Of a stretch of DNA of 64,000 bases, positions 1 through 64,000 are shown piece by piece. Each line of letters starts with the position of its first letter. The stretch's first letter is position 1. The notes below the pieces were generated by a model. The model saw only the letters and a list, made by a program, of their open reading frames with translations, did not search any database and was not told where the DNA came from. The translations under genes were made by a program, and so were the position numbers. The stretch lies in NCBI GenBank assembly GCA_002477465.1, contig DLPV01000026.1, forward strand, positions 14,597-78,596, read 5' to 3'. Origin of the DNA: Gammaproteobacteria bacterium UBA7449. GTDB lineage: Bacteria > Pseudomonadota > Gammaproteobacteria > Pseudomonadales > Pseudohongiellaceae.

Positions 1-260
1 TAGCGCCTGCGCCCCAAACCCTACAGTTCATTGATATCGACTCAATTGTGCAGAAGTATACCACTTTTAGAATGACAGGCGCATGTCAGCCTGAGCCGAG
101 GTACACCTTATTTTTCTGAGGATTAATCTTTGCTCCACCGCTCTGGTTTCCTCTCTGTGGCGCTTTAATATATGCTTCTGCAGCTTTGAGCTGGTTTCGC
201 GGGGTTAGCCAAAGCGCCAGACTTGGCCAAACATCAGAGAACCTTGGAGGACAGATAGTA

Positions 261-815
261 TTGAAAGCGCTCGAGGCCCTGCATTCCCGCACTTCTTCCC
301 CCAGGCTATGCGATCCTGCCCCCAGCCATGAGCAGCTGGACAGCATGTTCAGGGCGGCACTCCGGGCCGCTGACCATGGCCTGCTGCGACCTTGGCGCTT
401 CTTGCTCATCCGCGGCGAGGCGCGCAATCGACTCGGGGATCTGTTTGTGGAGGCCGCGACCCATGAAAATAATGAAATCAGCGAAGTTCAACGGGAGAAA
501 CTGCGAGCGAAGCCACTGCGGGCGCCTCTCATTGTTGTGACAATCTCAAGCCCTCAGCCACACCCCAAGGTACCCGAGTTTGAGCAGGACTTATCAGCAG
601 CCGCTGCTACCCAGAACATTATTAACGCAGCCTATGCTGTCGGCGTGGGCGCGATGTGGCGGTCGGGATCGCCAGCATTTCAGGATATCGTGCATCGCGG
701 CCTGGGTTTGCAGGGCAACGAAAAAATTGTCGGCTTCCTCTATCTCGGCACCCTGTCCGGCCCCGCCAAACCGCGCCCCAGCACCGATTATTCGGAATAT
801 GTGAAGGAGTGGTAG
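261..815 (+). CDS. ydjA: NAD(P)H nitroreductase, YdjA-like
   Basis: Full-length resemblance to YdjA-type nitroreductases (RPWRFLLIRGEAR, KIVGFLYLGT). The tracked ORF starts at 186, but similarity begins at KALEALHSR. TTG at 261 lies 9 nt after GGAGGA (246-251), so 261 was chosen. Confidence 0.8.
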   Translation: MKALEALHSRTSSPRLCDPAPSHEQLDSMFRAALRAADHGLLRPWRFLLIRGEARNRLGDLFVEAATHENNEISEVQREKLRAKPLRAPLIVVTISSPQPHPKVPEFEQDLSAAAATQNIINAAYAVGVGAMWRSGSPAFQDIVHRGLGLQGNEKIVGFLYLGTLSGPAKPRPSTDYSEYVKEW

Positions 816-837
816 TTTGGGCAGTCGCAGCATCGAC

Positions 838-1221
838 ATGCAATGCTGGAAGTGCGGTGCCGAGCTCAAGCACCTGCTGCTGCCGTTTTCCCGGTACGAG
901 GAGTGTAGCGTATGCAAAGCTGACCTCCATGCCTGCCTGGCATGTCTTCATTACGCCCCCAATCTGTCGGATGCCTGCGAGGAAGACCGCGCAGATTTCA
1001 TCCTGGATAAAGACAAGGCAAACTTCTGTGATTACTTCAGGGTCAACACCAAGGCCTATCAAAAGCAGGAAAATACTGCAACCAGCGAGGCGCGTAGCAA
1101 ACTTGCAGCGCTATTCGGAGAAGAACTTCCCGAAGCGGATGAGACAGCCGAGCAATCACCCCAATCGGATGCCGATCGCGCTCTGGCCGAACTAAAACGC
1201 CTGTTTGGAGATGAGGAATAG
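838..1221 (+). CDS. Cys-rich zinc-ribbon protein with acidic C-terminal tail (function unknown)
   Basis: The ORF contains CWKC, CSVC and CLAC pairs plus further Cys residues. ATG at 838 is preferred over the tracked TTG at 817. The gene is tightly packed between ydjA and the acyltransferase gene. Confidence 0.55.
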   Translation: MQCWKCGAELKHLLLPFSRYEECSVCKADLHACLACLHYAPNLSDACEEDRADFILDKDKANFCDYFRVNTKAYQKQENTATSEARSKLAALFGEELPEADETAEQSPQSDADRALAELKRLFGDEE

Positions 1222-1224
1222 TCT

Positions 1225-1800
1225 ATGCGTACTACGGTGTTCTCAACGCCCTTGCTGACCCCAGTCCTGCGAGGATTGGCACTGCTAATCCTTGTCCTGA
1301 TCGGTTGGTCGACGCGCGGAGAGCCTCTCGCGCATCAACGCTGTGTATTGATTGGCGCACCTCATACCAGCAATTGGGATTTCCCCCTAATGCTATTGGT
1401 GGTCCTCAAACTCAAGCTGCGGTTATTCTGGATGGGCAAGCATACCCTGTTCCCCTTTCCTTTTGGTTGGCTGATGAAATGGCTAGGCGGCATTCCTATC
1501 AATCGGTCCGCCTCCCATAATGTTGTGAACGAAACCGTGCGCCAGTACGCTGAGAATGACCAGCTGATTATATTGATCCCGCCCGAAGGAACCCGCAGCA
1601 AGGTTACGCGTTGGAAGACAGGGTTCTATCACATAGCCAACAACGCCGAAGTTCCAATCCTGTTGGGTTATGTTGACGCCAGCAAGAAAGAAGCGGGCTT
1701 CGCTGACTTCTTTACGCCTACCGGAGATTTGGAAAAAGACATGGTCGAAATCCGGGCGTTCTATGCAAACAAGCGAGGTCTGCTGGCGAAAAACAGCTGA
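1225..1800 (+). CDS. Lysophospholipid (1-acyl-sn-glycerol-3-phosphate) acyltransferase family protein
   Basis: HX4D-type motif (HTSNWD) and PEGTRS motif, with an N-terminal hydrophobic segment. It starts 3 nt after the previous stop. Confidence 0.7.
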   Translation: MRTTVFSTPLLTPVLRGLALLILVLIGWSTRGEPLAHQRCVLIGAPHTSNWDFPLMLLVVLKLKLRLFWMGKHTLFPFPFGWLMKWLGGIPINRSASHNVVNETVRQYAENDQLIILIPPEGTRSKVTRWKTGFYHIANNAEVPILLGYVDASKKEAGFADFFTPTGDLEKDMVEIRAFYANKRGLLAKNS

Positions 1801-1822
1801 TTCTGGCCAGCTCCCGGCATAC

Positions 1823-2557
1823 CTATTTTCTGCGACCAATAGAACGAGCCGCGCCTTCGTATTGCAAGCATCGCAACATACTTTCGAGAATATGCTCGGC
1901 ATACTCTTCCATGCTCACCTCATGGAGCTTGAACTTCCAATGCTTAAGGTGCCACTGCTGCAACTGGGCAGTAACAGATGCCGCCAGCAAAGTGGGTTTT
2001 TCACAAACGAATTGCCCCTTGCTGATACCAGACTGAATCGCATCTACAAGCAGGCTATCGAAGCGCAGCTCAAGATCCATTGCCTGCTGCTGTTGCTCCT
2101 TGTCTAAACCTTTCAATTCCATGTAACAAAAGTAATACCAGGGATTCATAATCTGTATCATAAAAATTTCACCGCAGATAATTGCCTGCAGGCGGTCGAC
2201 CGGGTCAAGGTCCTCGTCAACCAGCTCGCCAATCACTCTATCGATGTAAGTACGCAGAACACCTTCTATCACGGAGGCCAGGTCATTTTTGCTACCAATA
2301 TATGCGTACAGCCCACCCATACTGATACCAGTTTCCCGACTGAGGTCCCGCAAACTCATGGCCTGAAACCCTTTGGCATTCGCGAGCTTAAAAGTCGCGG
2401 TTATTATTTTTTCGAGATTAAATATCGCAACTTTGGGGTTCTTGACCTGCATCTTGTCTTGATGCATGAAAAACACGGCAGACCAGAACGGCTCACCCTC
2501 TAGTGTCCAGGCCCGCTTGAAAGCTTCCATTGTTGTTTCTTGAGGCCAATCTGCCAC
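1823..2557 (-). CDS. TetR/AcrR family transcriptional regulator
   Basis: N-terminal HTH signature (LRDLSRETGISMGGLYAYIGSKNDL) and typical TetR length. Confidence 0.8.
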   Translation of the reverse strand: MADWPQETTMEAFKRAWTLEGEPFWSAVFFMHQDKMQVKNPKVAIFNLEKIITATFKLANAKGFQAMSLRDLSRETGISMGGLYAYIGSKNDLASVIEGVLRTYIDRVIGELVDEDLDPVDRLQAIICGEIFMIQIMNPWYYFCYMELKGLDKEQQQQAMDLELRFDSLLVDAIQSGISKGQFVCEKPTLLAASVTAQLQQWHLKHWKFKLHEVSMEEYAEHILESMLRCLQYEGAARSIGRRK

Positions 2558-2784
2558 GTTTCGTTTGCTCTTTAAAAAACCCTGATGGCGCGTTCAGGGC
2601 ACCATCGCTGGGGGCAGCAACTTACAATTTGAGTCTTGCGGTAGCAGCTGCAGGGTTTTATATCAAACTGATTTGACTTTGTCTCTGCCCGTGAACAACG
2701 CTCGGATGCCGAATAGCGCATTTAATTTCCTGAATAGTCAATGAGCCACCGATCACCGTTAAGGAACGTTTGGTTTATTAAGCT

Positions 2785-3492
2785 CTATAACCAATAGGAT
2801 AGTATCGCCGTGGAGCCAGCCACCCCACACAAGATCAAGGAAGCTTTGCGCAGTCGTTGATGAGAGATCAGGTGTAGCGTCTTCATAGCCACCCAATAAC
2901 CAGCGAGGGTCGCCGGCATCAGCGGCAGGGATATGAGAAGATGCGGCATAGCAAAACGGTCCACTGTTGCCAACATCGCCAGAGACAAGATACAGCTCAC
3001 CACAAAGAATGCCGCCAGATTCGCCCTGATAAAGTCGTTCGCTTCGTGCTGCAACACCAACGCCATGGGCGGCCCTCCAATTGACGAACTGGTGCCCATG
3101 AATCCCGAGAGAAAACCGGCAGAGAACATCGCTGGAGACGTAGGTTTTAGCATCACGTTCGACAGACTCAGGGCCACCGCTGCAATCACCGAAATCCCTA
3201 GCCACAGGGCGAGTGCGCGCTGATCGATCCAGAGCAGCAACATACCGCCGGCAATAGTGCCTGGTATCCTGCCGAGTATCGCGTACTTCAAACCTGCAAA
3301 AGAAATCGATTTCCAGAACTTGGCGGAATTAGCCACGGACAGGGTCAGCGCGCAGACGGTTATGGGCGCCGGCACATAGAGTGGATCAATAAAATAGAGC
3401 AGCGGCGCAGCAATTATGGCGAGACCGAAGCCAATGGAACTCTGCACAAAAGAGCCCACAAAGATCACAGTGACTGCGAATAGAATTTCCAC
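2785..3492 (-). CDS. TauE/SafE family sulfite/anion exporter (membrane protein)
   Basis: Polytopic hydrophobic 235-aa protein with Gly-rich TM helices typical of the TauE/SafE (DUF81) family. Confidence 0.65.
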   Translation of the reverse strand: MEILFAVTVIFVGSFVQSSIGFGLAIIAAPLLYFIDPLYVPAPITVCALTLSVANSAKFWKSISFAGLKYAILGRIPGTIAGGMLLLWIDQRALALWLGISVIAAVALSLSNVMLKPTSPAMFSAGFLSGFMGTSSSIGGPPMALVLQHEANDFIRANLAAFFVVSCILSLAMLATVDRFAMPHLLISLPLMPATLAGYWVAMKTLHLISHQRLRKASLILCGVAGSTAILSYWL

Positions 3493-3789
3493 GTAGGTTC
3501 CTTCTGCCTTGGAATTCGGGTTTGGTCAGGCACTATTAATCTGCGCCCCATGAGAAGCGGCGGATGATACCCGTAGACGCTGGCTATCTCCAGTGGCGCA
3601 TCCCATTGCCTCGGTGTGCGACTTATTAGCGCTTGGGCCTGCGCTGTTTTGCAATTGCCAAAGCATCTCTTGTAGCATCTCCTGTATTATCAATAGCAGC
3701 AAGCCCAGCAGATTTTTATTGCCCTACTGGCGGCCGATTGACGGTGTGGGCATGCTGTTAAACCATCCCAGAACAAGAAGGACGACACC

Positions 3790-4896
3790 ATGAAAACCCG
3801 TGCCGCTGTAGCGTTTTCCGCAGGTAAACCCCTCGAGGTCATCGAAGTCGACCTGGAGGGACCGAAAGCTGGGGAAGTCCTGGTCGAAATAAAGGCCACC
3901 GGAATTTGTCATACCGACGCCTTTACGCTCTCGGGAGATGATCCTGAGGGTGCATTTCCCGCGATTCTCGGACACGAAGGCGCCGGCATCGTGGTTGAAG
4001 TCGGAAGTGGCGTTAAGTCGGTCAAGCCAGGAGACGCCGTTATCCCCCTTTACACACCGGAATGCCGGGAATGTGATTTCTGCCTCCATCCTAAAACCAA
4101 TCTCTGTCAGTCCATTCGCAGCACTCAGGGCCAGGGACTGATGCCTGATGGCAGCAGCCGCTTCTCGCTGGATGGTGAGCCAATTTTGCACTACATGGGT
4201 TGCTCAACTTTTTCCAATTTCACGGTGATGCCAGAAATTGCACTGGCAAAAATTAGGGAGGATGCACCCTTCGATAAGGTCTGTTACATCGGCTGCGGCG
4301 TGACCACTGGCGTCGGCGCAGTGGCGTTTGATGCCAAGGTCGAGCCCGGCAGTACCGTCGCCGTGTTTGGCCTGGGCGGAATTGGGCTAAACGTAATCCA
4401 GGGTGCGCGCATGGTAAGTGCAGACCGCATTATTGGCGTCGATATCAACCCTACCCGTGCCAAACTTGGCACCCAGTTCGGCATGACTGACTTTATTAAT
4501 CCCAAGGATGTAGATGATGTCACCCAGGCCATCATCGATCTTACCGGCGGCGGTGTGGATTACTCCTTTGAGTGCATAGGCAATATTGACACTATGCGGC
4601 AGGCGCTAGAATGTTGCCATAAGGGCTGGGGCGAATCCTTTATCATCGGCGTTGCCGGGGCTGGTCAGGAAATTTCGACCCGACCATTTCAACTGGTGAC
4701 AGGTAGATCATGGCGAGGCACGGCCTTTGGAGGTGCCCGCGGCCGCACCGACGTCCCCCGCATCGTTGACTGGTACATGGATGGCAAGATAGAGATTGAT
4801 CCCCTTATTACTCATACGCTGGCGCTGGAAGATATCAACAGCGCCTTTGACTTGATGCACGCTGGTGCGAGCATCCGCTCTGTCGTCGTTTATTGA
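3790..4896 (+). CDS. frmA: S-(hydroxymethyl)glutathione dehydrogenase / class III alcohol dehydrogenase
   Basis: Very strong class III ADH signature ([44 protein letters not shown]) over 368 aa. Confidence 0.93.
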
Positions 4897-4926
4897 CTTC
4901 AGCGGAAGCTATCAGGAATTAAATTC

Positions 4927-5346
4927 ATGAAATATTTACACACAATGGTTCGGGTAACTGACCTGGACAGCTCGCTGGAGTTTTATTGCAAACAACTCGG
5001 CCTGGAGGAACTCCGCCGCTACGACAATGAGCAGGGTCGCTTTAGCCTCATTTTTCTCGCGGCACCTGGCGACACTGAAGCGCAAGTTGAGCTCACCTAC
5101 AACTGGGATCCTGAGGAGTATGGTGAAGGCCGAAATTTTGGGCACCTGGCCTATGCCGTTGACGACATCTATGCCCTTTGCCAGCATCTGCAGGATTGCG
5201 GCGTCACTATCAACCGCCCGCCCCGGGATGGCCGCATGGCGTTTGTGCGCTCCCCTGACAACATATCCATAGAACTGCTGCAAAAGGGTGAGCCATTGCC
5301 GGCCAAAGAGCCCTGGGCCTCGATGGAGAACACCGGCAGCTGGTAG
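4927..5346 (+). CDS. gloA: Lactoylglutathione lyase (glyoxalase I)
   Basis: Collinear with E. coli GloA (LHTMVRVTDLDSSLEFY, ELTYNW, GHLAY, IELL). 139 aa. Confidence 0.85.
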   Translation: MKYLHTMVRVTDLDSSLEFYCKQLGLEELRRYDNEQGRFSLIFLAAPGDTEAQVELTYNWDPEEYGEGRNFGHLAYAVDDIYALCQHLQDCGVTINRPPRDGRMAFVRSPDNISIELLQKGEPLPAKEPWASMENTGSW

Positions 5347-5477
5347 GCTCAGCTTGAGCTAGCTGCAGGGCTCGTTTATGATACGGGCCCTTCTGAATAT
5401 CGTCTCTCATTGGCAGATTCCCTGCCAGGAGAACTCGCCAGCAATCAATAGCACTGCTAGTTACCGGACCAAACGCG

Positions 5478-6359
5478 ATGCAACTACTCGATGGAACTGC
5501 CTGTTCTCAACAAATCCGAAAGGAAATAGCCACAGAGGTTGAGGCCTTAATCACACAGGGAAAAAGAGCACCCCACCTGGCCGCAGTGCTGGTCGGAGAC
5601 GACGGTGCCAGCCAGAACTATGTCGGCATGAAAGTTCGTGACTGCGAAGAAGTGGGGTTTGGCTCCACCACCATCCGGCTCGACGCCAACACCACAGAAG
5701 ACGAACTGTTGGCCAAAATCGCAGAACTCAACGCCTATGATGGCATTGATGGCTTTATCGTGCAGTTGCCCTTGCCACCCCAGATCGATGAGAACAAGGT
5801 AATCCTTGCCATCGACCCCAGCAAAGACGTCGATGGCTTTTGCCCGGAAAACGTTGGCAATCTCAGCCTCGGATTACCTACATTCATCTCCGCGACGCCC
5901 AATGGCATCATGGAACTGCTGCGTCGGTATAAGGTGGAGACGGAAGGCAAACACTGTGTCGTCCTGGGCCGCAGCAATATCGTCGGCACTCCTATGGCCG
6001 TTTTGATGTCGCGCAACACCAATCCCGGCAACGCGACAGTGACCATTGCCCACAGCCGCACAAAAAACCTCAAGGAAGTCTGCCTGAGCGCTGATATTCT
6101 TATTGTGGCAATCGGGAAAACCGAGTTTGTTACCGCTGACATGGTTAAACCTGGCGCAGTGGTCATAGACGTTGGTCAAACCAGGGTGCCAGATAGCTCT
6201 CGCAAATCCGGCTTCCGTAATGTCGGTGATGTCGACTTCGAAAACGTCAAGGACAAGTGTTCCTACATCACCTATGTGACCGGTGGCGTCGGCCCAATGA
6301 CCCGCGCTTCATTGTTACAGAACACCCTTAAAGCTTGTCAACGCAGATCCAACAGTTAA
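5478..6359 (+). CDS. folD: Bifunctional methylenetetrahydrofolate dehydrogenase/cyclohydrolase
   Basis: FolD motifs ([44 protein letters not shown]-like TGGVGPMT). Confidence 0.93.
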
Positions 6360-6378
6360 CACAGATAGAGACAGCCTC

Positions 6379-7575
6379 ATGTTCCAGTCACTTCAGCCGC
6401 TTCCCCCAGACCCTATTCTCGGTTTATCAGCCGCCTATCGCGCAGACGAAAATCCCAAAAAGGTTGATCTAGGCGTGGGCGTTTACAAAGACGCCAATGG
6501 CAAAACCGCGGTCATGCGCGCGGTAAAGCACGCAGAAGAATTTCTGGTTAATTCTCAGGAAACGAAGGCTTACGTCGGCCCTACCGGTGCTGCCGGCTAC
6601 AACGACATTATTGCCACCATGGTGCTGGGTGAATCGCTGAAACAGTCTCTCGGTGGACGCAGGGTCACCGTGCAAACCCCTGGCGGTTGCGGTGGCTTAA
6701 GACTCGCAGCCGAATTCATCGTGAAGGCGAATGCGGATGCGACAGTCTGGGTGAGCGATCCAACCTGGGCCAACCACGTCCCACTGTTGGGATCCGCCGG
6801 CTTGAAGATTGAACAATATCCCTATTACGACTACGACACCCACTCCGTTCGTTTCGATGAGATGCTGAGCTGCCTGCAGCAGGTTCCCGCCGGTGATCTC
6901 GTTTTACTGCACGGCTGTTGTCACAACCCCAGCGGCGCTGACCTCACCCAGGCGCAGTGGCAAGCCATTAAGGAAGTCGCATTGTCGCAGGGCTTTACAG
7001 TGTTCATTGACCTGGCTTATCAAGGGCTGGGCGATGGATTGGAGCAGGACGTTTACGGCGTCCGCTTGCTGGCCGAAGCCCTGCCAGAGCTCATTGTGGT
7101 GAGTTCCTGCTCAAAGAATTTTGGCCTGTATCGGGAACGCACGGGCGCCCTCACCCTCATTTGTGAAAATGACGCGGCTGCGAGTGCCGCAACCACATTG
7201 CTTGCTGCGGCCGCCCGCGCAAACTACTCCATGCCGCCTGATCACGGTGCCGCTATTGTGCAAACTGTTATGCAGAATCCTGAGCTTCAGGCCGACTGGG
7301 ATGCAGAACTCAAGGAAGTGAGGGATCGTATCAATAGCCTGCGCTCTCTGCTGGTTTCAAGTCTGCGCGCGGCAGGGTTAGAGCGAGACTTCAGCTTCAT
7401 TGAGCGCGAGAAAGGCATGTTCTCCTTCCTCGGCGTCAACAAGGCTCAAATACAGACACTGATTAATGACTACAGCATCTACCTGGTCGGGTCCAGCCGT
7501 ATCAACGTCGCCAGCATTAACGACAGCAACCTTGACTATCTCGTCGACAGCGTAGCTGCTGTGCTCAAAAGTTGA
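6379..7575 (+). CDS. Aromatic-amino-acid / aspartate aminotransferase (class I, AspC/TyrB type)
   Basis: N-terminus PPDPILGL..YRAD..P.KVDLGVGVYKD..GKT and the SCSKNFGLYRERTGAL PLP-lysine region. 398 aa. Confidence 0.9.
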   Translation: MFQSLQPLPPDPILGLSAAYRADENPKKVDLGVGVYKDANGKTAVMRAVKHAEEFLVNSQETKAYVGPTGAAGYNDIIATMVLGESLKQSLGGRRVTVQTPGGCGGLRLAAEFIVKANADATVWVSDPTWANHVPLLGSAGLKIEQYPYYDYDTHSVRFDEMLSCLQQVPAGDLVLLHGCCHNPSGADLTQAQWQAIKEVALSQGFTVFIDLAYQGLGDGLEQDVYGVRLLAEALPELIVVSSCSKNFGLYRERTGALTLICENDAAASAATTLLAAAARANYSMPPDHGAAIVQTVMQNPELQADWDAELKEVRDRINSLRSLLVSSLRAAGLERDFSFIEREKGMFSFLGVNKAQIQTLINDYSIYLVGSSRINVASINDSNLDYLVDSVAAVLKS

Positions 7576-7713
7576 ACTTGTATTTGGGACAGTGAAATAA
7601 GTGGAATACGGTCTTTTGGCTCGGCGCAGCTAGCCATTTCGACTCGCCCCTGTATTCGAATTTGTCAGCAAGTGAAACGCTAAAAGCGAAAACCGCAGCG
7701 CAAGCGTTAAGGT

Positions 7714-7915
7714 CTAGACCTTAACCGCAATCACGTTGGAACTAATGCCTTGGATCACGCAGTTAGTTGTAGCACCGGTAAGCTGCAGCCAGTCACAGTC
7801 TTTAGCATGACTGGCAACAATCACAGCATCCGCATCTAGCTTTTGATTTAGTTAGTAGGCTCACCGTAGACGATGTGAATCCGATCACTGGGAATGATCA
7901 GGCCTGCCCGCCAAT
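7714..7915 (-). pseudogene. Relic of a universal stress protein (UspA-family) gene, N-terminally truncated and frameshifted
   Basis: One minus-strand frame reads ..GLIIPSDRIHIVYGEPTN*. A second frame reads LNQKLDADAVIVASHAKDCDWLQLTGATTNCVIQGISSNVIAVKV* (7714-7851). Together they match the Usp C-terminal pattern (G.P...I......DLIV.GSHG....LGS....V......V.VV). There is no start codon and the fragments are too short for the ORF track. Confidence 0.5.
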
Positions 7916-7961
7916 GACAAAGAATTCTAAGGGAGACGAAACTTATGGCGCTTGATCTAAG

Positions 7962-9050
7962 TCAAGCTGAACGAGATTTCAGAGATGGTCCAATCTCAGC
8001 CGCGAAATCCCGCAAGATTTTTGCAGTTGTTTCCCAACTAACACAGGCATCAGTGATTGAGACACCGTATCGTATCTCTTCAAGATCGTCGGGAATCGGT
8101 TGATTACCTTCCACCAAATTGCTTTCCAACATTACGCCAATGATCGATTCGCTGCCTTGCTGAACCTGTTCTGCAACGGATTTAAGTACATCAAGTTGCT
8201 TAGCGGGATCCTTGCGCGAGTTTCCATGACTGCAATCGATCATGATGTTCTCTTGATGGCCGGCCTTACTTAAAACCTCTTCGCACTCGCGCACATATTG
8301 CGCCTCGTAATTGGGTGATTTACCGCCGCGAAGAATCACATGACAGTGTGGATTACCCTCCGTTCGGAATACTGCAACCTGCCCTTCTCCGGTTACACTG
8401 ATGAAGCTGTGATTGGCGGAGGCAGAACGGATACCATTAATTGCAACCATAACATCGCCATCAACATTATTTTTAAAGCCGATGGCTGAGGAAATACCGC
8501 TCGCCAACTTTCGATGGGTAGGTGACTCGGTGGTACGCGCACCGATAGCAGTCCAACTCACCAGGTCTTGCAAGTATTGCGGCGAGATGAGGTCCAGGGC
8601 CTCAATGGCGATGGGAAGCCCAAGCTCGGCTATTTCCAGCATTAATTTGCGACCAATGCGGATCCCCTGATCTATACGCATACTGCCATCGAGAAAAGGG
8701 TCGTAAATCAAACCCTCCCAGCCAACCGAGGTTCTCGGCTTTTCAAAGTAGACACGCATCAGGATGAGCAAATCATCCGCCAATTCATCTGCCAGAGGCT
8801 TTAACAGACGCGCGTATTCGAGCGCCTCCTCCGGGTTGTGAATGGAGCAAGGGCCAACCACTACAATCAGACGCTGATCCTCTCGATCAAGTATACCCTT
8901 GACTGAGCGATGCCCTTCTCTCACTGTTTTGAGGGCCTCACCTTCAAGGTGGAACTCTTTTTTCAGATCGTCTGGCGGCGGCAACAACTCGTAACCTGTT
9001 ATGTGCAGGTTATGAATTTCTCTCGTGCCTTTTTTGTGCTCCTTACCCAT
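7962..9050 (-). CDS. 3-deoxy-7-phosphoheptulonate (DAHP) synthase, class I
   Basis: Class I alpha DAHP synthase signatures (VVVGPCSIHNPEEALEYA, RVYFEKPRTSVGWEGLIYDP, IDCSHGNS). The isozyme (aroF/G/H) cannot be told from sequence alone. Confidence 0.92.
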   Translation of the reverse strand: MGKEHKKGTREIHNLHITGYELLPPPDDLKKEFHLEGEALKTVREGHRSVKGILDREDQRLIVVVGPCSIHNPEEALEYARLLKPLADELADDLLILMRVYFEKPRTSVGWEGLIYDPFLDGSMRIDQGIRIGRKLMLEIAELGLPIAIEALDLISPQYLQDLVSWTAIGARTTESPTHRKLASGISSAIGFKNNVDGDVMVAINGIRSASANHSFISVTGEGQVAVFRTEGNPHCHVILRGGKSPNYEAQYVRECEEVLSKAGHQENIMIDCSHGNSRKDPAKQLDVLKSVAEQVQQGSESIIGVMLESNLVEGNQPIPDDLEEIRYGVSITDACVSWETTAKILRDFAAEIGPSLKSRSA

Positions 9051-9245
9051 GGTGGCTCCGGACTTTTTCAGGACTGTGGATTATGGTGGAATCCGTATCT
9101 TAACTCAAAGCTATTTAGGGTTATTTTGCTGAAATTATTGTGCTAGCCCGTTGTTTCCATTACATTTCCGCCACGATAAGGACACGCGGGCTGCACCGAG
9201 CAGCATCAGATTGTGAAGCCTGTATCAAACCAAAGCGGAGAGCAA

Positions 9246-9812
9246 ATGCCCAAAGCCAGCGAATTAAAGAAAGGCATGATCGTAGATATCGACGGATCAC
9301 CACATATCGTCAAGCAACTGGAAGCGAAGTCACCTTCTTCACGGGGCGCGGCAACGCTTTACAAAGTGCGCTTCAACAATCTAACCACAGGCCAGAAACT
9401 GGATAGCTCATTCAAGGGCGAAGATATTCTGAAAGAAGCAGACTGCATGCGAGTTTCAGTCCAATACTCCTATCTGGATGGCGACATCTACTACTTCATG
9501 GATGTGGAGGACTATACCCAGTACGGCCTGAGCGCTGGACAGATCGAAGAGCAGATCCCCTACCTCGTAGAACAACAGGAAGACATCATCGCTCTAATCG
9601 TGGACGGGCACCTGGCCGCTATTGAACTCCCTCAATCCGTGAATCTGGAGGTTATTGAAACGCCGCCGGCAGTAACGGGTTCCTCAGCTACTAACCGGAC
9701 CAAAACCGCGCAGCTCTCAACCGGCCTCGAAATTCAGGTGCCAGAATATTTGGCGCCAGGTGAAACAGTAAAAGTAAATACCAACACGGGCAAGTTCATG
9801 TCGAGAGCGTAG
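9246..9812 (+). CDS. yeiP: Elongation factor P-like protein YeiP
   Basis: Collinear with E. coli YeiP (MPKASELKKGM.., SPSSRGAATLYKVRF, LEVIETPP, QVPEYL.PGE). ATG at 9246 was chosen over the tracked upstream start at 9213. Confidence 0.9.
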   Translation: MPKASELKKGMIVDIDGSPHIVKQLEAKSPSSRGAATLYKVRFNNLTTGQKLDSSFKGEDILKEADCMRVSVQYSYLDGDIYYFMDVEDYTQYGLSAGQIEEQIPYLVEQQEDIIALIVDGHLAAIELPQSVNLEVIETPPAVTGSSATNRTKTAQLSTGLEIQVPEYLAPGETVKVNTNTGKFMSRA

Positions 9813-9828
9813 CTTGGGAATTACAGCC

Positions 9829-10644
9829 CTAAAGAAACATCCACAGCAGCAGAGCACAGAAGCCACCACCAGCAAGACCAAGCACTAGACTCAAGCGGTC
9901 CTCATTGGTCTCATAGGTCCAGTTGGTAGCCGCTGGTTTCTTGCTGCTGCTTAGCTCTTCTTCCAGTTCCGCAAATTCTTCCTCCGACATGGCCATCTCA
10001 CTTGCCCCAAGGCTGGCGCGATGGATTGATTCCGTCTCGACCTCCAAGTTGTCGTCGGCATGTCTGGTATCCGTGAACCCTCTCCTCGCAGCGCGGCGAT
10101 TTACGACACTGTCGCCCACATCTGGTTTGGCATTTACCGCAGGGCTCTTGTCAGCACCGGCATGCGACTGACTGTGGGAATCTGCGGAAGCCTGCGCCCG
10201 TTTCGAGGCCGGCTTCGCAGCCACCAGTTCCTTGTCGACAAGTATTTTTCTTGCGTGCTGGTAAGCCTTGGTCGTCGTCGATAAAACCCGTTTTTCCAGG
10301 TTTCTGGACTTGGCAAAACCCAGCAAGGTGAAGCGAGTCCGCGGGTCTTTCAGCACGGTGACCAGGGACTGTTTGAATTTATCACTGCCGACATAGATTT
10401 CAGCGAGTTCGTACTGCTGCTCGAGACTGAGACCACTCTCGGATATAGATTCCCAATTTGCTTTTGTCAGATGCCTGTAGGCAGACAGAATAAAGCAGCG
10501 TGCCTGCTCCAGCAGATACTGCTGACCCAGCGCTTTGTCCAACTCCAGCATCAACTGCCGCAGGCTGGTGGACTCATCGAGGCTGATGCCAAGCGAACTT
10601 GCTAGCTCGGCCTGCTGTGAACTGATTTCCTGATTCGCTGTCAT
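9829..10644 (-). CDS. Hypothetical protein with C-terminal transmembrane anchor
   Basis: 271-aa ORF with a helical N-terminal half, a low-complexity charged middle and a single C-terminal hydrophobic helix (LSLVLGLAGGGFCALLLWMFL). Its start lies 3 nt after the upstream hydrolase stop. No recognisable family. Confidence 0.5.
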   Translation of the reverse strand: MTANQEISSQQAELASSLGISLDESTSLRQLMLELDKALGQQYLLEQARCFILSAYRHLTKANWESISESGLSLEQQYELAEIYVGSDKFKQSLVTVLKDPRTRFTLLGFAKSRNLEKRVLSTTTKAYQHARKILVDKELVAAKPASKRAQASADSHSQSHAGADKSPAVNAKPDVGDSVVNRRAARRGFTDTRHADDNLEVETESIHRASLGASEMAMSEEEFAELEEELSSSKKPAATNWTYETNEDRLSLVLGLAGGGFCALLLWMFL

Positions 10645-10647
10645 GTT

Positions 10648-11352
10648 TTATTGGGGAATGAAATTTCCAGTCTTCAAATAGTGGATAGTTTGATCAATCA
10701 AGTGATTATTGCGCATCATGATTGTGTGCATCACCGGTAGTACTAGGTGCTCATCCATGCCAACGACACGGGTGCTTTCGACCGTGACCACGCTATCGTT
10801 TTTGCCCTCTAAGAAAAGCGCTGCCAGCGGATTGACGTTGACATCACCAGCGATAACGCCAAGCTCAAACTGCACCGGCCCCAGTTTGGAGAAAATACTA
10901 TCGGGCCCCGTGCCCAGCACATCAGCTGCTGGTCCCAGCAGCGCCCAACCCGGCACGCGACGCATTCTATCCACCAATGCGGTGCCCTGATTGGGTGGCC
11001 CCAGCATGACAACTCTGCCCAACTGTGGCAGAGTTTCGCTATCCAGGTACTGGCGAACCAGTATGCCGCCCAGAGAATGGGTTACAAAATGAACCTTGGA
11101 TACCTGCTGTTCATCGCAGGCCGACAAACCGCGGCCTATGGCTTCCTCGGCCAGAAATTCAATCTCATCGCGTCGCGACGGATATGTGATATTCACTGCA
11201 AGAAAACCCGATCGGGCAAGCTTCCGTTCGAGTTCCACCATAGAATTGGAGACGCGGGCCAGGCCATGAAGCAGCACCACGCATTCCTTGTTGCTCGCCA
11301 GGCTAGTCTCACACAGCGACAAGAGCAGCAGAAAAACGGCAGTTACTCGCAT
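10648..11352 (-). CDS. Secreted alpha/beta hydrolase (lipase/esterase-like, GxSxG = HSLGG)
   Basis: Signal peptide (MRVTAVFLLLLSLCETSLA), VVLLHGL and FVTHSLGG nucleophile elbow. ATG at 11352 is preferred to the tracked TTG at 11364. Confidence 0.7.
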   Translation of the reverse strand: MRVTAVFLLLLSLCETSLASNKECVVLLHGLARVSNSMVELERKLARSGFLAVNITYPSRRDEIEFLAEEAIGRGLSACDEQQVSKVHFVTHSLGGILVRQYLDSETLPQLGRVVMLGPPNQGTALVDRMRRVPGWALLGPAADVLGTGPDSIFSKLGPVQFELGVIAGDVNVNPLAALFLEGKNDSVVTVESTRVVGMDEHLVLPVMHTIMMRNNHLIDQTIHYLKTGNFIPQ

Positions 11353-11360
11353 ACCGAAGC

Positions 11361-11696
11361 TCAAGTCAGCCCCGAAGCCGGCTCACAGCCCGGCACTGAC
11401 TGACAGTTCCAACAAACCGCGAAAGTGCCTGAGATATCTTCGCCGCAGGCATCGCAGGTCCAATCCTTCATTTCCTCTGATTCAAGCTTTTCCATTTCTT
11501 TGACCAGGCGTTCCGCATACTGATAGTAGAGTGCATTCACTACCCAAACCTCACCCATACATTCAGTGACCGGGATCTCCCCGGCTATGCTGTACAGACG
11601 GTCATTACGAGTCACCACATCTATACCCTGCTGTTCCAGCATATTTTTGACATGCCAGACCAGGGCGATATTGTTATTGGAATAGACCTTTTTCAT
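11361..11696 (-). CDS. DUF2007-type (putative signal-transducing) domain protein with C-terminal zinc ribbon
   Basis: The N-terminus resembles DUF2007 proteins (VYSNNNIALVWHVKNMLEQQGI) and the C-terminus carries CDACG...CWNC. 111 aa. Confidence 0.55.
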   Translation of the reverse strand: MKKVYSNNNIALVWHVKNMLEQQGIDVVTRNDRLYSIAGEIPVTECMGEVWVVNALYYQYAERLVKEMEKLESEEMKDWTCDACGEDISGTFAVCWNCQSVPGCEPASGLT

Positions 11697-11766
11697 CCAA
11701 ACACCTGCACACCTAATTACCGAGTGTGCTTGAGATTATAACGTTGAATCGTGCCGTAAAAATGCC

Positions 11767-13353
11767 TTAGCGGTAGATATGCCTCCAGCGCAATCCGCCC
11801 AGCAGCAACACCAGCACATAGACAATTACGCTGCCCCCTACTGCAACAGCTAGCTTCGCGACTCTTGCCAACACAGAAAGACTCTCCCAAACCTCCCATG
11901 GATCGGCGCTAAAGAGAATAAATGCGACCATAGCGACATTCGCCAGGCCTAATTGCAGCAAATATTTCAGCCAGCCTGACTGCCACAGAAAAACCTGGTC
12001 CTGGCGCAGAAACCACAATAGCAAGCCAGCATTCACGAAGGCAGCAAGACTGGTCGCCAGCGCCAGGCCTACGTGGGCCAAACCGGCCAGGTAGAAAGTG
12101 ATATTCAGGATCATGTTTATTGCCATAGCAATGATCCCGATGCGCACTGGTGTCGATGTGTTCTGTCGGGCATAAAACCCCGGCGCAAAAATCTTAACGC
12201 TCATAAAAGCAAGCAAACCAACAGCATAGGCACGCAAACTACCGGCCGAACTAATGACATCGCTGCGAGGAAAATTATCATTCTGAAACAGCGTGATCAG
12301 CAGCGGCTCCGCCAGCAGAATCAGGCCCAGGGAGGCTGGAATCGCGATTAGACAGACCAGTCGCAGCGCCCAGTCCAGGGTTTCGGCGAAGGCCTGTACC
12401 GACGATTCGGCGTGCTGTCTCGATAGACTGGGCAACACCACAATCGCAATGGCAATGCCAAAAGTACCCAAAGGCAGTTCCATCAGGCGGTCCGAATAAT
12501 AAAGCCAGGACACGCTGCCAGTTACCAGCAACGACGCAATGACAGTGTCCAGCAGCAGGTTAATCTGACTCACGGAGGCACCAAACAGAGCCGGCAGCAT
12601 CAGTTTTTTAATTCTGGCGACACCCTCTTTATCATTCCCAAAAACCGGCTTCGGCAGGAGCTTGAGACGAATGAGAAAAGGCAGCTGAAAGAACAACTGC
12701 GCGAACCCGGCCAGCAGGACAGCCCACGCCAAGGCCAATTCCGGTTGCCTCAGGTACGGCGCCAGCAGAAACGAACAGAAAATCAGGGAGATGTTGAGCA
12801 AGGCCGGGGTCAGTGCCGGGACAGCAAATCGACCATAGCTATTCAATATTGCGCTGCACAGTGCCGTCATCGATATCAATAGCAGATAGGGGAACGTAAC
12901 GCGCAGCATTTCAACAAACAGTGCGAATTTCTGTGGCTCATCGGTGAATCCGTAAGCGATTGGCACGGCGACATAGGGCGCGGCGATAAGCACGAACACG
13001 GTGAGCAGGAGCAGGAATCCACCCAGACTTGCTGCCACCGAATTCAGCAAGGCCTGGACGGCGGCATGAGGTCGCTGACTGCGATACTCGGACAAGATGG
13101 GCACGAAAGCCTGGTTAAATGCGCCTTCCGCAAAAAGACGCCGCATGAAATTCGGTATCTTGTTGGCGAGGAAGAAAGCGTCTGTGGCGTCAGTGGTGCC
13201 GAACACCCTGGCGATGACGATATCTCGCACCAGGCCCAGCACGCGGGACACCATGGTCATGGACCCGGTGATACCGCTGGATTTTAGCAAGCTGCCACGA
13301 GCCTTATCAGGGGCTGCCTCACTTTCTTGCTGCTGTTGTGTGTCCACTGTCAT
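11767..13353 (-). CDS. murJ: Lipid II flippase MurJ (MviN)
   Basis: Characteristic N-terminus (LLKSSGITGSMTMVSRVLGLVRDIVIARVFG) and a multi-TM body. The start is uncertain (13401 or 13353). Confidence 0.9.
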   Translation of the reverse strand: MTVDTQQQQESEAAPDKARGSLLKSSGITGSMTMVSRVLGLVRDIVIARVFGTTDATDAFFLANKIPNFMRRLFAEGAFNQAFVPILSEYRSQRPHAAVQALLNSVAASLGGFLLLLTVFVLIAAPYVAVPIAYGFTDEPQKFALFVEMLRVTFPYLLLISMTALCSAILNSYGRFAVPALTPALLNISLIFCSFLLAPYLRQPELALAWAVLLAGFAQLFFQLPFLIRLKLLPKPVFGNDKEGVARIKKLMLPALFGASVSQINLLLDTVIASLLVTGSVSWLYYSDRLMELPLGTFGIAIAIVVLPSLSRQHAESSVQAFAETLDWALRLVCLIAIPASLGLILLAEPLLITLFQNDNFPRSDVISSAGSLRAYAVGLLAFMSVKIFAPGFYARQNTSTPVRIGIIAMAINMILNITFYLAGLAHVGLALATSLAAFVNAGLLLWFLRQDQVFLWQSGWLKYLLQLGLANVAMVAFILFSADPWEVWESLSVLARVAKLAVAVGGSVIVYVLVLLLGGLRWRHIYR

Positions 13354-13641
13354 AGGGATGCAGTCGCTCGGCCTGAATTGAATGCCGGCCGGCCCGGTCA
13401 AAAATCAGAATACATTCTTAACTTTATCAGATTAGTTATTGATTTCGTTAAATATTTAACAGAGACAAAGGTGCTTGGTGTGCATCTTTTCATATTGACA
13501 TCAATAGGTGAAAACGGCATAGTGTCGCTCCTTCGAACATGGGCCAGTTTTGACTGCCCCGACGAACAGAATCAGGCCTCAGCAAAACAGCAAATGAGCG
13601 TCGTATTTAAGAGCTAAATCGCTAAATCTAAGGAGCATAAA

Positions 13642-13905
13642 TTGGCTAACTCTCCACAAGCCCGTAAACGCGCCCGTCAGGGGGAAACTCGACGACGTCA
13701 CAATGCATCGTTCCGTTCCATGGTGCGCACCTACATCAAGAAGGTCGATGCAGCCATCGCTGGTGGTGACCACGGTGCTGCCACTGCAGCCTACAATGAG
13801 GCCGTCCCAGTGATCGATCGCATGGCCGACAAAGGCATCATTCACAAAAACAAGGCGGCACGACACAAGAGCAGATTAAATTCTGCAGTAAAGGGTCTCA
13901 AGTAG
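13642..13905 (+). CDS. rpsT: 30S ribosomal protein S20
   Basis: [13 protein letters not shown]...RRRHNAS..S. TTG start at 13642 follows AGGAG (13631-13635). A UUG start is also known for E. coli rpsT. Confidence 0.95.
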
Positions 13906-13928
13906 GACCCGGTGCTGCAATAACTCTG

Positions 13929-13956
13929 AAAAACCGGCCTCTGGCCGGTTTTTTTT
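13929..13956. terminator. Bidirectional rho-independent terminator between convergent rpsT and proB
   Basis: A-run, CCGGCC-TCT-GGCCGG hairpin, then T8 (aaaaaccggcctctggccggtttttttt). Confidence 0.8.
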
Positions 13957-14000
13957 GGCTGGCTGAAAACCTGCTGCCGCTGCTACGTTTGGATATGCAG

Positions 14001-15122
14001 TTATCGCGACAGGATGAGGTTATCCCTATGTATCACCTCTTCCTCACCCCCGTATCCCAGCAGCGCTTCAATCTGGTCACTGCTCTTGCCGCAAAGTTTG
14101 GCGATTTCTGCCGCGTCATAATTCACCAGCCCCCGCGCAACTTCGACTCCCTCAGTGGTAACACAGGCCACGACATCACCGCGCCTGAACTTTCCTGTGA
14201 CACGCTGCACGCCAACCGCCAGCAGGCTTTTACCCGAGTTGCAAAGCACATTCACCGCCCCCGCATCAAGTTGCAGGGTGCCGGCAACCGTTAACTGGCC
14301 GGCCAACCACTGCTTGCGCGCCGTCATCGGTTCACTATCAGCGGTGAGCAAGGTACCGAGTTCCTCGCCGGAGGCAATCCTGGCGAGAATATCCTCGAAG
14401 CGGCCATTGGCGATAATCGTGTCGGTGCCTGAGCGTGCCGCTAATTTGGCTGCACTTAATTTGGATTGCATACCGCCTCTGCCCAGGCTACTGCCCGCGC
14501 CAGCCATTGCCGCCAGGCTTTCGTCGTGGGCCGAGGCGACAGACACCAACTCTGCATCTTCGTGACCGCGGGGATCGGCCGTGAAGAGACCATCCTGGTC
14601 CGTTAGAATCACCATGGCGTCTGCGTTAGTGAGGTTCGCCACCAGCGCGGCCAAGGTATCGTTGTCGCCAAAGCACAATTCCGCCGTGGCCACGGTGTCA
14701 TTTTCATTGACCACGGGCAGCGTCCCTAGTTCGAGCAAGGTAGTCAGGGTACTGCGCGCATTCAGATAACGCGTGCGGTCGGAGAGATCCTCATGGCTCA
14801 GCAGAATCTGTGCCGCATGCACACCATGCTCCATAAAGCAGGATTCATAGGCCTGGATCACGCCCATCTGACCTACAGCGGCAGCCGCTTGTTGCATATG
14901 GATTTCCCGCGGTCGCGACTTCAGGCTCAGTCGACTTACCCCTTCCGCGACCGCACCACTTGAAACCAGTACCAGTTTAATGCCAGCGCCTTGAAGCGCC
15001 ACCAATTGTCGCGCCCAGTTTGCGATCGCCTGCCGATCCAGTCCCAAACCGTTATTGGTTACCAGGGAACTACCCACTTTAACTACCCAACGGCGACCCT
15101 CTATAAATTTATCCCTGCTCAT
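14001..15122 (-). CDS. proB: Glutamate 5-kinase
   Basis: ProB signatures ([32 protein letters not shown]) plus a C-terminal PUA-like region. Confidence 0.93.
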
Positions 15123-15161
15123 GACTCTAGTTTCTATTCCTGTGTTGACTCGCGCTAGCTG

Positions 15162-16400
<1,239 letters not shown>

Positions 16401-16417
16401 CTCTAAACGCTTGCGAT

Positions 16418-16675
16418 TCAGGCCGTCTCGACGCTCACAAATTTTCTGTTATGTGGGCCTTTTTCGGCAAATCGAATCACACCATCCGCCTTTGCGAACA
16501 GGGTATGATCCTTACCACAGCCAACATTCTCTCCAGGATGGAACTTAGTGCCGCGCTGGCGCACGATAATGTTTCCAGCCTTTGCTACCTGGCCGCCAAA
16601 CAATTTCACACCCAGACGTTTGGATACGGAATCGCGACCGTTATTAGTACTACCGCCTGCTTTCTTATGTGCCAT
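16418..16675 (-). CDS. rpmA: 50S ribosomal protein L27
   Basis: [22 protein letters not shown]. Confidence 0.97.
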
Positions 16676-16692
16676 GCCTGTCTCCTGATCCT

Positions 16693-17004
16693 TTAGCCTT
16701 TGATACCAGTGATTTTCACCTCGGTGAAACTCTGGCGGTGGCCCTGTGTCTTCTGGAAGTGCTTGCGACGGTTAAATTTTACAATTTTCACCTTGTCGCC
16801 ACGACCCTGCTTTAAAACTTCAGCCGTGACCTGGCTACCTTCCACATAAGGTGTACCAATCTTCACCGACTCCCCTTCACCGACCATCAATATCTTGTCG
16901 AATTGAACTTCATCGCCGGCGGCTGCATCCAGCTTCTCCAACTGCAGGACTTCACCTTCAGTGACCCTGTGCTGCTTACCACCACTCTCGATTACCGCGT
17001 ACAT
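16693..17004 (-). CDS. rplU: 50S ribosomal protein L21
   Basis: [17 protein letters not shown] at 17004 was chosen over the tracked 17016. Confidence 0.96.
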
Positions 17005-17273
17005 AGCTAACTCCAAAACCTGTTGGGAAGGGCAAGGTACCCGTTTCCATAGGGCCGGGCATTTTACGGGATCGTTTCAGGCTAAGCAAGTGAAAATAAA
17101 GGCTTTAAGCTAGCTTACTTTCCGCCCCAATGCCGCTAAATCACTCGCCTGCACACTAATTTGCTCACTTGACAGCATTCCCTGCTCTCCCTAGCATGCG
17201 TCTTCAATCTAGAACACGCCCTACACAGGGAGTGCCTGGCCTCAATAGCCTCAAACTCAGCCCAAAATCAGAA

Positions 17274-18245
17274 ATGTCCCAACAGCTCAGAGCGATCGTC
17301 GAAGACGACTTTCAGGCCGTCAATCAATATGTCATTGACCAGCTCTATTCAGAGGTCGAGCTGGTGGAAAGTATCGGCCATTATATTGTGGAAGCCGGTG
17401 GTAAGCGCTTGCGTCCATTGCTGGTACTGCTGGCAGCAAAAAGCTGTGGCATCGAGGATAACAAGCATATCCCCATGGCCGCCGTCATCGAATTCATTCA
17501 TACGGCCACCCTGCTGCATGATGATGTTGTCGATATGTCGACGCTGCGTCGAGGCCGCCCCACAGTGAACGCGGAATGGAATAATCCCTCCAGCGTACTG
17601 GTCGGAGATTTCATCTACTCCCGCGCATTCCAGGTGCTGGTCCGCATCGGCAGTCTCCGCATTATGGAAATTATCGCCGACACCACCAATAAGATCGCCG
17701 AGGGTGAGGTGCTGCAGCTGCTGGCAAAATCTAACCCGGAATCCTCTGAAGCCGACTACATGCGCGTTATTGAAAACAAGACTGCGATCCTGTTCAAGGC
17801 AGCGGCCGAATGCGGGGCTATCCTGGCTGGCGCCGACGTTACAGTCTCCAATAGGCTGGGCCGATTTGGGATGCACATTGGTACTGCCTTTCAGCTGATT
17901 GATGACGTGCTGGACTATCGCGGTGACACCGAAGCCCTCGGCAAAAACGTCGGCGATGACCTTGCTGAAGGCAAACCTACCCTGCCCCTGCTCTACGCCA
18001 TGGCTAATTGTGGACCCGATGATGTCACCCTGGTCAAACAGAGCCTGGCTGCAGAGACTGTTTCCCCTGAGCAACTGCAGAATGTGATTAAAATCGTAAT
18101 TGACTCAGGCGCGTTGGACTACACTCAGAGCCTCGCAGAAGCGCAGGTGGCCGAATCCAGAGCCTGCCTTGCCGAACTCCCCGCTTCTGGCTATCGCGAC
18201 TCCCTCATGGCCATGGTGGATTTCGCGATCAATCGAAACAGCTGA
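17274..18245 (+). CDS. ispB: Octaprenyl-diphosphate synthase
   Basis: Polyprenyl synthase DDxxD motifs (LLHDDVVD, QLIDDVLD). The conserved ispB/rplU divergent arrangement is present. Start chosen at MSQQLRAIV (17274). Confidence 0.92.
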   Translation: MSQQLRAIVEDDFQAVNQYVIDQLYSEVELVESIGHYIVEAGGKRLRPLLVLLAAKSCGIEDNKHIPMAAVIEFIHTATLLHDDVVDMSTLRRGRPTVNAEWNNPSSVLVGDFIYSRAFQVLVRIGSLRIMEIIADTTNKIAEGEVLQLLAKSNPESSEADYMRVIENKTAILFKAAAECGAILAGADVTVSNRLGRFGMHIGTAFQLIDDVLDYRGDTEALGKNVGDDLAEGKPTLPLLYAMANCGPDDVTLVKQSLAAETVSPEQLQNVIKIVIDSGALDYTQSLAEAQVAESRACLAELPASGYRDSLMAMVDFAINRNS

Positions 18246-18322
18246 GTCACTTTTATGTATGGCCCCGCGCCTGCCTGTGTGCAGCCCACTATTTTCGCAA
18301 ACAACTATTTTTGGAGCCACCT

Positions 18323-18892
18323 ATGCGAATAGCCAATCTAACCCTGAGCCTGGTTTGCCTGTTCACAATCGCTTCCTGCACCAGCACCGGGATTGGCGGC
18401 GGTAATGCCGCCGAGCGCCGTCAAGGCATCTTGGAAATGCGCCAGGACGTGCTGACGGAGCTGTACTCCATTAAACCCGATACACGCGTACAAATTGGCA
18501 GCGCTGCCGGTTATGCGGTATTCACCAACGCCAACATCAATTTGATCCTGGCCAGCTTCGGTGGCGGTGTCGGGGTGGTGAGGGACAACGAAAATGGCGG
18601 CGATACGTTTATGCGTATGGGCGAAGTGGGGATCGGTCTCGGTGCGGGTGTGAAAGATTTTCGCGCCGTGTTTGTATTTCACGATCATGCAGCGCTGGAC
18701 CGATTCATGGACTTGGGAATCGCAGTCGGGGGCCAGGCTGATGCCGCCGCCAAGGCGGGTGATCTAGGCGCTGCAGTCGGCGGAGAAGCTATTGTGGACA
18801 ATGTGACGGTATACCAGTTAACCCAATCTGGCCTAGCCTTGCAGGCAACGATCAAAGGCACCCGCTACTGGCGCGATTCTCAGTTAAATTGA
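18323..18892 (+). CDS. Lipoprotein with SYLF/Ysc84-like (DUF500) lipid-binding domain
   Basis: Lipobox (LFTIASC) after the signal peptide. Gly-rich repeats (FGGGVGVVRD, GIGLGAGVKDFRAVFVF) are typical of SYLF-domain proteins. GGAG lies upstream of ATG 18323. Confidence 0.6.
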   Translation: MRIANLTLSLVCLFTIASCTSTGIGGGNAAERRQGILEMRQDVLTELYSIKPDTRVQIGSAAGYAVFTNANINLILASFGGGVGVVRDNENGGDTFMRMGEVGIGLGAGVKDFRAVFVFHDHAALDRFMDLGIAVGGQADAAAKAGDLGAAVGGEAIVDNVTVYQLTQSGLALQATIKGTRYWRDSQLN

Positions 18893-18895
18893 GGT

Positions 18896-20083
18896 TTACC
18901 GAAAGCGTATTGTGGTTCCGGCGCTGCTGTCATTCAAAATATTAGATGAGTCAATAACACGTAGCTTATGGGAGCTGGGTTGGTAGATCGCGGCGTTACC
19001 CGCCACGACCTCCTCGGCCGACTGCCGCAAATCCTCCGCTTCCAGTTCATCCCCAAGTGCCGAGTAGACGTCTGCAAGGGCAAAGTAAAAATCCGGTTCA
19101 AAGCGTTTCAGTCGCAGGGCTGATTGAAAGGAAGTGCGCGCGGCTTCCAGATTCTCTGCTTCTAAAGCCAACTGCCCCCTGGCGAAATGATAGTAGGGAT
19201 TGCGATCGTTAAATCGCTGAATCGCGTCCTCGTACCTTATGGCAAGTTCGAGTTCTCCCGTGCTCCGATAGTGCTTTGCGAGATTGTTCACGGCCGTCGC
19301 ATTATTATCCTCAGTCAGAAATGCCATTTGATAGCTATACTCGGCAAACTCCCTGTTTCCCAAACGATTATAGGTCGCCCCGATGTTATTCCAGGCAATC
19401 GATAAATCTGTTTCGAGATACAGTGCATTTTTGAAGTAAGTGAGTGCTGTATCCAAATCCTCTGCCACCAGCGCTTCTACCCCAAGATTATTGAAGTAAA
19501 GCGCTCGCGCATAGAGATCACTAACCGTTCTTGCCGTGAGCTGCTGTAGCTGAATCTCAGGAGTGAAGTCCACCACATACTTGCGCTTATATCCGAGGTT
19601 GCCGGTCGCATTAATATGACGACTCAAGACCAGCAAGCTACCACGCTTGTCCCATTCTGGCCTGACTTCAACAGTTTGGAATTGCGCATCTATGCCGGTG
19701 TAACGCGCCATAGCGATATACAGGTTCATGACGGAGAGACAGTTGCCTTGCCGCGTCTCGAAGGCTTCTACTGCGGTGTGGGTGCGGGAATCGTCATATC
19801 GCAGATTGAGATAATTCTCGTCGTATAGCAGCGCCTGAATTTTCGCGACGCGAACTGTAGTACTGTCTCCATCATCGATGAGCCGATCCAAAAGCGCCAT
19901 GATCTCATCATTGAGAAATAGTGGATCGACCTCACTAAAAAGATCCTCGGTCCGATCGACTATCTGCGCTTCTATCGCTGCATCGCGCTCAAACTCGGTC
20001 TGCAAATTAATCGTGCTGCAGGCTGACAAAAGCCCTGCCATGAACAGCAAGCCCTTAATTTTGCAGTTCACTAACTTAATCAT
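18896..20083 (-). CDS. Lipoprotein with transglutaminase-like cysteine-protease core and C-terminal TPR repeats
   Basis: Lipobox LLSAC. Motif RQGNCLSVMNLYIAMARYTGI (Cys of the transglutaminase-like fold) with downstream SRHINA (His). Multiple TPR-like repeats in the C-terminal half. Start 20083 (MIKLV..) is preferred to 20146. Confidence 0.6.
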   Translation of the reverse strand: MIKLVNCKIKGLLFMAGLLSACSTINLQTEFERDAAIEAQIVDRTEDLFSEVDPLFLNDEIMALLDRLIDDGDSTTVRVAKIQALLYDENYLNLRYDDSRTHTAVEAFETRQGNCLSVMNLYIAMARYTGIDAQFQTVEVRPEWDKRGSLLVLSRHINATGNLGYKRKYVVDFTPEIQLQQLTARTVSDLYARALYFNNLGVEALVAEDLDTALTYFKNALYLETDLSIAWNNIGATYNRLGNREFAEYSYQMAFLTEDNNATAVNNLAKHYRSTGELELAIRYEDAIQRFNDRNPYYHFARGQLALEAENLEAARTSFQSALRLKRFEPDFYFALADVYSALGDELEAEDLRQSAEEVVAGNAAIYQPSSHKLRVIDSSNILNDSSAGTTIRFR

Positions 20084-20117
20084 CACTCTCGCTGACCATG
20101 TCTTAATCCATCTTGAC

Positions 20118-21569
20118 TCAATGACGAGCCGGGGTTTCCTGCCCACGCTTGTCTACTTTCAAGAACTCGTAGCGTCCGCGCAGAAAACTAATCTGTTGTT
20201 CCTGCAGGCTGCGAAACAGGGCAATCCATCCGGCGTATTTAGCGATCGGCGTCATATCCTTACCTAGACCGGCATAATCCAGATTTTCTCTTAGGCGCCC
20301 CGAATCCCGTCCCCAGCTGCGCTGAAACTCCATGCTTTCAGCATCGTGCTCATACTCAAACTCAAGCGCCACCCGGGTCTGGGCCAGGCGCATATTGTCC
20401 GCTGACAGGAACCGCACTTCATAGTTAGAGACAAACTCCAGTTTATTGCCTTCCCGTTGCAGCCAGTCGACACCCGTATCGATGATAACGCTTTTGATCA
20501 CATCAAGATTTTGGACATAGGCAAATGGCAAGGTGTCAGCATGCATGATTTCGAATCCTGCATCCGTATCTCTGAGCGCAGAGGAGATCCGTACCCTTCC
20601 CGCTTCATCAATGTCCACGATGGCATCGGATTTAATGGCAATAGAGCGCGCCACAAAATCCCACAGCGCTTTTAAGGTTTTTGCTTCCAGCGCTGGTAGC
20701 TCCCAGGCAGCACCGGCTTCATCTAACAATAAAAATTGACCATCGGTAAAACGCAGTTCGGACACATCCAGATTCAGATAGGACGTTTCCCCTAACGCCA
20801 CACCTCCGGGCACGATGATTTCCCGTATAGTTGATTCTGAAAACTCATCGCCAAGCGACTTTTTTTCGAAAACTGAAGGCTCAGTGCGCGCGAGAGCTCG
20901 ACCACCCAGAGCCTCTCCGGACCTGAAGATTGAATTGCTGTTACGCCTGACGCGTTTGCCGAGCAATGTCAGTTCTGTGACCTCGCTCTCGAGGCGCCTA
21001 GCATTACGCCCATCGATAGCAAAGCGCCGAGCCGCTGTAGCGTAAAAATTCCCCGCCACTGCTATGTCGGTATTACTATCCAGGAACAGGACAGCATGGC
21101 CATATCCCCTGGCCACACTCGCAATCTTGTCTGCAGCCTCGCGGTCCGATGCAGCAAAGCTGATCAGAGTCCTGGCAATGGAATGATCATCCAGCCAGTC
21201 CTGCAGAAGTGCATGCTCCTCGAAATTGCTGGCGCCGGCATCAGTAAAAATCACCAATCCCTGAATCAAACCAGCCGTCAGCTCTGCTTCCCAGCTCTGC
21301 AATTCTAGCGATGCTGGATAACTATGATTAGGCAAATCCGGAAATCTTCCCAACCTATAAGTACTGATTCTACCTCTGGCAAGTTGACGATGATTCAGGT
21401 TATGTATCACATCGATATTATAGGCCTCCAGCGGCGATGCCAGCTGCAAAAATAAAGGGTCAGGTGTCTCGGTTTCATCCAGGATGCTTGCTTGCGTCGA
21501 ACTGTCTAGAAACAGCGACACAAGCAAGACTAATGCAGCAGCATTAGCTTTAGTAAACAGCACAGGCAT
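20118..21569 (-). CDS. Exported protein of unknown function
   Basis: Signal peptide (ALVLLVSLFLDSSTQA). 483 aa with no family recognised. Its start overlaps the upstream gene's end by 20 nt. Confidence 0.55.
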   Translation of the reverse strand: MPVLFTKANAAALVLLVSLFLDSSTQASILDETETPDPLFLQLASPLEAYNIDVIHNLNHRQLARGRISTYRLGRFPDLPNHSYPASLELQSWEAELTAGLIQGLVIFTDAGASNFEEHALLQDWLDDHSIARTLISFAASDREAADKIASVARGYGHAVLFLDSNTDIAVAGNFYATAARRFAIDGRNARRLESEVTELTLLGKRVRRNSNSIFRSGEALGGRALARTEPSVFEKKSLGDEFSESTIREIIVPGGVALGETSYLNLDVSELRFTDGQFLLLDEAGAAWELPALEAKTLKALWDFVARSIAIKSDAIVDIDEAGRVRISSALRDTDAGFEIMHADTLPFAYVQNLDVIKSVIIDTGVDWLQREGNKLEFVSNYEVRFLSADNMRLAQTRVALEFEYEHDAESMEFQRSWGRDSGRLRENLDYAGLGKDMTPIAKYAGWIALFRSLQEQQISFLRGRYEFLKVDKRGQETPARH

Positions 21570-23118
21570 CGTAGGGCTCGTTACGGCGCTTCTTCAGTAG
21601 ACGAATTCGCAGATCGCTGACGTAATCAGGCTCTCCGTAAAAATGCAGGGGTTGAGCCATTTCTGAAATCAACTGCTCAGCGTAATCAAATTCGTTAGCG
21701 GCCATAGCATATTTTGCCGCTTGCTCCATAATAAAACTGTCTGCTGGCAATGTAGCAAATGCTTTCTCCTGATAGCTGACACCGAGGCGCCAGTCCTGTT
21801 CTGGAAACAAATAGAATTGCGCCATGGCTAGATTGACCTCAGGATTATCAGGCGCCATTTTGAATGCCCGGGTAAATTGTTCCTGCATCACTGCGAACAG
21901 ACTTTGGCGACGCGCCTCGGAATAGGTTTTCTCACAATCTGATAATTCTGATTCCCAGTACTCTCCCAGATCCAAAATGATATTGAGGTCTTCAGGAGCC
22001 AGCGCTGTGGCCTGCTCAAAATACGCCGCAATCGTCTGGTCTGACACCTCATCAAGATCGAATCTCAATGCATCTCCCAAGCCTGAATAGGCTCTCGCCA
22101 CCGGCGCTTCAGTTTCCACGAGACTGCCAAACAGCTGCTCCGCTGTATCCAATCGCCCGCTGTTCAAACCCAATTCACCGAGCAATATCGCTACTCTATC
22201 GGGATCAAGCGGGGCCGCGCCTGGCACCTGAACTGGCGCCAGCTCACCATGTTCTACATCCACACGCGGGCGCCTGCTATTGCTGAGATAATCGACGTAC
22301 TCTGCATCCAGCTCTGCCGTGGTAATGTCGAATGACTGGTCAAATGCGAATCGCGCGGCGCGTCCCTCCAATAACAGCTCAACATAGCGTGCCAACTGCG
22401 CGCGACGATCGGGAAACGCGTCTTCTGCATACCCATGCCGCAGATAGTGGAACAACGCCTCCGATTTGAGATTGGCGAATTGAATCAAGCGCGGCGATGC
22501 CAGAGAATCATCCCGATACAGCAAGCGACCCATCGGAATAGTGTCGCTTACCTGGGCCAATGCGCTGTATCCGTCTGCCGATGGACGCGCTAACTCACCG
22601 CGACCGTCATCGATATTGACGCCTGCGAGATAAGCCGCGAGGCCCTCCTCATACCAGCGCGGCAGACGCAGATCGGAAAAATTTCGGATCAGAAAATGCG
22701 CGTAGTGATGCCTGGCCTGCAGCAAGGATTGATCATCCCGCAGCAATATACCCATAAAGTTTGCCCGCGGTGTGGCATAGAAATAGCCCCGCTCTTCACC
22801 AACGAGAAAAGCAGCAAAGTCAGCTTCACTGTCAAACAGGTACACATAGTTGGGAATGGGAATCGCCGGAAGCACAGCGCTGCCGACAATCTGGTAGGCG
22901 GCAATCTGGCGCCAGGACTCCATGTCACGCAGAAACCGCTGCGTTTGGCGATCTGAGGCCTGGCTCAGAACTGTGAAGTGGCTAGAATCCAACCCCATCC
23001 AGCGTTGCTGCACCAGATCACCCTGAGCCAGGACAGGCGTACACAGGCTGACCGTAATCCAGACAAGGACAGTGAGCGAGCCGGCTCGACAAGTGCTCAT
23101 GATACTCACGATACTCAT
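21550..23118 (-). CDS. Exported MA-clan-peptidase-like (DUF1570-like) protein with C-terminal TPR region and a variant HHxxH motif
   Basis: Signal peptide (LVWITVSLCTPVLAQG). HHYAHFLIRN followed by RWYEEGLAAYL resembles the HExxH...EGxAxY arrangement of MA-like peptidases, but with His in place of the catalytic Glu. TPR-like C-terminus. Confidence 0.5.
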   Translation of the reverse strand: MSIVSIMSTCRAGSLTVLVWITVSLCTPVLAQGDLVQQRWMGLDSSHFTVLSQASDRQTQRFLRDMESWRQIAAYQIVGSAVLPAIPIPNYVYLFDSEADFAAFLVGEERGYFYATPRANFMGILLRDDQSLLQARHHYAHFLIRNFSDLRLPRWYEEGLAAYLAGVNIDDGRGELARPSADGYSALAQVSDTIPMGRLLYRDDSLASPRLIQFANLKSEALFHYLRHGYAEDAFPDRRAQLARYVELLLEGRAARFAFDQSFDITTAELDAEYVDYLSNSRRPRVDVEHGELAPVQVPGAAPLDPDRVAILLGELGLNSGRLDTAEQLFGSLVETEAPVARAYSGLGDALRFDLDEVSDQTIAAYFEQATALAPEDLNIILDLGEYWESELSDCEKTYSEARRQSLFAVMQEQFTRAFKMAPDNPEVNLAMAQFYLFPEQDWRLGVSYQEKAFATLPADSFIMEQAAKYAMAANEFDYAEQLISEMAQPLHFYGEPDYVSDLRIRLLKKRRNEPYDACAVY

Positions 23119-23301
23119 AAAAAGCCCCGTGGTCTATCGGCCTGCGCGAGCAAGCCCTAAACAAAACAGGCAAGGGCTACTGTAGCATGGTCATGAGAGA
23201 CTCGGAAAGCAGAGGGGAACGGTACCGGCGCAGTTTCACTCCCAGCAAGCGGCCCTTCTTTGGAGCTTCTTTTGACCTTCTTTTCCCTTTTTGGGCGCGC
23301 C

Positions 23302-24960
23302 TTACATGGCGGGATAGTTGGGACCACCTCCACCCTCGGGAACCACCCAATTGATGTTCTGGGAGGGATCCTTGATGTCGCAGGTCTTACAGTGCACGCA
23401 ATTCTGAGAATTGATTTGAAAGCGTTTACCACCATCGCTCTCCTCCACCACCTCGTAAACGCCCGCTGGACAATAACGTTGCGCCGGCTCGTCAAACTTC
23501 GGCAGATTTACGTCGATCGGAATCGAAGCATCCTTCAACTGCAGGTGACAGGGCTGGTCTTCAGCATGATTGGTATTGGACAAAAATACCGAGGAAAGTT
23601 TGTCGAAGCTAATTACTCCATCGGGTTTGGCATAGTTGATCTGCGGGCATTCTGCCGCTGGCTTCATCTGGCTGTGATCGGCGGACTTGTCGTGAAAAGT
23701 CAGCGGGAATTTGCCAAAGAAAATATTTTGCTCGAGGAATGACAGTGCGCTACCGAGCCAAAACCCAAATTTGTGAAAGCCAGCACTGAAGTTTCGGGTC
23801 TGGTGTAATTCTTTATAAAGCTCTGAGTTATTGAATCTCGAACTATATTCGGTGATTTCGGACTCGGGAGACTCCGCCTGTAAGGCTTCAAACAGCGACT
23901 CTGCCGCCAGTATTCCCGACCACATCGCAGTATGACTGCCCTTGATCTTAGCCGCATTCAGCGTCCCCGCATCGCAGCCGATCAACAAACCGCCTGGGAA
24001 TGTCATCTTCGGCAGGGAATTTAGACCACCTTTGATGATTGCGCGCGCACCGTAACTGATGCGCTTACCCCCCTCCAGGTATTGCTTGATTACGGGATGA
24101 TGCTTGAACTTCTGGAATTCGTCATAGGGACTGATATGGGGGTTGCTATAGCCGAGGTCGACAATCAGTCCCAGTGAGACTTGATTGTTCTCAACGTGGT
24201 AGAGAAAGCCGCCGCTGCTTCCTGCATAGGATGCACCAGTCATGGGATAGCCAGCGGTATGCACAGCCAGCCCTTCTTTATGCTGCCCCTCCGGTATTTC
24301 CCAGACTTCCTTGATACCGATGCCATAGTGCTGGGGGTCTGAATCCTTATCCAGCTCAAAGCGTGAAATCAGCTCCTTACCCAGATGGCCACGACAACCC
24401 TCCGCAAAGATGGTGTATTTCGCATGAAACTCAAAACCCGGCTCAAAGGAAGGCTTATGTTCGCCCTCCGCAGTGACTCCCATGTCCCCAGTCGCCACAC
24501 CCTTAACACTGCCATCTTCATGGTACAGAATCTCTGCCGCGGCAAAGCCCGGAAAAACCTCAGCACCCAATTCCATGGCCTGCTCACCCAGCCAGCGACA
24601 CAGATTGCCGAGAGAAATGATGTAGTTGCCGTGGTTATGCATCGTACGCGGCACCAGCGGCCCGGGAAATTTAAACGAGGACTCGCTGTTCCCCAGGTAG
24701 TAAACATCATCACCGGTCACCTGGGTATTCAGGGGGGCACCCTTATCTTTCCAGTCCGGAAACAACTCATTTAATGCGCTTGGCTCAAATACGGCGCCGG
24801 ACAGAATATGGGCACCGACTTCGCCGCCTTTTTCCAACACACACACGGTCAATTCCTGTTCACCCGCCTGCGCTAATTGCAGTAATTTGCAAGCCGTCGC
24901 CAGGCCTGCCGGTCCTGCACCGACAATGACTACATCAACTTCCATTGACTCACGTTGCAT
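23302..24960 (-). CDS. etfD: Electron-transfer flavoprotein:ubiquinone oxidoreductase
   Basis: FAD fingerprint (DVVIVGAGPAGL) and C-terminal 4Fe-4S region (CVHCKTCDIKDP..NI.W..PEGGGGPNY). 552 aa. Confidence 0.93.
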   Translation of the reverse strand: MQRESMEVDVVIVGAGPAGLATACKLLQLAQAGEQELTVCVLEKGGEVGAHILSGAVFEPSALNELFPDWKDKGAPLNTQVTGDDVYYLGNSESSFKFPGPLVPRTMHNHGNYIISLGNLCRWLGEQAMELGAEVFPGFAAAEILYHEDGSVKGVATGDMGVTAEGEHKPSFEPGFEFHAKYTIFAEGCRGHLGKELISRFELDKDSDPQHYGIGIKEVWEIPEGQHKEGLAVHTAGYPMTGASYAGSSGGFLYHVENNQVSLGLIVDLGYSNPHISPYDEFQKFKHHPVIKQYLEGGKRISYGARAIIKGGLNSLPKMTFPGGLLIGCDAGTLNAAKIKGSHTAMWSGILAAESLFEALQAESPESEITEYSSRFNNSELYKELHQTRNFSAGFHKFGFWLGSALSFLEQNIFFGKFPLTFHDKSADHSQMKPAAECPQINYAKPDGVISFDKLSSVFLSNTNHAEDQPCHLQLKDASIPIDVNLPKFDEPAQRYCPAGVYEVVEESDGGKRFQINSQNCVHCKTCDIKDPSQNINWVVPEGGGGPNYPAM

Positions 24961-25561
24961 AGTTGAACCTCTGCAGAATTAAAAGGAAAAATTTGGATGG
25001 GCTGTTGTGGTTCCGGGTGCAATTCCCTGCACGATGGAGACAGCGGCCTGCTTCAAGGCCGTCTATTATCCTCAATTACTTAAATGCTAGCAAACTAGAT
25101 ACAAAACAGATGGTTACAGAATATAGCTAAGAGCCTGCACCAAAAACATAGATGCTGATTGTCTGTGCAAGAGCAACTTATTGGAAAGTCGCTGACAACT
25201 ATTGGATGGTAAGCCAGTCGATACTCATTAATAAACGTATAGCGCAACGGTAGTGGCAAGCACCAGCATCAAACTGCCTTCCAATACCGCGAGAGACCAA
25301 TGCGAGCCAGGCAATAGTTGCCTGACACAACGATGCACTGGATCCTTCAATTCTTTGTATCTGCAATAAGTCATGATTCAGCCCCTTTGTACCGCAATCT
25401 CCCAAGATACTTCTTAGACGTAAGCCAGGGTAAAAGGGTTACGCGCGCCTATGAAATTCTGCCGGGAATAACGACAGCTGGCCTGAAAACTTTAGAAATC
25501 AGTCGGTGTGACGTCTGCGATCCGGCGGCGCAAACCTGTGCCAACCAGCTTAGGCTTTAGT

Positions 25562-26317
25562 TTAGGTCTTGGTAAAAATCATCATGTGCTGCCAAGGCAG
25601 GAAGTTCAGCGTGTCGGTCCATTCCAGACCAAAAACACTCATCTCACGCACAACCTGCTCTTCGGTCATCTTGTGCAAGGGCCGGATAGGCACACTGGCG
25701 TCTTCGCCACGGTATTCGAGCAAGAAGATACGGCCACCGGGCCGCAGAGCCTGGAAAATGCCGTTAATCATCTCGAATGGGTGGGAGAATTCATGGTAGG
25801 CATCCACCATAATTGCGGCATCGATAGAGCCCGGGGGCAAATTGGGGTCGTCAACCTGGCCCAGCACGCCTTCAATATTGGAAACACCATCCTCGGCCAT
25901 TTGCGCTTTGATCAACTGCAGCATCTCTGGCTGGATATCCACCGCCAGCACCTTACCCTCAGGCACCAGCCGGGCAATCCGAAATGAGAAGTAACCTGAA
26001 CCCGCGCCTATATCTGCCACAACATGATCTGGATCGAGCCCCATATTCGCCACCACTTCATCAGGCATCTCCTCCTGGATTCGGCCAGGGCGGTTCAACC
26101 ATTCCGCTGCCTGATGCCCCATGACAAAGGATATCTCACGGCCCATATAGAATTTCCCGATTCCGGTTGTACGGCGCTCAGGAGCTACCTCATAGCCCGG
26201 GTGCTCTATTTCCTGAGCCCGAACGACAACGCCCGATATTGCGATGCTCAGAATCAGCAGGCCGGACAGAGCCCGTGCGAGCAGCTTGCGGGGCAGTGGT
26301 TGACGGAATAGTGCCAT
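25562..26317 (-). CDS. Class I SAM-dependent methyltransferase with N-terminal signal peptide/anchor
   Basis: SAM motif I (VVADIGAGSGYFS) and an N-terminal hydrophobic segment (LSGLLILSIAISGVVVRAQE). Confidence 0.7.
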   Translation of the reverse strand: MALFRQPLPRKLLARALSGLLILSIAISGVVVRAQEIEHPGYEVAPERRTTGIGKFYMGREISFVMGHQAAEWLNRPGRIQEEMPDEVVANMGLDPDHVVADIGAGSGYFSFRIARLVPEGKVLAVDIQPEMLQLIKAQMAEDGVSNIEGVLGQVDDPNLPPGSIDAAIMVDAYHEFSHPFEMINGIFQALRPGGRIFLLEYRGEDASVPIRPLHKMTEEQVVREMSVFGLEWTDTLNFLPWQHMMIFTKT

Positions 26318-26543
26318 GATCAGATCCTCAAAATGGATAGAAAGCCGGTCAGAAATGATACGTCTGCGCCTGTGAAGCAGATTTCTGGGCTATTTCAGAG
26401 GATTGTATGCCAGCTGGCAGGGGCGTGACAGTCGGACGGACGGAAGAAAAGTGGGAAGGCAGAGGCAGGACTGTAAATTGGCGTCAGCTAGATGACTTTC
26501 TGTCCGCCACCAGAATTGAGAAATAAAATGCGCTAGCTTCCTA

Positions 26544-26720
26544 TCAGAACAGCCTCACCAGTCTTTGGCCTGAGCCTTTGCACTTGGGGCAGTTGCTGCT
26601 ATTGGTAATTTTGCCCTCCCCCTTACAAACGTCACAGACATCTTTATACGGCTTTTTCAAAATTGCCTGCAGCTCTAAAAGAGCCTGCTTTGGGCGTTGT
26701 TTGTCAGCCAGTACCATCAT
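26544..26720 (-). CDS. Small (58 aa) protein with two DnaJ-type CxxCxGxG zinc-finger repeats
   Basis: Not in the ORF track (<60 aa). MMVLADKQRPKQALLELQAILKKPYKDVCDVCKGEGKITNSSNCPKCKGSGQRLVRLF*. AGGTGAG lies 3 nt upstream of ATG 26720. Confidence 0.6.
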   Translation of the reverse strand: MMVLADKQRPKQALLELQAILKKPYKDVCDVCKGEGKITNSSNCPKCKGSGQRLVRLF

Positions 26721-27025
26721 CTACTCACCTCTAAAAACTCTGTTATTGAAAACCCGCAGGCCGGAGAATTGGCCTGCCGCGAAACTTTAGCGTTTGTTAC
26801 TCGATTTGTGACTAACATCTCAATGATTGTCATTATGCAGAAGCCCGTAGGCAAAATGCGTTAACTACCTCACAAATTTGATGGGAAGCCTCGCGGAATT
26901 TTGCAAGTAGTCTATTGAAGCGGGATTTTTCTGACGAATTCGCGCCTTATGGTAGACTCTGCCCCCCAGTTTGGGTGCAGACTCTCTTCACCCATCTAAG
27001 CAAAATCAGCACAGGAAATTGGAGC

Positions 27026-28210
27026 ATGAGCAGAGTCTTGGAAGGAATTCGCGTTTTGGACTTCGGGCGTTATATAGCAGGCCCTTACTGCGCCACACTA
27101 CTTGGAGACATGGGTGCAGACGTCATCAGAATAGAAAAAGTCGATGGCTCCGAGGACCGTTTTTTGTCGCCAGTTACTGAGAATGGTGACGGCGCCATGT
27201 TTATGCAGCTGGCTCGCAACAAGCGCGGCCTGACCCTGAATCCGATGAAGCCAGCTGGCCGCGAAATTGTGAAAAAACTGGTGGCGACTGCAGACGTGGT
27301 GGTAGCCAACCTGCCCCCCGACACGCTCAAGGCGATGGGATTAGATTACGAGAGCCTGTCAGCGATCAAACCAGACATCATACTTACCATGATCTCGGCT
27401 TTTGGTCGCGGTGGTCCCTATTCAAACCGGGTAGGCTTTGATGGTCTGGGACAGGCCATGTCCGGCAATATGTACATGTCGGGTACACCGGAGCAACCGG
27501 TTAAGGCCTATGCGCCGTTCATCGATTTCGGCACCGCCAGCCTCTCTGCCTTTGGCACCATGGCAGCCTTGTTTGAGCGCCAAAAGACCGGCAAAGGCCA
27601 AATCGTTGAGGGCGCCCTTTTCAATACCGCCCTGACCATGATGAATGCAACCGCAATCGAGCAGAACGCCATTCAGGTCAATCGAGTTGCCACTCTCAAC
27701 CGTTCACAAACCTCGGCTCCCGCTGACACGTTTAAAACCCGGGACGGCTGGGTGCTGGTGCAATCCGTGGGCGGCCCACTGTTTAAACGCTGGGCTGATC
27801 TCATGGGCGAAGACCACTGGCTGGAAGATCCTCGTTTTAAGGACGACATTTCCCGTGGGGACCATGGTGAAATCATCAGTGAGCGTCTCGCAAAATGGTG
27901 CGCGGTAAGAAGCTCTGAAGAGGTGCTCGCCGCCATGGAAGAGGCGCGACTGCCTGCCGGCCCGATCATGTCACCCCAGGAAGTGCTGGAAGACCCCCAT
28001 ATTGAGACCAAGGGCCTGTTCCAAGCGATTGATTACCCTGGCCTCGATAAGCCTGCACCCATTATGCAAACCCCTGTGGAGCTCTCAGAAACACCAGGCG
28101 AGATACGCCATCGGGCACCTACCCTGGGAGAGCATACAGACAGCATCATGCGGGAGCTCGGATATCAGCAGGCAGAGATTGACGAATTACGCGCGCAGCG
28201 AATCATCTGA
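27026..28210 (+). CDS. Family III CoA-transferase (CaiB/BaiF)
   Basis: MSRVLEGIRVLDFGRYIAGPYCATLLGDMGADVIRIEK is the canonical family III N-terminus. Start chosen at 27026 rather than the tracked 26915. Confidence 0.88.
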   Translation: MSRVLEGIRVLDFGRYIAGPYCATLLGDMGADVIRIEKVDGSEDRFLSPVTENGDGAMFMQLARNKRGLTLNPMKPAGREIVKKLVATADVVVANLPPDTLKAMGLDYESLSAIKPDIILTMISAFGRGGPYSNRVGFDGLGQAMSGNMYMSGTPEQPVKAYAPFIDFGTASLSAFGTMAALFERQKTGKGQIVEGALFNTALTMMNATAIEQNAIQVNRVATLNRSQTSAPADTFKTRDGWVLVQSVGGPLFKRWADLMGEDHWLEDPRFKDDISRGDHGEIISERLAKWCAVRSSEEVLAAMEEARLPAGPIMSPQEVLEDPHIETKGLFQAIDYPGLDKPAPIMQTPVELSETPGEIRHRAPTLGEHTDSIMRELGYQQAEIDELRAQRII

Positions 28211-28295
28211 ACGCTCGGTGTTTGCACATTGGTCAGACTCGGTTAGTCTTGTGCCTTCTTCAGACTGCTCTCAACAAGCCAGGTCAGGAATAAAT

Positions 28296-29543
28296 ATGTA
28301 TAAGAACAACAACAGCCGCCGCAATTTTTTAAAGAAAAGTACAGCCCTGCTTGCCGGCACAGGTGCTCTTAAGTCACTGGCAGCTGGCGCTCAAACCCAA
28401 ACTGAAGAGGACTTCTGGCAACAGGTCAGGTCTCAATTTGCGTTCACCGAGAATGCCGTCCCCATGAACGCCGCCAATCTGTGCCCCGCTTTTCGGGCCG
28501 TGACCGACAGCGTGGAGCACTTTACCGCTGACATTGATATCGATTGCTCATTCAATAACCGGGCAAAATTTTCAGAACTGCTGGAACAATGTCGAAGCCG
28601 GATTGCTGGCCAGCTCAATGTATCGTCCGACGAAATTGCCCTGGTGAGAAATACCAGCGAAGCCAACAACATGATCAACAACGGCCTGTCTCTCGAGGCC
28701 GGCGATGAAATTTTGCTATGGGATCAAAACCACCCGACCAATAATGTGGCCTGGGATGTCAGGGCTGAACGATTTGACCTCAGGGTCAGGCGGGTCACAA
28801 CACCAACTCAACCGCAATCCAAAGCTGAACTGGTTTCCGCTTTCACCAGCCAGTTTACGGATGCTACCCGCGTATTGGCTATTACCCAGGTATCAAACGT
28901 TAGCGGCATCCAGCTCCCGATTGCTGAGCTGGTAGCTGCAGCCCATGATCGCGGCATCTACGTCCATGTCGATGGCGCCCAATCCTGGGGCGCGCTGGCG
29001 CTGGACTTGCGCGCGCTGGACGTGGACTCATACAGCGCCAGTGCCCACAAATGGTATATGGGCCCCCGGGAAGTTGGCCTGCTCTATGTAAAATCGGACA
29101 ACATTGACCGAATTTGGCCAAGCGTTATTGCGCCGGGTTGGGGCAATGATGCAGAAACAGATCTATTGGGCGCGAGAAAATTTGAATCTCTAGGCCAGCG
29201 CGACGATGCTGCATTGGCGGCACTGGGCACTGCAGCAGCCCTTCACGACGAAATCGGCCCTGAACGCATTGAGCAGCGCATCAGCTTCCTGACTCAGCGA
29301 TTGAAAACCGGGATAAGCGCGGCCAAGCTGTCACTGGTAACGCCCATGTCAGCCGAACTCAGCCACGGCGTTTGTATAACCCGCGTGAGTAGCGGTAACG
29401 GGGGCGCCATCAGCAATCAGCTCTACACGGACTACGGAATTGCGGGTGCAGCCACCGGAGGCTTGCGGCTTAGCCCCACCATATACAATACGGTTGAACA
29501 TATTGACCGCGCCATAGCTGCCGTAAGCAAACTGCTGGGCTAG
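28296..29543 (+). CDS. Class V aminotransferase-fold PLP enzyme (cysteine desulfurase/epimerase-like) with twin-arginine signal peptide
   Basis: Tat motif SRRNFLKKSTALLAGTGALKSLAAGA at the N-terminus (ATG 28296) and a PLP-lysine region SASAHKWYMGP. The tracked ORF (28002) overlaps the CoA-transferase 3' end and is too long. Confidence 0.75.
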   Translation: MYKNNNSRRNFLKKSTALLAGTGALKSLAAGAQTQTEEDFWQQVRSQFAFTENAVPMNAANLCPAFRAVTDSVEHFTADIDIDCSFNNRAKFSELLEQCRSRIAGQLNVSSDEIALVRNTSEANNMINNGLSLEAGDEILLWDQNHPTNNVAWDVRAERFDLRVRRVTTPTQPQSKAELVSAFTSQFTDATRVLAITQVSNVSGIQLPIAELVAAAHDRGIYVHVDGAQSWGALALDLRALDVDSYSASAHKWYMGPREVGLLYVKSDNIDRIWPSVIAPGWGNDAETDLLGARKFESLGQRDDAALAALGTAAALHDEIGPERIEQRISFLTQRLKTGISAAKLSLVTPMSAELSHGVCITRVSSGNGGAISNQLYTDYGIAGAATGGLRLSPTIYNTVEHIDRAIAAVSKLLG

Positions 29544-29574
29544 GGCTGCAAGCTCAGAGCAAATTCAGCCTTTA

Positions 29575-30789
29575 CTAGAGCTCTTGCAGAAATTTGAGCA
29601 TTGCCTGATTGGTGGCATCTGGCGCCTCTTGCTGCACCCAGTGACCAATATTTGGAAACAAGACTACGTCACGCAAATCATCGACAACTCGATTCATCGC
29701 GCCCTGCAGGCGCGCTTTGTTGGCTCCCGCAATCACAACATCTTGCTCACCGGCAATAAATAGCGTGGGCACAGTGATTTTAACGTCCTGATAGTCCGCG
29801 GTGAGTTCCCAGTTGCGATGAAAATTTCGGTAATAGTTCACGCCACCGCGAAAGCCCGCCCGCTCGAATTCTCCCACAACGTAGTCCAGATCAGCCTGGC
29901 TTAACCAATCCGGTAGTCCGGTGGGCGCGCCCAGACGTCCTATCCAGCCGCCGGCTGTGCGTAATGGATCCGTAATCATCGCTGCCTGGCGGGGCGAATC
30001 TGGCGACAGGTACAGCCTGCTTATCAAGCCATAGGGATCACTGTCATACTCCGTCTCTGCCACGCAGCCCGGCTCATTGTGATAAAGAATATAATAAAAA
30101 TTATCAGCAAACGCCTCACGCCAGGATTCCATGGGTGACTGTGGGGGTCTGCCACTATATGGCACACTCATGGCAATCAAAGCGCTGAAACGTTCCGGAT
30201 ACATAAGCACCGTGTTCCAGGCAACAATCGATCCCCAGTCATGTCCCACCATGATCGCGCTGGACTCTCCCAGGGCATCCAGTATACCGACCATATCTGC
30301 GGCCAGGTGTTCAATATCAAATTCATCCACGGCGTCCGGCGCGTCGGTAGAACCGTATCCACGCATATCCGGCGCGACTACTCGATAGCCCTGCTCTGCG
30401 AAGAATACCATTTGATGGCGCCAGTTGTACCAAGACTCCGGCCAGCCATGGGCTAACAGCATCAAGGGACCGGAATCTCCCGCTACAGCTAACCTGAAAT
30501 TAAGACCATTGGCCTGAACAGTCTGAAATTCAACACCGGCTACCGGGGCGGTTCCTGACATAGTGAAATTCTCTTGAGCATTAATGGATTGAATCAATAG
30601 ACAGCAGCTTGCGAACGCCGCCGCCAGGTAGCGCGGCAAACGCTGAATCTTTACGCAGGCCGTCCTGTAAGGAAAAATGGTAAGACAGGCACTATTAAGG
30701 TTTAGTGTTTTCACAAATCGCATATTGCACCGGGTAAGACCGATCAGCAAGCAGCCTATCATGGTCAGGACGTGACTGGACAGCCGCAC
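29575..30789 (-). CDS. Alpha/beta hydrolase, epoxide-hydrolase/haloalkane-dehalogenase-like
   Basis: LLAHGWPESWYNWRHQM and VGHDWGS motifs. The start is uncertain: either an upstream M with a possible signal sequence (LAAAFASCCLLIQSINAQE) or an internal M at MSGTAPV. Confidence 0.7.
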   Translation of the reverse strand: MRLSSHVLTMIGCLLIGLTRCNMRFVKTLNLNSACLTIFPYRTACVKIQRLPRYLAAAFASCCLLIQSINAQENFTMSGTAPVAGVEFQTVQANGLNFRLAVAGDSGPLMLLAHGWPESWYNWRHQMVFFAEQGYRVVAPDMRGYGSTDAPDAVDEFDIEHLAADMVGILDALGESSAIMVGHDWGSIVAWNTVLMYPERFSALIAMSVPYSGRPPQSPMESWREAFADNFYYILYHNEPGCVAETEYDSDPYGLISRLYLSPDSPRQAAMITDPLRTAGGWIGRLGAPTGLPDWLSQADLDYVVGEFERAGFRGGVNYYRNFHRNWELTADYQDVKITVPTLFIAGEQDVVIAGANKARLQGAMNRVVDDLRDVVLFPNIGHWVQQEAPDATNQAMLKFLQEL

Positions 30790-30819
30790 TTTAGCACCTA
30801 AGCTTCTGATGTGAACAAG

Positions 30820-31089
30820 CTATTTGCCGCGAATCTGAACTGCGCCATTAGTAAATTCGTTATAGGCTGAGTTGCCACGAATTGTTTCAATGAGCTGAGC
30901 TGCAGTGTTAGGGTGCGCCGCATTGGCCCGCGTATTCAGAAAGAAGACTGGCACGTCGCCCAAAAAGTGGCTTAGCTCAGCCAACTAAATCAAATTTCTT
31001 GAGTCGATCTATAACCATTTCTGACCGGTTGCGGGCTCAAGCACCGTGCCTGCCCTGATGATGGCGACGTCTACTTCAATAGTGTTCAT
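30820..31089 (-). pseudogene. Decayed small ORF (89 codons) interrupted by two in-frame TAG codons
   Basis: GGAG-ATG start at 31089. A single frame reads MNTIEVDVAIIRAGTVLEPATGQKWL*IDSRNLI*LAELSHFLGDVPVFFLNTRANAAHPNTAAQLIETIRGNSAYNEFTNGAVQIRGK*. Internal stops are at 31009-31011 and 30985-30987. Family not recognised. Confidence 0.35.
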
Positions 31090-31243
31090 GGGTGTTGCTC
31101 CAAAGCGTTTACGGTGTGGAATGCAGCTAGTTTAAGAGTGAATTGGACGGAAATGACACCAACCGTACGCAACCTGACACCAATCGTCGCCCGGTTTTTC
31201 GCGACCAGGCACTTTTTCTCGGCGGCATTAGTGGTTATTCTCA

Positions 31244-32152
31244 ATGCTGAATATTCAAGGATTCGAGACCATCGTGAATAAAACTTATGACGTTCCCTAT
31301 ATGGAGCGTACCCGGCTTTACTATGAGGCTCAGGGTTACTCAGAGCCTTATCTGTGGGCGCATTTCGCCACTACCCCATTTTCAGCTTTGCAAAAACCCC
31401 TGTCGGAATCCACCGTCAGCCTGATTACCACTGCTATGCCCGATACTGAACAAGGTCGCAGCGAACGCAAGCTGTATTCCAGCCTATCCACACCGGCACC
31501 AAAGACGATGTATACCCTGGGCTTGTCCTGGCATGACACGGTCACCCATACCCGGGATACCGGCAGTTTTCTGCCCATCGAGCCGCTATTGGTTGTCCAG
31601 GACGAAGGCGGCATAGGCAGCCTGGCACCGCGCTTTCATTCAGTCCCCACCGCCTATAGCCAGCGTCAGACGCTAGAAGAAGATGCGCCTGAATTATTGG
31701 AGCGACTGCAAGAGGATCAGGCTGACGTCGCCCTGCTGGTGCCGTTGTGACCCGTATGCCACCAGACCGTGAGTCTGGTTGCTCGCCACCTTGAGAGTCA
31801 CGGCATAGCCACGGTAATAATTGGCAGCGCCATGGATATTATCGAGCATGTTGGCGTACCGCGTTATTTGCACACCGATTTCCCCCTGGGTAATCCGCTT
31901 GGCAACCCCTTCGACCGAGATATGCAGTTGAGCCATACCAGTATGGCGCTGGAACTGCTGCGATCCGCAAGCGAGGCAAACACAATTCAGCGCTCGCCTT
32001 ACAGCTGGGATGGCGATCCAGGCTGGCGCGATGATTACTCGAAAGTCACCAATGAGAATCGCGCAGAGTTGGCACAAGCCGGCGAAGCCCGTCGAGCCCT
32101 GCAGACTGAAATGAAGAAACTCAACCCAAGGCAGCTGATACCAAACCCCTGA
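31244..32152 (+). CDS. GrdB/PrdB-family (glycine/sarcosine/betaine/D-proline reductase selenoprotein B-like) protein; candidate selenoprotein with UGA(Sec) at 31748-31750
   Basis: Tracked ORFs 31244-31750 and 31769-32152 are in the same frame, separated only by TGA. The joined protein reads ..ADVALLVPL-U-PVCHQTVSLVARHLESHGIATVIIG...DFPLGNPLGNPFD. This matches my recollection of the LVP(V/L)(C/U)PxC ... FPLGxPLGxP pattern of proteobacterial GRDB-domain proteins. A SECIS-like hairpin follows. Confidence 0.65.
31758..31782 (+). promoter_or_regulatory. SECIS-like stem-loop downstream of the in-frame UGA
   Basis: GCCACCAGAC-CGUGA-GUCUGGUUGC: 6 perfect bp (31762-31767/31773-31778), then A-U, one C/U mismatch and 2 GC pairs. 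The 5-nt apical loop contains GU and starts 17 nt after the UGA. Confidence 0.55.
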
Positions 32153-32193
32153 TATCAACTGCAAATAATTGAAACGAACAACGAGAGGCCACT

Positions 32194-33063
32194 ATGAAAA
32201 CAACAAAATTCTTCCTCGGCAGTGTTCTAACGGGAGTCATTATCATTCAAAGCGCGCTGACTCAAGCCCAGGGCGTGCGCATGTACAATACGGTCAAGAC
32301 CAAGCTCATGGCGGGAGAGCAGGTAGTTGGAGGCACCGTCGAAACTGCAGACCCGGATATCTACTGCGCTATGGCTAATGCCGGCTTCGATTTCATCTGG
32401 ATCGAGATGCAACACAGCCCCCTGTCCTTTAGCGAGGTCGCGCGCATGATCTGGGCCTGCCGCGATGCGCCAGCTATTCCCTTCATCCGCGTGCCTGATG
32501 ACTCCGAAGGCGCTATTCAGAAGGCAACCGATATCGGTGCTCTTGGCATTATAGTCCCCATGGTTGATACCCCGGAGAAAATGGAAAATGCCGTGCGCCA
32601 CGCCAAGTATCCCCCAGCCGGCAGGCGCAGTCAGGGCGGTGGCCAATATGGGCGCCTCTGGGGACGCGACTATCGCCAGACCTGGAATGACAACGTCATG
32701 ATTATGGCCATGATCGAAACCCTGGAGGGAACTGAGGCATCAGCTGCTATCGCAGCGGTGGATGGCGTGGATGGCATGTTCGTTGCCAGTGGCGATTTGG
32801 GCAGCTTTAGCGGCACGCGCCAGGGGGATCGGGAATATGAAGCCCTGGTGACTCAAATCAAGCAAGAGACCGAGGCGGCCGGCAAATTTGTCGGCGGCCC
32901 CTCTGCCTGGATGTCTGCGCGGGACGGCTACGATTTTTTTCAAGCTCCCAGCACCAGCAGCCTGATTCGGATTGGCGCGAGACTGACTCTGGAGCAAGCC
33001 GACCCCTGTCGGTTCCTGCCTTCCGGTGCAACACCAGTGGAAGGTGAGAACCCCTGCCCCTGA
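32194..33063 (+). CDS. HpcH/HpaI-family aldolase with N-terminal Sec-type signal peptide
   Basis: Signal-like N-terminus (MKTTKFFLGSVLTGVIIIQSALTQAQG) followed by the HpcH/HpaI core (GFDFIWIEMQHSP, IRVP, GIIVPMV). Confidence 0.7.
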   Translation: MKTTKFFLGSVLTGVIIIQSALTQAQGVRMYNTVKTKLMAGEQVVGGTVETADPDIYCAMANAGFDFIWIEMQHSPLSFSEVARMIWACRDAPAIPFIRVPDDSEGAIQKATDIGALGIIVPMVDTPEKMENAVRHAKYPPAGRRSQGGGQYGRLWGRDYRQTWNDNVMIMAMIETLEGTEASAAIAAVDGVDGMFVASGDLGSFSGTRQGDREYEALVTQIKQETEAAGKFVGGPSAWMSARDGYDFFQAPSTSSLIRIGARLTLEQADPCRFLPSGATPVEGENPCP

Positions 33064-33088
33064 AAGCCAAAACCCGGTGCTGGTCGCC

Positions 33089-34372
33089 TCAGGGTTGGGG
33101 CACCCTATTACCGGCAATGTAGACGGTTTCGATGGTCTTGGTATTGGCAATATCAACCGCGGGATTGGCGGTGAGAATGCTGAAGTCTGCCCAGCGGCCA
33201 GGCTCCAGAGTCCCGATATCAGACATCCCGATGCAGTCAGCCGCGACTCCTGTCGCCGAGCGAATAACGTCTAAGGGGCTCATACCCGCATCCGCCATCA
33301 GCTGCAGTTCCATGTGTTCAAAATAACCCTGGAAACGGGCTGGCGGACCGGTATCTGTTCCCATGGCGATCGGAATGTCCGCCGCATGCAGCGCACCCAC
33401 ATTGGCTAGCGCCACTTCCAGCCCCGCCTTATAGGCCTGGGCAGCGCGACTATTGGCCATACGCGACATCCGTTCCGGTGTCTGCAATTGTGCCATGACT
33501 TGCGGATCTGCCTCTTTCAGAAAATAAGGATCAGAAAAGAACTCTGGCACATCTTCATACACAAAAGTGGACACTTCACGGGTCAGGGTAGGGATATAGC
33601 AAACGCCCTGCTCTGCCACCGCCGCAATGAATTCCCTGTCCACTGGCAAATCCCTGATGCTGTGAGCGATCAGGTCTGCTCCAACTTCCAGCATATACTT
33701 GGCATCATCGAGGTAAAACAGATGGACAGCGACTGGCAGTCGTCGCATATGGGCCTGTTCCACTAGCGCTTCAAACAGGGGCCGCGACATTTTCTGGGTT
33801 GCACCAAGATTGTCATCAATGCGCGTCTTGATGAAATTCGCCCCCATATCGGCGTTGCGATTTACCTGGTCTCGGATTACTTGCTCGTCGGCGCCAGCGA
33901 TTACGCTGCCGGCCACAAATAGCCGGGCCCGCTGCAAACTTGAGCGATATTGTTCATTGCGCAGTGCGAAGCCCGCGGCTTCATCGCCGCCCAGACTATT
34001 GACCGTGGTTATACCGTAACGGGCGTATAAACCGAGCTGCCGCATTAGATTCTCGGTACTGTATTCACCGTTCGCATCCAGGCCATCCGTTGCACCGACA
34101 TGCCCATGGGCGTTGATCATCCCGGGCATCAGGTACTTACCGGACACATCGATCACTTCTGCCCCTTCAGGAATACTCACCGCGGCTCGGGGCCCTACAC
34201 TGCGAACCCTGCCGTCTGTCACTACCAGTACGCTATCAGGCAACGGCTCAGCATCGGTACCGTCGATAATAGTGCCGCCGATAAAGGCAATAGTGCCCTC
34301 GTTGGCGAGCACCGGATTCACACAAACAAGTGCAAAGGTGAACCAAACCAGAAGAGTTTTTTTAATTGTCAT
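33089..34372 (-). CDS. Secreted amidohydrolase-family metallohydrolase
   Basis: Signal peptide (LLVWFTFALVCVNPVLA) and metal-binding motif PGMINAHGHVG. 427 aa. Confidence 0.75.
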   Translation of the reverse strand: MTIKKTLLVWFTFALVCVNPVLANEGTIAFIGGTIIDGTDAEPLPDSVLVVTDGRVRSVGPRAAVSIPEGAEVIDVSGKYLMPGMINAHGHVGATDGLDANGEYSTENLMRQLGLYARYGITTVNSLGGDEAAGFALRNEQYRSSLQRARLFVAGSVIAGADEQVIRDQVNRNADMGANFIKTRIDDNLGATQKMSRPLFEALVEQAHMRRLPVAVHLFYLDDAKYMLEVGADLIAHSIRDLPVDREFIAAVAEQGVCYIPTLTREVSTFVYEDVPEFFSDPYFLKEADPQVMAQLQTPERMSRMANSRAAQAYKAGLEVALANVGALHAADIPIAMGTDTGPPARFQGYFEHMELQLMADAGMSPLDVIRSATGVAADCIGMSDIGTLEPGRWADFSILTANPAVDIANTKTIETVYIAGNRVPQP

Positions 34373-34537
34373 GGTGGAGACCTCCTGCTGCTATTGGAGT
34401 AGATTTAGCCGCGGTTTTCAAGCAAGGTTCAGCTTGAGCAACAAGTATCTCAATAACTGTGGTGGCGGCGCATACAATCCTTATAACAGCCGCAACTTCC
34501 AGATGCGCTACCTTTTCCTGATTCAAGCCAATTAAAC

Positions 34538-35083
34538 ATGATTGCAAACAGCTTTTTCAGCAGCGAACGAATGGAAATGCGTCACCCGGTGCCGGAGGAC
34601 GCGGCGCTGATTTTCCAAAGTTATTCGAGCCTGTTGGAAGTCACACGCTTCCTCGGCTGGCCCCGCCATCAGAGCTTGGCCGACAGCAATGCCTTCATCC
34701 GATTTTCGGATACCGAATGGGAGAATAATCACTTGGGGCCGCTCTTGTGCTTTGACAGGCAATCCGGCGAGCTCATTGGCAGCGCTGGCCTGGCCATGGA
34801 AGATCAGCGTGTCGCATCAACAGGCTGCGTGATCGCGCCCGGGTACTGGGGCCAGGGTTTTGGGACAGAATGCTTGCAGAGCATGAAAGCCTTGGCCAAC
34901 TCCATGCGATTACTGGGCTTACTGGCTTTTGTGCATCCAGAAAATTCTGCGTCAATTCGGATGATAGAAAAATGCGGATTCAAGCGTGATAGGAGCCGGG
35001 CCAAGGAGATGGTGTTTCCGAATTTGCCTGGAGCACCGGTGGTAAGAGCGGATGGTTATGGGTGGGATAGTGGGCAGTATTAG
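34538..35083 (+). CDS. GNAT-family N-acetyltransferase (RimJ/RimL-like)
   Basis: Acetyl-CoA binding region (PGYWGQGFGTECL) and the size typical of RimJ/L-like GNATs. Confidence 0.75.
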   Translation: MIANSFFSSERMEMRHPVPEDAALIFQSYSSLLEVTRFLGWPRHQSLADSNAFIRFSDTEWENNHLGPLLCFDRQSGELIGSAGLAMEDQRVASTGCVIAPGYWGQGFGTECLQSMKALANSMRLLGLLAFVHPENSASIRMIEKCGFKRDRSRAKEMVFPNLPGAPVVRADGYGWDSGQY

Positions 35084-35109
35084 GCGCTGTCTGCGGTGCT
35101 TCGCTCCTT

Positions 35110-35160
35110 TCGAACGGGCACGTGGAATCGGACGGGGAAGACACACACAAAAAAGCCCGC
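35110..35160. repeat. 51-nt direct repeat, copy 1 (distal copy of the tRNA-Arg downstream flank)
   Basis: tcgaacgggcacgtggaatcggacggggaagacacacacaaaaaagcccgc. 50/51 identical to 35275-35325. Confidence 0.9.
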
Positions 35161-35205
35161 TTCGTTCTGGAGTTAGGTAAGCTGCAGGGGCACGATTGAT
35201 TCGAA

Positions 35206-35283
35206 TTTTGGCTTAGCCAAAATCCTCACCCCGCTGGGGCAGCCTGTGGCTGTCCAAAATGCGTTCGCATTTTGTCGAACGGG
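35206..35283 (-). repeat. tRNA-linked multi-hairpin intergenic element, copy 1
   Basis: The reverse complement of 35225-35283 matches 41374-41433 (5 substitutions and 1 indel by eye). It is flanked by the perfect hairpin ttttggc-tta-gccaaaa (35206-35222). Confidence 0.8.
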
Positions 35284-35325
35284 CACGTGGAATCGGACGG
35301 GTAAGACACACACAAAAAAGCCCGC
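35275..35325. repeat. 51-nt direct repeat, copy 2 (immediately downstream of the tRNA-Arg terminator)
   Basis: tcgaacgggcacgtggaatcggacgggtaagacacacacaaaaaagcccgc. The period to copy 1 is 165 nt. Confidence 0.9.
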
Positions 35326-35341
35326 TAAAGCGGGCTTTTTT
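35314..35341 (-). terminator. Rho-independent terminator of tRNA-Arg
   Basis: aaaaaagcccgc-taaa-gcgggctttttt: a symmetric hairpin directly 3' of the tRNA. Confidence 0.8.
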
Positions 35342-35346
35342 GTGTG

Positions 35347-35423
35347 TGGCGCACCCGGCACGATTCGAACGTGCGACCCCCTAGTTCGTAGCCAGGTACT
35401 CTATCCAGCTGAGCTACGGGTGC
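35347..35423 (-). tRNA. tRNA-Arg (anticodon ACG)
   Basis: The reverse complement GCACCCGTAGCTCAGCTGGATAGAGTACCTGGCTACGAACTAGGGGGTCGCACGTTCGAATCGTGCCGGGTGCGCCA folds as a cloverleaf. It has a 7-bp acceptor stem, anticodon loop CUACGAA, T-loop TTCGAAT and an encoded CCA. It is close to E. coli tRNA-Arg(ACG). Confidence 0.95.
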
Positions 35424-35623
35424 GTAATCGATATTTCGGCCTGGTGGGCCCCAATCGAGGGCCGGTATTATAGCGAAATCCGTGATTTTTCATAGTCATA
35501 TGTGAGGCTCAGCGCATTCCTCAGTATCCTGGCTACTTGGGGTTGGATAAACTGCTAAATTAGCCAATCGGAGACGGACTCCGTGTCGTATTTACAGGTA
35601 AGTAAGAGGCAAAGGTATATACA

Positions 35624-36229
35624 ATGCGCCGACGGCAACTCATTGACCTGATTAAAAACTTTGGCCCAATTCTGCTGGCTATCGCGCTGATGTTCATAGC
35701 GACGCTGGTTTTCGCTGACTATGAAGATGGTGTTAATGCAGCATTCGCCGGTGATTTTGACACCGCATTTATTGAGTTCTCTGAAGCGGCTGAAGCCGGC
35801 CTGGACCTGGCTCAATATAACCTCGGTATCCTTTACTTCACCGGTCAGGGCGTTGATCAGGACCTGGACCTGGCCTTTAAATGGACTGAAGCCGCAGCGC
35901 ATCAGGGACATGTAGATGCCCAGGCCAATCTTGCCAGCCTCTATTTGCAAGGCATCGGCACCCCCGAAAACGAGGCGCAAGGGCTTGAATGGTTAGTTAG
36001 GGCCGCCAAAAATGGCCATGCCAACGCGGCGCTATCACTAGCAAATATATATTTTGAGGGCGATCCGGTGGAGCGCGACCTGGTGCAGGCCCACGCCTGG
36101 GCCCATATGGCTCGAGTCAATCAACATGATGAAGCCTCGGCATTCATCAGCAAGATAGAACCCCGCCTTGACCCGCAGCAACTCAGCAGCGCTCGACGAC
36201 TCTTTGCCCGGTGGCAAATAGAGAACTGA
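35624..36229 (+). CDS. Sel1-repeat (TPR-like) protein with N-terminal membrane anchor
   Basis: Repeated Sel1 motifs (AQYNLGILYFTGQGVDQD...A.KW...AA.QGH..AQ.NLA.LY..G.G) and an N-terminal TM segment (FGPILLAIALMFIATLVFA). Confidence 0.75.
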   Translation: MRRRQLIDLIKNFGPILLAIALMFIATLVFADYEDGVNAAFAGDFDTAFIEFSEAAEAGLDLAQYNLGILYFTGQGVDQDLDLAFKWTEAAAHQGHVDAQANLASLYLQGIGTPENEAQGLEWLVRAAKNGHANAALSLANIYFEGDPVERDLVQAHAWAHMARVNQHDEASAFISKIEPRLDPQQLSSARRLFARWQIEN

Positions 36230-36258
36230 TTTAGCCTGACTCTCGACTCTCAGCACTG

Positions 36259-36648
36259 GTGCTGCACAGCAATTACAATCTGCTGATGGCGCTGTTCCGC
36301 GAGGATATGTTCAGGCCGCTGATCGCAAACTGGGAGGTCGTCGCCAGCCATCTGCTGCGGCGCCTGCGAAGGCAGGTGCTTGCCTATGACAGCGAGTCGC
36401 ACAAAGCGCTCTATCAGAAGATCCTAGCGCTAAATCCACCAGAAAACCGGCAGCAGCCGGGTGAGATTGGCGAGGATGGCCCCATGCAAACAATAGACTT
36501 CAGCCTGGACGGAATCACGCTAAGTTTGTTCACGACACTAAGCCAGTTTGGAACGGCTTTGGATACTGGCATGGAAGAATTACTTATCGAAAGCTACTTT
36601 CCTGCAAACAAGTTCAGCGAGCAGTTTTTCAGCAAATTGATCAATTAG
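36259..36648 (+). CDS. Hypothetical protein
   Basis: 129-aa ORF with a non-ATG tracked start and no recognisable motif. Its 3' end overlaps the convergent MBL gene by 8 nt. Confidence 0.3.
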   Translation: MLHSNYNLLMALFREDMFRPLIANWEVVASHLLRRLRRQVLAYDSESHKALYQKILALNPPENRQQPGEIGEDGPMQTIDFSLDGITLSLFTTLSQFGTALDTGMEELLIESYFPANKFSEQFFSKLIN

Positions 36649-37480
36649 CCGCAGCGCGCTCTGCTTCTAGCTTTTGTTCAGCCTGCCGGAGCCATAAGTC
36701 CAGGGAAGCTATCCAGCCCTCGGGATCAACAAAGGGGTGCGGATCTCCATCCTGGCGCTCGGCGAGCATATTACGACGGGCAAAGACATCTGCTGAAGAG
36801 GCGTGGTTTGGAATATTCACTTCAATGCCCGTTAGCTGCTGCATCTTTTTGATACTTTCGATATACATTTCGGTGCGCTCCACACCGCTGAAATTCAGTC
36901 CAACGCCACCAAACATAAAGGCGCTGTGGGGATAGCCGTTGTCATAGACAGTGAATAGCGTGGACAGCACGCCGGGCGTATGACCGGGTGTTTTCATAAA
37001 GCGCAGACGAGTTCGCCCCAGGTTCAGCGTGGCACCGTCACTCGCAGAGAGATGACGAATGGGCTTGGGGTAGTCGCGGTAAACTGCAGGCTCCTCTGTC
37101 ATGGCCCAGTCCTCTTCGGTCATCATGACAACAGCACTAAATTCCTGCTGGAGGCGAATAGCGCCACCAATGTGATCGAAGTGCGCATGGGAACCAATCA
37201 GGTAACGAATATCGTTGGGATCGAATCCAAGCTGCCGAATATTGTCTATCATCAGGTCAGTCAATTCTTCATACAGGGCATCAAATACAATCAATCCCTG
37301 GTCAGTGACCAGAAGCCAGGACGCAACCCAATCGACCCCAATGTAATAAAGATTGTCGAATACCTGAAATGGCTCCACACGCTGCACTTCAGGATCATGT
37401 AAATCATCATCCTGCGCCAGCGTAGCCTTAGACAGAACAAGCAAACAAATAAATACAACTGACCCGATTAGTTTACGCAT
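36641..37480 (-). CDS. Secreted metallo-beta-lactamase-fold hydrolase (subclass B3-like)
   Basis: Signal peptide (VVFICLLVLSKATLAQ) and HxHxDH motif (GSHAHFDHIGG). Confidence 0.75.
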   Translation of the reverse strand: MRKLIGSVVFICLLVLSKATLAQDDDLHDPEVQRVEPFQVFDNLYYIGVDWVASWLLVTDQGLIVFDALYEELTDLMIDNIRQLGFDPNDIRYLIGSHAHFDHIGGAIRLQQEFSAVVMMTEEDWAMTEEPAVYRDYPKPIRHLSASDGATLNLGRTRLRFMKTPGHTPGVLSTLFTVYDNGYPHSAFMFGGVGLNFSGVERTEMYIESIKKMQQLTGIEVNIPNHASSADVFARRNMLAERQDGDPHPFVDPEGWIASLDLWLRQAEQKLEAERAAAN

Positions 37481-37608
37481 AATATTCCTTGAACCATCAA
37501 TCCTGGGGTTAGCCTGAGACTGACACTAATATTCTATGGGCTCTGGCGATCAATCCTGGGCTGCGCCAAAGCGTTACTATTCCAGATTTAGTAAACGCTG
37601 ATTGCCAC

Positions 37609-38775
37609 TTAATAGGAACGCGGCAATCCTAATTCGTGCTCCGAAATAAAATTCAGAATCATCTCCTGTGAGATTGGAGCCAGTTTCATCAGGCGCGCCT
37701 CTCGCCAGTAGCGTTCTACATGATACTCCCTGGCGTAGCCAAAACCACCGTGAGTTTGTATCGCGGCATCAGCGGCGAAAAAGCCTGCCTCGGCCGCTAA
37801 CCATTTCGCCATATTGGCTTCGGTACCGCAGGGCAACCCCTGATCAAGCTTCCAGGCTGCCTTCTGCACCATCAGTTCCGCTGCATCCAGTCGCGTTCTG
37901 GCTTCAGCCAGAGGAAACGCGATGCCCTGATTTTGCCCGATAGGCCGACCAAAAACGATTCTTTCATTAGCATAATTAACTGCGCGGCGGAGGGCCGCTC
38001 GACCAATGCCCACTGCCTCAGCAGCAATCAAAATTCGTTCCGCGTTGAGGCCATCCAGCAGATAACGAAAGCCCTGTCCCTCTTCTCCCACACGATCAGC
38101 TTCACTTACGAGGAGTTCATCATACACAACCTCGCAGGTCCTCACGGCGTTTCGCCCCAGTTTTGGGATCGGTGAAATGGAGACTTCGGGCTTGTTCAAT
38201 TCGGCAAACAACAGGGTCATACCCTCTGTCTTGCGCGCTACGCTGTCTTTGCTCTGGGTGCGAACCAGCAGCAGGACCCGCTCTGCCTCGATAGCCTTGG
38301 TTGTCCAAACTTTCCTGCCCTTAACGACATAGTTACCACCCTCGCGACGAGCGCTGGTCTCTATCGACGTTGTATCACTACCAGCATTGGGCTCAGTAAC
38401 GCCAAATGCGACCTGAAGCTTGCCAGACGCCACATCAGGCAGATAGCGGGATTTCATCGCTTCCGAACCATGTTTAATCACCGGGTGCATGCCAAACATG
38501 GAAAGATGCAAGGGTGTCGCACCATTCATCGCTGCGCCGGAGGCTGCGACCTGCTCCAGCACCACAGCAGCCTCTTGCACACCCTTGCCGGCACCACCAT
38601 AAGACTCAGGAATCGCTATTCCAATCCATCCCGCGGTTGCCATCGCATCATAAAAATCCTGGGGATACTTTCCCTCGCGATCATGGGCCTCCCAATAATC
38701 ATCAGGAAAATCGCGACAAATTCTGGCAACCGCCTCGCGAATGAGTTTGAGATCTTCAGATTCGAAAAAATCCAC
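37609..38775 (-). CDS. Acyl-CoA dehydrogenase family protein
   Basis: ACAD motifs (FGVTEPNAGSD, GGFGY..E..VERY.R). 388 aa. Confidence 0.88.
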   Translation of the reverse strand: MDFFESEDLKLIREAVARICRDFPDDYWEAHDREGKYPQDFYDAMATAGWIGIAIPESYGGAGKGVQEAAVVLEQVAASGAAMNGATPLHLSMFGMHPVIKHGSEAMKSRYLPDVASGKLQVAFGVTEPNAGSDTTSIETSARREGGNYVVKGRKVWTTKAIEAERVLLLVRTQSKDSVARKTEGMTLLFAELNKPEVSISPIPKLGRNAVRTCEVVYDELLVSEADRVGEEGQGFRYLLDGLNAERILIAAEAVGIGRAALRRAVNYANERIVFGRPIGQNQGIAFPLAEARTRLDAAELMVQKAAWKLDQGLPCGTEANMAKWLAAEAGFFAADAAIQTHGGFGYAREYHVERYWREARLMKLAPISQEMILNFISEHELGLPRSY

Positions 38776-38783
38776 AGTGAAAC

Positions 38784-39704
38784 CTAGCTGGACTGGCCGC
38801 TGATGTGCGCGGCAATAGCAAGAATCTGTTGGGCCCGCTTGAGATGTGGCACATCAACCATTTGTCCCTTGTAGGCAAAAGCCATTTTGCCACTCGACTT
38901 ATTATCAGCGAAGGCGGCAAGCAATTCTTTGGCTTCGGCTATTTCGGCGTGGCTAGGCGTAAAAGCGCGGTTGACGATATCTACCTGACCCGGGTGAATC
39001 GTCAACTTGCCGCGGAAGCCCATAGCAGCAGCCTCCATACACTCTTTCTCCAACCCCTGGCTATCGGAAATTTCTACATATACTGAGTCGATAGGCTGCA
39101 CGTTACTGGCTACCGCAGCGAGCAAGCAAGTTGATCTCACATAGCGAAACACATCGAGGTACTCGCCTTCAGCATTACGTTTGGACTTGGATCCCAGCGC
39201 GCCGGCAAGATCTTCTGCGCCCCAGGTTAGTCCATCGACACGCGTATTACCCCCCATGGTTGGTAGTGCAAACACAGCCTCAGGCGCTTCCGTTCCAATG
39301 AGGAGCAATGAAATAGCGCCAGATGTCACTCCATATTTTTTCTCCAGAGCGGTAACAAGCTGATCTACCGCGTCAACATTGGCCCGATTAAGCACCTTCG
39401 GCAGCATTAAACCATCAGGTGTCGCTGCCACGACCGCCTCCAGGTCCTCCCTACCCCAAGGGGAGTCCTGGGGATTGATTCGCACCAGGCACTCTTGTGC
39501 GCCAAAATCGGCCTGACTAATCCAGTCGCACACGGCCTGCCGTGCATCGGCCTTGTTCTCCGGGGTGACGGAATCCTCCAGATCCAGAATCAGGCTGTCA
39601 GCATTCAAGCTCAATGCTTTCTCAAACATACGCGCATTGCCGCCAGGCACAAAATGCAGCGAGCGGCGCAAACCTTTGGCACCTGGGCTGGGAGTTACGG
39701 CCAT
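38784..39704 (-). CDS. CitE/HpcH-family acyl-CoA lyase (citramalyl-/malyl-/hydroxyacyl-CoA lyase-like)
   Basis: LRRSLHFVPG.N..M.EKA....AD..ILDLEDSV N-terminus typical of CitE-like lyases. It starts 9 nt before the ACAD gene. Confidence 0.8.
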   Translation of the reverse strand: MAVTPSPGAKGLRRSLHFVPGGNARMFEKALSLNADSLILDLEDSVTPENKADARQAVCDWISQADFGAQECLVRINPQDSPWGREDLEAVVAATPDGLMLPKVLNRANVDAVDQLVTALEKKYGVTSGAISLLLIGTEAPEAVFALPTMGGNTRVDGLTWGAEDLAGALGSKSKRNAEGEYLDVFRYVRSTCLLAAVASNVQPIDSVYVEISDSQGLEKECMEAAAMGFRGKLTIHPGQVDIVNRAFTPSHAEIAEAKELLAAFADNKSSGKMAFAYKGQMVDVPHLKRAQQILAIAAHISGQSS

Positions 39705-39706
39705 GA

Positions 39707-40177
39707 CTAGTCCTTGTTCTCTTGATGGGAGGGTGATCGCAACATCATGCCTTTACGCAGACAATCACAGACGACTTCGCCACGCTGATTTAGCGCAAGG
39801 TGACGAAACCAGACGATGCCACGGTCCGGCTTGGTCCGGGATTCACGCTTGTCCATAATTTCCGTGGAAACGCTGAGTGTGTCCCCAAGAAAAACAGGAT
39901 TGGGAAACTCTGTCTTTTCCATTCCCAGATTGCCAATGGTGGTGCCAAGCGTGGTGTCAGCAACCGACAGGCCTACTACCAGACCCAGGGTAAACAGGCT
40001 ATTGACGAGTATCTGCCCGCGTTGCGATTGACTGGCAAACTCCGCATCAAGGTGCAGAGGTTGTGGATTGTGGGTAAGCGCACTAAAAAGCAGGTTGTCT
40101 GTTTCAGTAATAGTACGATGGGGCTGATGCTCAAACACCATTCCCACTTCCAGTTCTTCGAAGTACTTGCCAGACAC
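39707..40177 (-). CDS. MaoC-family (R)-specific enoyl-CoA hydratase/dehydratase, single hot-dog
   Basis: YFEEL.VG..F.H....ITE.D...F..L..N.QPLH.D and a 156-aa hot-dog size. Its stop is 3 nt from the CitE-like start. Confidence 0.8.
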   Translation of the reverse strand: MSGKYFEELEVGMVFEHQPHRTITETDNLLFSALTHNPQPLHLDAEFASQSQRGQILVNSLFTLGLVVGLSVADTTLGTTIGNLGMEKTEFPNPVFLGDTLSVSTEIMDKRESRTKPDRGIVWFRHLALNQRGEVVCDCLRKGMMLRSPSHQENKD

Positions 40178-40286
40178 AGTTAAACCGCCAAAGACTCAGA
40201 CTTTTCAATAAGACCACATTGTAGTGGCAACATCCCATGGCATCCATTAAATTCCCTAAGCAAATTGGGACGGGGGATTGCTCGCA

Positions 40287-41135
40287 ATGAACGAAATCAA
40301 GCTGCAACAATGGATCGACAGAAATGAGACTGTCGATGACATTATAGGTCTCACACCTGCGCGGGCCCTGGCCGCCACCTTTAATCGCCAGACTGAGTTC
40401 TTCGCCCAGAGCCAGCTTCCCGCCCTTTGGCACTGGCTGTATTTTCTTGAAACTGCCGCCCAGCAAGACCTGGCCCCTGACGGCCACCGGCAGCGCGGTG
40501 GCTTTTTACCTCCCATCATCCTGCCTCGCCGCATGTGGGCAGGCAGTCAGCTGCAGTTTCACCTGCCAGTCAATATCGGCGACCCGCTCACTCGCAGTTC
40601 AACCATCCACAGCATCAAAGAAAAGACAGGCCGCAGTGGTAGCCTGGCTTTTGTTAAGGTTCAGCACGAGATTTCCCGGTCGGGACAGCTCTGCATCACC
40701 GAATCCCAGGACATCGTCTATCGCGAGGCTGCAAAGCCAGGCGCATCACTCCCTGCTGGCGAACCTGCAGACTCCGTCAGCGATTTCCAGCTGCAATTTC
40801 AGGCAGATTCACGCCTGCTGTTTCGATATTCTGCGCTCACCTTCAATGCCCACCGCATTCACTATGACACCCCATATGTTGCCGGGGTCGAGGGGTACCC
40901 TGGGCTTATCGTACATGGACCTCTGCTGGCGACCATGATGCTGGAGCTACTGTGGCAAAACCTGCCGGAGGCCCAGCTAAGCGCCTTCGAATTCAAGGCC
41001 CTTCGGCCCGTATTTGACAACAAAGCCTGCACCATCCGCGCCACCAGCCCTGACAGCGAGGGCAATGTCCGACTCTGGGTCGCAGACCATGAAGGAGCCC
41101 TCTGCATGCAGGGCCAGGCCATTATCCGACCCTAG
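40287..41135 (+). CDS. Double hot-dog MaoC/HTD2-like acyl-CoA hydratase (itaconyl-/mesaconyl-CoA hydratase-like)
   Basis: C-terminal half has FNAHRIHYDTPYVAGVEGYPGLIVHGPL (MaoC-like). The N-terminal half resembles the FAS1-like dehydratase N-domain. ATG at 40287. Confidence 0.65.
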   Translation: MNEIKLQQWIDRNETVDDIIGLTPARALAATFNRQTEFFAQSQLPALWHWLYFLETAAQQDLAPDGHRQRGGFLPPIILPRRMWAGSQLQFHLPVNIGDPLTRSSTIHSIKEKTGRSGSLAFVKVQHEISRSGQLCITESQDIVYREAAKPGASLPAGEPADSVSDFQLQFQADSRLLFRYSALTFNAHRIHYDTPYVAGVEGYPGLIVHGPLLATMMLELLWQNLPEAQLSAFEFKALRPVFDNKACTIRATSPDSEGNVRLWVADHEGALCMQGQAIIRP

Positions 41136-41217
41136 AGTGTTCTTCATTGCACCCGCCTTGTGATATTATGCGCGCGATTTCGGCCACGGCCGGAAATCAT
41201 AGAGACTTGAAAGTTAC

Positions 41218-41307
41218 GGAGAGTTGGCCGAGTGGCTGAAGGCGCGCCCCTGCTAAGGGCGTATAGGTTTACCCCTATCGAGGGTTCGAATCCCTCACTC
41301 TCCGCCA
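41218..41307 (+). tRNA. tRNA-Ser (anticodon GCU)
   Basis: GGAGAGTTGGCCGAGTGGCTGAAGGCGCGCCCCTGCTAAGGGCGTATAGGTTTACCCCTATCGAGGGTTCGAATCCCTCACTCTCCGCCA. Features are a 7-bp acceptor stem, loop CUGCUAA, a long variable arm and an encoded CCA. Confidence 0.95.
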
Positions 41308-41312
41308 CAACC

Positions 41313-41341
41313 AAAAAGGCCCCGCATTGCGGGGCCTTTTT
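41313..41341 (+). terminator. Rho-independent terminator of tRNA-Ser
   Basis: aaaaaggccccgc-att-gcggggccttttt. Confidence 0.8.
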
Positions 41342-41373
41342 GGTTGTGGCGCAAAGTGACCCAGGTAACCCCC

Positions 41374-41454
41374 CCCGGTTCGGCAAAACGCAAACGCATT
41401 TTGGACAGCCGCAGGCTGCCCCATCGGGGTGAGCCATCTGACTTGGTCAGATGG
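41374..41454 (+). repeat. tRNA-linked multi-hairpin intergenic element, copy 2
   Basis: cccggttcggcaaaacgcaaacgcattttggacagccgcaggctgccccatcggggtgag, followed by the perfect hairpin ccatctgac-ttg-gtcagatgg. It has the same orientation relative to its tRNA as copy 1. Confidence 0.8.
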
Positions 41455-41524
41455 CGAATCAATCCCTTCAAAGCCCCAATTCAGCGCTTACCCCGAAAAA
41501 ACCCAAATCCAACCCCCTAAAACC

Positions 41525-41556
41525 AAAAAACCCGACCACCAAACCGATGACCGGGT
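41525..41556 (-). terminator. Rho-independent terminator of csrA
   Basis: The minus strand reads acccggtca-(loop)-tggtcgggt followed by tttttt, 34 nt after the csrA stop. The stem includes two G-U pairs. Confidence 0.6.
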
Positions 41557-41589
41557 CTTCAATACTTCCAAACGCAGGCAGTAAGAGCC

Positions 41590-41787
41590 CTAAGACTCCC
41601 CTTCCCCCTGCGCATCACCACCTTTCTCTTGCTGGATGCGCTGGTAAATCTCTTCGCGGTGGACTGCCACCTCTTTGGGCGCGTTCACGCCAATTCTAAC
41701 CTGATTACCCTTAACCCCTAGCACGGTAACCGTTACATCATCCCCAACCATCAATGTCTCGCCGATACGGCGCGTCAGTATCAACAT
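41590..41787 (-). CDS. csrA: Carbon storage regulator CsrA/RsmA
   Basis: [52 protein letters not shown]. Confidence 0.97.
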
Positions 41788-42124
41788 TGTAATTCTCCAT
41801 TACTCATTCCTTTGTGTACTCCTTCGGTGCAGGTCAAGCCCCGAAAGGCCTTCGGGCCAATTGCAACTGCCCGTTAACGGAGCGCGGTCTTTCTCCTGGT
41901 TGTTTCTCCCGATTGATTCGAGTCGTCCGACTCTTTCAAGTTTTCGAACTTGTCGGACAACCTCCGCCCTGCGCTCGCTGACCCACACGATACGGGCACT
42001 TCAGAGAGTTAGACCGGGTTGAGGTCAGTTTTCTGCCCGCAGCATATCCATAGTATCTGCCTATATTGACGCCTTGCCAACCGTTTAGAGCCGGAAATAA
42101 GTCACATTTAGCCGCTTAACTAAC

Positions 42125-43366
42125 TCAATTAATGCTGTTTTCGGCGTCCGGATCACCCAATTCGAAGGCACTGTGAAGCGCACGCACCGCAAGTTCGAGG
42201 TATTTTTCCTCGATGACAACGGAGATTTTGATCTCTGAGGTAGTGATGATTTGAATATTGATATTCTCTTCCGCAAGGGCTTTAAACATCTTGCTGGCAA
42301 TGCCGGCATGGGATCGCATACCCACCCCAACCAGAGAGACCTTGCAGATTTTCTTGTCCAGGATTACCTCGCGAGCCTCTAGCGAGTTAGACACGGAGTC
42401 CAGGATCGCCTTGGTCCTGTCACCCTCCGCACACTTCACTGTGAATGTGATGTCGTTGGTACCATCCGCTGCCACGTTTTGCACAATGACATCGACTTCA
42501 ATGCCAGCATCACTCACTGGACCAATCACGTTGTAGGCGATACCGGGAACATCGGGCACACCGGTTACGGTAAGCTTGGCTTCATCGCGTTCGAATGCGA
42601 TTCCTGCAATGCTTGGATCTTCCATTGCTGTGTCTTCCTCCAGACTAATAAGGGTACCTGGACCTTCTTCAAAAGTGGAAAGGACTCTTAACGGGACTTT
42701 GTATTTTCCCGCAAATTCCACTGAGCGGATTTGTAGCACTTTCGCCCCAAGGCTGGCCAACTCCAACATCTCTTCAAAAGTAATACTGCTGAGCAGGTGC
42801 GCATCTTCGACCACGCGAGGGTCAGTTGTGTAAACACCCTTGACATCGGTATAGATCTGACACTCATCTGCATCCAAAGCTGCAGCCAGTGCAACCGCGG
42901 TAGTATCGGAACCACCCCGCCCGAGAGTAGTTATACAACCATTCTCATTAACGCCCTGAAATCCCGCAACCACGACAATATTCTGTTGATCCAGTTGCGC
43001 CATGATTCGGGTGCTATCTATCTCACGAATTCGCGCCTTGGTATGCGCTTCATCAGTGAGGATGCGCACCTGACCGCCGGTGAACGAGCGCGCACCGTAA
43101 CCGCGCTTTTCCAAGGCCATGCAGAGCAAAGCTATGGTTACCTGTTCGCCGGTGGAAAGCAGAACATCCATTTCTCTTGGCGTCGGTTGCTCCATCATTT
43201 CCAGGGCCATGGCAGTCAGGCGATTCGTTTCTCCACTCATGGCGGATACCACAATCACCACGTCGTCGCCGCGGTCACGAAATTTGGCAATCTTTTCTGC
43301 GACCGCTTCAATTCGCTCGACTGAGCCGACTGAGGTGCCACCATATTTTTGAACAATCAGAGCCAT
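42125..43366 (-). CDS. lysC: Aspartate kinase
   Basis: MALIVQKYGGTSVG start (ATG 43366), VVVVSAM and C-terminal ACT domains. It sits in the conserved alaS-lysC-csrA order. Confidence 0.93.
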   Translation of the reverse strand: MALIVQKYGGTSVGSVERIEAVAEKIAKFRDRGDDVVIVVSAMSGETNRLTAMALEMMEQPTPREMDVLLSTGEQVTIALLCMALEKRGYGARSFTGGQVRILTDEAHTKARIREIDSTRIMAQLDQQNIVVVAGFQGVNENGCITTLGRGGSDTTAVALAAALDADECQIYTDVKGVYTTDPRVVEDAHLLSSITFEEMLELASLGAKVLQIRSVEFAGKYKVPLRVLSTFEEGPGTLISLEEDTAMEDPSIAGIAFERDEAKLTVTGVPDVPGIAYNVIGPVSDAGIEVDVIVQNVAADGTNDITFTVKCAEGDRTKAILDSVSNSLEAREVILDKKICKVSLVGVGMRSHAGIASKMFKALAEENINIQIITTSEIKISVVIEEKYLELAVRALHSAFELGDPDAENSIN

Positions 43367-43371
43367 GTCTG

Positions 43372-45981
43372 CTACACCTGGTTGAGGCGCTCCTCCAGCC
43401 ACGAATGCACGCTATCCAGCGCTGCGGGCAATTTTTCAGGTTCGCTGCCACCAGCCATAGCCATGTCTGGCCTTCCGCCACCTTTGCCCCCCACCTGTTG
43501 GGCGACCATATTCACCAGCTCACCGGCCTTCACCCGGTCAGTTAAATCCTTACTCACACCGGCCACCAGGTTTACCTTGCCATCACCTGCACTGCCCAGC
43601 ACGATCACAGAGGTACCCAGCTTGTTCTTTAATTGATCCATGGTGTCCCGCAGCGACTTGGGATTAAAACCCTCCAGCTTCGCAACCAACACCTTGGAGC
43701 CAGCCAATTCCACAGCACTTGCACTGAGGTCATCACCAGCGCTTGCCGCCATTTTCGATTTCATTTGCTCGAGCTGTTTTTCCAGGGCCTTATTCTGACT
43801 GATCAGACCAGTCAGCTTGTCGAGAATTTCACCCGTGCCGGATTTAAGCAGTGCCGCAGCATCACGAAGTATCGACTCTTCTCTCTCAACCAGCGCCAAT
43901 GCTCCATGCCCTGTGACCGCTTCAATCCTGCGCACACCGGCAGAAATACCTGACTCACTCGTAATCTTGAACAGGCCTATATCACCCGTTCGATCAACGT
44001 GACAGCCGCCGCAGAATTCAATGGAATAGTCGCCACCCATTGAAACGACACGCACCTCATCACCGTACTTTTCACCGAACAGTGCCAGGGCACCCTTTTC
44101 ACGAGCCGCCTCAATTCCCATGACTTCCTTGTCCACACCGGAGTTGCTAAGAATTTCGGCGTTCACCTGTTCTTCGATTTGTTTAAGCTCTGCCGCACTG
44201 ACTGGAGAATTGTGTGAAAAATCAAAGCGCAACCTGTCGGCTGCGACCAGGGAACCTTTTTGCAGGACGTGAGATCCGAGAACATTGCGAAGTGCTGCAT
44301 TCATTAGATGGGTTGCAGAATGATTCAAGGTAATCGCTGCGCGGTCATTGCCCGCAACCAATGCGCGCACCTGGTCACCAACATTCAGATTACCGCTTGC
44401 CAATTTGCCGCGGTGCAGGAATACATCCGACTGTTTCTGGGTATCCGATACTTCAAAGCGCGCACTGCTATTTTCCAGAAACCCGCTATCACCGATCTGC
44501 CCGCCGGATTCTCCGTAAAATGGCGTCGAATCGAGAATAACTGTCACCTCTGAATCAACAGGGGCAGTATGCAGTTTTTCATTCGCCAATGAATAGATCC
44601 CTACTACCCTACCATCGCCCTGAAGGCTGGTGTAACCGGTAAATGCAGTCGCAGCTAGATCTTCGAGGTTGAGCTTGTCTACAGCAGTGAAATGGCTCGC
44701 CGCACGGGCCTGTTCACGCTGCACCTTCATCGCCGCCTCAAAACCATCCATATCAAGAATGAGATCCTGTTCGCGGGCAATGTCTGCCGTGAGGTCAACA
44801 GGGAATCCGTAAGTGTCATACAATTTGAATACGGTCTCACCGGCGATAACGTCTCCCTGTAGTTCTGCGATCGCTTTTTCGAGAATGGCCATTCCATTTT
44901 CCAGTGTGCGCGCAAATTGCTGCTCCTCTTCCACAAGGACTTTTTCGACAAATTCCTGTTTTCGGTCCAGCTCTGGATAAGCCTCACCCATAGCGCGAGT
45001 AAGAGACGCCACAATTTCATAGAAGAAGACTTCTTTTACGCCGAGACGGTATCCATGTCTGACGGCGCGCCTCACTATGCGTCTGAGCACATAACCTCTG
45101 CCTTCATTTGAGGGAATGACGCCATCGACAACTAAAAAGGCACAAGACCGTATGTGATCGGCAATAACTCGAAGTGAGTTATTTTCGAGGTCTTGAGTAT
45201 TGGTAATTTTGGCGATATCGCGTATTAGTCCAGCGAACAGATCTATCTCATAGTTGCTGTGCACATCCTGAAGCACTGCCGCCAACCTTTCCAAACCGGC
45301 ACCGGTATCCACCGACGGCTTGGGCAATGGCATCATCGAGCCGTCGGCTTTACGTTCGAACTGCATAAAGACTAGGTTCCAGATCTCAATGTAGCGGTCC
45401 CCATCTTCGTCTGGACTACCTGGTGGACCACCGGGAACGTCGGGCCCATGATCATAGAATATTTCAGAACAGGGACCGCAGGGGCCGGTGTCACCCATCG
45501 CCCAGAAGTTATCCTTTTCCCCCAACCAGGAGAATCGGTCTGGGTCGACTTTGATTTCATCCATCCAGATCGCCGCAGCCTCATCGTCTTCCTTGTAAAC
45601 GGTGATCCAGAGTTTCTCCGGAGGCAATCCCAATTCAACAGTCAGAAATTCCCAGGCAAACTGAATAGCCTCACGTTTGAAATAATCTCCGAACGAAAAA
45701 TTCCCGAGCATCTCGAAAAAAGTATGGTGGCGAGCCGTATATCCCACATTCTCGAGATCATTATGCTTGCCACCAGCACGCACGCAGCGCTGTGAGCTGG
45801 TGGCCCTGACTCGTTCTCGCTTCTCATCGCCAAGGAATACATCTTTGAACTGCACCATCCCGGCATTAGTGAATAGCAGGGTTGGATCGTTCGCCGGCAC
45901 CAGTGGGCTGCTGGATACTATCTCGTGGTCTCGCGCGGCAAAGAATTCGAGAAATTTCTGTCTTATTTCTGCAGATTTCAT
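43372..45981 (-). CDS. alaS: Alanine--tRNA ligase
   Basis: [35 protein letters not shown]; class II motifs; editing-domain HSATH; C-terminal DHHA1-like region. 869 aa. Confidence 0.97.
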
Positions 45982-46221
45982 CTGATCAACTTTAAAGTAC
46001 TGATTATCGAATTAGAGTGATTGTCCGGAGCATCCGCCCCGCTCAAAAAGGCACAGAATTATAGCGCTTATTGACTGGAGGTTGCAGGCCTAAGTGCCGG
46101 TAAGTCCTGCAAAAAATGCGAGATTCTTTTGAATCCTGGCCAATTGTCAGGGTTTAACGGAGGACTCCATGCTGTTTATGGAGCGAACATGCTGGTTTTG
46201 GCACGAGAATTCAGCTTTGGA

Positions 46222-47346
46222 CTAGTCCGAATTCTCTTCATCGCTTCTTCCCAGCAGGCTCGATGAGCTTGGGGTAAAGCTGAAATTGGTGATTATTTTT
46301 TCTTTCGGCACTCGCAGATTGCCGTCACTGGATAGCATGATGGCCACTGGGCGCGTCTGCGGAAAGTGGCTGAGTACAATAGCCACAATGATGAGGAAGG
46401 GGACGCATAGAAACATGCCAGGGATTCCCCAAATGGCATTCCAAAGTGCGAGATTGAGCAGAATCACAACCGGACTGAGGTTAAAGGACGAGCCCATCAG
46501 TCGCGGCTCCAGAATATTCCCAATACAAATCTGCAGCGCACCAATGCCAAGTAGCACCAAAACAAATAGTGTATATCCATCCGATTGCGCCAGGGCTATG
46601 AGGGCCGGGAAAATCGTTGCGACAATTGAACCTACTGTCGGAATGAAATTAAGTAAAAAAATCAGGAGACCCCAGACTGCAGCGAAATCCACCCCTACCG
46701 TAGATAGAAATGTAAAACTCAATATTCCAGTCAGAGAACTGGTAAACATCTTGATACTTATGTATTTCTGGATATCGTCCCGAATGCGCGTGATGATGCG
46801 ATGCGCCTCATCTTCCCTATCAGGATTACTCACCAGCGCTGAGATTTTATTACTGAAATGCCCCTGCTCAAGGAACAAGAAGCCCAGGTAAATTAGAATC
46901 AGCCCTCCGTTGGCCAGGATGCCAGCAAAAGAGGAGGCTATCGATGTAGCGTAAGAGGGTATATTGATCCAATCGGTGATCAATTCACTGAGACTGCGCT
47001 CCTCGAAGGCAGCGAAGTCAATAAATGGAACTGACTCTAGCCGACGTGTCAAGTTCTCCTGATAGATAGGCGCCACGTCCAACACATCATCTGCCGAGGC
47101 ACTGAGAAAATTAACCAGCGCCCAAATCAATAGCAGAAAAGTCAGTAATGACGCCCCCAGGCAGACAGGCATCGGAAATTTGAAACCAGCAACTTCGATT
47201 CTGCTGAATCCGCGGGCCAGGGTATTGATCAGGTACCAGAGCGCAATCGCAATCACTAATGGCAACAGCAGTGACTCACCAACAACAAGAAGGTAAAAAA
47301 CCAGGGTTACCAGGACAGCCGAAGCCGTGAAATTGAGGACTTTCAT
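46222..47346 (-). CDS. AI-2E family transporter (PerM/YhhT, UPF0118)
   Basis: Eight or so TM helices and the conserved IPxVG/NxIP-type core (FIPTVGSIVATIFPA; NILEPRLMG). Confidence 0.8.
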   Translation of the reverse strand: MKVLNFTASAVLVTLVFYLLVVGESLLLPLVIAIALWYLINTLARGFSRIEVAGFKFPMPVCLGASLLTFLLLIWALVNFLSASADDVLDVAPIYQENLTRRLESVPFIDFAAFEERSLSELITDWINIPSYATSIASSFAGILANGGLILIYLGFLFLEQGHFSNKISALVSNPDREDEAHRIITRIRDDIQKYISIKMFTSSLTGILSFTFLSTVGVDFAAVWGLLIFLLNFIPTVGSIVATIFPALIALAQSDGYTLFVLVLLGIGALQICIGNILEPRLMGSSFNLSPVVILLNLALWNAIWGIPGMFLCVPFLIIVAIVLSHFPQTRPVAIMLSSDGNLRVPKEKIITNFSFTPSSSSLLGRSDEENSD

Positions 47347-47585
47347 AGGGTACTTTTTATAGCGTGCTTTTCATCGGGCACTTATCCTACGCAGAGATCA
47401 TGCCCACGAGTTTGAATGACAATCCTTCAATTCGCACTAGTCTGCAGCGCAGAGCCAGGTGTAGGTAATTTTTACACCTTCCTCAGTATTTGCGAAGAAT
47501 ATCACATTTTCATTGCCCCACCCTCATTAGTCTATCAGCCTGAAACCCTGTAAATACCTGGCTTGGTATCGAGGCACCTGAGATA

Positions 47586-49524
47586 GTGATGAAGTTGGAA
47601 GGTTATTCAAATCTTCTCAAAAGCGGCGAAGGTGGAATGGAGCACGTGTATCGCGGTATCCAGGACTCCCTGCAGCGCCCGGTCGCCATCAAACTGCTGA
47701 TCAATGAGCTCAGCTCTGATGCAGAGGCGCGCAAGCGGTTTGAGCGAGAATCCTACATCATTGCCCGCCTTAATCACGCTAATATCATTCACGTCATAGA
47801 CCGTGGCATCACCGGAGATGAGATGCCCTATTTCGTGATGGAATTTGTCGAAGGTATCGATCTCGGTACCGCGATGAAATCGCGCCAACTTGGCCATGGG
47901 CATAAAGTCGACATCATTGTCCAGATTCTGAAGGCGCTTGCCTACGCTCATGGAAACAACGTGATTCACCGCGACATCAAGCCTGACAACATTCTGTGTT
48001 GACGATGATAACAACATAAAGATTCTAGACTTCGGCATCGCCCAATTTTATGAGGAAATGCGCAAGACCTATGATCGCACCTGCGCTGGCATGGTCATGG
48101 GCACGTTCAACTATATGTCCCCGGAACAAAAGGAATCAGCAGAGAACGTAACGGCCCAGAGCGATCTGTATTCTGTGGGCGTGCTCATGTACCACCTGTT
48201 TACAGGCAAGCTGCCCAGCGGCCGTTATCCTGACCCAAGCGAACTAAACCCGGATGTATCTGAAGAACTCAATCAGTTGATCCTGCAATGCCTGCAGGAA
48301 GACCCGAATCATCGCCCAGACTCGGCCGAGGAACTCAAAATCCGACTGCTTGCGATTCCCCAGGGCGCCCATATCAATGAGGAGCAGAAGCTGCGGGCAG
48401 AGCAAGGCTTCACGAGTTTTAAATCCAAGTTCCTGCTGCTCGATGTACTGAGAGAAGACCGCTTCGGTGGAGTTTACCTCTACCAGCAAAAGGAAAAAGG
48501 CACACTCCTGATCGTCAAAAAGAAAGTCAGAGGCAGTTCCGGCTATGAAGCCATGAGCCTGCTGGCTTCAGTGACGCATCCCAATATCGTGAGTACTTTA
48601 GGCACATTTCGTAATGATGATTTTTTCGTGCTAATCCAGGAGTATATGAGTGGCGGCACGCTGCAGGACAAACTGGCCTTCCATCTAACCTGGCAACAAA
48701 CACTTCAGATCGCCAAACAGCTCTGTGAAGCAGTGGTATTCGCTCACAACAACCGCCTTGTTCACGGTCATTTGCGTCCTACCAACGTGCTGTTTGACCC
48801 GGATAGGTCGGTAAAAGTCACTGACTTCTGGCTACAGGACGATACCAGCGACGTGTAGACGGCCTGTTTCTAATATTTGGAAGGTGAGGATCGCTCCCGG
48901 TCATTAGATATTTACGCAGTCGGCGTTCTACTCTATCAATTGTTTACCGGATGCTTACCTCGCCGCCGCAATGAAACCGGCTTCGTGATCCGCAAGGCTT
49001 TCGCCAAGTTACCGACAGACATACAGGATCTTATTACCAAAATGCTTTCAACGATTCCTGCAAACAGGAGTCAGGATATTTTGCAGCAGGCGCTTGAGCT
49101 ATTTGATAGCCAGCTATCCAAGCGGCAACAGCTATCATTTACTGAGCGCCCTGCACGTGTTAAAAATCGAGTTGCTGATCGCCGCAAAGAAGACCAGTCG
49201 AAACCTGCAAGACTGTGTAAGGTTACCAAGATCGACACAGTAACGGACGCAGTGAAGCAAATGCCACACAGTCCGGAAGACAGTGAAGCTATCTCCCAAT
49301 TGGCTACCAGGAAGAAACAGCCAACAAGTGGAAATCGGGTAAATGTACTGTTCGCCCTGCTCTGCCTTGTGTATGCACAATATCTGTTTCTATTTGATGG
49401 TCAGGAAAACATTAACCAGAGTATGCCGGCCGTTTACGTGGCGGTAGTTAGCGAATTTGAGGGGCTTGTAGGCAAACCAGATGTCAGAGGAACGTTTCCA
49501 GGTGAGAATAGCCGGCTTTACTGA
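47586..49524 (+). pseudogene. Hanks-type Ser/Thr protein kinase with tandem kinase + pseudokinase domains and C-terminal TM segment, disrupted by one frameshift and two in-frame stops
   Basis: Piece 1 (47586-48002) has the G-loop, VAIK and HRDIKPDN, then stops. A +1-frame piece (from 47998) continues VDDDNNIKILDFGIA...SPE...HRP. A second kinase-like domain follows with HGHLRPTN and DFW. TAG 48856 and TAA 48871 lie in frame before ..DIYAVGVLLYQLFTG. A TM helix (VLFALLCLVYAQYLFLF) lies near the end. Confidence 0.8.
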
Positions 49525-50254
49525 CACTGGCCTCAAACGCCAGCTCAACGAAGATCATATCGGTTTTGATCAGGAGTTGGGCATTGCAGTGCTCGCAGAC
49601 GGTATGGGTGGTCACCGATCTGGCGAAATTGCCTCCCATATGGCGGTGGAGTCAGTGCTGGAACAACTTCAGAGCATGTGCAAACCGAAACCTACTGAAT
49701 CGATAACTGGTTCTCAGCTGTTGGACTACGTGAGTAATACAATTTCCTTCAGTAACAGTATGATCTACCAGGCTGCAGAAGCGGTTAATGAGCACCGCGG
49801 CATGGGTACTACCCTGGTTGCTGTGATGATTCAGGATTCACAGATTTATGCCGGCCATGTGGGTGACTCGCGCCTTTATCTATACCGCGCTGAATCGCTT
49901 CGCAGGATCACAAAAGATCACAGCCTGGTGCAAGACTTGATAGATCGCGGCTTCTATACGGAAGAAGAAGCACGCTCGGCGAATGTAGGACACATCGTCA
50001 CCAGAGCTCTGGGTACCAAAGCACAGGTGGAGGTGGATACCCTACAGCACGACTTAGAGGCAGGCGATGTGTTTTTGCTCTGCTCTGACGGCTTATCGGA
50101 TATGGTCGCGGACTGGCAAATTCAGGAAACATTGAAGGAGCAGACCAGCAACCTTGAAAGGGCAGCAGAGACGCTGATTTCAAAAGCGAATCGCAATGGC
50201 GGCAGGGACAATATTTCCGTCATTCTGATGCAGGTCTCACAAGCAGAAACATAA
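49481..50254 (+). CDS. PP2C-family Ser/Thr protein phosphatase (Stp-like)
   Basis: TDTGLKRQLNEDH, LADGMGGH, GTTLVA, GDSRLY, LLCSDGLSD and GGRDNISV motifs. It is intact at 257 aa and overlaps the kinase 3' end by 44 nt. Confidence 0.9.
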   Translation: MSEERFQVRIAGFTDTGLKRQLNEDHIGFDQELGIAVLADGMGGHRSGEIASHMAVESVLEQLQSMCKPKPTESITGSQLLDYVSNTISFSNSMIYQAAEAVNEHRGMGTTLVAVMIQDSQIYAGHVGDSRLYLYRAESLRRITKDHSLVQDLIDRGFYTEEEARSANVGHIVTRALGTKAQVEVDTLQHDLEAGDVFLLCSDGLSDMVADWQIQETLKEQTSNLERAAETLISKANRNGGRDNISVILMQVSQAET

Positions 50255-50304
50255 ACGGAATTTTACTAGGCTGCAGTGCCACAGATTAGTAAGAGAATCG
50301 ACTC

Positions 50305-51003
50305 ATGCCAGGCAAACTTGTGTTCAGCTTCAACTCAAAACAGATAGACGAGTTTCCTCTCGACAAGGAAGTCATGACTATCGTACGCAAGGATGACAAT
50401 GACATCCGTATCGAGAATCTCGTCGCGAGCGGGCATCACGCAAAGTTGCTCACTATTTTTGATGATTCCTTCCTGGAAGATCTGGACAGAACCAATAAAG
50501 CCTAGGTCAACGGGCACAACATCAGGAAACATCCACTCAAAAACGGTGACGTGATCGTCATTGGCAAGCATGAATTACGCTATGAGAACGCGAATAGCGC
50601 AGCTGATGACGATACCGAGAAAACTGTACTCATTCGGCCCAAACCCCAGCAGCCTACCTACCCCAGTTCAGTTGCGTCTAACGATGTTGAATACGAACCC
50701 GCCAAGCAACCGGTGTTACCGCCCCCGCTTGAGCATGCCAAGCTGCAAATCTTGAACGGCACCGGTGCTGGTAAAGAGTTACCGCTGACAAAACCCTCGG
50801 TAAAACTGGGCAAAGCTGGTTCTGAAGTCGTCCAGATAAACCGCCGACCAGATGGACACTTCATCGTGTGCCTGGACCAACCAAAAGGCTCTGCGCCGTC
50901 CAGAGTGAACGGTAAAGACATTGGTGCGCGATCTGTGAAGTTGGACAATCATGACATTATTGAAATCAACCGACTGAAGATAGAGTACTTTCACGCCAGT
51001 TAA
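50305..51003 (+). pseudogene. Double-FHA-domain protein interrupted by an in-frame TAG (50503-50505)
   Basis: ORFs 50305-50505 and 50551-51003 share one frame. The read-through sequence ..LEDLDRTNKA*VNGHNIRKHPLKNGDVIVIGKHELRY matches the FHA core (S/T-N-G-T-aromatic-V-N-G ... GD.I.IG). A second FHA-like domain is at the C-terminus (..RVNGKDIG...L.NHDIIEI). Confidence 0.75.
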
Positions 51004-51056
51004 ATCTGCCTGGCGCCGAATAATTTAACGGCTCAATTCAAGCACAAATTTGCTAA

Positions 51057-51088
51057 CAAAAAAGGCGGCTCGATGGGCCGCCTTTTTT
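51057..51088. terminator. Bidirectional rho-independent terminator between the FHA gene and the dsbD/scsB-like gene
   Basis: aaaaaaaggcggc-tcgatgg-gccgcctttttt. Confidence 0.8.
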
Positions 51089-51122
51089 GTTTTTCAACGC
51101 CTGATTTAAGCGCGTATTCTGC

Positions 51123-54065
51123 CTAAATCGATTCGAATGCCTCAGCAACAATACCTGGCGTCAGAATTTGGGGAAGTATCACCGGCTCTTTGCTGGTATC
51201 CCCGGGGTATAGGACATAGAGCGGTACTGAGGGTCGGTTGAATCGCTCCAGTACCGCAGTAATCTCCGGATCCTCGTTGGTCCAGTCTCCCTTCATGTAG
51301 GTGATTTCCCGATCTGCCATAACCTGCTTAACGCGATCCGTGCTCAGTGTGGTCTGCTCATTAGCCAGACAGGTAATACACCAGGCCGCAGTCATGTTAA
51401 CAAATACTGGTTTGCCTTCGGCCTGCAACTCATCCAGACGCTGTGAGCTGAAAATCTCATAATCCCGAACCACATTGCCTTCCTCATCGGTGCTCAGGTT
51501 GGCAACGCTCGCCGCATTAGCGACTGTTTGCATGAATGGTGACTGCGTCAGGTAGATGGCAAGCAACAGAGTCGCCAGGCTGACGCCATAATTGAATGTC
51601 CGCATAAAGACTCCCATGGTGAAACGGCGTTGATATAGCCAGGCAGCGAACGCCATCACCACGCACATACCAAGCACCAGCGACATGCCCATGACACCCA
51701 CCTGGTTACCTAAAACCCAGAGGAAGAACAGAGCCGATGCATAGAGCGGGAAGGCTATGACCTGCTTGAAAGTCTCCATCCAGGGGCCAGGTTTGGGCAT
51801 ATACTTGTAGAGTGCCGGCACGTAGCTCAATACCAGGATCGGGAACGCCATCCCGACACCGAGTGCAACAAAGACCGCCATAGCCAGGAGCCACGATTGG
51901 GTCAAAGCAAAGCCAATGGCGGGCCCCATAAAGGGTGCAGTACAGGGCGTCGCCACCGTTGTAGCCAGCACACCTGTGAAGAAAGAGCCCTTATAGCCAC
52001 CCTGCGCAGTAAGCCCGCTGCCGGCGCCCATCAAGCTTGTGCCAATTTCAAACACGCCAGACAGACTCAGTCCCATCAGGAAAAAGAGGTAGACGATGAA
52101 GGCCAGGAACCAGGGCTGTTGGAACTGAAAAGCCCACCCGACTGCTTCGCCACCAGCTCGCAGTGCGATGAGTACGGAAGCCAGGGTCACAAAGGCCACA
52201 ACCACGCCTAGGGTGTAGACCAGGCCGTCCATGCGCTGCTTCTCTTTTGACTCACCCGCATTATTGGCAAAGCTCAGCGCCTTGATAGAGAGCACAGGAA
52301 ATACGCAGGGCATCAAATTAAGAATCATGCCGCCCAGAAAGGCGAAGCCCATGAATACCAAGAGCCCAGCACCGCCTTCACCGTAGCCGTCAGCCGTACC
52401 CCCATTTGACGCGGCGGCCAGAGGCGCGATGGTCATAGAGTTTGCATCGGCAGCGGGATTGACGAAATCAAAGGCCGTGCGCGCACCAGCATCGTTTTCC
52501 AGCACCAGCACACCGTAGACCTCAGACAGGTCCTGTAGCATGCGTCTGGGCTGCTTATGGGTAATCTGTAGCAGATTGCCCTGTAAGCTCACTTCCCGCA
52601 GCGGGCCTGGTTTGATGATTCGGCGCTGATCTGGAAAGAAATAGGCCTCTGAATAATCATCGAAAATGGGGTCAGATGCCTCAAATCCGAGACTCACTCT
52701 TTCACCGGCAACCGCTGTCATCGATCGAATACCGTGATCCGTTGACGGGATCGCTTCCCTTGCTTCGTCGAACAGGGCCTGGGTGCCTGCATCCAGTTCG
52801 GGGACAGTACCGACTGGCAGGGTAATGTTGAGACGCTGCTCGCCGGGAATACAAATCTGGTCGCACACATTCCAATAGGCAAGCGTGCTCAACTCAACCT
52901 GATCGCCGCTAAAATCTGCAGGCAGGGTAACCGCTACCGGCAGCAGGACTTCTTCTTCATAACCAAAGTTCACCAGGTCGGTGTCGTAGAATGGCAGCCA
53001 GTGTGGTGCGGGCCACTGGATCTCCCCTATTTGGGTGCCTTCTGGTGCCTCCCACTCGTTCAGACTCGTGGGCTCACCACTATCACCACCCATTTTCCAA
53101 TAAGTATGCCAGTGCTCGGCAGGATCAAGGCGCAGGCCCAGCCAGGTAGTCTCGCCGGGGACAATATTCGTTGTTTCAGACAGCAGCTCGACTTCAATGC
53201 TGTTATCCCATGCCACCGGGCTACGAGACGCAGTCAGGTCGAATGCCTGCAGATTCCCTGCATCATCCACGAACGAAAGCAAGCCTTCCATCGTGGTCCG
53301 CGATCCGTCATAGCGGCGATGCTGTTCGGTGGAAAGCTGAATCCGCTCCCCGTCCAACATGACATTGCGGTAGGGCGCGTAGCGCATGATTCGGCGCTCA
53401 ACCGGGAAAAACCATGCCTCATCAATATCATTAAATTGGGCACCATCTGCCTTGATCATGACGTTGACCTTGCCGTCATGGTCATTGAATTCAGCTACCA
53501 GTCCATGGGCGTCAACAGGAGTCGGCAGCGTGCTTCGAGTTTCCGCGAAAGCCTGCTGCCATTGCGGATCAATTTCCAGATTTGCGGCAACCGGCAGCGC
53601 TATGGAGAAATTGGCTTCACCAGGAATACAGATTTCATCACAGACCTGCCACTCGATCAGAGTGCTTAGGGCCAACTCTTCGCCGCTAAAATTTGCTGGC
53701 ACGGTGAGCGCCATTGGCAGGAAGACTTCACGTTCGTAAGTGAAGGTCACCAGGTCGCTGCCGAGGAAGGGTGTCCACTCAGGAATCGGCCACTGAATCT
53801 CTCCGATCTCCGTGCCTGCAGGCATGTCCCAATCAACAGCGCGCGTAGCTTCTCCGCTGTCGCCGCCAAATTTCCAGTAGGTATGCCAATGCTCGATAGG
53901 GTCAAGCCTGATTGCCAGCCAGGTCGTTTCTCCCGGCACCACCGTAAAGGTTTCCGAGATCAATTCGACTTCGATCTGGTCAGTTCGGTGCACCTGTGCT
54001 GATGCGCCTATTGAGACCAAAAATAAACCTATAACAATCAATAAGTTAGGCATGATACGAGCCAT
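51123..54065 (-). CDS. DsbD/ScsB-family thiol:disulfide reductase with tandemly duplicated periplasmic N-terminal module
   Basis: Signal peptide; two ~255-aa repeats (aa 31-289 and 290-543), each with HWHTYWK and VCD(E/Q)ICIPGE (Cx3C). The DsbD-type membrane core has CVFPVL and TPCTAPF. The C-terminal thioredoxin domain has WCITC. 980 aa. Confidence 0.85.
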   Translation of the reverse strand: MARIMPNLLIVIGLFLVSIGASAQVHRTDQIEVELISETFTVVPGETTWLAIRLDPIEHWHTYWKFGGDSGEATRAVDWDMPAGTEIGEIQWPIPEWTPFLGSDLVTFTYEREVFLPMALTVPANFSGEELALSTLIEWQVCDEICIPGEANFSIALPVAANLEIDPQWQQAFAETRSTLPTPVDAHGLVAEFNDHDGKVNVMIKADGAQFNDIDEAWFFPVERRIMRYAPYRNVMLDGERIQLSTEQHRRYDGSRTTMEGLLSFVDDAGNLQAFDLTASRSPVAWDNSIEVELLSETTNIVPGETTWLGLRLDPAEHWHTYWKMGGDSGEPTSLNEWEAPEGTQIGEIQWPAPHWLPFYDTDLVNFGYEEEVLLPVAVTLPADFSGDQVELSTLAYWNVCDQICIPGEQRLNITLPVGTVPELDAGTQALFDEAREAIPSTDHGIRSMTAVAGERVSLGFEASDPIFDDYSEAYFFPDQRRIIKPGPLREVSLQGNLLQITHKQPRRMLQDLSEVYGVLVLENDAGARTAFDFVNPAADANSMTIAPLAAASNGGTADGYGEGGAGLLVFMGFAFLGGMILNLMPCVFPVLSIKALSFANNAGESKEKQRMDGLVYTLGVVVAFVTLASVLIALRAGGEAVGWAFQFQQPWFLAFIVYLFFLMGLSLSGVFEIGTSLMGAGSGLTAQGGYKGSFFTGVLATTVATPCTAPFMGPAIGFALTQSWLLAMAVFVALGVGMAFPILVLSYVPALYKYMPKPGPWMETFKQVIAFPLYASALFFLWVLGNQVGVMGMSLVLGMCVVMAFAAWLYQRRFTMGVFMRTFNYGVSLATLLLAIYLTQSPFMQTVANAASVANLSTDEEGNVVRDYEIFSSQRLDELQAEGKPVFVNMTAAWCITCLANEQTTLSTDRVKQVMADREITYMKGDWTNEDPEITAVLERFNRPSVPLYVLYPGDTSKEPVILPQILTPGIVAEAFESI

Positions 54066-54815
54066 AGTCTATTCCTGCAGGATGTGCGGGCATTCTACCC
54101 GCCCGTTGAGGTTAGGAATGTGCCAAAAGGTAACAAAACTGCCGACTTCTGTCATGAAACTGTCGGCATTTTTGCGCTGCGCTGCAATAACAGCCCCGGG
54201 CACCAATTCAGCCAGTGCACCAGACCTAGCACAAGACTTAACACAAGATTTAGCAATAGACCCGGCAAACGCAAAATTCGTGCACCGACGCCCAGTGCAT
54301 TCAGGGCTAGGTCTTAGAGCAAACCCATACTTGCCGGCCGATTCATGGCATGAATCGATTTAAGAACACTCAGAAATCTCTGCTAGAGTGACCTCTCACG
54401 CAGAATGCGCCAGCTCCACCCAGGCAAGCATCCGATTTTATAAGCACTAGAACGCGCAGCCAGGTAAATCAGACTACAAAACGCAGTATTCCACCTGTGT
54501 CGCGGGCTAATCAGGCTGAGAAAGCCCAGCCAGAAGAGTCCCCTGTGCAGTTTGGCAGCAGAGCCTGAATCGGTGCGACCATCAAGAGCCAGATCGAGGG
54601 CATGCTGCGAAACACTTGTCTGAAGGCATGAGCGGACTTGATGATGCCGGTGCGTTTCTCTCTAAAGCCTGGCTTATCCCTTCAAAGGCTCAACTTCGTA
54701 ACGCCCACGAGACTTCGCCAAAGCCTGTTGCCAGACGCGGTCAACTCATCGATATCCTGGTCTAGCACTCAACTGCTTCAGCAACTAGCCGGGGCACCAC
54801 GGTTTACCCGACGCG

Positions 54816-56549
54816 TTACTCACTGCCAAGTATCCGCTCTACCAGCAACTGCAGGTTCAGCGAGTTTCGGTACTCGTTGACGTCTAGCCGAAACACCAAC
54901 TCGATACGGGAGGCATCAACGGCAGGCCAGGCGTCTTCATCCACATTGAACGCAATCGCATCGATTAGTTTTCCTGGTTCAGATTCAGGGCTGAGCACCA
55001 TTTTCAGATGTTTGTCGGCGAGCACCCGCGAATCGCGGAGAATAAACTTTCCGTCAAATAGAGGCTCTGGAAATTCCTGCCCCCAGGGGCCCGCGGATCG
55101 AAGTACCTGGGCGGCTTCGAGGGTCATGAAGTCAGCGGAAACCTCGCCATCGCTCTCCACCATTGCCTGCAGCTGTGCCGCACTGAGTTGTCTCGCTGCT
55201 TCTGCGGCAAACGCTTCGCTAAATCGCTCAAAGTCACCCCGCGCAAGGCTTAAACCCGCGGCCATGGCGTGACCACCAAACTTGGTTACCAGGCCAGGGT
55301 TACGGGTTGCAACGGCGTCGAGGGCATCACGAATATGGAAACCTGGAATCGAGCGCGCCGAACCCTTTAACTCCTCGCCCCCTTCAACTGATGCGAACGC
55401 GATTACGGGACGGTGGTACTTTTCCTTGATCCTGGAAGCGAGAATTCCCACCACGCCCTGATGCCAGCGCTCATCGAACAGGCATAGACCCGCAGGCATG
55501 TCAGCAGCATCCAGCTCCAGATTCGCCAGACTTTCAAATGCCTGGTCGCGCATCTCCGACTCGATTTGGCGCCGGTCCTGATTCATGCCGTCCAGCTGCA
55601 GGGCAAGGCGATGGGCATCGCTGTCGCTATCCGTCAATAGGCACTCAATACCTGTCGTCATATCATCCAGCCTGCCGGCGGCATTCAAGCGTGGACCGAC
55701 ACCGAAAGCGAGATCGGAAGTACTAAGATTCACCGCATTCTTTTTTGCGACCTGAAGCAATGCAATTATACCCGGCCGCGCCCTGCCCCCGCGAATTCTG
55801 CGCAGTCCCTCAGCAACCAGAATGCGATTGTTGTGATCCAGTGGCACAACATCAGCAATAGTGCCAAGTGCCACTAAATCAAGTAATTCAGCCATATTTG
55901 GCTCTGCCTGATTATTGTCACGGAACCAGGCCATCTCTCGCAGGCGACTGCGCAGCGCCAACATGACATAGAACACGACACCAACTCCCGCAATCGCCTT
56001 GCTGGAAAATGAGCATCCGGCCTGGTTGGGGTTCACGATAGCCTCAGCGCTGGGCAATTCATTCGGGGCAATATGATGATCTGTAATCAACACCTTGCTA
56101 CCAATTGCTTGCGCAGCCCTTACCCCATCGACACTGGAAATGCCGTTATCCACAGTGATGATAAGATCTGGCGACTTGGTGGCCGCCAGTTCTACTATTT
56201 CTGGCGTCAGGCCGTAACCATACTCGAAGCGATTCGGAACGATATAATCCACATGCTGGTAACCGAACTGTTTCAATGCCGCTATCGCCAATGCGCAACT
56301 GGTAGCGCCATCTGCATCGAAATCAGAAACGATCAAAACCCGTGACTGTTGCTGCAAGGCTTGCAGCAGCAAGTCCACCGCTGCTCGCATGCCAAGCATG
56401 CTGTCAGGAGGGATGAGTTTGGAGAGGGTTAGGTCGAGTTCTTCCGCAGTCGCCAACTTGCGCTGCTGGTAAACCCGCCGCAATAGAGGATGTAAGGAAT
56501 CTGGTAGCGCCAATCCCGTGTCACTTGCACGTCGCTGCAGACGAATCAT
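54816..56549 (-). CDS. recJ: Single-stranded-DNA-specific exonuclease RecJ
   Basis: DHH-family motifs (VSDFDADGATS, ITVDNG, LITDHH) and a DHHA1 region (GGHAMAAG). Confidence 0.95.
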   Translation of the reverse strand: MIRLQRRASDTGLALPDSLHPLLRRVYQQRKLATAEELDLTLSKLIPPDSMLGMRAAVDLLLQALQQQSRVLIVSDFDADGATSCALAIAALKQFGYQHVDYIVPNRFEYGYGLTPEIVELAATKSPDLIITVDNGISSVDGVRAAQAIGSKVLITDHHIAPNELPSAEAIVNPNQAGCSFSSKAIAGVGVVFYVMLALRSRLREMAWFRDNNQAEPNMAELLDLVALGTIADVVPLDHNNRILVAEGLRRIRGGRARPGIIALLQVAKKNAVNLSTSDLAFGVGPRLNAAGRLDDMTTGIECLLTDSDSDAHRLALQLDGMNQDRRQIESEMRDQAFESLANLELDAADMPAGLCLFDERWHQGVVGILASRIKEKYHRPVIAFASVEGGEELKGSARSIPGFHIRDALDAVATRNPGLVTKFGGHAMAAGLSLARGDFERFSEAFAAEAARQLSAAQLQAMVESDGEVSADFMTLEAAQVLRSAGPWGQEFPEPLFDGKFILRDSRVLADKHLKMVLSPESEPGKLIDAIAFNVDEDAWPAVDASRIELVFRLDVNEYRNSLNLQLLVERILGSE

Positions 56550-56569
56550 GGCTTGTCGCTTGAACCTTG

Positions 56570-57958
56570 TTAGATATGCGCTTTGATATAAGAAGTGACT
56601 TGAGCAAGATCGCTAGCAACCACCGCATAGCGCTCATCCCGTTCAAACAAATCCGCGAGATGTGCTGGCAATTCCGGTAGATCCAGACCCGCTGCGGTGA
56701 TGGCATCGCCGAATTTTGCTGGGTGTGCTGTCGCCAGAGTTACCATTGGCACATCCTGACTGCGCCGAACAATGCGTGCAGACTCGACACCCACTGCGGT
56801 ATGGGGATCAAGCAATTTGCCCGTTGCCTGCCTAACCTCGGCAATGACCTGACAGGTTTTATCATCATTGACACTGGCACTGTCGAACATGGCTTGCACC
56901 TGCTGCCACTGTTCTTCACTGACACTTAGCCCCTCTTTACCGAAGCGCTGCATAAAATCAGTCAGCTGTTTCGCGTCACGACCAAACATATCGAACAGAT
57001 AGCGTTCAAAGTTGCTGGAGACCAGGATATCCATACTCGGTGAATAGGTCTTACTGAGCTGTGTCGCAGAATAATCATTGTTGCTAATAAAGCGATGCAA
57101 TATGTCATTTTCGTTGGTTGCTACCACCAGTTGATCGATCGGTAGGCCCATATGCTTGGCGAGGTAGCCTGCGTAGATATCACCAAAGTTACCAGTTGGT
57201 ACGGAAAACGAAACAGCTTTTTCGGGCGCTCCCAGCTTTAGTGCAGCATAAAAGTAGTAAACAATCTGCATCAGTATTCGCGCCCAGTTGATGGAATTCA
57301 CAGCCACCAATTGGCGGTCAGCTGGCAGAAAGGATTGGTCAGCAAATGCTGCCTTCACAATACGCTGACAATCGTCAAAATTTCCCTCTACGGCGAGATT
57401 GAAAACGTTATCTCCGGTTACCGTAGTCATTTGCCGACGCTGAACCTCAGACACGCGCTGATGTGGATGCAGGATAAAAATATCGACATGATCCGAGTGG
57501 CGACAGCCTTCCAGGGCAGCAGAACCAGTGTCACCGGAAGTCGCCCCCAATATTACCACCCGCTGGTCATTCTTATTCAGCACGTGATCCAGCAGTCTCC
57601 CCAGAACCTGTAAGGCAAAGTCCTTAAACGCCAGGGTCGGCCCATGATAGAGCTCTAACAGGAATTTGTTGTCTCCCAACTCAGTGACTGGCGCGATTTC
57701 CGGATGATCAAATTCAGCATAGCTTTCAGCAATTATGCGCTCGAGTTCTGATCTGGGCAGTGCATCCCCTACGAAAGGCGCTACCACTTCCACCGCCAGG
57801 TCGACATAGGACAGGTTTTTCCAATCCGCCAATTGCTTGGCATCGATGTGCGGTAATTCTGTGGGGACATAGAGCCCACCGTCTGGCGCCAGACCGGTTA
57901 ACAGAACCTGTTCAAATGTTTGTGGCTCTCCGCCACCTCTTGTGCTGATATATTTCAA
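56570..57958 (-). CDS. thrC: Threonine synthase
   Basis: MKYISTRG start, PLP-lysine region (PTLAFKDFALQ) and ATSGDTGSA. Confidence 0.95.
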   Translation of the reverse strand: MKYISTRGGGEPQTFEQVLLTGLAPDGGLYVPTELPHIDAKQLADWKNLSYVDLAVEVVAPFVGDALPRSELERIIAESYAEFDHPEIAPVTELGDNKFLLELYHGPTLAFKDFALQVLGRLLDHVLNKNDQRVVILGATSGDTGSAALEGCRHSDHVDIFILHPHQRVSEVQRRQMTTVTGDNVFNLAVEGNFDDCQRIVKAAFADQSFLPADRQLVAVNSINWARILMQIVYYFYAALKLGAPEKAVSFSVPTGNFGDIYAGYLAKHMGLPIDQLVVATNENDILHRFISNNDYSATQLSKTYSPSMDILVSSNFERYLFDMFGRDAKQLTDFMQRFGKEGLSVSEEQWQQVQAMFDSASVNDDKTCQVIAEVRQATGKLLDPHTAVGVESARIVRRSQDVPMVTLATAHPAKFGDAITAAGLDLPELPAHLADLFERDERYAVVASDLAQVTSYIKAHI

Positions 57959-57970
57959 GCTTTCCGCAGG

Positions 57971-59299
57971 CTAAGTAGCCTCTCCATGAAATGGTTCAAC
58001 CCTGATCCGCATAATTGCACCAGTGATCTCTTCAAGATTTTCCAAGGCAGCCATGGCTTTGTTTAGCTTAGCTTCCTTCACACGGTGGGTGAGAATAACA
58101 ATAGGGACACTCTCATTACTCGCCGCCTCTTTCTGTATGATCGCTTCAATACTGATTTCCTGATCCTGAAGCACATTAGAAATCTTTGCCATCACGCCAA
58201 CCCTGTCGATAACCGGAATTCTCAGATAGTACTCCGCATCGATCTCTTCGATTGCGAGCACCGGCGAATCATTGGAGGCATCTCGATAGCCCAGAGCTGG
58301 ATACACCGGAAATGTGGCACCCGCAACCACCTGACGCGCAAGGTCGATAAGATCCGCGACCACTGCAGAGGCAGTAGCCTCCGCGCCGGCGCCCGGACCG
58401 CTATACAGCGTGGAGCCCACGAAGTCTCCCTGCACCAGTATGGCATTGCCGACACCATTAACGTTTGCCAGTAGCCTTGATTTAGCCACCAGGGTTGGGT
58501 GGACCCGCATCTCGATGCCGCTTTCCGTCTTGCGCGCGATACCAAGATGCTTTACTTCATAGCCAAGCTCATTGGCATAATTAATATCATCAGGCGTGAC
58601 CTTGCTTATTCCCTCAGTGTAAGTCTTGTCGAATTGCAGAGGTATGCCAAATGCGATTGATGCCATGATCGTGAGCTTATGCGCCGCATCTATTCCTTCG
58701 ACATCGAAGGTTGGATCAGCTTCAGCGTAACCCAACTCTTGCGCCTCCTGCAGCACATCGGCGAACTGGCTCTGGTTTGCCGTCATCTCGGACAGGATAA
58801 AGTTTCCGGTGCCGTTAATTATTCCCGCCAGCCACTCAATTTCATTTGCAGCGAGCCCTTCACGCAAGGCCTTAATGATGGGAATGCCGCCAGCAACGCT
58901 ACTCTCGAATGCAAGCGTCACAGCTTTCTCTCGCGCGAGAGCAAACAGCTCGTTCCCTTTTTCCGCAATCAGGGCCTTATTTGCGGTCACCACATGTTTG
59001 CCGCTGGTCAGTGCAGTCTTGATTACATCGAAGGCAACGTCATAGCCGCCAATTGTCTCCACAACGACGTCGACGCTGGGATCTGCAGCTAACGCCAGGG
59101 GATCGTCTCCAGAATGGGCTACGTTTTGGCAGAGCTCTGGCTTTGGGGTGCGGGTTGCGACATGGGTGACAACTATTTCACAGCCGCTGCGCCGGGTGAT
59201 GGTTTCCTTGTTTTCTTCCAGGAGGCGCAGGGTACCTGCGCCCACTGTCCCCAGACCGCAAATTCCAATTCTGAGTTGTGTCGGTGTGTGCTGGGTCAA
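57971..59299 (-). CDS. hom: Homoserine dehydrogenase
   Basis: GICGLGTVG NAD fold, the catalytic region and a C-terminal ACT domain. It sits in the conserved dsbC-hom-thrC-recJ order. Confidence 0.94.
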   Translation of the reverse strand: MTQHTPTQLRIGICGLGTVGAGTLRLLEENKETITRRSGCEIVVTHVATRTPKPELCQNVAHSGDDPLALAADPSVDVVVETIGGYDVAFDVIKTALTSGKHVVTANKALIAEKGNELFALAREKAVTLAFESSVAGGIPIIKALREGLAANEIEWLAGIINGTGNFILSEMTANQSQFADVLQEAQELGYAEADPTFDVEGIDAAHKLTIMASIAFGIPLQFDKTYTEGISKVTPDDINYANELGYEVKHLGIARKTESGIEMRVHPTLVAKSRLLANVNGVGNAILVQGDFVGSTLYSGPGAGAEATASAVVADLIDLARQVVAGATFPVYPALGYRDASNDSPVLAIEEIDAEYYLRIPVIDRVGVMAKISNVLQDQEISIEAIIQKEAASNESVPIVILTHRVKEAKLNKAMAALENLEEITGAIMRIRVEPFHGEAT

Positions 59300-59459
59300 G
59301 GTCTGCCTCTCACGCTTGTTGGCCAGACAGGTGGGTGAATATCCCTGTCAGCTTGGAAAATCAAAGCGAGAATTATACTGGAAACCTCTACTAAACTCAG
59401 CCATTGCGCCCAATGGAAAACTGCCGTTTGGTATCACAGCTGAGTGCTAATTGACGAGA

Positions 59460-60209
59460 CTAGTTGAGGCTGAGCATGGACGCCAGACGTTCACTATCTA
59501 GATATCCGGGAATAACACGCCCGTCTGAAAACACCAGGGCTGGTGTTCCACTGATACCCAGTTCGTTGCCCAACTGATAATGCTCGAGGATAGGTGTTTC
59601 GCAAGTGACTGGCGGCAAGTCCTCGCCCCCTTTTGCCAGCGACAGGGACTCTTTACGATCATCCGCGCACCAGACCGAGATCATCTTGTCGTAAGACGCA
59701 GCTGCTTCACCACCACGTGGATAAGCCAGGTAGCGCACCTCGATGCCATAGGCCATCAGGTCTTCCAGATCGCCGTGCAAGGCGCGACAGTAGGTGCAAT
59801 CCACATCGGTAAATACAGTGATCGTTGCCTTCACTTCTTCCGGGCTGAAGATGATCATTTCCTCTTCTGGGATCAGCGCGATTTTATCCAGTGCACGTTT
59901 TTGACGAGTGCTGGCTGACAGATTCATTAAGCCTGTGGGAGTCGTCGCGTACATGTCACCGGCGAACAAGTAATCACCCGAGATATCACTGTAAAGAATC
60001 TCACCGGTATTCAGCTCAACTTCAAAAATATTTGGCAGCGCCGTCTGATTAAGCGATACGATTTGCAGGGTGTTTTGCGAGGCAATCTCGATCGCCTGCT
60101 CAAGCTTGCCGCGCAAGGATTGATCTCCCTGAGCGCTTGCTTGGGCGAATAACAGGCTGCCAAACAGCAGTGCCGCGATTATCCGGACCAGGTTATTCGT
60201 GCTTTTCAT
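59460..60209 (-). CDS. dsbC: Thiol:disulfide interchange protein DsbC
   Basis: Signal peptide, N-terminal dimerisation domain and thioredoxin fold with CTYC (FTDVDCTYCRALH). Confidence 0.88.
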   Translation of the reverse strand: MKSTNNLVRIIAALLFGSLLFAQASAQGDQSLRGKLEQAIEIASQNTLQIVSLNQTALPNIFEVELNTGEILYSDISGDYLFAGDMYATTPTGLMNLSASTRQKRALDKIALIPEEEMIIFSPEEVKATITVFTDVDCTYCRALHGDLEDLMAYGIEVRYLAYPRGGEAAASYDKMISVWCADDRKESLSLAKGGEDLPPVTCETPILEHYQLGNELGISGTPALVFSDGRVIPGYLDSERLASMLSLN

Positions 60210-60334
60210 GTCTTCCGCCTCGCTGGAATTAGCCCCTCGCTCGCATGGGCTATGGTTGGTGAATTCGATGACCGGGGAAAACCTACTCCTGTTCCCAAGT
60301 AGGGCATAGTCTAAGGTTTTATGGCCCCAGAAAC

Positions 60335-60372
60335 AAAAAATGAGAAGGCTGCCAGGGCAACTTTCTCATTTT
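60335..60372 (-). terminator. Rho-independent terminator of rplS
   Basis: The minus strand reads aaaatgagaaag-(loop)-cttctcat followed by tttttt. The stem has one bulge. Confidence 0.65.
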
Positions 60373-60406
60373 GAACTTTACTTTTGCTCGGAAACAACCG
60401 AAGTAA

Positions 60407-60781
60407 TCAGGCCTGCTCGCCTGCCTTTTTGTCGAGCTTCTCCGAGATGCGCGCTGCGCGTCCTGTCAGTTCACGCAGGTAATAGAGTTTGGCCTGACGC
60501 ACGTCACCGCGACGCTTCAGCTTGACGCTATCTACCAGTGGGCTGAAAGTTTGGAAAGTACGCTCAACACCCACGCCGTGGGAAATTTTTCGCACCGTGA
60601 ATGAGGAGTTAAGGCCGCGATTGCGCTTGCCTATGACCACTCCCTCGAAGGCCTGCAATCGCTCGCGATCACCTTCCTTGATTTTAACCTGGACTGTAAC
60701 GGTATCGCCTGGACCGAAATCAGGGAGTTCTTTCCCCATTTGCTCATTTTCGATCTGTTCGATGATCTTATTTTTGCTCAT
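60407..60781 (-). CDS. rplS: 50S ribosomal protein L19
   Basis: ..[45 protein letters not shown]. Confidence 0.96.
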
Positions 60782-60820
60782 CTTGCTAAACTCCTGACCT
60801 GACTTCCGAGTAGTCGGGGC

Positions 60821-61579
60821 CTACTTGGCCGCCTGATACTCCGCTTTAAATAGTTCCAATAGTTCCTGCTGTTCCTGGCTTAACTCAATCTGTTCCAGTA
60901 AATCTGGACGCTTAAGCCAGGTCGCTCCCAAACTCTGTTTTTCCCGCCATCTCGCAATCGCGGCATGATCACCGCTCAACAACACCTCTGGCACTGTCCT
61001 GCCCTCAAACTGCTGGGGTCTGGTGTACTCTGGCGCGTGCAGCAGGCCATTAGCCAGACTGTCCAATTGCGCTGAATCATCATCTCCGAGCGCGCCGGGT
61101 TGCTGTCGAATAACTGCATCGAGCAGTGTCATCGCAGCTAACTCACCACCACTAAGCACGAAATCCCCTAGCGAAACCTCTTCATCTATTTCGGCCTCAA
61201 TAACCCGGGCGTCGATGCCCTGGTAACGACCGCAGACAAGAACCATGGATTCCAGCTGCGCCAATTCAACCACCTTCGCCTGATTCAAGGGTTTCCCCTG
61301 GGGCGACAAATAGACCGTTTTGCAAGCAGTCTCGCCAGTCTCATCCAATTTGGCTTTGGCCGCATTGATGGTGGCGATCAGCGGCTCTGTCTTCATCAAC
61401 ATGCCTGGACCACCGCCAAAGGGCTTGTCATCAACCGTTCGGTGTCGATCCGTACTGAAATCCCTGGGATTCCAGAACGCCAGATTGATCAAGTTGTCCT
61501 TGACCGCCCGGCTACTCACACCGTGCGCCGTCAGAGCCGAAAACATCTCGGGGAACAGTGTGACAACGGCAACCCGCAT
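60821..61579 (-). CDS. trmD: tRNA (guanine37-N1)-methyltransferase
   Basis: [13 protein letters not shown] start (ATG 61579), [11 protein letters not shown] and [12 protein letters not shown]. Confidence 0.95.
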
Positions 61580-61662
61580 CTGGTCAGTTCCCCTCGGCCT
61601 GTTCTCCGGCCCTTGCCTCGGCAGCGAGTTGTCGCTGGCACCGCAAATCTGCGTAACCGCGC

Positions 61663-62208
61663 TTAACTCAGATAATCCGCATCCCAATCGACGGTAATGC
61701 GCCGTTCTTGCAATGAGACTTCCACAATTACCCTCTCCGGCAGAAAAGGAATCAGGCGTTCTCTCGTGTCACAGCTCTCCGCAGTAGGCGCCACCACCAG
61801 CACGTCGTTAGCGCCGGTTTCTATCAGCCTCTGCACGCTGCCAAATAGTTGACCCTGCAAATTCGTCACTTGCAGGCCCTGCAATTCGTGCCAGTAGAAA
61901 CTGCCTGCTGCCAACGCCGGCATGTCTGTACTAGGCACCCAGATCTCGCAGCCAGTTAAGCTACTGGCGGTTTCCGGGTCATTAAAGCCTTCAAAATGGA
62001 CGATCAAGCCCTTTTGCTGCTCTCTGCTGTCGTCAATGTGCAGGAGCCGAGGCGCTTTATCCAATTCGGTATGCAGCTCTGCATAGCTCAGGATGTTTGC
62101 CGGGGGCGAGGTAAAAGAATTTAGCTTTAACCAGCCCTTGATTCCGTGCACCCGGCCTACCTTGCCGAGAACAACCCGTTTATCTGCCGCAGCCGCTTGC
62201 ACATTCAT
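61663..62208 (-). CDS. rimM: Ribosome maturation factor RimM
   Basis: [15 protein letters not shown] and the PRC-barrel C-terminus. Start chosen at 62208. Confidence 0.9.
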
Positions 62209-62231
62209 GCCTACAGGCAAATAAGGAGAAA

Positions 62232-62492
62232 TCAGGCCTCGGTCGTAGCAGCCGCGGCCGCATCCTTGGCAAGATTGCTGACGCGGTCGCTCACTTGAGC
62301 GCCCTCGGACTGCCAATACGCCATTCTGTCCAGATCAAGACGCAGACGTTCTTCCTGGCCTTTCGCCATGGGGTTAAAGAAACCAATTCTCTCAATGAAG
62401 CGTCCATCTCTGGCGCGACGGCTATCACTCACTGTGATGTGATAGAAGGGCTTCTTTTTGGCGCCACCACGAGCCAATCGAATAGTGACCAT
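62232..62492 (-). CDS. rpsP: 30S ribosomal protein S16
   Basis: [17 protein letters not shown]. Start chosen at 62492. Confidence 0.96.
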
Positions 62493-62660
62493 ACAATGTT
62501 CCTGATGCAAAAAAAGTATATTGAATCCAGTGGGTTATATGAATCCAAGGCGCATTGCCCTGACCCCCGGATAAAAAGGCGGGTATTCTATGTCAATTGA
62601 GCCTGTATTGGAAGCGCGGAAAGGCAGTAAAACTGGGGCTTTGGCGCCGCTGCTTTCGAC

Positions 62661-64000
62661 CTAGAACCGGGGGAATTTGCCCCCCGGGGGCATTCCGGGC
62701 ATGCCACCTGGACCCATTTTACTCTGCATACCGCCTAGACCGCGCATCATATTGGCCATTCCGCCGCCTTTCATCTTCTTCATGACCTTCTGCATCTGCT
62801 TGTGCTGTTTCAGCAGTCGGTTCAGATCCTGAATCTGGGTGCCGGATCCCTGGGTGATGCGGCGCTTGCGGGACCCATTCAGAATGTCCGGATTGACTCG
62901 CTCGCGCATGGTCATGGAATTGATGATGGCTTCCATACGACGAAATTGGGAGTCATCAACCATATTAGCCGCGCCAGGCGGCATTGCGCCCATCCCCGGC
63001 ATCTTGTCCATGATGCTGGCGACTCCACCCATGTTTTGCATTTGCGTGAGCTGCTCTTTGAAATCTTCCAGGTCAAAACCTTTGCCCTTCTTGATCTTAC
63101 GGGCCAAACGCTCGGCTTTCTTCTTATCAACTTTTTGTTCTGCCTCTTCAATCAGAGACAGCACATCTCCCATCCCAAGAATGCGAGAGGCGATTCGGTC
63201 CGGGTAGAATGGCTCAAGGGCGTCAGTTTTTTCCCCAACCCCGATAAATTTAATGGGTTTGCCGGTGATGTGGCGTACCGACAACGCGGCACCACCCCTG
63301 GCATCACCATCCGCCTTGGTCAACACGACCCCAGTGAGAGGCAGGGCATCATTGAAAGCCTTCGCCGTATTGGCTGCATCCTGGCCAGTCATGGCGTCTA
63401 CCACAAACAGGGTTTCCACGGGCGCGAGCTGGCCGTGCAGTGCCGCGATTTCTTCCATCATCTGCTGATCAATGGCGAGGCGTCCCGCGGTATCCACCAG
63501 CAGCACATCAACAAATTGCTTGCGCGCCTCACGCAGGGCTGCATCGGCAATGGCAGTGGGCATTTGACTCGCGTCAGAGGCGAAGAATTCCACCCCTATG
63601 TCGCTGGCGAGCGTTTCAAGTTGTTTAATCGCCGCCGGCCTGTACACGTCGGCACTGACCACCATGACTTTCTTCTTTTCTCCCGTCTTAAGCAGTCTGG
63701 CCAATTTGGCCACGGTGGTGGTTTTACCTGCACCCTGCAGTCCCGCCATGAGCACGACGGCTGGAGGCGCTGACTTCAGGTTTAACTCTGAATTGGCCGA
63801 CCCCATGATGGCCTGCATCTCCGCCTGGACGACCTTGATAAAGGCCTGGCCCGGAGTGAGGCTTTTTGAGACTTCCTGGCCTACGGCGCGATTGCTAACC
63901 CGATCGATGAAATCTTTCACCACCGGCAGCGCAACATCGGCCTCCAATAAGGCGCGGCGAACCTCACGCAAGGCATCCTGAATATTATTTTCAGTAAGTG
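62661..64000 (-). CDS. ffh: Signal recognition particle protein Ffh (5' end beyond window)
   Basis: ..LREVRRALLEADVALPVVKDF.., GLQGAGKTT, DTAGR and a Met-rich M domain. The frame stays open to the window edge (LTENNIQDALREV), so the N-terminus is missing. Confidence 0.96.
   Translation of the reverse strand, partial: LTENNIQDALREVRRALLEADVALPVVKDFIDRVSNRAVGQEVSKSLTPGQAFIKVVQAEMQAIMGSANSELNLKSAPPAVVLMAGLQGAGKTTTVAKLARLLKTGEKKKVMVVSADVYRPAAIKQLETLASDIGVEFFASDASQMPTAIADAALREARKQFVDVLLVDTAGRLAIDQQMMEEIAALHGQLAPVETLFVVDAMTGQDAANTAKAFNDALPLTGVVLTKADGDARGGAALSVRHITGKPIKFIGVGEKTDALEPFYPDRIASRILGMGDVLSLIEEAEQKVDKKKAERLARKIKKGKGFDLEDFKEQLTQMQNMGGVASIMDKMPGMGAMPPGAANMVDDSQFRRMEAIINSMTMRERVNPDILNGSRKRRITQGSGTQIQDLNRLLKQHKQMQKVMKKMKGGGMANMMRGLGGMQSKMGPGGMPGMPPGGKFPRF

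Follow-up and report, generated by a model that had tools for sequence, protein, structure and literature searches.

Layout of the locus

Positions 31244-32152 on the plus strand of the window, by which we denote the whole stretch of 64,000 nucleotides that was analysed, hold 302 sense codons, and the sole internal stop in their translation is a UGA at codon 169 (31748-31750). An earlier, sequence-only reading of this DNA had claimed that the open reading frame 31244-31750 and its continuation to 32152 share one frame, and this is borne out, with the single UGA between them. The junction that it had given for read-through, …QADVALLVPL-U-PVCHQTVSLVARHLESHGIATVIIG…DFPLGNPLGNPFD, likewise matches the translation of 31244-32152, and the peptide directly over the junction is LLVPL-U-PVCHQTVSLVAR.

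The N-terminal part of the coding sequence (codons 1-168, 31244-31747) is defined by the list of open reading frames, the translation and the homology to the N-terminal half of Cys-containing forms of about 291 amino acids. It is followed by the UGA (31748-31750), which we assign, from the Cys found in homologues, as a putative selenocysteine, U169, the first residue of a U-P-V-C redox motif. The codon of Cys172, the predicted resolving cysteine of this UxxC motif, lies at 31757-31759; the residue is at least 90% conserved in the full-length sequences of our alignment A1, and in the other sequence sets the codon is fixed by the search pattern. A predicted SECIS hairpin spans 31758-31782, as judged from its fold, a stem specific to the Sec forms, covariation and codon choice. 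The C-terminal part of the coding sequence (codons 170-302, 31751-32149) is in frame, free of stops and conserved in both Cys and Sec forms. It contains the conserved motif DFPLGNPxGxP (31877-31909) and is terminated by the true stop codon, also a UGA (32150-32152). All of these features are on the plus strand.

There is slight uncertainty over the start codon, for which ATG 31244 and GTG 31274 are the candidates. The former yields a first half of 168 amino acids and the latter one of 158; GTG 31274 is the start called in other assemblies and the better fit to the N-termini of homologues. Note that the ATG has no clear Shine-Dalgarno sequence and that the GTG sits 12 nt past an AAGGA. As 13 of the 42 long open reading frames in the window, including this one, end in TGA, UGA is not globally reassigned and the genetic code is standard. 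Sixteen further in-frame UGA candidates in the window have a redox-like context, and both that were inspected proved spurious, the one at 58658 lying antisense to a homoserine dehydrogenase and the one at 32742 antisense to an HpcH gene. A 156-aa open reading frame on the minus strand (31694-32164) overlaps the gene, and an antisense frame recurs in 49 related loci; it looks like an artefact of codon structure and not like a gene. Scans for promoters and terminators around the gene gave hits at chance level only.

Homologues and conservation

A search of 5.8 billion proteins returned 611 matches. The list is headed by two 168-aa products (92% and 87% identity), both of which stop where the window has its UGA, and the next ~118 of the matches listed are ~291 aa in length and 48-53% identical over ~90% of the query. 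Some of these ~291-aa homologues bear the names 'glycine reductase' or 'PrdB' / 'D-proline reductase (dithiol) PrdB' in the JGI and NCBI collections. In alignment A1 the column of the UGA is occupied by Cys in 17 of 17 full-length homologues (…PL-C-PVCHQT…), in agreement with the earlier proposal that the UGA sits at the redox Cys/Sec of a UxxC motif. Homologues with a residue other than Cys or Sec at this position, which would speak against that assignment, were looked for, and Cys was found throughout the full-length sequences. The downstream motifs GSAxDxxEHxGVPR and DFPLGNPxGxP are conserved in the same alignment, while the remaining cysteines of the Cys forms have given way to different residues in the window protein (V203, L219), so that U169 and C172 constitute its sole conserved Cys/Sec pair.

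At the level of DNA, neither the TGA nor the frame has been lost in three relatives with 87-92% identity (loci L001, L003 and L004). In a comparison of the window with L001, codon changes in the downstream half are synonymous in 32 cases and non-synonymous in 12. The 33 codons that directly follow the UGA differ by 5 synonymous and 0 non-synonymous changes and are the most conserved DNA of the gene. Judged by these codon changes, purifying selection acts on the downstream half in close relatives.

Sec forms were collected by scanning one representative genome per GTDB species with the pattern CCNYTN-TGA-CCNGTNTGYCAYCARAC, which gave at least 120 loci. Every one of the listed loci is a true family member with TGA at the conserved position, and wherever the fetched stretch was long enough the frame continues for 100-140 aa. 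The suggestion that the downstream half is part of the same protein is thus upheld, its 133 codons being conserved in the Cys forms as well as in the at least 120 Sec forms.

Relation to PrdB and GrdB

The joined protein had been assigned to the GrdB/PrdB family; the homology stands, and membership in PrdB or GrdB does not. TIGR04483, the NCBIfam model for PrdB, aligns with residues 46-255, straight through the UGA, at E=3e-23 and over model positions 20-234 of 238, but the 82.4 bits obtained do not reach the equivalog cutoff of 300 bits. The GrdH, GrdF and GrdB models align with residues ~95-240 at E=1e-6 to 4e-9, and TIGR01918 yields 27.3 bits against a cutoff of 65.45 bits. A Pfam search with the joined protein gave no family at E<=1, GRDB (PF07355) included, and as a few homologues do have a precomputed PF07355 match, the superfamily relationship is real but distant. 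Because the curated cutoffs for PrdB, for the GrdB subfamily and for Pfam GRDB are all missed, the protein represents a distinct PrdB-like clade and neither PrdB nor GrdB. By its profile matches, the window gene belongs to a standalone 'PrdB-like' clade, which branches off distantly within the GrdB/PrdB reductase selenoprotein-B superfamily.

Clostridial D-proline reductase PrdB (TIGR04483) is itself a selenoprotein with a UxxC motif (review table, PMC13188914). The window protein is homologous to it over essentially the whole length of PrdB, but has ~45 extra residues at each end. The PrdB-like clade furthermore occurs without the pyruvoyl partner PrdA, without PrdC and without any other conserved neighbour, and it is found in marine and other environmental MAGs of many phyla, whereas clostridial PrdB is found in Stickland fermenters. 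With GrdB, GrdF and GrdH (PF07355, TIGR01918) the window protein shares the UxxC type and a match of residues ~95-240 to the C-terminal ~150 residues of these 435-aa proteins; unlike them, it is devoid of the N-terminal ~270 residues and of a grdA/grdE/grdC context.

We regard it as unlikely, though less so than the other alternatives discussed below, that the gene encodes a genuine D-proline reductase PrdB, or the GrdB of a glycine or betaine reductase. TIGR04483 is indeed the best HMM match, and the PrdB label is used in the names of JGI and NCBI homologues and in two marine metagenome studies (the Sargasso Sea and GOS papers, see below), but the shortfall against both curated cutoffs and the missing Pfam GRDB match argue otherwise, and so does the genomic context. 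Clustering of 200 loci revealed no conserved partner, as the top co-occurring families were present in at most 11 of the 200 and none was PrdA/GrdE-like, and the ten genes flanking the window gene contain no Pfam domain of PrdA/GrdE, PrdC or GrdA. Canonical PrdB and GrdB require a pyruvoyl-bearing partner, PrdA or GrdE (PMC13188914), and since none is a neighbour here, the label 'proline reductase' is probably only a homology name.

We infer that the protein is not a subunit of D-proline reductase, and lean towards regarding the standalone 'PrdB' clade as an autonomous selenol/thiol enzyme that has no fixed partner and is a subunit of neither proline nor glycine reductase. If this holds true, one of the most abundant marine selenoprotein families is wrongly labelled and its chemistry is still awaited. 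The family is abundant in the ocean and has neither a solved structure nor a conserved partner, and the name 'PrdB' is probably misleading.

The hairpin downstream of the UGA

The sequence-only reading had described a hairpin at 31758-31782 with a CGUGA loop 17 nt past the UGA, and this hairpin is recovered when 31740-31810 is folded, in the MFE as well as in the centroid structure. Its core stem of 7 bp (31761-31767 with 31773-31779, ACCAGAC/GUCUGGU) encloses the 5-nt loop CGUGA (31768-31772), which begins 17 nt after the UGA, and is extended by two outer G-C pairs (31758-59 with 31781-82). The 71-nt fold alone is not significant (z = -1.7, with 12 of 200 shuffles folding equally well), so that the support for the hairpin is comparative and not thermodynamic. 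Rfam scans of the whole window at the gathering threshold and of 31600-31900 at permissive settings yielded no SECIS or tRNA-Sec family.

The comparison was made against a control set of 77 Cys-form metagenome genes retrieved with the same pattern, with TGY replacing TGA. Note that in both sets the 5' arm of the hairpin is largely determined by this pattern, with the loop and the 3' arm left free, and that the two sets differ in collection and lineage, a bias that is addressed by a codon control within genes. All seven core pairs are formed in 71% of the Sec forms and in 3% of the Cys forms encoding the same peptide. Nucleotide +26, which pairs with A +18, is U in 119 of 119 Sec forms versus 3 of 77 Cys forms (p=5e-51), and the loop CGUGA is found in 74% and 19%, respectively. 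The Ser codon at the hairpin site is AGU in all 96 Sec forms that have it, while the Cys forms use AGC in 67 cases and AGU in 2. Residue 176 is Val (GUN, placing GU in the loop) in 117 of 119 Sec forms versus about 56% of the Cys forms, which otherwise have I, L, A, T or M, and residue 177 in the Sec forms is limited to NGU codons, i.e. Ser, Gly and Cys. The SECIS thus appears to constrain the protein sequence at codons 175-177 (31766-31774).

The two arms also covary in the Sec forms. Gln CAG/CAA changes together with Leu CUG/UUG (p=4e-11), and His CAC/CAU together with G/A at the first base of codon 10 (p=9e-14), the latter pair coupling a synonymous change to a Val/Ile replacement; in the Cys forms neither covariation is seen (p=0.7 and 1.0). 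As evidenced by pair counting over 119 Sec forms, 94.3% of cells are paired, versus at most 32% in any slid register, and 39 cells are changed on both sides versus 15±2.8 in shuffles, with 0 of 500 shuffles reaching the observed value. In the codon control, hairpin sites were compared with the rest of the same Sec-form genes, which removes the codon bias of the lineage. Ser is encoded by AGU in 98 of 98 cases at the hairpin site versus 9% elsewhere, Val by GUG in 89% versus 38%, Thr by ACC in 90% versus 45% and Leu by YUG in 100% versus 48%. From the restriction of the stem to the Sec forms, the covariation and the codon control, it follows that selection acts on the hairpin as RNA, and does so only in genes with UGA at this codon; the SECIS reading of the hairpin is in turn supported by the specificity of the stem, by covariation and by site-specific codon choice. 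As Sec and Cys forms encode the same peptide, their comparison isolates the RNA-level constraint of the SECIS on a conserved catalytic helix, a clean natural experiment in which this constraint includes an obligatory AGU codon for Ser and a near-fixed Val.

In the SECIS of the E. coli fdhF type, a hairpin lies within the coding region just 3' of the UGA, and SelB binds its apical loop. The hairpin of the window is similarly located in coding sequence, with its core stem starting from 10 nt after the UGA, and has a 5-nt apical loop whose GU is shared by 117 of 119 Sec forms of the PrdB-like family. Unlike the fdhF type, it has no sequence similarity to curated models and no match in Rfam.

Selenocysteine machinery

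No tRNA-Sec was found in the 64-kb window, and a regex scan, a weak test that says little for 64 kb, gave no SelA, SelB or SelD signature. Among ~1.4 Mb of fetched loci, one (L074) holds selB (C-terminal two-thirds, E=2e-38), a thioredoxin-reductase-like gene and a tRNA-Sec, which provides direct evidence that at least one carrier of the Sec form decodes selenocysteine. The order in L074:9-2770 is selB, cut by the edge of the locus, the thioredoxin-reductase-like gene, tRNA-Sec (2267-2362) and a convergent PrdB-like gene, whose stop codon is 8 nt from the end of the tRNA-Sec. Such a cluster of Sec machinery with a member of the PrdB-like family is a rare case.

It is very unlikely that the UGA is instead read through without selenium, by SECIS-independent insertion of near-cognate Trp or Cys, or that the hairpin serves in pausing or mRNA stability. 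The position aligns with the catalytic Cys of a UxxC family that is listed among known selenoproteins, the geometry, with a small GU loop from 17 nt after the UGA, fits that of a bacterial SECIS, the hairpin is absent from the Cys forms, and selB and tRNA-Sec adjoin the homologue in L074.

Distribution and earlier catalogues

The phylum-level range among the listed Sec loci includes Gamma- and Alphaproteobacteria, with Pseudohongiella, Azotimanducaceae and others from the Pseudomonadales, and further Reyranella, Hyphomicrobiaceae and Rhodospirillaceae. Loci from Acidimicrobiia, Myxococcota, Dehalococcoidia, Binatia, Tectomicrobia and Spirochaetales are listed as well. The genome from which the window derives is absent among the at least 120 loci, and the nearest relatives listed there, L020 from a Proteobacteria MAG and L072 from a Pseudohongiella MAG, are 61-62% identical. 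A 168-aa product identical to that of the window is on record in 109 blocks of an assembly collection, and the contigs that contain it include Tara Oceans and other marine metagenome assemblies. On the 24 longest contigs, which were read, the gene calls always consist of two pieces of 168 and 106 aa. The NCBI entry for the product of the window is a truncated 'hypothetical protein [Gammaproteobacteria bacterium]' of 168 aa.

This truncated product of gene callers and NCBI, together with the fact that no Sec machinery is seen in the 64-kb window, would be expected for a pseudogene, or for a sequencing or assembly error, in which a TGY codon for Cys has been mutated or misread to TGA and the downstream half is not expressed. 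We consider this extremely improbable, as the very same product recurs in the 109 blocks, TGA is present at the conserved codon in all of the at least 120 listed loci, the downstream half shows purifying selection, and the hairpin, specific to the TGA form, is maintained by compensatory changes. Two separate genes, one for a 168-aa protein and one for a protein of 106 to 127 aa starting from an internal GTG or ATG, are suggested by the automatic calls of 168 and 106 aa in every assembly, yet are hardly credible in view of Cys-form homologues that are single ~291-aa polypeptides collinear with both halves, a PrdB HMM alignment that is continuous through the junction, a GTG at 31769 that, as had been pointed out from the sequence, lies inside the hairpin loop and has no ribosome-binding site, and the position of the gene's most conserved stretch, past the UGA and ahead of the start called for the second piece.

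The region 31244-32152 is thus very probably a single PrdB-like selenoprotein gene of ~300 aa, with its UGA recoded and the downstream hairpin acting as the SECIS. At the level of sequence comparison, we have demonstrated one gene, a Sec/Cys pairing, a coding downstream half and RNA-level selection for the hairpin only at UGA.

The family itself has been catalogued before, by Zhang, Gladyshev and co-workers. Their Sargasso Sea selenoproteome of 2005 assigned 42 genes with a UxxC motif to 'Proline reductase PrdB' (PMC1088965), and the GOS study of 2008 counted 235 Sec and 110 Cys forms of PrdB, placing it among the most abundant marine selenoproteins (PMC2398784). The Sargasso supplement holds the junction motif of the window, …LLVPLuPVCHQTVGLVARHLESNGIPTV…FTDFPLGNPTG…, with 'PVCHQT' occurring 13 times among its 'Proline reductase PrdB' entries, and the entry AACY01093821 has LLVPLuPVCHQTV…FTDFPLGNP in common with the window protein. 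As the same junction is listed there, the family was already catalogued, and it agrees with ours in the UxxC motif and in marine origin; there is no essential difference, the copy in the window merely being unannotated. Note that 'PrdB' in both papers is a homology label and not a tested function.

The family is therefore a common marine selenoprotein known for two decades, and the novelty is low. Long known and abundant in the sea as it is, the window gene is an ordinary representative, although a real one that is mis-split in public databases, and its findings will hold no surprise for a selenoprotein specialist. Their value is in annotation: the gene and its many relatives are each represented in public databases by a truncated 'hypothetical protein' and an orphan fragment, which should be joined and marked as selenoproteins.

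Structure and proposed mechanism

An AF2 model of the protein (pLDDT 72, pTM 0.78) places U169 between a strand (162-166) and a helix (171-184) whose first turn contains C172. Redox-active CxxC and UxxC motifs usually have this geometry, a strand followed by U or C where a helix begins, and from this location U169-P-V-C172 is most likely a selenol/thiol redox centre. A sequence profile search of the PDB with the protein found nothing, and Foldseek gave no significant neighbour of the AF2 model in the PDB (best E=0.02, TM<0.3), so that the fold allows no functional inference.

In the mechanism that we propose, the most likely role of the hairpin, which lies 10-34 nt downstream of UGA-169, is that of a bacterial SECIS. 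As in E. coli fdhF, SelB·GTP·Sec-tRNA(Sec) would bind to the apical loop with its GU, and the bound complex would deliver selenocysteine at the UGA in place of release factor 2. In the mature protein, Sec169 may then serve as the nucleophile and Cys172 as the resolving residue, with a selenosulfide (Se-S) bond forming between them that would be re-reduced by an external dithiol or flavoprotein system.

Genomic neighbourhood

Disulfide-reductase flavoproteins adjoin the PrdB-like gene only sporadically (L001, L077 and L074), and these occasional neighbours hint at the reductant of the clade. Two candidate disulfide reductases were compared by BLAST with those neighbour ORFs that had been retained, a set that is overlap-filtered and incomplete, and found matches in L001 and L077 only. 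In L001:4566-6991, and also in L002 and L077, an AraC-type regulator and a 478-aa pyridine-nucleotide-disulfide oxidoreductase are located between the hydrolase and the PrdB-like gene, in L001 divergent from the latter; the equivalent interval of the window, 30790-31243, contains neither. The 478-aa oxidoreductase is a possible reductant partner of the PrdB-like protein, and is present in just 2 of the ~200 clustered loci. Two neighbour families that seemed recurrent (fam1 and fam5) were rejected as antisense or GC-frame ORF artefacts.

The neighbours in the window itself are a family-III CoA-transferase, a class-V aminotransferase, an alpha/beta hydrolase, an HpcH aldolase and an amidohydrolase. 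The aminotransferase upstream (28002-29543) belongs to the cysteine desulfurase / selenocysteine lyase superfamily and accompanies the PrdB-like gene in just 4 loci. It carries a twin-arginine-like signal (SRRNFLKKSTALLAGTGAL), which would suggest a periplasmic PLP enzyme. The regions 26915-28210 and 37609-41135 code for a family-III CoA-transferase, an acyl-CoA dehydrogenase, a CitE/HpcH-type lyase, a MaoC hydratase and an Htd2-like hydratase, and from these assignments the surrounding genes would resemble a C5-dicarboxylate CoA-ester pathway of the itaconate/mesaconate type. The HpcH/HpaI aldolase downstream has a signal-peptide-like N-terminus and is paired with the PrdB-like gene in 6 loci. 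Only 41 nt (32153-32193), with no terminator-like site on the plus strand, separate it from the selenoprotein gene, and co-transcription of the two is possible.
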